Positions 1 to 64,000 of a stretch of 64,000 bases of DNA are shown piece by piece (within the stretch, counting starts at the first letter, position 1; every line of letters begins with the position of its first letter). The stretch is from Heterodontus francisci (taxonomy: Eukaryota), in assembly GCF_036365525.1 (NCBI RefSeq), contig NW_027140807.1:1364001-1428000 (forward strand), given 5' to 3'. The translations under genes were made by a program, and so were the position numbers. The notes under the pieces were generated by a model. It was given only the letters and a program-made list of their open reading frames with translations, searched no databases and was not told the origin of the DNA.

Positions 1-340
1 GCACGTTCGCCACCTGAGCTATCTGGTCCCCAACTTGTGTGTACAAGTTAATTAATAATTATGAACAACTCCATGTAAAATCTTCCAGTATTATAAGCAC
101 TGTATCTGTGGACATCTAACATATTCACAGATGGATGGATAGACGGTACTGTGAATGTTGCTGGCTTTAATGGTCAGGCCCCCTCTCCCCCACCTCCCCA
201 CCCGGTTATTTTATGCGTGTACTTTGTTGTATGGTCAGCTCATGTTAGTCAAAGGGCAATATCAAATATTAATGAGATGGACACTGAAAACTGGCAGGGC
301 GCTATTGAGGAATGTTTTCGTGTGGTCACATGATGATGTG

Positions 341-398
341 GGTGCAGGAAATACCCAGCTATCATATTTTGGAGACGGCACTAAGTTAACACTCCTGG
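341..398 (+). CDS. TRBJ: TCR beta J segment (GAGNTQLSYFGDGTKLTLLG)
   Basis: FGxG motif; GT donor at 399; 12-RSS with nonamer tgttttcgt 313-321 and degenerate heptamer tgatgtg 334-340 (CAC retained). Confidence 0.85.
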
Positions 399-831
399 GT
401 GAGTGAGATATTTGTTGAAACATATCAGTGGTCTCAGTAATTATTAAAACTGTCGGCCAGTTTGTCCCCATCAGTTTGAAGAAAGGGGAGAGACCATAAA
501 CTTTAGAAAAAAACAAAGAGTAACGAAGCAACAGTTAAAACAACTAAACATAGGGCAATGGCGAGGTGGAAATGGAGGAAGGTTAGGGAGGCAAACCTTA
601 TCTACAGAGAGACAGATTGGGAGCAAAATGCAGGGAAAAGGGGACGGAAAATTAGAGAGACAAAGATGGGAGAGGTCGAGACAAAGACAAAAGAAATAAC
701 AAAAAGAGGTAAAGAGGGAAAGGGCGGGGTAACAAATGCAACCCAATACAAAACGATGCAACTGCGCTTAATTAACCGGCGTGTAGAGAGTTAAAGATTC
801 CCTAGCTTTGTTACAACTGTGTAACATTGTG

Positions 832-883
832 TCAGGGAACAATGACTATACATTTGGCGATGGCACAAACCTCGTGGTTTTAG
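832..883 (+). CDS. TRBJ: TCR beta J segment (SGNNDYTFGDGTNLVVLG)
   Basis: heptamer cattgtg 825-831, 12-bp spacer, nonamer agctttgtt 804-812; donor gtaact at 884. Confidence 0.9.
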
Positions 884-1930
884 GTAACTGATTAACGTGG
901 CGTCAGTGAGAATCATTCCGCACGGTCTGATATGGTATAGTCTGATTGAAATTTACAAGATTAATATATGAAGATAACACTAATCATATTGCCTATTCAG
1001 GTGACATCCGTTTCTTAACAATGACCGATTGTGTGTGTGGAAATCAACAAGTGATAGCTGTCTGGGAAATCAGACTCTGAATGGCCTACCCCTGTCCCGA
1101 ATGTTACTCTATTGGTTTAATGCGAGGAGTGAGATAGAGAGTGAGCTTGGTCAAAAAAAGGGTCAAGATGTTTGAAGTGACCAGTTGATGATGCTGGAAC
1201 GCACCATTATTGGTTAAGAATTCACGAGGTGTTGAGTGAGGAAGTGAGGATTAACATTTACAAATCACTGGTAAGGTCCCAGCTGGAGTATTGTGTTCAG
1301 TCCTGGGTACCACACTTTATGACGGTTGTCGAGGCCTTAGATTGGGAGCAGAAATGATTCACCAGAATTGTACCAGAGATGAGGGACCTCAGATAGTTGG
1401 AGAGACTGGAGAACAGAAAAGGTTAAATGGAGATTGAATAGAGGTGTTCAAATTAGTGAAGGTTTTGGATAGAATTAATAATCAGAAACAGTCTCCATTG
1501 GTAGATGGGTCGGTAACCAGAGGACACAGGTTTTGAGGCAATTGACATAAAGGACCAGTGGCGGGATGAAGAGACATTCTCCCACAGAGGTAGTTACTGG
1601 ATCGGGAAGGCATATCTGAACTGGTGGTGGAAGTTGGTTCAGTAGAAACTTTCAAAATGGAAATTGATAGATACTCGAAGGGAAATATACAGGACGATGG
1701 TAAAACCTTTCATAAAGCCAGCAGAGGTCCTATGGGCCGAATGGTCTCCCCTTCAGTGATGGATATTTCTGATTCTATGACCTTGCTCGTGAGCCACAAA
1801 TGTAAATTAGGAGATATATAAACTAAGGAGATGTGATCTACAAACGCTTTCGAGGACAGGGTCCAAGTGTGATATAGACAAGACCTGCACCTCGCCTTGT
1901 GAGGTTTTGTTACAAGGGTCTCTCACTGTG

Positions 1931-1980
1931 TTCTGGCAATCAATATTACTTCGGAAGCGGTACCAAGTTAGTTGTGACAG
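1931..1980 (+). CDS. TRBJ: TCR beta J segment (SGNQYYFGSGTKLVVTG)
   Basis: heptamer cactgtg 1924-1930, nonamer ggttttgtt 1903-1911; donor gtgagt at 1981. Confidence 0.95.
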
Positions 1981-2282
1981 GTGAGTCCAGGAATGTTAGG
2001 CCAATTCTGAGAATGCATGTTGTCTGAAATGGTCGGAAAGATGTTTAAGGCTCCGGGTTCATTGGTGAAAGACATTTTTCCAATGCATTTAAGATACAAA
2101 CAGAGACAGAGAGAGAGAGAAGGAGAAAGACTGATTCTTGAACTGGATATGTGTTTAAAGAAGGGAAAATTTCTCCCATTTAGCTTACTATGGACAAACA
2201 AACAAGAGCTGTATTATTCACTCAAATATTCGGCAACTTTTCAGGGACCAGTCTAGTTTAGTAACAGGGCTGAAACACTGTG

Positions 2283-2335
2283 TTCTGGAAGCTACGACTA
2301 TTTCTTTGGTGACGGGACAAAACTGACTGTGTTGG
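2283..2335 (+). CDS. TRBJ: TCR beta J segment (SGSYDYFFGDGTKLTVLG)
   Basis: heptamer cactgtg 2276-2282, nonamer agtttagta 2255-2263; donor gtgagt at 2336. Confidence 0.93.
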
Positions 2336-3391
2336 GTGAGTTGGACGTTCTTTGAAAAACAATGATTGCAGCTCACGCTGTTTCTGAGTTTCAGTTTGCA
2401 ACTGAAATGTTGCATTGACAAGTAACAAAAAAATTTCAGGCAGCATTTCCAATGTGCATAAAAGCCAGAATACATGGAAAATACTAAGATGCACAGGGAA
2501 AGACATTTTTTTAATTCGTTCGTGGCATGTGGACCAGAATTTATTGCCCATCCCTAATTGCCCTCTGAGTGGTTTGCGAGCTCATTTTTTTTCATCAGAT
2601 ATGGGCGTCGCTGGCAAGGCCAAGATTTGTTGGCCAACCCTAATTGCTCTTGGACTGGGTGGTTTGATGTTTCAGAAGGCAGTTGCGAGTCAACTGAAGT
2701 CTGAAGTCACTTCTCTGACAACAGGCGGGATTTTCTGACAATTGACGATAGTTTCATGCAGTTAAACCAGACTTTCATTTATCAGTTGAAGTTTAATTCC
2801 TCTAGCTACCCTCGGGATTTGAACCAGAACATTACTAGCACAGTAACATTATCACTTTGCAACCATCGCCCCTGCACTCAATGGGGTGTAGGTCTTTCCG
2901 CAGTCCTGTCAGGGAGGCAGTAGCAGATTTATTAACCGTTTTCTCAGAGGGCAGATTATTTGTTTCCAAAAAATGCTGTCATCGTTCTTCCCCCAGAATG
3001 AGTGAAATAAAACATCATAATTACATTTAATTATATAGAATTTACAGTGTGTAAGCAAACCAGTGGTGAAACTGCACACGAGCCTCCTCTCACCCTTACT
3101 TCATCTAATCTTCTATTCCTTTCTCTCCCATGTCTTTTTCCAACTCACTCCTTGAAAGCATCTCCACAATTCACCTCAACCCATTCCCTGTGGTAGTGCA
3201 TTCCACATTATTACCACTATCTGAGTAACGAACTTCCCTTTCTATTCCTCACAATGATTTTCTAATTAACATTATAATGCCCTTAACATAAAGAGTCAAA
3301 TCTCCAGTGCATTCTGTGTGAGGTTTTGCATCAGTGCACCAGCTTCATTGCTCTTCGACCTGTAGTTATACTATTGTCATGTAACATTGTG

Positions 3392-3444
3392 TACAGGAAA
3401 TACTCCGTATTACTTCAGTGACGGGACAAAATTGATTGTTTTAG
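3392..3444 (+). CDS. TRBJ: TCR beta J segment, non-canonical FSDG (TGNTPYYFSDGTKLIVLG)
   Basis: heptamer cattgtg 3385-3391, weak nonamer agttatact 3364-3372; donor gtgagc at 3445. Confidence 0.82.
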
Positions 3445-3945
3445 GTGAGCACAGAACAGAAGCTTTTGTTGTTTTCGTTAATGAGGATATTTGAGATTCT
3501 CAGACGAAATTAGATGCTCTAAAATACATCATGTTCTCGGTCACAGAATCACCTCGCCGATTTATATTGGCAGCCGGACCTGCAATATCTTGGTTTAAGT
3601 GCTTTCACATTTGTTTTCAACTCAACCCAAGGCCTCGCTGTCTCCCTGTCCCGTCCTCCGGCCCCTACAAACCTCCCTATCCCTGTAACCGCCTCCAGCC
3701 TCTATAACTCTCCGTATCCCTGCAACATCCTCCAATCCCGACAAATCTCGCTGTCTCTGTAACCTCCACCAGGCCCTATAACTAACCTTTTGTTCTCCTG
3801 ACCAATATCTAGGGTGCATTGCCGCTGTCTTTACATCACACATTCATAGTATGTAAATCTACAATTTGAGTACATCATTTCGAAGACGGTGCATTTTAGC
3901 ATTTCTAACTAGATGGGAGTTTTAACACTGACAGGCATCACTGTG

Positions 3946-3998
3946 CTCAAATAACTACGATTATACTTTTGGCGATGGGACCAAGTTAGTAGTTTTCG
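3946..3998 (+). CDS. TRBJ: TCR beta J segment (SNNYDYTFGDGTKLVVFG)
   Basis: heptamer cactgtg 3939-3945, nonamer agttttaac 3918-3926; donor gtaggt at 3999. Confidence 0.92.
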
Positions 3999-4668
3999 GT
4001 AGGTGAACGGTTTCAGCATTGTATTCATTTTACAGTTTAATTGCTATTATGTTGCCTCCAATGGGGAGTGGAGAGGGTTTAGTTAATGATTTGACCCAAT
4101 CTCCAGCCTGCCTTTAAAAGAGATTAATTTGCTTCTCTTTTAGAGTAACACTATTGTTAAATTGTTCCATTCACTATCCACTGGGATAGTCAAACTTGAT
4201 AAAGCCATTTGTTGGTCTATTGTTATATTCTGTGATTGCCCACAACTCTCCATTATTCTAGTTATCAATGGGAATATCAAGAATCTCATTGTAGCTTTTT
4301 ATGTGAAACTAAAGCCGTACTGGGATGTCGAACATCAGATATTTTGATGGAAAACCCTCTGATTTCACCTCTCGCAGAGGAATCCGTAGTAAAAGTACAT
4401 GATAATAATTGATTGTAAAAGATCTCTGGAACTCCCTCTTCAACAAAAAGCTGTGAATCCTGGAGGGCGATTAGACCTGACAAAATTGAGATGGAAATAA
4501 CTTTGTTTGGGGAGGTTATCGAGGGATATCGAGATCAGATTGGTAAATGAAGTGAGGTACAGATCAGCCTTTGAATAGAGGAGCAGGATAGAGGGGCTGA
4601 ATGGCCGCCTCCTTGTGCAATAGGTTGTCTGGAGGGTAATAGTTTTGTAATGGGAGTGTAACACTGTG

Positions 4669-4724
4669 TTATGGAAAGACCGAACCATTATATTTTGGCC
4701 AAGGGACCAAGCTCACAGTTTTGG
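4669..4724 (+). CDS. TRBJ: TCR beta J segment (YGKTEPLYFGQGTKLTVLG)
   Basis: heptamer cactgtg 4662-4668, nonamer agttttgta 4641-4649; donor gtatgt at 4725. Confidence 0.93.
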
Positions 4725-4759
4725 GTATGTAAATGTTAAAGGCTTTGTTTGTCTAACTA

Positions 4760-5280
4760 GTCCTTGAAGCGGCCAACACTCCCAGCTTATACACACTACT
4801 GAGTCAGCGGCGCTTGAGATGGCTTGGCCATGTGAGCCGCATGGAAGATGGCAGGATCCCCAAAGACACATTGTACAGCGAGATCGCCACTGGTATCAGA
4901 CCCACTGGCTGTCCATGTCTCCGCTATAAAGACGTCTGCAAACGCGACATGAAATCGTGTGACATTGAAAACAAGTCGTGGGAGTCAGTTGCCAGCGTTC
5001 GCCAGAGCTGGCGGGCAGCCATAAAGACAGGGCTAAATTGTGGCGAGTCGAAGAGACTTAGTAGTTGGCAGGAAAAAAGACAGAGGCGCAAGGGGAGAGA
5101 CAACTGTGCAACAGCCCCGACAAACAAATTTCTCTGCAGCACCTGTGGAAGAGCCTGTCACTCCAGAATTGGCTTTTATAGCCACTCCAGGCGCTGCTTC
5201 ACAAACCACTGACCACCTCCAGGCGCGTATCCATTGTCTCTCGAGATAAGTAGGCCCAAAAGAAAGAAAAGAAAGAAGAA
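4760..5280 (+). mobile_element. RTE-clade LINE 3' fragment
   Basis: ORF 4814-5212 RWLGHVSRMEDGRIPK...RYKDVCKRD plus C-terminal CxxC...H zinc-finger-like tail typical of RTE ORF ends; (GAA)n-like 3' tail. Confidence 0.85.
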
Positions 5281-6458
5281 GGGATAGTCTATCATCATAT
5301 TCTGTAGTTTCCCATTACTGTCCAGTTTTCGAATTATCAACCAGCACATCGACAATCTTATTATCCTTTCAAAAATATAGAAAATGCTGTGTGACATTAA
5401 ACCGACAGAGAAGTGCATTGGGTTGTCTAACGTAGAATGTTATGGTGGAAATGCCTTCTTGTGATTGGCTGAATTGTTTTGGAATTGGGAGACATTCCTC
5501 AGGCTCTTTTCTCAGGAGGGTTATTGGGTGGAGTAGAATCCAGGATAGACATGGCTGTAAAGACATGACCCTAATACTTTTGTCAATCCATACTTTATGG
5601 GCTTGCAGCCAAAATTAAGTCAACAATTCTGAGCTGTTGCCGCATAAAATTGTTAACCTCACACTAATTAATAAAAATGACCTCTTCGATTTTGTTTTAG
5701 AAGATTGTGCTTTGCCTTCATCCGTATAAAATTCAATCCCATTCTTAAACAGAGTTTGTTCAGCTTGTTATGATTAACGTCCTGAAGCAGTGATCTTCTG
5801 GAATGAATGCTCACTGTTGATAATGGGACAGACTTCTAAAAAAAACAGTTGATGGAAATAATTAGACAAATATGCATGTTGGACACAAGAATACCACTCG
5901 GCCCATCTCACTAGAGTCGGCTGTTGGAAAAAGCTCTCCAATTCGCCCAACTCACCCCTTTTCTTTCTATACAGCCCTGCAATTTTCGCCTTTTTGAACT
6001 ATGCTCCAATTCTTTTTTGAAGTTCAATATGCAATCAGTATCTATCACATTTTCAGGTAATGCATTCCATATCACAACAAGTCGTTGTGTAAAGAAATGG
6101 CCCCTCAATAAACATCTGGATCTTTTGCCAATTGCCTTAAATCTATGTTCTCTGGTTGTGAAATCTCCGGCCAGTGGAATCAGTCTCCCCCTACTGACTC
6201 TAACAAAGCCCTTCGTGGCTTTGAAATCAACTACTAAATCTCTCCTTCACCTTCTCTGGGAGAACAATCCCACCTTCTCCAGTCTGTCCACATAACTGAG
6301 TCCCTCATTTCTAGGACCATTCCAGTAAATCTCTCTCTGCACGCTCTCCAAGACCTTGACATCCTTCCAAAAGTGTGGTGCCCTGAATTGGGCACGAGAC
6401 TCCAGCTCAGGCGTAACTGAGGGCCCTGGTAGTTTTACAACTGGCCTGTGACATTGTG

Positions 6459-6507
6459 TTCAGCTGGGACCTCGATCTCTTAATTTGGCTCTGGGATTAC
6501 GTTCTAG
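6459..6507 (+). pseudogene. TRBJ: TCR beta pseudo-J (SAGTSIS*FGSGITF*)
   Basis: good 12-RSS (agttttaca 6431-6439, cattgtg 6452-6458) and FGSG motif, but in-frame TAA and a shortened/frameshifted 3' end. Confidence 0.8.
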
Positions 6508-7064
6508 GTAGGTAAACAAGAATAGATCTCAATATTCAAATTTAATTCGTTCTAAGTGTTCATTCATTGCTTCGTAATTCTGCCAAAACTCACAAACCTG
6601 GCCACGTACTGGAAAACTTGAGAAAATTTGTATCCCAAGATGCACAATTTTGCAAAGACAACGTTACCAGACTTCTCTGTGTCTACCCTCTGGAACCCCC
6701 CAACCCTTTCATAATCTTAGACGCCTCTTTCAGGTCACCTCTAAGCCTTCTCTTATCTATCATAAAGGCTATTCAGTTTTTCTTGATAGGTAAATATGTA
6801 TGAAGACGAGAACTGTGCACAGTGATCCAAGTGTGGTCTAACCGAGGGATATGGAGACCAGAACTGTGCACAGAGCTCCAAGAACGTCTAAGCAAATTTT
6901 ACCATAATTTCTCTGCTTTAAAATGGAATGGTGGAGAAAAGGACAGACAAATCTACACATTGCAATTGGTTGAATTATAATTGTTCCAAGGTGTCAGAGC
7001 ATTCGATGAAGTATCGTGTAATCATTGGTCCCCAGCAGTTTTAATACTGCTTTGTAACACTGTG

Positions 7065-7120
7065 TTCTGGAAACAGCACACCTCTCCGCTTTGGCGATGG
7101 GACAAGATTAACAGTTCTGG
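7065..7120 (+). CDS. TRBJ: TCR beta J segment (SGNSTPLRFGDGTRLTVLG)
   Basis: heptamer cactgtg 7058-7064, nonamer agttttaat 7037-7045; donor gtatgt at 7121. Confidence 0.92.
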
Positions 7121-7756
7121 GTATGTAAAACCGAGCGATGTGTCCCCCCAGTGGTCAATGTAAAAGCATTAATCTTCACCAATGTAAAAGCAGAGAGGCA
7201 AGGCTCAACTAGTAGTGATTATCTTAAAGGCTGAACTCAGGAAGGGCCACTGTCGAGTTTATAACAGATGCAAACCCGAGTCAACGATTTTGAAAGGACT
7301 CCAATCAAACACAAGAAGCCACAAAGGACCATTCATCCCTTGAGCCTCTTCCACCATTCACTTAAATCATGGCTGAGTTTTATCTTAGCTCCAGCTACCG
7401 TCTTTGGTCCCATAACCTTTAACACACTGACCCAACAAAAATGATTGAATGTAATAAACAAAGACTAGATCTAGTCAAGGTTGTAGAAGATTAGATACTA
7501 AATGGCAAACTCACCTAGTCTTCCTTCAAGAAAATAACTAAATTGAGTGCATAAGGAATTGACTTACATTTATGCTGAAACACTATTTCAAATCAGAATT
7601 CAAAGTGAGAGGTACGTGGCAATGTCCAAACAGTTTAACAATTTCACTACTTGCTTTCTTGGCATACTAAATAAATATAGGGAACAAGCTACTGCATTGG
7701 CAGTCTACGGGAACTGTTAGGCAATCCTAGTTTTCTGATAGGAATGTAGCATTGTG

Positions 7757-7808
7757 GATGTAACTACTAACTTTCATTTTGGCCCCGGTTCCAAATTAAC
7801 AGTGTTGG
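7757..7808 (+). CDS. TRBJ: TCR beta J segment (DVTTNFHFGPGSKLTVLG)
   Basis: heptamer cattgtg 7750-7756, nonamer agttttctg 7729-7737; donor gtaagt at 7809. Confidence 0.9.
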
Positions 7809-8825
7809 GTAAGTTTTAAAAAATATAACGTTTTGAGTGCGTCAATTAAGTTAGTTGTATATTTACCCATGGCATTGCACTCCAGTACATAACTGCACAG
7901 TGCTGTATGTCTGACCCTGCTACCCAGATTTCCCTCGTTGCCCCACTTATTACCAAATTATCGTAATAATTATTATATTTATTTCGCAATATTTCAGCAA
8001 GATGTATTCTGAAAACAAGTAGGATAAAGCAGAGAAGATTAAGTGGTGGTGGGAGGATTGATACCAGGGAGAAAGGATTTCAGCTTTGCAGAGAGACTGG
8101 AAAAGCTGAATATTGTTCTCCTTGGAGCAGAGAAGGTTAAAGAAGATTTGCCAGTGTGGTACCAGGGATGAATGACTTCAATTGTGTGGAGATACTGGAG
8201 AAACTGGGGTTGTTCTCCTCAGAGAAGAGAAGGTTAAGGTGGGAATTAATATCATATTCAAAATGTCCAAAATCATATGTTTTGTAATAGAGTAAATAAG
8301 AATAACTCATTTCTGCTGGGAGAAGGGTCGGTAAGCAAAGAGAACAGATTTGTGATTGGCAAAAGAAACAAAGAGGGAGATGAGTATTTGCTTTTATACA
8401 GCCAGTTGTTGTGATGTGGAATGCACTGCCTGAAAATAGCTCAAACAATGCATTTGATGCATACTTGAAGGCTAACAAATGTAGGGTTATGGTGAAACAG
8501 CAAGAAGCTCTGGGTGTTCGCAGAAGATTGAGCAACCTGAAGGCTTAATTCTAATTGGTATCCTCTGATGCAGTGCGACATAGTACTTGTCTGCATCTTT
8601 AATATTGACTAATATCCAATAATAACAGCAAACAAAGCACAGGAGTTCCTTTGCAGGGGATTGGCTAGCATTCCAAAGCACAGAAGTTACATGAAACTTA
8701 TATAGAACTTTGGTTAGATCGTTGCAATTACAATGAATTTCGATGTAAAATCCCCAGCGCCAACTCCATCCATCTAGAGGGGAGAGACACTCTTGTTAGT
8801 TTTAGTGTAGGGTTGCAGCATGGTG

Positions 8826-8876
8826 CTTCAGGATATGAACAGTATTCTGGAGGGGGCACGAAGCTAAGCGTTTCAG
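8826..8876 (+). CDS. TRBJ: TCR beta J segment, F>S in FGxG (SGYEQYSGGGTKLSVSG)
   Basis: heptamer catggtg 8819-8825, nonamer agttttagt 8798-8806; donor gtgagt at 8877. Confidence 0.8.
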
Positions 8877-10429
8877 GTGAGTAGCTGACAGTACAAGAGG
8901 TCTCAGTTAATGATGGATGGACCAAGGTCTGCTGTTGTTATACGGATGCAGTTCTCTAATTGTGGGGAGGGATTTTAGCAGATGAACACGAGGATTCATT
9001 TCACGTGTAGGGGACATTTACGCGGGATTAGTGCATTGTTCTGTCAGTGAGGCGGTGGCTCCTTATTTCTGTAACTTCCTCTGGACCTAAAAGAAACCAT
9101 GATGATTTCTCTGTGCTCCTCCAATTCTGGCCTCTTGTGCATCCTCCCCTCCCTCGAACCCACCATTGGCGGCTGTGCCTTCAGCTGCCTGAGCCCTAAA
9201 CCCTGGAATTCCCTCCTTAAACACCTCTGCTTCTCTCCCTCTCTCCTTCTTTAAGAAGCATCTTAGAACCTACTTCTTTGACAGGTCACCTGTCCCTAAT
9301 ATCTACTTCGATAACTCGGGATCAAGTTGTTGTCTGAGTTGCTCTTATATTGAGATTTTTCACTGCATCAACGGTGCTAGATAAATGCAATTTTTTTTGT
9401 TATTAATCACCAGGTAGGCCTCGCCTGGAGTATTGTGACCAATTCGTGTCTAACACACTTTGGGAAGGATGTCAAGGCCATAGAGAGGGTGCAGAAGATG
9501 TTTACTAGAATGGTACCAGACATGGGAAGGTTTCACTTGTGTGTCGAAATGGGAGAAGCTGGGATTGTTCTCCTTAGAGCAGAGAAGGCGAAGGGGAGAT
9601 CAGTGTTGTTTTATTAAACTTATTCTTAAAATAAAGACACATTCGCAAGTAACCAGGAAAAGCAGACAAAATATAAAGGGAAAATTAATTGAAGACAAAC
9701 AACAGCGACGCGAATCCCAGAGGGAGGAAGTCCCAATAAAAGTACAATTGTTAAGACCAAAATTAAACTTGCGTTCAGCCCCTTTGCAAACAGGCAGATT
9801 TTGGACAGCAACGTGCGCAAGGCACTTTCGTGTATTGCAGCAAAGGTACCAAACTAACGAGTGCTAGGTAAAGACGCACCATTGTCAAACTACATCTGTC
9901 AATTGCAGCTCAACTGGTTGAGAAAGAGACCAGTTCTCAAAATACAGCTTGGGTTTAAGTATTTCAGTGAAGTTACACAGTGGTGACACTCTTACCTCCG
10001 AGTCAAAAAAAAAAGCGAATTCCACATTCTCACTATTCTCTGGGTGAAGAGGAGTCTCCTGAAATCTCCATTGGTTCAATATTCAGAACAAAAATGTAAC
10101 AAAATTAGGCATCAGTCATTATGTTAATGATTGTATCATTTTAATATTCATGGCATTCTCACAGAGTCTTGACTGTAAACCCAAACCTGTTCAGGTATTT
10201 CTTTCGCAATATTACGCTCATAGAGCTTTAGAGTTAAAGAACTGACTGTGCAGTGTAGTCACTGTTGTAATGTAGGGAAAGATTTCAGCCAAAATGCGCA
10301 CAGCAAGATCCCACAAGCATCATTGCACTAAATGACCAGATAACCGGAAATGGTGGATGTGAAGTGTTGAATGACGGATAAATATTGGCTCGGACACACT
10401 CCCCTTATTTTCTTTGAGCCAATACATTG

Positions 10430-11835
10430 TTTCTCAAACGGTACAATTTTAAATTGGGTGCAGGGACAGAGAAACCAGGGGGATGTATGTTCATAAATCT
10501 ATGAAGGTGGCAGGGCAGGTTCAAAAGGCTATCAAAAGGCACACTGAATCCTTTTGGCTCTGTAAACAGAGGCACAGAGGGCAAAAGCAAAGCTGTTATC
10601 ATGAACATTTATAAAACACTGTTTAGGCCTCAGTAGCAGCATTGTGTTCCATTTTGGTGCCACCCTTTGGAAAACAGGTTAAGTCCCTGAGAAAGCAGAG
10701 TAGATTGACTGGAATGGTTCCAGGGTTGAGGCACTTCAGAAATCGTGAAGAGATTGTAGAAGCTGGGATTGTTCTCCTCAGAGCAGAGAAGGTACAGGGA
10801 AAATTTGAATCGAGGTGCTGAAGCTCAGGAAAGCGTTCGATAGAGTTAAAAGGGAGAAACCTTTTTTTCCAGTGGTAGGAGGTTCGGTAACCAGAAGGAC
10901 ACAGATTTAAGGTCGTTGGCAAAAAAAGGGGGGGATGAGGAAATATTTTGTTTAAACAGCGAGTTGTTGTGATTTGGAATGTAATGCCTGACATGGTGCT
11001 GAAAGCAGATTCAATAGTAGCTTCACTTCAAAAGTAGCTTTCAAAAGGGAAATAGAGAGAGTTTGAAGGTACATAGTTTACTGGGTTATGTGAGAAGAAC
11101 AGGGTGGGGAGTAGGATTAATTGGCTAGTTCTACCAAAGAGCTGGAATTCACACAACAGGCCGAATGGTCCCCTCCTTTCATGTGTGAGTTTATGGTAGC
11201 ACTAATTATTAAATATTACATTTGGGGGAAGAGACAAGAGTAGGATTAGAATCATAATACAGCACAGAGGGGGGCCATTCAGCCCATCGAGTCCATGCCA
11301 GCTCTCTGTCTGGCAATCCAATCAGTCCCACTCCCTCGCTCTATCCCTGTGGCCCTGCAAGTTAATTTGCCTCAAGTGTCCATCCAATTTCCTTCTGAAA
11401 TCATTCATTGTCTCCGCTTCCACCACCCTTGTAGGCAGCGAGTTCCAGGTCATTACCACACGTGGCATAAAAATGTCCCCCCTCACACCCCCCCTGCATC
11501 TTTTGCACAGCACCAGAAATCTGTCTCTCCTGGTCCTTGTACCAACAACTAATGGGTGAAGTTTTTCTTTGTCTACCTTATCTAAATCCGTCATAATCTT
11601 GTACGCTGCCATCAAATCTCCCCTCAATCTCCTTTGCTCCAAGCAGAACAATCCCAGCTTCTCCAACCTAACCTTGTAGCTAAAATCCTTCATCCCTGGA
11701 ACCATTCTGTTAAATATCCTCTGAACCCTTTCAAGGACACTCACAACCTTCCTCAAATGTGGTGGTCAGAACTGGCTGCAAAACTCTAGTTGTGGCCTAA
11801 CCAGAGCTTTAGAAATGTTCCCCATAACTTCCCTG
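10430..11835. mobile_element. Two opposed CR1-type LINE 3' fragments in the J-C intron (+ 10430-11190; - 11250-11835)
   Basis: LERVQR..LGLF.LEQRRLRGD motifs; similar fragments at ~1230-1780, 5870-6420, 8030-8510, 12945-13490, 14770-15305, 58770-59730. Confidence 0.85.
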
Positions 11836-12078
11836 ATAGGAAAGGGCTCTAGATAATGGGACAAGGTGAGTGATAGCCTGGTTATTGAGAACAGGCTGGC
11901 CCAGAGTTCAGGGTAACACTTTTCAGATAGACAGGAGAACCTCTTTCATAGTGAGACAGACTTGTACTTCACTCAATGACTAAGAGGTTCAGATGATCAG
12001 TTTCTGCCACTTTGGGTTAAAATGTACAAAAGCCGGTATAGGTTGCAAACTGATTCTATGTTTGATGACTGATCGGTG

Positions 12079-12131
12079 TTCGAGAAACAGAGAGGTTTAT
12101 TCTGGAGTTGGCACAAAATTAACTGCTCTGG
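12079..12131 (+). pseudogene. TRBJ: Degenerate J-like segment without splice donor, in frame with C exon 1 (SRNREVYSGVGTKLTAL)
   Basis: xGxGTKLT motif; weak RSS (atcggtg 12072-12078, tgattctat 12051-12059); CT instead of GT after ctgG. Confidence 0.65.
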
Positions 12132-12224
12132 CTAGAATTGAAAGGTTGATATTGTTTGGTGGTTTAAAATTCTCAAGACGGGTTTCATACTCATCCATAT
12201 TGTCTTCATTTACTTTTCCTGCAG

Positions 12225-37589: not shown

Positions 37590-37815
37590 AGTGGTGGGAC
37601 TCTGGAGGACAATCTGTGAGTTCACATCTGGGAAAGAGATGGGTCGAAAATGACGCCAGGACACTCTGGATTATCGAGGAAGAAGGATGGAAGGGAGGAA
37701 TGAAAGCGTCAAGGAGAGAAGGAAATTATAAAGTAAAGAAAATTATTAAGCAGCATTATGTTTCATAAAGTTCCTTATGGTGGGAGATGGTCATCAGACC
37801 CAGTAACAGATACAT
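37590..37815 (-). pseudogene. TRBV: Family-1 V pseudogene with internal deletion (DVNSQIVLQSPTT only)
   Basis: leader MYLLLGLMTISH without donor; acceptor 37628-37630; V start fused directly to post-RSS flank. Confidence 0.75.
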
Positions 37816-39210
37816 CTTTCACTGGACCTTTCCCTATTCATCAAGTCATCTTGACAAACCATTGAGGAAAGCAAGGTGGTGAGGGGCGTTTGGTCACGCC
37901 CCCTTCTCTCATTCAACCAATCGGAATTAGCATGGTTTAAATTCGCAATTGCTCTTTTTGTATTTGCCAATCAGAAACGCGGATCTCCACATCTGGATTT
38001 CCCAATTGGATACAAGAGCCTGAGCGAAACTGTCACATGTGGATGGCTCTTCAGATGTAACAGGCTCGATGGGGCTGAATGGCCTCACCCATTTCCTATT
38101 TAACAGATTCGAGGGGCTGAATGGGCCTCCTCCTGTACCTGTGCAGACTGAGGGGGGAACTGAATTGGCCTCCTCTTGCTCCTGTGCAACAGGCTCAAAG
38201 GGGCTGAATGGCTTACTCCTGTTCATATTAATCGGCTCAAGGGGGACTAAGTACCCTTCTCCAATTCCTACTAACAAGCTCTACATTGATCAATAACCTC
38301 CTCCTGTTTGTGCGCAATGAGGCAGGGGAGTAATTGGCCTCCTCATGTTCCTTTGTAAGAGGCTCCAAAAGACTGAGAGACCTCCTCCTGAATTCTTCAT
38401 AAACAGTTTTCCAGGCAGTTGTGTGTTACTGGTCCTATAGGGCCCTCTTCTTGGAGAAATTCGCTGTGATGCATTTTGGCTGAAGGGATAGACAAAGGCA
38501 ATATAGACTAAAAGGCAGATTTCGAAAGAGTTTGCAAGGAACAGTGGACCTGAGGCTGCATGTGCATCGATCTTTGAAGGTGGCAGGGCATGTTGAGAGA
38601 GTGGTTAGTAAAGCAGATGGGATCCTGATCTTCATAAATGGAGGTATTGAGTCCAAAAGCAGTGAACCTTTATAAAGCTCTGGTTAGGCTCCAGCTGGAG
38701 TATTGCGTCCAGTTCTGGCCACCACACTTAAGGGAGAATGTGAGGCTCCTTATTAGGGTGCAGAGCATATTTACGAGATTTGCAGAATGATCTCCTCCTG
38801 TTTCTATGTAACGGGACAAAGGGGCTGAATGGCCTACTCCTCTTCCTTTGTTCCTAACAAAGAGAGTTGTGTGTTTGATCATCTGAGTGAAAGAAGACAC
38901 CGTGTTAGTGGATAAAACCCCAATCGTTTTTCTGATATTCTCTCCTGATAGTGAAAACCTCTCAGTGTGGTGCCACCCTTCTTAATCTTTCATAGAAAGA
39001 TAGAAAGCTTATCAGCACAGAAAGAGGCCAGACTCTTCGCCTCTGCACCTGTGCTCTCAATTTTATTCTCACCCGTCTATTCTTATTGTCAAAAATATGA
39101 TAGCCCTGCATCAATTCAAGTGGAAATACCGCGCTATTGTATGTCCAACAGGTGTTTCCTGCTGCCTTTGGGGTTTTTGTTGAACTGCTCCATCTCTCTG
39201 AGTCACTGTG

Positions 39211-39664
39211 AAGACTCCAGGCACAGAAATACAAGGTCGAGTGATTCTCCCGCAGGCTGGAGGACTCCAGGTTGAACTGGGTGCCAGTCGGTCTCTCGGC
39301 AGTGAAACCATCCACCTCCTTCTCTGGATTTTTGTGATTAGTACCCGTGGAGTAAAACATAACCTGAGGCTCCTTCCTCGGGTATTGTCTGTACCAGAAC
39401 ATGTTAAGGGTACTGCTCCCCTCCAAAGTGCACTTCAGTTCCACTTCCTCCCCCACAACTCTGGAGACAGAGGCAGGAGTCTGGAGGATAGTCTGCGAGT
39501 TCACACCTGGGAGAGAGTGGGGAAGAGGAAGAGGTCAGTAAACAGGGGATTTCTAGGAAATGAAAGGAAGAGGGAATGAGTATAGGAAGGTTATTAGAGA
39601 AAACGTTGGTATTTCAGACTCACTCACAGTGCAAAAGGATTATCAGAGCCAATGACTGATACAT
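39211..39664 (-). CDS. TRBV: TCR beta V, family 1, apparently functional (leader 39628-39664; V exon 39211-39506)
   Basis: C23, WYRQ, YFCAWSL; 23-RSS cacagtg 39210-39204, acaaaaacc 39180-39172. Confidence 0.93.
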
Positions 39665-40314
39665 CTTCCCCTTGAAGCTGTTTAGAAATAAGCAAAGCAG
39701 CGAGAACCGGAGTGTAAGCCTTGTGAGGGTCCAAACCTGCTCTTTACAAATCATTGAGGAAAATATGAAGAGCATGAGGAAGTGATGCAGTGTTGGACAC
39801 GCCCCCTTCCAACACCCAACCAATCAGAATGGACGTGGTTCCTTGTTATGGTTGAGTGACTGGATTAAGTGTTGTTAATATCCCCAACAAGGATGTATGT
39901 TGTTCAGTTTCTAATTTACTGATGAGAAATCTCCAATTGAACATATCCAGATCCCCAACGAACCTCATCGGCATTCCCACATTAGCCACGTGTAGATTTC
40001 CAATTTATAGACATCTGGATTCCAGTTTATCCACACCTTCATCTCCGAATAGCCAGATGTCGATGCCGTGTGTCTCCTGGCAAACGTTGTAAGCAACAGT
40101 GGCCTGAGGCAAATAGGTGCAATGCCACCTGTGTGGCACTGGGCTCCTTGCCTATTCTACAGCAGGGCTATGCACATTACTGGGTCCTTGGCAAGTTTAA
40201 ATTGCACTGGGTGTGCCTGTGCCTGAACCCATGTAACCTGGGCATCAGCCTAGGCCTCTGGCTTATTATCGCAGTGACATTGCAACTATGCCATCGTTAT
40301 CCTTAGACCAGGGC

Positions 40315-42260
40315 TGTTGAAGAGACATTTACCAGAATGGTGCCATGGTTGAGAGACGGTTGTTATGTGGAGAGACTGGAGAAGCTGGGACAGTTTTCCT
40401 GGATCAGAGCAAGCAAATGGGACGCTTTAACCCTGGAGGTACAGCCGTTCGATAGAGCAGTTAGGGAGAAATGATATCCCCTGGCAGGAGCTTCGGAAGG
40501 TAGAGACTTCACATATAGCATCAGCAAGCAATTGGGAAAGTTAATGTTATGTTAGCCTTTATCGCAAGGGGATTTGAGTACAGGAGTAATGAAGTCTTGC
40601 TTCAATCGTGGAGAACCTTGGTTAGACCACACCTCGAGTACTGTGTGCAGTTTTAGTCCCTTGACCTTCGGAAGGATATTATTCCCATGGAACGAGTGCT
40701 AAGAAGTTTCACCCGACTTGTTCCAGGGATGGCGGGACTGTCCTATGAAGAGAGATTGGGGAAACTGGGCCTGAATGCTCTGGAGTTTCAAAGAATGAAA
40801 GGTGATCTCATTGAAACCTACAAAGTCCTTAAAGGGATAGACAGGGTAGATGCAGGCAAGAAGTTTCCTCTGGTTGAAAGAGAAGGTAAGTCAGACACTA
40901 GAGTGTGTAAAATGGGTAAAGTGAAAGTGTTCGATCGGCTGTCTGAACATAAAGTTGATAAAGCACCAGCACCAGATGAGATGTATTCAAGGATACTGAG
41001 GGAAGTGAGGGTGGAAATCGCGTTGGCCATAATTTTTCAGTCTTCCTTAGACTCAGGGCTGGTGCCAGATAACTGGAGAATTTCAAACGTTACACCCTTG
41101 TTCAAAAAGGGGGTAAAGATAAGCCCAGCAACTACAGGCCAGTCAGTTTAACTTTGGTGGTGGGGAAACTTCTATAAAAAATAATTCGGGACAAAATCAA
41201 TAGTCACATGGACGAGTTAATTAATGAAAGACAGCATGGATTCCATAAGGGAAAATCATGTTTAACTAACCTGCTAGAATTTTTTTGAGAAGGCAACAGA
41301 GAGGGTTGATGAGGGCAATGCTGTGGATGTGGTATACATGGACTTTCAAAAGGCGTTTGATACAATGCCACACAGCAAACATGTGAGAAAACTTGTAACT
41401 CGTGGAATAAAAGGGACGGTAGCAACATGGCGACGAAATTGGTTTAGTGACAGAAAACAAAGAGCAATGGTTAATGGATGGTTTTTCGGGCTGGAGGAAG
41501 GTTTGCAGTGGAGTTCCCCAGGGATCAGTATTAGGACCTTTGCTTTTCCTGATATATATTAATGACCTAGACCTCGGTGTACAGTGCACAATTTCAAAGT
41601 TTGCCGATGATACGAAACTTGGAAGCATTGTGAATGATGAGGAGGATAATGTCGAATTTGAAAAGGACATAGACATGTTGGTGGAATGGGCAGACAGGTG
41701 GCAGATGAGGTTCAATGCAGAGAAATGTGAAGTGATTCATTTTGGTCGGATGAACAATAGAGAATAAAGGGCACAACTCGAAAGGGGGTGCAGGAGCACA
41801 GGGGCCTAGGTGTATATTTGTTTCAGTCATTAAGAGTGGAAGGACGGGTTGGGACAGTTTTACTTGGAGAAGAGAAGGCTGAGAGGTGATTTGATGGAGG
41901 TTTTCAAAATCATGAGGGATCTGGACAGAGTAGATGGAGAGAAACTTTTCCCACTCGTGAAAGGATCGAGAGGGCACAGATTTAAAGTATTTGGTAAGGG
42001 AAGCAAAAGTGACATGAGGGAGAACTTTTTCACACAGCGAGTGGTGAAGGTCCAGAATGCACTGCCTGAGAACGTGGTGGAGGCAGGTTCAATTGAAGCA
42101 TTCAAGAGCGAATTAGACAGTTATATTGAAAGGAAGGATGTGCAGGGTTATGGGGAGAAGGCAGGGGAGTGGGACTGAGGGAATTTCTCTTCCAGAGAGA
42201 CAGTGCGGGCACGATGGGCCGAATGACCTCCTTCTGCACTGTAACAATTCTGTGATTCTG
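40315..42260 (+). mobile_element. Nested/fragmented CR1-type LINE RT pieces
   Basis: YMDFQKAFD, GVPQGSVLGP, KFADD motifs in broken ORFs. Confidence 0.88.
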
Positions 42261-44277
42261 TGGTTGAGAAGTCTAGAACCAGGGGGCTCAATTTCACGAC
42301 CACAGCGAGTAAGTTAAGGCCAATAGTGGAGATGCATTTAAGGGGGAGATTAGATCAGGACATGAGGGAGTAAGGAATAGAAGGAGGTGCTGATGGGCTG
42401 AGATGCAGAGAGATGGGAACAGGATTTTAAACCGTGGTGCGGAGTCAACTCCCCCTTGGCCCCTTTATTCCCTTCACCCACTTGATTCTGGCTGTCACGT
42501 GTTTGGGATATTGGGGTTACAGGAGAGCCACCCTCCACCTAATCCACCAGTTACGGTTAATGGCTTAGTACAAAGAGGAGGAAACTCAGTCCTTTCTTTA
42601 ACTATCAAGTTACTTTATTCACGTTGTTGTACAATGGAAGAATAAGGCTTATACACTTGGTTAGACAAAAGCATGCAACTCAACTGGGTTATACAGTTAA
42701 TAACAAAGCTAGCTAGAATTGATAAGCACACCCACCAGGTTCCTCTGACCTTTCCCTGACCTCGTCACAGAAAACAAACGATAATTCCCGGAAAGGGAAG
42801 AGCTGATGCTGGCCAGACGTTCTGATCTCTCTCTCTTTTACGTCATCACCGCGTTGCTCACGCAGGGTCTTCCACTTCCACAATGGTTGGTCTCTGGAGT
42901 TTCTCGCTGGTTCTATGCCTGAGATTCTCCATACTTATTCTCTTTCTTATCTCTTCAAAACTGTGCTGTCTCTTTCCTGTTGGTTTAGGCCTGCTCACCT
43001 CGTTCGTATCTTCTCCTTATTGGCCCAGGCCCAAAGACCCCGGTATCACACCGTTTCCAAATAAGGCTCTATTCCTGTGATTTCTCCCTTGTCTGTCACA
43101 TAAATTAATTAGTTCAAACTGGTTTTTACCAGCACAGGCCAGTGTCTGAGCTCAGGTTACTTTAGTTCATGTGCTATCCAGCAGTTTGTAACAGATTCTG
43201 TACTTCTTGCAGCCCATGGCCAAGGGATGATGTTGTTTATTTTGGGTAACTGTTTCGAACAGCCAGACCAGGCTCGATTGATCGAATGACCTTGGTCAGT
43301 GCTGTATGATTCTATAACTATCTAAGATGCATCAAGGGGCTTATTTGTTTTAGGCTGAGAAAGATTTATTTTCCCTGTCTCCTAAACGAGAATTGAAGGG
43401 TTAAATTCTTGCCTGGGCCTAACTCCCAGATGCTTTGAAAGTTCTTCAAAAGACACCGAGTGTCTGAAAGACAAGTTGGTTAATAATTGTCAACAGTTGC
43501 TCAAAACCGCCAAATTAGGAATCTGTTCCAGTGAGAGACCTATCTGGGGAGTTGTCTCGTATTTGCATTGTATGAATCATCAGGGGCATGTAGAATAGGG
43601 AGCTCTGTGCAACTCCTTGTCAGAATCCTCCGTCCATTCTTTCAACTGTATCATGAACCCATTTACCCTGCCTTGTAATCTGTTCTTAAAATGTAGAGGC
43701 TACCTCACGAAAAGAGCCTTATCACGTGGATGGAGCATTTTAATCATTAATATTGTATTGATATAATCTGAATCGAAGGAGAACAAGAAGATACAACAAT
43801 ATCAACAAAATAGCAAACCATGATATATCACTGATGGAACTGCGAGATGTAAACAATGACGTTAGATATATGATAAACAACAGAGGGATGGATATACACT
43901 TAGACAGACAAGAGCCAGATAAATCGATCGATGACAAATATATATAGATGACAGAGTAAATAGATAAATAGATAAATAGAGATAAATAGAGATATGTATC
44001 GATAGCTGGAGGGATCGATAGAGCAATGGATGGATAGACAAATGGAACAATAGAANNNNNNNNNNNNNNNNNNNNNNNNNNNNNNNNNNNNNNNNNNNNN
44101 NNNNNNNNNNNNNNNNNNNNNNNNNNNNNNNNNNNNNNNNNNNNNNNNNNNNNNNNNNNNNNNNNNNNNNNNNNNNNNNNNNNNNNNNNNNNNNNNNNNN
44201 NNNNNNNNNNNNNATTGAGAGATAGATAGATTGAGAGATAGATAGATAGATAGATCGATCGATATAGACCCCAATCA

Positions 44278-45637
44278 TTGACCCACCTCACTGACCCCAC
44301 TCACTGACCCCACTCACTGACCCCACTCACTGACACCACTTACTGACTCCACTCACTGACCCCACTCAGTGACCCCACACACTGACCCCACTCACTGACA
44401 CCACTCACTGACTCCACTCACTGTCCTCTCTCACTGACTCCACTTACTGTCCCCACTCACGGACCCCACTCAGTGACCCCACTCAGTGACCCCACTCAGT
44501 TACCCCACTCACTGACTCATCTCACTGACCCCACCCACTGACACCACTCACTGACTCCTCTCTTTGACCCCAGTCACTGACACCACTGACTGACCCCACT
44601 CACTGTCTCCACTCACTGTCCCCACTCACTGACCCCACTGACTGACCCCGCTCACTGACTCCACTCACCGACACCACTCACTGACTCCTCTCACTGACCC
44701 CACTCACTGAGTCCACTCACTGTCCACACTCACTGACCCCACTTACTGACCTCACTCACTGACTCCACTGAGTGACTCCACTCACTGACTCCAGTCACTG
44801 ACCACACGCACTGACCCCACTCACTAACCCCTGTCACTGACCCCACTCACTGACTACGCTCACTAACCCCGCTCACTAACCCCGCTCACTGACTCCACTC
44901 ACTGTCCCCGCCCACTGACTCCACTCACTGACCTCACTCACTGACTCCACTGAGTGACACCACTCAGTGACTCCACTCACTGACTCCACTCACTGACCCC
45001 ACGCACTGACCCCGCTCACTAACCCCGCTCACTGACCCCACTTACTGATCCCACTCACTGACTCCCCATTGACCCCGCTCACTAACCCCACTCACTAACC
45101 CCGCTCACTGACTCCATTGACTGTCCCCGCTCACTGTCCCCGCTCACTGACCCCACTCACTGACCCCACTCTTAGACTCCACTCACTGCCTCTGCTCACT
45201 GACTCCACTCACGGACTCCACTAACATCCTCCACTCACTGTCCCTGCTCATTAACCCCACTCACTGACCTCACTCACTGACTTCAGTGAGTGACACAACT
45301 CAGTGACTCCACTCACTGACTCCACTTACTGATCCCACTCACTGACTCCCCACTGACCCTGCTCACTAACCCCACTCACTGACCCCACTTACTGATCCCA
45401 CTCACTGACTCCCCACTAACCCCGCTCACTAACCCCGCTCACTAACCCCACTCACTGACTCCACTCACAGACTCCACTCACTGCCTCCGCTCACTGACCC
45501 CGGTCACTGACCGCACTCACTGACCCCACTCACTGACCCCACTCACTGACCTCACTCACTGACTCAACTGAGTGACACCACTCACTGACCCCACTCATAG
45601 ATTCCACTCACTGACTCCACTCACTGACCCCACTCAA
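44278..45637 (+). repeat. 14-bp minisatellite (cactcactgacccc)n, ~95 copies
   Basis: directly visible. Confidence 0.95.
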
Positions 45638-45639
45638 TC

Positions 45640-46080
45640 TCCCAGATCAATCCCTATAATAATCCTTCATTCTCTAGATCAATCCCTATAATAATCCTTA
45701 ATTCTCCAGATCAATCCCGATAATAATCCCTCATTCTCCAGATCAATCCCTATAATAATCCTTCATTCTCCAGATCAATCCCGATAATAATCCCTCATTC
45801 TCCAGAGCAATCCCTATAATAATCCTTAATTCTCCAGATCAATCCCAATAATAATCCCTCATTCTCCAGATCAATCCATATAATAATCCTTCATTCTCCA
45901 GATCAATCCCAATAATAATCCCTCATTCTCCAGATCAATCCCTATAATAATCCTTCATTCTCCAGATCAATCCCTATAATAATCCCTCATTCTCCAGATC
46001 AATCCCTATAATAATCCTTCATTCTCCAGATCAATCCCTACAATAATCCTTCATTCTCCAGATCAATCCCTGTAATATCC
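45640..46080 (+). repeat. 32-bp minisatellite (ctccagatcaatccctataataatccttcatt)n, ~13 copies
   Basis: directly visible. Confidence 0.95.
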
Positions 46081-46633
46081 CCTTATTGTCTCTATCTCTG
46101 TCTCCCTCTCTGTCTCAGTCTCTTTAACTCTGTCTGTCGTTTTTGCTTTCTCTCACTAGATCTCTCTCTGTCACACACATACACTATCTTCCCTTCTCTA
46201 ACAAAGTGGGTGTCCTTGTCCTGTTCATGTATATCAAGCTGGATCTGCAGACCTCCCGCTCTTTCCGTTTTCTCACTAAATCCTTTTCAAAGCCATTGTC
46301 CATTCCATGGTCCTGGAACCCCCTCTGCTGTCCCTGTGCAGAAGGTAAACACAGGGTCAGTGCATAAAAAATCCAGATTATTGTCATTGATTCCGGATAG
46401 TTACATTCTGAGATCTCGTGACATCCTTATTCATCGTTCATTGCACCCTCGCCAGTACCTGTAAATCTAAAATCTCACTACAATATTAACTCAGCTCTTT
46501 TTATTGTAATAAACACTTTCACTCTGCAAAAGGGAACAGCAGGTCGAGGCACCGAACGGTTTTACCCTCCACAGGTGTTTCCTGCTGCCTTTCGGGTTTT
46601 TGTTGAATTGCTCCATCTCTCTGAGTCACTGTG

Positions 46634-46918
46634 ATTACTCCAGGCACAGGAATATACGGCCGAATGATTCTCCCGTCGGCTGGAGGACTCCAGGTCGAAC
46701 GTGGAGTCAGTCGGTCTTTCGGTGGTGAAAGCCTCCACCGTCCCCTTTGAGTTCACCCCTTGTGCAGTTAGGGAGTAAAACATCAGCTGCAGCTCCTTCC
46801 CCGGGTATTGTCTGTACCAGTATATGTAAGGGTCACTGCTACCATCCACGGTGCATTTCAGCTTCACCTGCTCACCAGGAAATTTGGAGACAGCGGCGGG
46901 TAGTCTGTGAGTTCACAT
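46634..46918 (-). pseudogene. TRBV: Family-1 V pseudogene (11-nt FR1 deletion, no leader found)
   Basis: frameshift after VNSQT; YSCAWSN; intact 23-RSS 46595-46633. Confidence 0.88.
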
Positions 46919-48667
46919 CTGGGAAAGAGACAGGGAGAGGACGAGATCAATAAACAGGGAACTTCAGTCCAGTGGGGAGAGAGAAAGAAATAGATAAATA
47001 AATAAAAACATAACCAAAAGAAATGTGAAGTAGAAATATTGTTTCAATGAAATCTCAATGAATCAGCAAAGGGGAGAGAGCAGGAATGATGAGTGCTGTC
47101 AATAACCAACCCACTCTTTACAAATCATTGGGAGGAACAGGATCTGTATCTGTGTGTGTGTATGCGCGTGTGTGCATCTTCCTCTCTCTTTCTTACTATT
47201 TGTTGCTCACTCTCTCTCTGCATGTATCGAGCTTTGTCTCCCATTCTTTCTCTCTCTTTTTCTCTCTGTATCTGTGTGTGCGCACGCGTGTGTGTGCATC
47301 TTCCTCTCTCTGTCTCCCTCTGACCCCTTCATTTATGCTGAGTGTTTCCTCTCTATGTCTCCCTGATTCACCCTCTCTGTCTCGATGTTTAATCGCCAGA
47401 TGTATTGAGTTCCTGTACATTTGGGAGTTGTTCGCCTCTTTGCAGTGAAGGTTAGAGGGAGGTTAACCAGACTGGTGCCAGGGATGAGGGACTTCAGTTA
47501 CTGTGGAGAGACTGGAGAAGCTGGGGGTTTCTCTCCTTAGAGCAGAGAAGGTTAATGGTAGATGTGATCCAGATATTGAAGATCATAGAGGATTTTGATA
47601 GATAATTGATGATGAACGACATCTTCTACTGGTTAATATATAGAAAATCTATGAAAAGACAGTCATTTGTTACATTACTGCAGTATATTTAATTAGTTCA
47701 CACGAACTGTAATCGCCTAAAGATAGAGTTAGATGGATACAGAGACAGAGAGATATTTAAACAGGTAGAGAGATAGATAGATAGAGAGACAAAGAGATCG
47801 ACAACCAGGTAGAGAGATAGATAGAGAGAGAGACAGTCAGGTCGACAGATTGATATAGAGAGAGGTAGAGAAATAGAGAGATGGAGGGAAAGTCAGATAG
47901 GTAGAGAAATATCGAGCTAGATAGAGAGACAGTCAGGTAGACAGATAGATATAGAGAGAGGGAGAGAAATCGAGAGATAGATAGAGAGACAGTCACTGCC
48001 CCTGTAAAAGACAGGAATGTATAACGGCATTCTCTCATTTTACACCAGCTTGGTAGATAGAGTGAGAGAGAGGGATGGAAATAAAGGGAGAGAGAGGGAT
48101 GGAGAGAGGGATGGAGAGGGAGAGAGTGGAATGCAGAGAGGGAGCGATGGGAATGTATTGATCAGTCGTGATCTCATTGAAGGGCGGAGTGTTTCCGAGG
48201 TGATGAATGTTCTCGTTGTGTTCCCAGGTCACTGTCAAAGTGTGTTCCAGACTCTGATATTTATCATGGTCCTACAGCGCACTCTGCTGTCCCTTTGGAG
48301 AAAGAAAACACAGTGACATAACACNNNNNNNNNNNNNNNNNNNNNNNNNNNNNNNNNNNNNNNNNNNNNNNNNNNNNNNNNNNNNNNNNNNNNNNNNNNN
48401 NNNNNNNNNNNNNNNNNNNNNNNNNNNNNNNNNNNNNNNNNNNNNNNNNNNNNNNNNNNNNNNNNNNNNNNNNNCTTTATCTGATCTTCATTTCACATAT
48501 TAAAATATTTATTAACCTCTCAAAGACCGCTGAACGTTGACCCGTCAGTCTTCACCTTTGTGGAGCAAAGATCCCCCGATGCTCAAATTATCTTGATAAC
48601 TTTAACCTCTGTGTTTTGATATCATTCCTGTAAAGTCTATTTCACAATTCCCCTGTGTTTCTATATC

Positions 48668-48779
48668 TTCGTCTTCTTTGGCCTCCTTATCTCGAGAGAC
48701 AATGAGTAAGCGCCTGGAGGTGGTCAGTGGTGTGTGGAGCAGCGCCTGGAGTGGCTATAAAGGCAAATTCTAGAGTGAC
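48668..48779 (-). mobile_element. Short RTE LINE 3' end insertion
   Basis: reverse complement matches 5157-5260; absent from paralogous flank ~56900-56915. Confidence 0.8.
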
Positions 48780-48942
48780 TTTCTATTAAATTTCGCCCTG
48801 TCTTCTTGTGAAAAACATGTTCCCAATAATAAAAAAAACAACACCCAACAAGACGCAGCACCACCTGGTTTTATCTGAAACAGGTGTTTCCTGCTGCCTT
48901 TGGGGTTTTTGTTGAACTGCTCCATCTCTCTGAGTCACTGTG

Positions 48943-49394
48943 AAGACTCCAGGCACAGAAATACACGGCCGAGTGATTTTCCTACAGGCTGGAGGACTCC
49001 AGGTTGAACTGGGAGTCAGTCGGTCTCTCGGCAGTAAAACCGTCCACCGTCCCCTCTGGATCCACATAGTTAGCAGTATTGGAGTAAAACATCAGCAGCG
49101 GCTCCTTCCCCGGCTCTTGTCTGTACCAGTACATGTAGAGGGTACTGCTGCTCCCCTCCACAGTGCACCTCAGTTCCATTCCTTTCCCGGGAAATCTGGA
49201 GACAGCGGCGGGAGTCTGGTGGATATTCTTTGAGTTCACATCTGGGAGAGAGATGGAGAGAGGAGGAGATCAGTAAACAGGGAACTTCTGGGAATGAAAG
49301 AAAAACAGGGAGAGGAGAGAAAGGTTCTGAAGGATAATCCTTGTATTTGGCACTCACGTTGAACCAGGATTATCAGAGCCAGGAACAGATACAT
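48943..49394 (-). pseudogene. TRBV: Family-1 V pseudogene, single in-frame TAG in FR3 (leader 49358-49394; V 48943-49241)
   Basis: ...LESSSL*ENHSAVYFCAWSL; 23-RSS 48904-48942 intact. Confidence 0.9.
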
Positions 49395-50169
49395 CGCCCA
49401 CTTGACACTGCCCTCTCAAACAGCAAAGGCAGTGGAACAGAGGGGATCAGTTCTGTGACTAACCAATCCGCTCTTTACAAATCATTGAGGAAAACATGAA
49501 GGGCATGAGGAAGTGATGCAGTGTTGGCCACGCCCCTTTCCACCACCCAACCAATCAGAATGGACGTGGTTGCTTTTGATGGTTGAGTGACTGGATTAAG
49601 TGTTGTTAATATCCCCAACAAGGGTGTCTGTTGTTCAGTTTCTAATTTACTGATTAGAACTCTCCAGTTGTTCATATCCAGATTTCCAAATGAACCTCAT
49701 CGGCATTCCCAAAGTAGCCACATGTAGATTTCCAATTACAGACATCTGGATTCCAAATGATCTGCTCCTGTCGGGGATGTATTAGTGTGTTGGTAATTTA
49801 ACGAGACTCCTAATCCACAGTCTCTGCTAGTGTTTTAGCGATGTGGGGTGAATCCCACCAATACAGATCATGAAATTTCAATGCCATTAATAAATCTGGA
49901 TTTTTTTTTGGAAAGAAAGCTCGTCTAATCGTGTCCATTGTTTCAAAAATCCATCCAGTTCTCTGACGACTATGAGGGAAGGAAATCTGCCGCCTTCACC
50001 TGGTCTGGCCTACATGTGACTCCAGATCCACACAATGTGTTTGACTATTAAATGCCCTCTGCAATGGCCCAGCAAGCCTCTCAGTTCAAGGGCAATTAGA
50101 GATGGGCAATAAATGCTGGCCTAACCAGCGAGGCCCACATCACATGAACGAATTAAGAAAACAACAGCT

Positions 50170-53100
50170 AGATGTTGATTCTCAAATAGTCAGGTGGGAC
50201 TCCTGGCAAACGTTTTCTGCAACACTGGCCCGAGGGATGTAGGTGGAACAATATTTGGGTCATACTGGGCTGCTGATCTATTCTACAGCTTGGTCTGTGC
50301 TCATTTTGGATATACCGTTTTGGATACTGTTGGGGGGGGGACGACTTACCAGGGGTAAGCAATGGGGTACAGGTCTCTGGTGCAGAGTCTGTCCCTGTTG
50401 CTCAGAAGGGAAGGGGGAAGAGGAGCAGAGCATTAGACATTAGGGACTCCATAGTTAGGGGAACAGAGAGGAGGTTCTGTGGGAACGAGAGAGACTCACG
50501 GTTGATGTGTTGCCTCCCAGGTGCCAGGGTTTGTGATGTCTCGGATAGTGTTTTTGGGATCCTTAAGGGGTAGGGGGAGCAGCCCCAAGTCGTGGTCCAC
50601 ATAGGCACCAACGACATAGGTAGGAAGAGAGATGTGGATTTAAGGCAGAAATTCAGGGAGCTAGGGTGGAAGCTTAGAGCGAGAACAAACAGAGTTGTTA
50701 TCTCTGGGTTCTTGCCCGTGCCACGTGCTAGCGAAGCGAGGAATAGGGAGAGAGAGGAGTTGAACACGTGGCTGCAGGGATGGTGTAGGAGGGAGGGTTT
50801 TGGTTTCCTGGATAATTGGGGCTCTTTCTGGGGTAGGTGGGACCTCTACAAACAGGATGGTCTTCACCTGAACCAGAGGGGTACCAATATCCTGGGGGGG
50901 GAGATTTGCTAGTGATCTTCGGGGGGGTTTAAACTTATTCAGCAGGGGGATGGGAACCTAAATTGTAGTTCCAGTGTACAGGCTGTTGAAAGTAGTGAGG
51001 TAGGGGATAAGGTTACAGGGACGCAAGAGGGCACTGGCAAGCAAGAACTTGGTTTAAAGTGTGTCTACTTCAACGCCAGCAGCATCCGGAATAAGGTGGG
51101 TGAGCTTGCAGCATGGGTTGGTACCTGGGATCTCGATGTTGTGGCCATTTCGGAGACATGGGTAGAGCAGGGACAGGAATGGATGCTGCAGGTTCCGGGA
51201 TTTAGATCTTTCAGTAAGAACAGAGAAGATGGTAAAAGAGGGGGGTGGGGGTGGGGTGTGGCATTGTTAATCAAGGAGAGTATTACGGCGGCAGAAAGGA
51301 CGTTTGAGGACTCGTCCACTGAGGTAGTATGGGCCGAGGTTAGAAACAGGAGAGGAGAGGTCACCGTGTTGGGAGTTTTCTATGGACCTGTGGGGCGCCA
51401 CAGTGGCACAGTGGTTAGCACTGCAGCCTCACAGCTCCAGGGACCCGGGTTTGATTCTGGGTACTGCCGATGTGCAGTTTGCAAGTTCTCCCTGTGTCTG
51501 CGTGGGTTTTCTCCGGGTGCTGCGGTTTCCTCCCACAAGCCAAAAGACTTGCAGGTTGGTAGGTAAATTGGCCATTATAAATTGTCACTAGTATAGGTAG
51601 GTGGTAGGGAAATATAGGGACAGGTGGGGATGTTTGGTAGGAATATGGGATTAGTGTAGGATTGGTATAAATGGGTGGTTGATGGTCGGCACAGATTAGG
51701 TGGGCCGAAGGGCCTGTTTCAGTGCTGTATGTCTAATCTAATCTAATCTAGACCTCCGAATAGTTCCAGAGATGTAGAGGAGAGGATAGCAAAGATGATT
51801 CTCGACAGCAGCGAGAGTAACAGGATAGTTGTTATGGGGGACTTAAACTTTCCAAATATTGACTGGAAATACCATAGTTTGAGTACTTTAGATGGGTCAG
51901 TTTTTGTCCAGTGTGTGCAGGAGGGTTTTCTGACACAGTATGTAGACAGGCCAACCAGGGGCGATGCCACATTGGATTTGGTACTGGGTAATGAACCCGG
52001 CCAGGTGTTAGATTTAGATGTAGGTGAGCACTTTGGTGATAGTGATCACAATTCGGTTAGGTTTACCTTAGCAATGGGCAGGGACAGGCATATACAGCAG
52101 GGCAAGAATTATAGCTGGGGGAAAGGAAATTATGATGCGATTAGGCAAGATTTAGGATGCGTAGGATGGGGAAGGAAACTGCAGGGGATGGGCACAATCG
52201 AAATGTGGAGCTTATTCAAGGAGCAGCTACTGCGTGTCCTTGATAAGTATGTACCTGTCAGGCAGGGAGGAAGTTGTCGAGCGAGGGAGCCGTGGTTTAC
52301 TAAAGAAGTTGAAGCGCTTGTCAAGAGGAAGAAGAAGGCTTATGTTAGGATGAGACGTGAAGGCTCAGTTTGGGCGCTTGAGAGTTACAAGCTAGCCAGG
52401 AAGGATCGAAAGGGAGAGCTTGGAAGAGCGAGGAGAGGTCACGAGAAGTCATTGGCGGATAGGATCAAGGAAAACCCTAAGGCTTTCTATAGGTATATCA
52501 GGAATAAAAGAATGACTAGAGTTAGATTAGGGCCAATCAAGAATAGTAGTGGGAAGTTGTGTGTGGAATCAGAGGAGATAGGGGTTGCGTTAAATGAATA
52601 TTTAGCATCAGTATTTACAGTAGAGAAAGAAAATGTTGTCGAGGAGAATACTGAGATACAGACTACTAGGCTAGATGGGATTGAGGTTCACAAGGAGGAG
52701 GTGTTAGCAATTTTGGAAAGTGTGAAAATAGATAAGTCCCCTGGGCCAGATGAGATTTATCCTAGAATTCTCTGGGAAGCCAGGGAGGAGATTGCAGAGC
52801 CTTTGTCCTTGATCTTTATGTCGTCATTGTTGACAGGAAAAGTGCCGGAAGACTGGAGGATAGCAAATGTTGTCCCCTTGTTCAGGAAGGGGAGTAGAGA
52901 CAGCCCTGGTAATTATAGACCTGTGAGCCTTACTTCGGTTGTGGGTAAAATGTTGGAAAAGGTTATAAGAGATAGGATTTATAATCATCTTGAAAAGAAT
53001 AAGTTCATCAGCGATAGTCAGCACGGTTTTGTGAAGGGTAGGTCGTGCCTCACAAACCTTATTGAGTTTTTTGAGATGGTGACCAAACAGGTGGATGAGG

Positions 53101-54265
53101 GTAAAGCCGTGGATGTGGTGTATATGGATTTCAGTAAGGCGTTTGGTAAGGTTCCCCACGGTAGGCTATTGCAGAAAATACGGAAGTATGGGATTGAAGG
53201 TGATTTAGTGATTTGGATCAGAAATTGGCTCGCTGAAAGAAGACAGAGGGTGGTGGTTGATGGTAAATGTTCATCCTGGAGTTTAGTTACTAGTGGTGTA
53301 CCGCAAGGATCTGTTTGGGGGCCACTGCTGTTTGTCATTTTTATAAATGACCTGGATGAGGGTGTAGAAGGGTGGGTTAGTAAATTTGTGGATGACACAA
53401 ATGTCGGTGGAGTTGTGGATATTGCCGAAGGATGTTGTTGGTTACAGATGGACATAGATAGGCTGCAGAGCTGGGCTGAGAGATGGAAAATGGAGTTAAA
53501 TGCGGAAAAGTGTGAGGTGATTCACTTTGGAAGGAGTAACAGGAATGCAGAGTACTGGGCTAATGGGAAGATTCTTGGTAGTGTCGATGAGCAGAGAGAT
53601 CTTGGTGTCCAGGTACATAAATCCCTGAAAGTTGCCACCCAGGTTAATAGGGCTGTTAAGAAGGCATACGGTGTGTTAGTTTTTATTAGTAGGGGGATCG
53701 AGTTTCGGAGCCACGAGGTCATGCTGCAGCTGTACAAAACTCTGGTGCGGCCGCACCTGGAGTATTGCGTGCAGTTCTGGTCACCGTATTATAGGAAGGA
53801 TGTGGAAGCTTTGGAAAGGGTACAGAGGAGATTTACTAGGTTGTTGCCTGGTGTGGAGGGAAGGTCTTATGAGGAAAGGCTGAGGGACTTGAGGTTGTTT
53901 TCGTTGGAGAGAAGGAGGAGGAAAGGTGACTTAATAGAGACATATAAGATAATCAGAGGATTAGATAGGTTGGATAGTGAGAGTCTTTTTCCTCAGATGG
54001 TGATGGCAAACACGAGGGAACATAGCTTTAAGTTGAGGGGTGATAGATATAGGACAGATGTCAGAGGTAGTTTCTTTACTCAGAGAGTAGTAGGGGCGTG
54101 GAACGCCCTGCCTGCAACAGTAGTAGACTCGCCAACTTTAAGGGCATTTAAGTGGTCATTGGATAGACATATGGATGAAAATGGTATAGTTTAGGTCAGA
54201 TCGTTTCACAGGTCGCCGCAACATCGAGGGCCGAAGCGCCTGGACTGCGCTGTAATGTTCTAAGG
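50170..54265 (+). mobile_element. Near full-length CR1-type LINE (ORF1 SGNH esterase, ORF2 endonuclease+RT)
   Basis: GDS...GTND...DGLHLN in ORF1; NASS/ISETW/GDLN/SDH endonuclease; 799-aa open RT segment 51795-54194. Confidence 0.95.
51391..51748 (+). mobile_element. tRNA-derived SINE (HE1-like) inserted in LINE ORF2
   Basis: A/B box-like head (TGGCACAGTGG...GGTTTGATTC), (CTAAT)n tail, flanking gacct duplication. Confidence 0.88.
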
Positions 54266-54307
54266 TCTGTGTTCTATTACTGGGTCCATAACCATCAGGG
54301 AGGCTCA

Positions 54308-54530
54308 AATCCACTGCTGCCAACTGCTGGTGGAAAATGAGCACTGAGATTCAATCTACTGCTGCCCCCTGCCGGTGGAAGATGAGCACAGCGATTCAAT
54401 CTACTGTTGCCCCCTGTCGGGGGAAAATGAGGACAGACATTCAATCTACTGCTGCCCCTGCTGGTGGAAGATGAACACTGACATTCAATCTACTGCTGCC
54501 CCCTGCCGGTGGATGATGAGCACTGAACTC
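54308..54530 (-). repeat. 45-bp tandem array (5 copies) of CTCF-type motif adjacent to V RSS
   Basis: unit on - strand ..CAGTGCTCATCTTCCACCGGCAGGGGGCAGCAGTAGATTGA; same family as 35461-35846. Confidence 0.88.
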
Positions 54531-54585
54531 CCGTTCATCCGCTGCAGGTTCTTGCAGCTGCGAATCCGCTTTCTCAAACACTGTG

Positions 54586-55418
54586 CGATACTGCAAGCAC
54601 AGAAATAGACAGCGGTGTGAGATGGAGCAGCGTTTCTCAGTGCCAAAGTAAACAGTGCATTGCTGGATCTGACTGCATTAAATGACTCAGACGTGTAATT
54701 TGTAACAGACCCTTCTGTCGCAGAATAGAACAGAGATTCCAGTGCCCTGTCTGGTTGTTGTCTGTACCAGTACATTAATGTACAGCCAGGATTGGTCAGC
54801 GTGCATCTGAGTGTTGTTGAATCTCCTGCTGCAATCGATAGGATAGAGGGCGACTGTTCCACATAGGAGGCGAGTATTCCTGTGGGATGGAACATCGATT
54901 AAATTATTATTTCAGTCAATAATGGATTGGAGCAGGAGCTGCATTGCAAGAAAGAAAGGGCTGACATTAATATAGCGCCGTTCAGGACCTCAAGACATCA
55001 GAAAGGCTTTGCAACCAATGTAGTTACTCCCTCAGTACTGCCTCTGCGACAGTGCAGCACTCCCTCAGTACTGCCTCTGCGATAGTGCAGCACTCCCTCA
55101 GTACTGCCTCTGCGACAGTGCAGCACTCCCTCAATACTGCCTCTGCGATAGTGCAGCACTCCCTCAGTACTGCCTCTGCGATAGTGCAGCACTCCCTCAG
55201 TCCTGCCTCTGCGACAGTGCAGCACTCCCTCAGCCCTGACACCTGGGGTGTTACTTTTGACTTTGAGCTCAAGTGTTGTGGAGTGAGACTCAGACACAGG
55301 AGTGTTCCAGACAGAATCACCGCTGACATTACAATACATTATTCTACACAGTTTCTGACTTTCACTTACGTGGAAAGAATGCAGCCATCAAGATTAAACA
55401 GAGAACTTCATGCAACAT
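54586..55418 (-). CDS. TRBV: TCR beta V, family 2, apparently functional (leader 55370-55418 MLHEVLCLILMAAFFP; V exon 54586-54879)
   Basis: VEQSP, C, WYRQ, YFCACS; 23-RSS cacagtg 54585-54579, gcaagaacc 54555-54547. Confidence 0.92.
55025..55235 (+). repeat. 33-bp tandem repeat (cactccctcagtactgcctctgcgacagtgcag)x6 within a SINE remnant in the V intron
   Basis: directly visible; resembles a common shark SINE-core tandem. Confidence 0.85.
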
Positions 55419-56661
55419 GATTTCTTCATTCGATACTAACTCGATGTGTGAACGTGTGGAGTTTTCAACAACACACTTGCAGGCGTTTTCTATATCGTAT
55501 CCAATTAAATACCCAGCATCCAGTTGTCATTGTTATTGGCAGTCACTTACTGCGACACTCTGCTCCACCCCATTACTTTGCATAACAATGTTGTGGAATG
55601 ATACAACACAGGAGGATAGGGGGAGATTGAATAGAGGTGTTCACATTTCAGAAAGGGCTTTGATAGAGTAGAATTCAGGGAAACAAGCCTCTATACCCAG
55701 AGAGTGTGCCCATCCCTTATTGACCCTGAGAAGGTGATGGTGAACCATCTTTGGGAGTACCTGCTGGGCCATATCAGAGGGCAGTTAATAGTCAACCTCA
55801 TTGCTGTGGGTCTGCAGTCACTTATAGGCCAGACCGGGTTAGAACGGCAGATTTCCTTCCTTGAAGGACATCAATGAATCCGTTGGGTTTTTACGACACT
55901 CCATGTACAGGATTACTCATACTTTCCATGACAGATTTCTATTTATTTATTTAATTGAATTTAAATTCCATTTCTGCCCCTGGTGAAAATTGAACTCATG
56001 TCCGGGGATCATTAGTACAGGCCTCTGGATTACTAGTCCAGTAAAATAACCACTCTGCTACCGTACCTCTTTGCTGAATGGGAGTTAAAGGGTTAAATTG
56101 TTCACTGGTCTGAACTGCTGGTTTCTTTGAAGAACACATCAAATGCGACTCGAGTCTGAGATGAAAGTTGGTAAACAGGTTTCAGCAGCTTCTGATCTCG
56201 CCGTCAGGAGGCAGATGTCCCAGTCCCGGAGATGAAGGTATCTGGAGAGGGGTCTCACTTTTGAACAGTGTGAAACAGCGCTCAGATGGTTAAGAGTTCC
56301 GAGCTGAGTTAGTTCCTATACATTGTGGGGTTGTTTGCCTACGTGTAGTGAGGGCTAGAGAGAGGGAGAGGTTTGGAGGGAGAGGGATGGAGAGAGGGAG
56401 AGAGAGGAAGAGAGAGGGATGGAGAGAGAGGGATGGAGAGAGGGAGAGAGAGGGATGGAGAGAGGGAGCGACAGGACGTTACTGATCATTCATGATCTCA
56501 TTGAAGGGCGGAGTGTTTTCGAGGTGATGAATGAACTCCTTGTGTTCCCAGGTCGCTGTTAAAGTGTGTTCCAGACTCTGATGTTTATCATGGTCCTGCA
56601 GCGCACTCTGCTGTCCCTTTGGAGAAAGAAAACACCGTGACATCCAACGACAACGGATGTA

Positions 56662-56692
<31 letters not shown>

Positions 56693-57072
56693 CTCTATCT
56701 ATCTATCTGTGTTTATCTGATCTTCATTTCACATATTAAAATCTGTAATAATCTCTCTAAGACCGTTGAATGCTTACCCTTCAGTTTCTCCTTTCTGGAG
56801 CAAAGATCCCCCGATGTTCAAACTATCTTGATAACTTTAACCTCTGTGTTCTGATATCATTTCTGCAAAGTCTATTCCACAATTCCCCTGTGCTTCTATA
56901 TCTAACCTGTCACTTTCTATTTAAATCCGCACTGTCTTCTTGTGAGAAACATGTTCCCAATGATAAAAAAAAAACCAACAGGAAGCAGCACCGACTGGTT
57001 TTATCTGACACAGGTGTTTCCTGCTGCCTTTGGGGTTTTTGTTGAACTTCTCCATCTCTCTGAGTCACTGTG

Positions 57073-57528
57073 AAGACTCCAGGCACAGAAATACATGGCT
57101 GAGTGATTCTCCCGCAGGTTGGAGGACTCCAGTTTGAACTCGTACTTATTCAGTTTCTTGGCGGTAAAACCGTCCACCGTCCCCTCTGGATCCACATAGT
57201 TAGCAGTATTGGAGTAAAACATCAACAGCGGCTCCTTCCCTGGCTCTTGTCTGTACCAGTACATGTAGATGTTACTGCTGCTCCCCTCCACTGTGCACCT
57301 CAGTTCCACTCCTTTCCCGGGAAATCTGGAGACAGCAGCGGGAGTCTGGAGGATAGTCTGTGAGTTCACATCTGGGAGAGAGATGGAGAGAGGAGGAGAT
57401 CAGTAAACAGGGAACTTCTGGGAATGAAAGGGAGACAGGGAGAAGAGGGGACAGTTATTACCGATAGTTTTTGCATTTCACATTCACTTACAATGAAACA
57501 AGATTATCAGACACAGTAACAGATACAT
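57073..57528 (-). CDS. TRBV: TCR beta V, family 1, apparently functional (leader 57492-57528; V exon 57073-57371)
   Basis: open frame, WYRQ, YFCAWSL; 23-RSS 57034-57072 with consensus heptamer and nonamer. Confidence 0.94.
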
Positions 57529-57715
57529 CTTTCACTTCAACTTGTTCTCTTAATAGACACAGGAGTGAGATCAGGAGCTTAGACTCTTGTGAGGGTCCAA
57601 ATCCACTCTTTACAAATCATTGGGAGGAACATGAAGAGCATTAGGAAGTGATACAATGTTGGAGACGCCCATTCACCCAGTTCAACAAATCAGAATTGAA
57701 TTGGCTGCCAATTTG

Positions 57716-57771
<56 letters not shown>

Positions 57772-58679
57772 TATCTCAGTTTACCTTCCGCTCTCTTGCA
57801 CTCTCTCTCTGTCTCTCTCTCTCTCTCTCCTCATGTGTCTAGGTTTATGTCTCCCACTCTCTTCCTTTCTCAGACTCTCTCTCCCTCTCTATCTCAGTCT
57901 ATCTTGGCTCACTTTCTCTCTCTGACTCTCTCTCTCCTCATGTATCTAAGGTTATGTCTCCCATTCTCTCCTTCTCTCTGACTCTCCCTCTCTCTTAATC
58001 TTGTTATCTCTTCAGTTATTTCCCTGTCTCTGTCTCTCTCTAGATCTATCTCCCTATCTGTCACAAGCTCTTTATCTCAGTGTCTCTCTCTCTCCCTCAT
58101 TATGTGTCTCTTGCTGTCTCACTGTCTTTGCCTCGATCGCTGTATCTCTCTCTGTCTCAGTCTCTTTAACTCTGCCTGTCGTTTTTCCTCTCTCTCACTA
58201 GATCTCGCTCTCTCTTTCACACACATACACACTCTTTCTCTCTCTAAAGTAGTGGGTTTCCTTGTCCTGTTGATGTATATCAAGCTGGATCTACATGATC
58301 TCCTGCTCTCTTAGTTTTCTCACTAAATCGTTCTGAAAGCCATTGTCCGGTCCATGGTCCTGGATCCCCCTCTGCTGTGCCTGTGGAGAAGGTAAACACA
58401 GTGTTAATGTTTCAATACCCAGATTATTGTCATTGATTCCTGATAATTTCATTCTGAAATCTCGTGACATCCTTATTAATCCTTCATTGCACCCTCGGCA
58501 GTACCTGTAAATCTAGTGTGTCACTACAATCATAACACAACTCTTTTTATTGTAATAAACACTGTCACTCTGCATAAGGGAACAGTAGGTCGAGGTACCG
58601 AGCAATTTTCTCTGAAACAGATGTTTCCTGCTGCCTTTGGTGTTTTTGTTGAACTGCTCCATCTCTCTGAATCACTGTG

Positions 58680-58766
58680 AAGACTCCAGGCACAGAAATA
58701 CACGGCCGAGTGATTCTCCCGCAGGCTGGAGGTCTCCAGTTTGAAGTCGTATTTATTTAGTCTTTG
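58680..58766 (-). pseudogene. TRBV: Family-1 V 3' remnant truncated by CR1 LINE
   Basis: RLNKYDFKLETSSLRENHSAVYFCAWSL plus 23-RSS 58641-58679; LINE begins ~58767. Confidence 0.88.
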
Positions 58767-61700
58767 GGAGTAGATAGAGAGAAACTATTACCGCTGGTTT
58801 GGGAATCTAGGACTAAGAGGCCAAGACTAAAAATTAGAGCCAGACTTTTCAGGAGTGAAATTAGGAAACACTTTTACACACAATGGGTGGAGAGGTTTGA
58901 ACTCTCTTCTGCTCACGGAAATTGATGCTGAATCAATTGTTAATTTGAAATCGGAGATGGATAGGTTTTTGTGATCCAAAATAAATATTAAGGGATATGG
59001 GGCAAAGGTGGGAACATGGAGTTAGATCACAGATCAGCCATGGTCTCATTGAATGGTGGTACAGAATTGAGGGCCTGAATGGCCCCTTCCTGTTCCTGCC
59101 TTTGTCTTAGCAGTTTCTGCTGGCATTGAATTCTGTATTTTGGGTAAAGAATTCTCCTCAACTCCCTATCGGATTTCAGTTTTTCTCAGCTTTTATTCTC
59201 TGTTTTGTTCCTATCCTCTTCGTCCCCTAGTCTTTGTACAATCAGCTAATGGGAACAGTTTTTCTTTGTCTACTTTATCTAAACCTCTCTTCATTTTGTA
59301 CACTTCTGTGAAATCTCCCCTCAATTTCCTTTGCTCCAAGGAGAACAACCCCAGCTTCACCAAACTAACCATGTAGCTAAAATCTCTCATCCCTGGAACC
59401 ATCCCGGTAAATCTCCTCTGCACCCTCTCAAGGACCCTACATCCTTCCGAAAGTGTGGTGACCAGAACCGGGCTCAGTACTCAAGTTGGGGCCTAACCAG
59501 AACCTCATATATGTTGAGCATAACCACCCTGCTTTTGTACTTTATACCTCTGTTCATGAATCCCAAGATCCCATAAGCTTCGTGAACCTCTCTCTCAATA
59601 TGTCCTGCCACCTTCAAAGATCTATGCACATTAACCCCCAGGTCCCTCTGCCCTTGAACACTCTTCAGGCCTGTGTCATTAAGTCTGTATTTCCTCTCTG
59701 TCTCCCTGCTGCCAAAATGCATCACCTGATAGCAATGTAGTTCACTGTTAACTGCCTCTGAAATGGGCGAGCAAGTCATTCAGTTAAGGGCAATTCGGCA
59801 TAGATAATGAATACTGACATTGTCAGTGATGTGCACATCCCTGAATGTGTTTCTTTATATGAAATTCCTCCTTCTCCATTTTTCTTTCACTGTTTTCTAA
59901 CTTTGCTTCCCCTCTTTACTTCCTTCAGATCATTTGTTTTAGTATATCACAAGTGTTTGCTCAAACCAGTCACTATGAACGAGCAGACTTGGGGAAATCC
60001 AGTTGTCTATTTTGGGTGGAATGGTTATGATTTTAATCTGTTTCAGAGTTAGTGGAATTGACTATTTGGTAGATTGGTCAAGTCACTGCTGCTTTGCTCG
60101 CTCAGTCTTTTCAGAAGCAAGTGGGACTCAGACTGCGGTGGAGCTCCATCCCCATCTCGTGGCTGTAATGTGTAACTACAGGCACCTGAGATTTGCACAG
60201 TGCAATTGATAAAATAGGCATTATGAAGACATGCTTTGTAATTGCTCCGTCTTCCCATTTTTTATCCATTGCTTCGGCTGCTGACGCTGGTGACATCGAA
60301 TTAGGCCGGGGTGAATCTCTACGGGACATGCGTTAGAATCTTACCAGGTCAGATGGTGGAATTTAAATTCAATTAATGAATAAATACAATCATTTCATCA
60401 GAAAATCTGCAATTGAAAGCTTGTCTCTGTTAAGGGGCCCTGACACCCAGCTGGCTCACTCATTTCTTTTAGGGAAGGAAATCCACCGTCCTTACCTGGT
60501 CTGGCCTACATGTGACTTGAGACCCACAGAACACAAGAAATTGGAGCGGGTGAAGACAATATATCCCATCGAGCCTGCTCCGTCATTCAATACAATCATG
60601 GCTGATCTTGGGCTTCAATTCCACTTTCCTGCCTGCTCCCCATATCCCTTCATTTCCTGAGGGATCAAAAATTCCAGCCTTAAATGTATTCAGTGAAGGA
60701 GCATCCACAACACTCTGGGGTAGAGAAATCCAAAGTTTCACAAACCTTTGAGTGAAGTCATTTCTCCTCATCTCAGTCCGGAATGACTGATCCCTTATCC
60801 TGAGATTTCTCACTGCCTCTTTTCTTGAAAAGCCGTGGAACATTTGTTAACTTTCATTCCGATGGGACCATTCCTGAATCTAAGGAATTCTGGCAAATCA
60901 TAACCAGCGCCCACACTCTCTCTGCAGCTATCTCTTTTAGAACTCTGGTATATAATCCATCTGTTCCAGGGGACTTGTCAGATTTTAATCCCTCAGGTTT
61001 CTCCAAAAGTTTTTCTCAATTGATATGAATATCCTTAATTTCCTCACTCTTTTTAAGCCCCAGATAACTGCCTATTTCTGGGATGGAACTTGTGTCTTCA
61101 ACTGTGAAGACAAGCACAAAATATTAGTTCAATTCCCCTGCTATTTCCCCATTCCTCATGATGATTTCACCTGCCTTTACCTCGAAGGAACCAACGTCAG
61201 CTTCAGCTACTCTCTTGCTTTTTATGTAAAAGCTCCGACCATCTGTTTTTATATTGCTGGTTAGCTTATTCTCACATTTTATTCCCACATCCGATGAAAG
61301 AACATGAACAATGTCTTCAACCAGCCCTATCAGTATGACGTGCTATTTCCTGCTCCCTAATGTTTTTATCCAGCATCCATTTATATATATCTGGTTATAC
61401 ACATCATTTTTCTGTGTGCTAGCGAATTCCACATTCTTACCACTCTGTGTAAATTCATTTCTTGGAGTTATTAGTGAGTATGATGTATTCATTACCTTCC
61501 TCACAAATACAGACATCTTCTCTGCCCTGTCATATTCTTTCATAATCTTGAGCACCTCTATCAGGTCACCCCTCAGCCTTCTCTTGACTGGGGAAAAGAA
61601 TCCCAGACTTTTCAATCTTTCCTCATAGTTATAACCTTTTGTGCTCCGGTATCATTCTTGTAAATCGTTTTTGTACTTCTGCTCGTATCTCTCTGTGTAA

Positions 61701-62149
61701 TATGGAGACCAGCACTCTGCACAGCACTGCAGATTTGGTCCAATCAAGGTCGATGGAAACCAGAACTGTACACAGGGCTCCAAATGCGCACTAGGTAAGG
61801 TATTTGGATGTAAGAACTGTCCCCAGCACTTCAGATGTCGTCTACACAGGCATATGGAACTGAGAATTGTGCACAGTGCTCCAGGTGTGGTCTGACAGAG
61901 GTACGTGTTGAAGAGCCGTTCTATGAACCATTATTCAGGTGTGGGCACAGACAGTGTGTGTTGCCTGTCTGGAGGTTGTGGGGAGTTAGAACATGGGCGT
62001 TCTGCCACTCGAACGGGCACTGAACAGATGCAGATCCGCATCCGATCAGCCAGGGCTGCTCTTCACGGAATGCTGGGTTAAATGCACCCGTTTGAAGGGA
62101 GACGTGTGAGGGTTTTTGTCAAGGCGGCCAATGACTCTGAACCGCTGTG

Positions 62150-62883
62150 TCCCATCACCAGCTGCACAGAAATACACCGCCTCGTCCGTGGCGTTCACAC
62201 TCTCGATCGTCAGAGTGGATTTCTTATTGTTCAGAGTCCTGGTAATAACAAACCCGCTCTTAAATCCATCTTCATACTGAGGTTCACCTGCTGTATAGGT
62301 AAACCCGATTAACAGGAATCCTCCGCCGGGGGACTGACGATACCAGTACATGTAGTTGCGAACTGTTCCTTTCTGCAGACAGTTAATTTCCACGGGTCCT
62401 GGTTGTTTAACAGCCAGTGACTGAGGCCATTGATGTATCACATCACCCCGGCAAACACCTAGAAAGAGAAATTAGAGTGAATGAACTAGTATCGATGGAG
62501 TTACAATTGAGACGATGGACGTCGGTGTTGCACCAAATTAACGACGGAAATTCGGTCTGTGTCCTAATTTCCTGCAAGCACCTGGATCTTTACAACTGTA
62601 AAATAGAATCGTGGAATCCACAAGTTTGCAAGTGGGTGCAAACATTAAAGAGTTAACATCATATTAATAACACTTGTCTTCCCGAACTAGGGGACAGATG
62701 AATGAGTTCACTGTCTGATATGAAATAATCGATTACTGATTTCACAAGTCACCGCCGCTCAGTTTTATAGAGATTATTAATCATCCCTTTCAGTTAAACA
62801 AATGTAGAAGATTGATTGGGACAGAATTTTAACCTACTCAGCGCCAGAAGGGAAATAGCAAAGACGATGAAACTGAAAGACAT
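62150..62883 (-). CDS. TRBV: TCR beta V, family 3, apparently functional (leader 62838-62883 MSFSFIVFAISLLAL; V exon 62150-62458)
   Basis: IHQWP, C, WYRQ, YFCAAG; 23-RSS cacagcg 62149-62143, acaaaaacc 62119-62111. Confidence 0.92.
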
Positions 62884-63639
62884 GTTTGCTGTGGATCTGA
62901 GAGACTTTCTGCTGGTTACTCTGGGTTTTAAGGGAGGGAGAGAGATGAGGTGTAGGCAGAGCGGATCGTCATCAAAGGAAGTTATCTCAAGGCAATGATC
63001 CCCGCCCCTACCTTTAAGTTGTCCCCCATTCTTTTGTTTGCTTCCTTCCGCCCCTTTCCACTTGTTTCTTCTCTCCATTTCCCTCCTTCCTCCCCACTTT
63101 CTACTCTGCTGCCAATATCTTCACTCTCTTCCCTTTGTGAGCTTGCTTTCATGCTGAATCGAGGGAAATTTTGAAGGTAGCGAGGTGTTGGAGAGGGTAG
63201 GTGAAAAAAGCAAGGAGCGGTGCAACAATAGCTGCTTTGGGTGACTCCAGAGCTTATGGCGCACAACAGGGGATTATTAACATCCTTTTGCAAATTAAAA
63301 TCAGTAGTGGAGGAAGAGAAGGTGGATAGTTCGATGGCAGTGGCGGCGGCTCATATAACATCACTGTAAAGTGGAAATCTAACTGCATTTAGCCTTTAAA
63401 GTGAAAAGATTGCGGAAGCAGAGGAATTGACTCATTGATCAGCGGCGCCAAAGCCTGTGGTGGCGCGAAATATAGTGGAGCCACTGCGCCGACCAGTGGC
63501 AGCATGGTGCAACTGCAACAAGCTGTGTTTGTTACTTTCCCAGTGAAACCCATGCTGTGGGCTTCTTCAAGTCAATTCCCGAAATTCATCCTCCTTCTCA
63601 GTGTTTCATCCTCTCCTGCAGAGGATTATTACCCGCAGA

Positions 63640-63974
63640 ATTAACGATACAAATTCAGTCTTTGTCCTAATTTCCTGCCAGTATCTGTACAGATGTAAAG
63701 CAGAAGAGTGAAATCTACATGAGCAAAAGTGGGTGTAGATGTTATATGGTTAACAGTATATTCTTCACACTTTTGTTGCCAAAAAAGGGGGAACAGATTA
63801 ATGAGTTCACTGTCTTATATTCAATAATTGATTGCTGATTTCACAAGTCACCGCCGCACAGTCTTGTTGAGATCATTAATCAGTTGATCAAATGTAGAGC
63901 AGTGATTGTGACAGAATTTAAACATACTCAGCGACAGAAGGAAAATAGCAAACGTCGATGAAATTGAATGGCAT
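63640..63974 (-). pseudogene. TRBV: Duplicated family-3 leader + intron, frameshifted, V exon absent
   Basis: 63640-63974 parallels 62540-62883; 47-bp leader (1-nt insertion); homology stops before the acceptor. Confidence 0.75.
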
Positions 63975-64000
63975 GTTTGCGGCGGAATTAAGACACTTTC

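What the first reader, a model, noticed from the sequence alone, without database searches (positions are those of the whole stretch)
54308..54585. RSS-adjacent CTCF array directly behind a V-beta segment
Seen: five copies of the same 45-bp family (CCGGCAGGGGGCAGC / CCAGCAGGGGCAGC cores) begin about 20 bp past the nonamer of the family-2 V 23-RSS, in the same orientation as the 35.5-kb array. Established: RSS-proximal CBEs (e.g. mouse VH81X) boost V usage during RAG scanning. Inference: this V may be preferentially rearranged, and the 35.5-kb array may be the relic 3' flank of a deleted V, since an orphan leader sits right next to it at 35917-35953.
Basis: partly seen in the sequence, partly recalled or inferred. 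Interest (0 to 1): 0.75.

Follow-up and report, generated by a model that had tools for sequence, protein, structure and literature searches.

The report
Tandem CTCF motifs behind shark Vβ
Just behind the recombination signal of a backwards-facing T-cell-receptor beta V gene in a shark sits a five-copy 45-base repeat whose units all match the CTCF motif and whose position appears to be shared with a distantly related shark; it likely anchors a chromatin loop that would help dock this V family at the D-J region, but binding and any effect on V usage are untested.

Summary
There are 4.9 copies of a 45-bp unit at 54308-54526, 20 bp past the nonamer of an intact TCR-beta V. All 5 units match a recalled CTCF matrix (p 2e-7 to 2e-5) and face the D-J-C end. 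The locus is shark TCR-beta (C exon identical to horn-shark records), and all V segments in the window lie inverted 3' of C. A sawshark gene model reads through the orthologous V, RSS and two units without a gap, so the element likely predates the deepest shark split. The interpretation needs changes. (1) Inverted Vs cannot be reached by VH81X-type linear scanning; the closer models are mouse Trbv1's 3' CBE (promotes use) and CBE3 (restrains Trbv31). (2) The array is a family trait. Laid contigs show other family-2 copies, some with arrays and some apparently with one damaged unit. The window's V has a weaker nonamer than all of them. (3) The orphan leader is family 1, so the 35.5-kb array is a relic only if the deletion ran from a family-1 intron through a whole family-2 V. 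There are no binding or usage data, and changes within the arrays do not spare the motif. New variant of a known kind.

The parts
54308..54526 (-). Array B: 4.9 tandem 45-bp units, each an upstream-motif-like 5-mer plus a CTCF-like core facing D-J-C
54494..54512 (-). Core of unit 1, 19.4 bits, p 1.7e-7, 34 bp past the nonamer
54449..54467 (-). Core of unit 2, one G short, 12.5 bits; laid contigs of 4 of 4 runs show the extra base (only part of the depth in X7)
54405..54423 (-). Core of unit 3, degenerate, 11.7 bits
54360..54378 (-). Core of unit 4, 19.4 bits
54315..54333 (-). Core of unit 5, 15.7 bits
54527..54546 (-). 20-bp linker between nonamer and array; same length in the sawshark read-through
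54547..54585 (-). 23-RSS: consensus heptamer, nonamer with two mismatches (positions 1 and 5)
   Evidence: for the position-5 difference from all laid contigs
54586..54879 (-). Intact family-2 TCR-beta V exon, inverted relative to J-C
55370..55418 (-). Leader exon of the family-2 V
   Evidence: spliced leader-like loose end at 54879 in X5 and X6
35461..35837 (-). Array A: 8.4 units of the same family, same orientation, at the C-proximal edge of the inverted V cluster; TGCAG at the upstream position in 5 of 6 scoring cores
35917..35953 (-). Orphan family-1 leader exon, closest to the leader of V57.0
19721..19739 (-). Single strong CTCF-like site (18.5 bits) between C-beta and the V cluster; position and direction as mouse CBE3
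   Evidence: PMC10772921 passage
12225..15369 (+). C-beta exons (12225-12575, hinge about 12897, TM about 14291, tail 15343-15369)
340..8880 (+). J-beta cluster; 8 J segments with a 12-RSS listed, and one more J motif at 2305
51747..54262 (+). LINE-type retroelement (815-codon open frame) ending about 45 bp from the distal end of array B
   Evidence: family label CR1-like is recalled
57073..57528 (-). Intact family-1 V immediately upstream of the family-2 V; no array behind its RSS

Best explanation
The 45-bp array is a tandem amplification of a full-length CTCF motif that sits 34 bp past the RSS of an inverted family-2 V-beta, and it likely binds CTCF and would stop cohesin loops extruded from the D-J-C/enhancer end, parking this V's RSS at the loop base so that RAG could capture it by short-range diffusion and join it by inversion. 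Shown: the array, its orientation, the inverted geometry and the motif match. Inferred from indirect data: conservation in a sawshark (protein read-through) and presence behind other family-2 copies (contigs). Inferred from mouse genetics only: CTCF occupancy, loop anchoring and a gain in V usage. Any gain would apply to the array-bearing family-2 copies as a class, not to this copy in particular.
For: Five of five cores score p<1e-4, two at 1.7e-7; unit shuffles reach the real score in 0-1 of 4000. An upstream-motif-like xxCAG lies at the recalled spacing in 3 of 5 units of B, and TGCAG in 5 of 6 scoring units of A. Vertebrate CTCF binds the same two-part motif from lamprey to human (PMC5504073 passages). 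All 14 array hits face D-J-C. Sawshark model P0003 aligns without gaps to the window's read-through frame across RSS, linker, unit 1 and unit 2: 12 of 34 identities beyond the nonamer, 0 of 10000 shuffles. Its unit-1 codons allow a 16.1-bit core, a best case reached by 1 of 4266 control windows. The two species lie in Galeomorphii and Squalomorphii. Between arrays A and B, 2 of 19 core columns differ against 10 of 26 others (one-sided p 0.037). Of the 5 listed core substitutions in laid contigs, 3 raise the score. Summed depth over the array in X1 (44-4615) is of the order of the V exon (271-1585) and far below the LINE tail (112,307-344,125), so it is not a high-copy dispersed repeat at 80% likeness. 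In mouse, scrambling Trbv1's downstream CBE cuts its rearrangement about 6-fold, and Tcrb supports inversional, diffusion-based joining (PMC10772921 passages).
Against: There are no binding, contact or usage data. Changes within the arrays do not spare the motif: 16 of 209 core cells against 17 of 231 other cells (11 of 13 units; the two with indels left out). The A-versus-B contrast is lost for high-information columns (1 of 8 against 11 of 37, p 0.30) and for core plus upstream motif (p 0.10). One listed substitution breaks the near-invariant C of unit 1 (-8.5 bits). It occurs in contigs of X1, X5 and X6, and contigs of those runs leave the array after about one unit (loose ends at 54471-54485), so some family-2 copies seem to manage with one damaged site. 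The sawshark's second unit cannot reach the threshold (best case 6.2 bits), and its first does so in only 5% of codon choices. Deleting mouse CBE3, which has the same geometry toward the inverted Trbv31, raises Trbv31 use about 2-fold (preprint passages). The matrix is recalled, not fetched. No convergent partner site upstream of D could be checked, because D lies outside the window.
Confidence: 0.45

Rival explanations
1. CTCF binds, but the tandem expansion is neutral. One ancestral RSS-proximal site was amplified by minisatellite turnover and co-duplicated with the V family; the extra units have no measurable effect on V use.
For: Within-array changes hit core and spacer equally. Joints in all 4 runs skip or repeat whole units, which suggests unit number or order varies (table 5; misplacement among similar units could also cause this). 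Some paralogs seem to keep one damaged unit. The sawshark's second unit is degenerate. The window holds several other minisatellites.
Against: Amplification of this same motif-bearing unit occurs twice in the locus, both times facing D-J-C. Core columns differ less between the arrays than spacer columns (p 0.037). The 45-bp period is kept in the sawshark.
Confidence: 0.25
2. The arrays are insulators of the CBE3 / 3'Igh-CBE type. They stop loops from the enhancer and recombination centre, restrain the nearby inverted V segments and favour upstream V segments or confine each duplicated cluster.
For: Mouse CBE3 lies between E-beta and inverted Trbv31, faces upstream, and its loss doubles Trbv31 use. 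Ten clustered 3'Igh CBEs face upstream behind C (PMC10293834 passages). Array A sits at the C-proximal edge of the V cluster. Horn-shark gene models place another V family upstream of D-J-C (P0008, P0010, P0011). Clustered sites block extrusion stepwise (PMC10497529 passages).
Against: Array B lies 35 kb from the likely enhancer, behind two nearer barriers (19.7 kb and 35.5 kb), and is tied to one V family's RSS at a fixed distance in two shark lineages. That fits a V-specific role better than a locus boundary. This reading fits array A better than array B.
Confidence: 0.2
3. It is an ordinary GC-rich minisatellite that resembles the CTCF motif by chance and is not bound.
For: Motif matches alone predicted CTCF binding poorly in Hox clusters (PMC5504073 passage). 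CpG in the B cores could be methylated. Outside the arrays the scan gives 14 hits against about 12 expected.
Against: Unit shuffles reach the real score in 0-1 of 4000. The motif is two-part with recalled spacing, the position behind the RSS is conserved, and the family is not high-copy.
Confidence: 0.06
4. One reading: the array stalls linear RAG scanning as the VH81X CBE does and makes this V dominant.
For: The order V - RSS - CBE facing the recombination centre is the same as for VH5-2/VH81X, whose CBE loss cuts use 50-fold (PMC10293834 passage). A minus-strand D-J-C cluster left of the window would restore deletional geometry, and the species appears to have several C-beta copies.
Against: With the J-C cluster in the window, the V and J RSSs have identical orientation, which scanning cannot join. 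This copy's nonamer is the weakest of the 7 V RSSs in the window and weaker than in all laid contigs.
Confidence: 0.04

Closest known systems
Mouse Trbv1 3' CBE (PMC10772921)
   Same: TCR-beta V with a downstream CTCF site facing the D-J centre; anchors loops; the locus supports inversional, diffusion-based joining.
   Different: Single site, upstream V in deletional orientation, function shown by mutation. Here there are five tandem sites behind an inverted 3' V, function untested.
Mouse Tcrb CBE3 (PMC10772921; bioRxiv 10.1101/2024.10.13.618029)
   Same: Lies between enhancer/C and an inverted V, on the V's RSS side, facing upstream.
   Different: Single site near the enhancer that restrains Trbv31. 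The better positional match in the window is the single site at 19721-19739 or array A; array B is 35 kb further out and fixed to one V family's RSS.
Igh RSS-associated CBE of VH5-2/VH81X (PMC10293834)
   Same: CTCF motif a few tens of bases past a V 23-RSS, facing the recombination centre.
   Different: Works by impeding linear RAG scanning toward convergent RSSs. The shark V is inverted relative to the J-C in the window, and the element is a tandem array.
Ten clustered 3'Igh CBEs (PMC10293834)
   Same: Many same-direction CTCF sites 3' of the constant region, facing upstream.
   Different: Not attached to a V RSS; recalled as separate sites over kilobases rather than a 45-bp repeat.
Tandem-repeat CTCF arrays DXZ4, FIRRE, ICCE, DXPas34 (search listing only; details recalled)
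   Same: CTCF motif carried in each unit of a tandem repeat.
   Different: X-chromosome architecture in mammals, not antigen-receptor loci; mostly much longer units.

Membership tests
CTCF-binding element (CBE) | Core motif match above chance | tested here: met
   5 of 5 units p<1e-4 with a recalled matrix; shuffles 0-1 of 4000
CTCF-binding element (CBE) | Upstream (M2) motif at the canonical spacing | tested here: inconclusive
   xxCAG in 3 of 5 B units; TGCAG in 5 of 6 scoring A units; spacing recalled, no matrix used
CTCF-binding element (CBE) | CTCF occupancy in vivo | not testable with these tools
   None of the 13 runs listed is described as ChIP; 9 carry no library record
CTCF-binding element (CBE) | Purifying selection on motif positions | tested here: inconclusive
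   A versus B core p 0.037, high-information columns p 0.30, no sparing within arrays; position kept in a sawshark
RSS-associated CBE of VH81X type | Lies just 3' of a V RSS and faces the recombination centre | tested here: met
RSS-associated CBE of VH81X type | V RSS convergent with the recombination-centre RSS (deletional, scannable) | tested here: not met
   J and C on +, V on - beyond C; holds for the J-C cluster in the window
RSS-associated CBE of VH81X type | Raises use of its V | not testable with these tools
   Only contigs were available, which cannot rank expression
CBE3-type boundary | Between enhancer/C and inverted V, facing upstream | tested here: met
   enhancer position is only a motif guess
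CBE3-type boundary | Insulates the enhancer and restrains the inverted V | not testable with these tools
   needs deletion or contact data
High-copy dispersed repeat | Many genomic copies unlinked to V genes | tested here: not met
   Depth over the array is of the order of the V exon and far below the LINE tail in X1; only 13 units in the window. Tested at 80% likeness to array B only; no genome held
TCR-beta V segment | Leader, intact V exon, 23-RSS, homology to TCR-beta chains | tested here: met

The most novel reading that the evidence does not exclude
Sharks kept an RSS-proximal CTCF anchor on one inverted V-beta family since before the Galeomorphii-Squalomorphii split and turned it into a back-to-back 45-bp minisatellite. 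Its unit number acts as a tunable dial on V usage across duplicated TCR-beta clusters. Together with a CBE3-like site behind the likely enhancer, this would place CTCF-anchored folding of Tcrb at the origin of jawed-vertebrate V(D)J recombination. The family's array-bearing and single-damaged-unit copies would be a natural dose-response experiment.
Probability: 0.2. Interest if true: 0.8.

Novelty: new variant of a known kind. Interest (0 to 1): 0.55.

Why it matters
Almost everything known about CTCF in V(D)J recombination comes from mouse. A V-linked CTCF element conserved across the deepest split among sharks, plus a CBE3-like site, would indicate that this control is as old as the receptors. 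The tandem form is unusual. Near-identical family-2 V copies seem to differ in the number of intact units, so ordinary repertoire sequencing could test whether such sites promote or restrain inversional joining, a point on which the two mouse precedents (Trbv1 CBE, CBE3) pull in opposite directions. I found no description of the element in searches of the held library; that library lacks most subscription journals.

Tried and rejected
No whole genome is held, so genome-wide copy number and the sites upstream of D could not be examined. An exact two-unit pattern found 0 matches in metagenome contigs; this is uninformative for a shark. Run search: no RNA holder listed on record. Three runs guessed to be RNA and one guessed to be DNA were laid (4 of 13 listed; at most 2 samples); all are contigs, so V usage could not be ranked. 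Only 791 bases around the finding were laid, so no other V family and not array A were covered. Rfam gave one sub-threshold hit (18 bits against a gathering score of 37), so a known structured RNA is rejected. A coding role is rejected: the read-through frame hits a stop at the end of unit 1. An RSS relic or family-2 homology in the 79 bp between orphan leader and array A was sought against 11 targets; the best were 9 and 15 of 300 shuffles, not significant over 11 tests. No further V exon was found near array A by tblastn, though four N gaps at 32.6-34.2 kb could hide one. Earlier findings of the scan: nothing in 4 look-ups. The solved-structure search of the C exon was ambiguous between Ig and TCR-beta constant domains; one search settled it. 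No paper on shark TRB genomic layout or on horn-shark TCR-beta clusters turned up. A switch-like or AID-target role was considered from the GCAGC/AGCT content and dropped without a test, because TCR loci do not class-switch.

Full report
Locus. The window is a shark TCR-beta locus. J segments with 12-RSS lie on the plus strand at 0.3-8.9 kb (8 listed, one more motif) and C exons at 12225-15369. C exon 1 is 115-116 of 116 residues identical to six Heterodontus francisci records, so the window is most likely horn shark. Those records come with four different contig lengths plus one without a contig, and two transmembrane variants, which points to several C-beta copies; haplotypes could account for part of this. 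A multi-cluster TCR-beta in horn shark is something I recall from 1990s papers; searches did not return them. All V segments in the window are on the minus strand beyond C: family 1 at 39.2, 46.6 (pseudogene), 48.9 (stop codon), 57.0 and 58.7 kb (fragment); family 2 at 54.6 kb; family 3 at 62.1 kb. No D and no upstream V lies in the window. Gene models P0008, P0010 and P0011 chain a fourth V family upstream of C.

Observation. It is confirmed as described. There are 4.9 units of 45 bp at 54308-54526, 20 bp past the nonamer, with the first core 34 bp past it, in the same direction as the 8.4 units at 35461-35837. With a CTCF count matrix recalled from memory, 5 of 5 units of array B and 6 of 8 units of array A score p<1e-4. 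All 14 array hits are on the minus strand, so they face D-J-C. Outside the arrays there are 14 hits against about 12 expected. Shuffling four single units reached the real score in 0, 0, 1 and 0 of 4000 trials. An upstream-motif-like 5-mer sits at the recalled distance: TGCAG in 5 of 6 scoring A units, xxCAG in 3 of 5 B units. Each 45-bp unit is therefore about one full two-part CTCF site laid end to end. The two-part motif is the same from lamprey to human (PMC5504073, passages); the same paper warns that motif scans alone predicted binding poorly in Hox clusters. A profile of the 13 units finds no further copy in the window.

Is it a family trait? Contigs of four coded runs were laid on 54230-55020 at 80% likeness (X1, X5 and X6 are one sample of organism A, X7 is organism B). 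In X1 the V exon is held both by a contig with 0 differences at depth 24.6 and by one with 15 differences at depth 247, and one contig over the RSS spacer has depth 338. The tool warns that depth is not copy number, so I take this only as a hint of roughly ten family-2 copies. Contigs bridge the nonamer into unit 1 in X5 (record 12) and in organism B (record 28, continued by record 27 into unit 2). Array-like contigs cover the distal units in X1, X5 and X7. Not all carry it whole: contigs in X1, X5 and X6 have the near-invariant C of core 1 changed (-8.5 bits), and contigs of those runs leave the array after about one unit (loose ends at 54471 and 54485). Joints that skip or repeat whole units occur in 4 of 4 runs, which suggests variable unit number, though misplacement among similar units could mimic it. 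Summed depth over the array in X1 (44-4615) is of the order of the V exon (271-1585), against 112,307-344,125 on the LINE tail, so the unit is not a high-copy dispersed repeat at this likeness. X5 and X6 show a loose end at the V exon's 5' edge that matches the leader exon in 20 of 22 letters by eye, as expected of spliced family-2 transcripts.

Is this copy special? The evidence says no. Its nonamer has G at position 5, whereas all laid depth in 4 of 4 runs has A there. The other six V RSSs in the window have 0 or 1 nonamer mismatches against its 2. That position 5 matters for RAG binding is recalled. Of 16 substitution rows shown inside the array (40 rows shown in all, 67 not shown), 5 fall in cores: 3 raise the score, 1 is neutral and 1 lowers it. 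Two of 5 rows in the upstream motif restore CAG, and an inserted base restores the fifth G of unit 2. The window's copy is thus a somewhat decayed member of the family, or carries assembly errors. Contigs from better units mapping onto worse ones would bias this count upward.

Age. The family-2 V has homologs in epaulette shark, sawshark and nurse shark (63-72%) and catshark (59%). The sawshark record P0003 is a gene model, named as an aldehyde dehydrogenase, that runs on through the V, its RSS and beyond. Its tail aligns without a gap to the window's read-through frame: 12 of 34 identities beyond the nonamer, 0 of 10000 shuffles, covering the linker, unit 1 and a second unit at the same 15-codon period. 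Codons for unit 1 allow a 16.1-bit core, a best case reached by 1 of 4266 control windows; the true DNA is unknown and only 5% of codon choices pass threshold. Unit 2 cannot pass (best 6.2 bits). The two sharks belong to Galeomorphii and Squalomorphii, so an RSS-proximal element with at least two units likely predates that split (recalled as over 200 million years). This rests on one predicted protein.

Selection. The evidence is mixed. Between arrays A and B, 2 of 19 core columns differ against 10 of 26 others (p 0.037), but the contrast is not significant for high-information columns (p 0.30) or core plus upstream motif (p 0.10). Within arrays, core and other columns change equally (16 of 209, 17 of 231). 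Eleven of 13 units were used; two with indels were left out.

The 35.5-kb array. The leader beside it is family 1 (31 of 37 bases to the V57.0 leader, 13 of 37 to family 2), no RSS relic lies between them, and no other V in the window has the array behind its RSS. One modified relic model fits. V57.0 is the gene directly upstream of the family-2 V, so an old copy of the block V57.0 / family-2 V / array, with a deletion from the family-1 intron to the array, would give leader plus array. The leader regions are 72% identical and the arrays 68%. This is inference; an independent boundary array at the edge of the V cluster is equally open.

Mechanism. V and J RSSs in the window have the same orientation, so joining is by inversion. 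Linear RAG scanning cannot do that, and Tcrb can use diffusion-based synapsis (PMC10772921, passages). The VH81X model (PMC10293834, passages) therefore shares the anatomy but not the mechanism, unless a minus-strand D-J-C cluster lies left of the window. Two mouse precedents remain. Trbv1's downstream CBE anchors loops, and scrambling it cuts rearrangement about 6-fold. CBE3 lies between E-beta and inverted Trbv31 and faces upstream; deleting it doubles Trbv31 use (bioRxiv 10.1101/2024.10.13.618029, passages). The window has a nearer CBE3 candidate, a single 18.5-bit site at 19721-19739, and array A lies between it and this V. I therefore favour a V-specific docking anchor for array B (0.45), over a bound but neutral expansion (0.25), an insulator (0.2), chance likeness (0.06) and linear scanning (0.04). 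Clustered sites block extrusion more fully than single ones (PMC10497529, passages), which gives a reason for amplification but no proof.

Literature seen. Passages only: PMC11754216 (inverted 3' TRBV in amniotes, salmonids and some amphibians), PMC10772921, PMC10293834, PMC5504073, PMC10464911, PMC10832218, PMC10497529, PMC12698447 and the preprint above. Search listing only: the DXZ4, FIRRE, ICCE and DXPas34 papers. No supplements were read; they could hold shark TRB maps or CTCF peaks. Searches returned no description of this element or of shark TRB CTCF sites.

Verdict. It is a real, probably ancient, V-family-linked tandem array of CTCF motifs, and a new variant of the known V-associated CBE. 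Function is untested, and the claim that this V is preferentially used has no support here. Interest 0.55.

Noticed in passing
window 39211-62883 (-): A cluster of at least seven inverted V-beta segments or fragments of three families lies 3' of C-beta in a shark. Family 1 ends in CAWS, as mammalian inverted TRBV30 does (recalled). The papers read report the inverted 3' V for amniotes, salmonids and amphibians, not for sharks.
   Followed up: partly
window 18900-19050 and 19721-19739: A stretch with Runx-, Ets- and E-box-like words (motifs recalled) may be the E-beta enhancer. A single strong CTCF-like site facing upstream follows it, the layout of mouse E-beta and CBE3.
   Followed up: partly
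window 56617, 48293, 37305 (-): A conserved weak CTCF-like element (12.2 bits each) lies in the 3' flank of three family-1 V genes or relics, facing D-J-C. The copies are duplicates, so they are not independent.
   Followed up: partly
window 63480-64000 (-): A copy of the family-3 leader and intron (76% identical) has no V exon; a two-part CTCF-like word below the p<1e-4 threshold follows it. This is a second V-less relic.
   Followed up: no
window 37300-37815 (-): A family-1 relic lacks most of the V exon and the RSS; the deletion runs from near the first cysteine to beyond the RSS and is not RSS-precise.
   Followed up: partly
proteins P0006-P0011: Six horn-shark records have a C-beta exon 115-116 of 116 identical to the window's, with four different contig lengths and two TM variants, which suggests several recently duplicated TCR-beta clusters.
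   Followed up: partly
protein P0003: A sawshark record named aldehyde dehydrogenase 3B1 isoform X2 is a fused gene model that ends in a family-1 V start, a family-2 V and its RSS flank; it shows the same V order as the window.
   Followed up: yes
window 54471-54622, run X5: Contigs of a run guessed to be RNA cross the RSS into the array while part of the V intron (54905-54957) has no cover, a weak hint of spliced germline transcripts reading through the array.
   Followed up: no
window 51747-54262 (+): A retroelement with an 815-codon open frame ends about 45 bp from the array; a paralog contig in X5 continues into different sequence at 54276, so the insertion is not shared by all copies.
   Followed up: partly
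window 32617-34179: Four of the window's 11 N gaps lie just distal to array A and could hide a V exon for the orphan leader.
   Followed up: no
window 35519, 35564, 35788 (-): Array A units hold a second, overlapping CTCF-like register (10-12 bits) across the unit junction.
   Followed up: no
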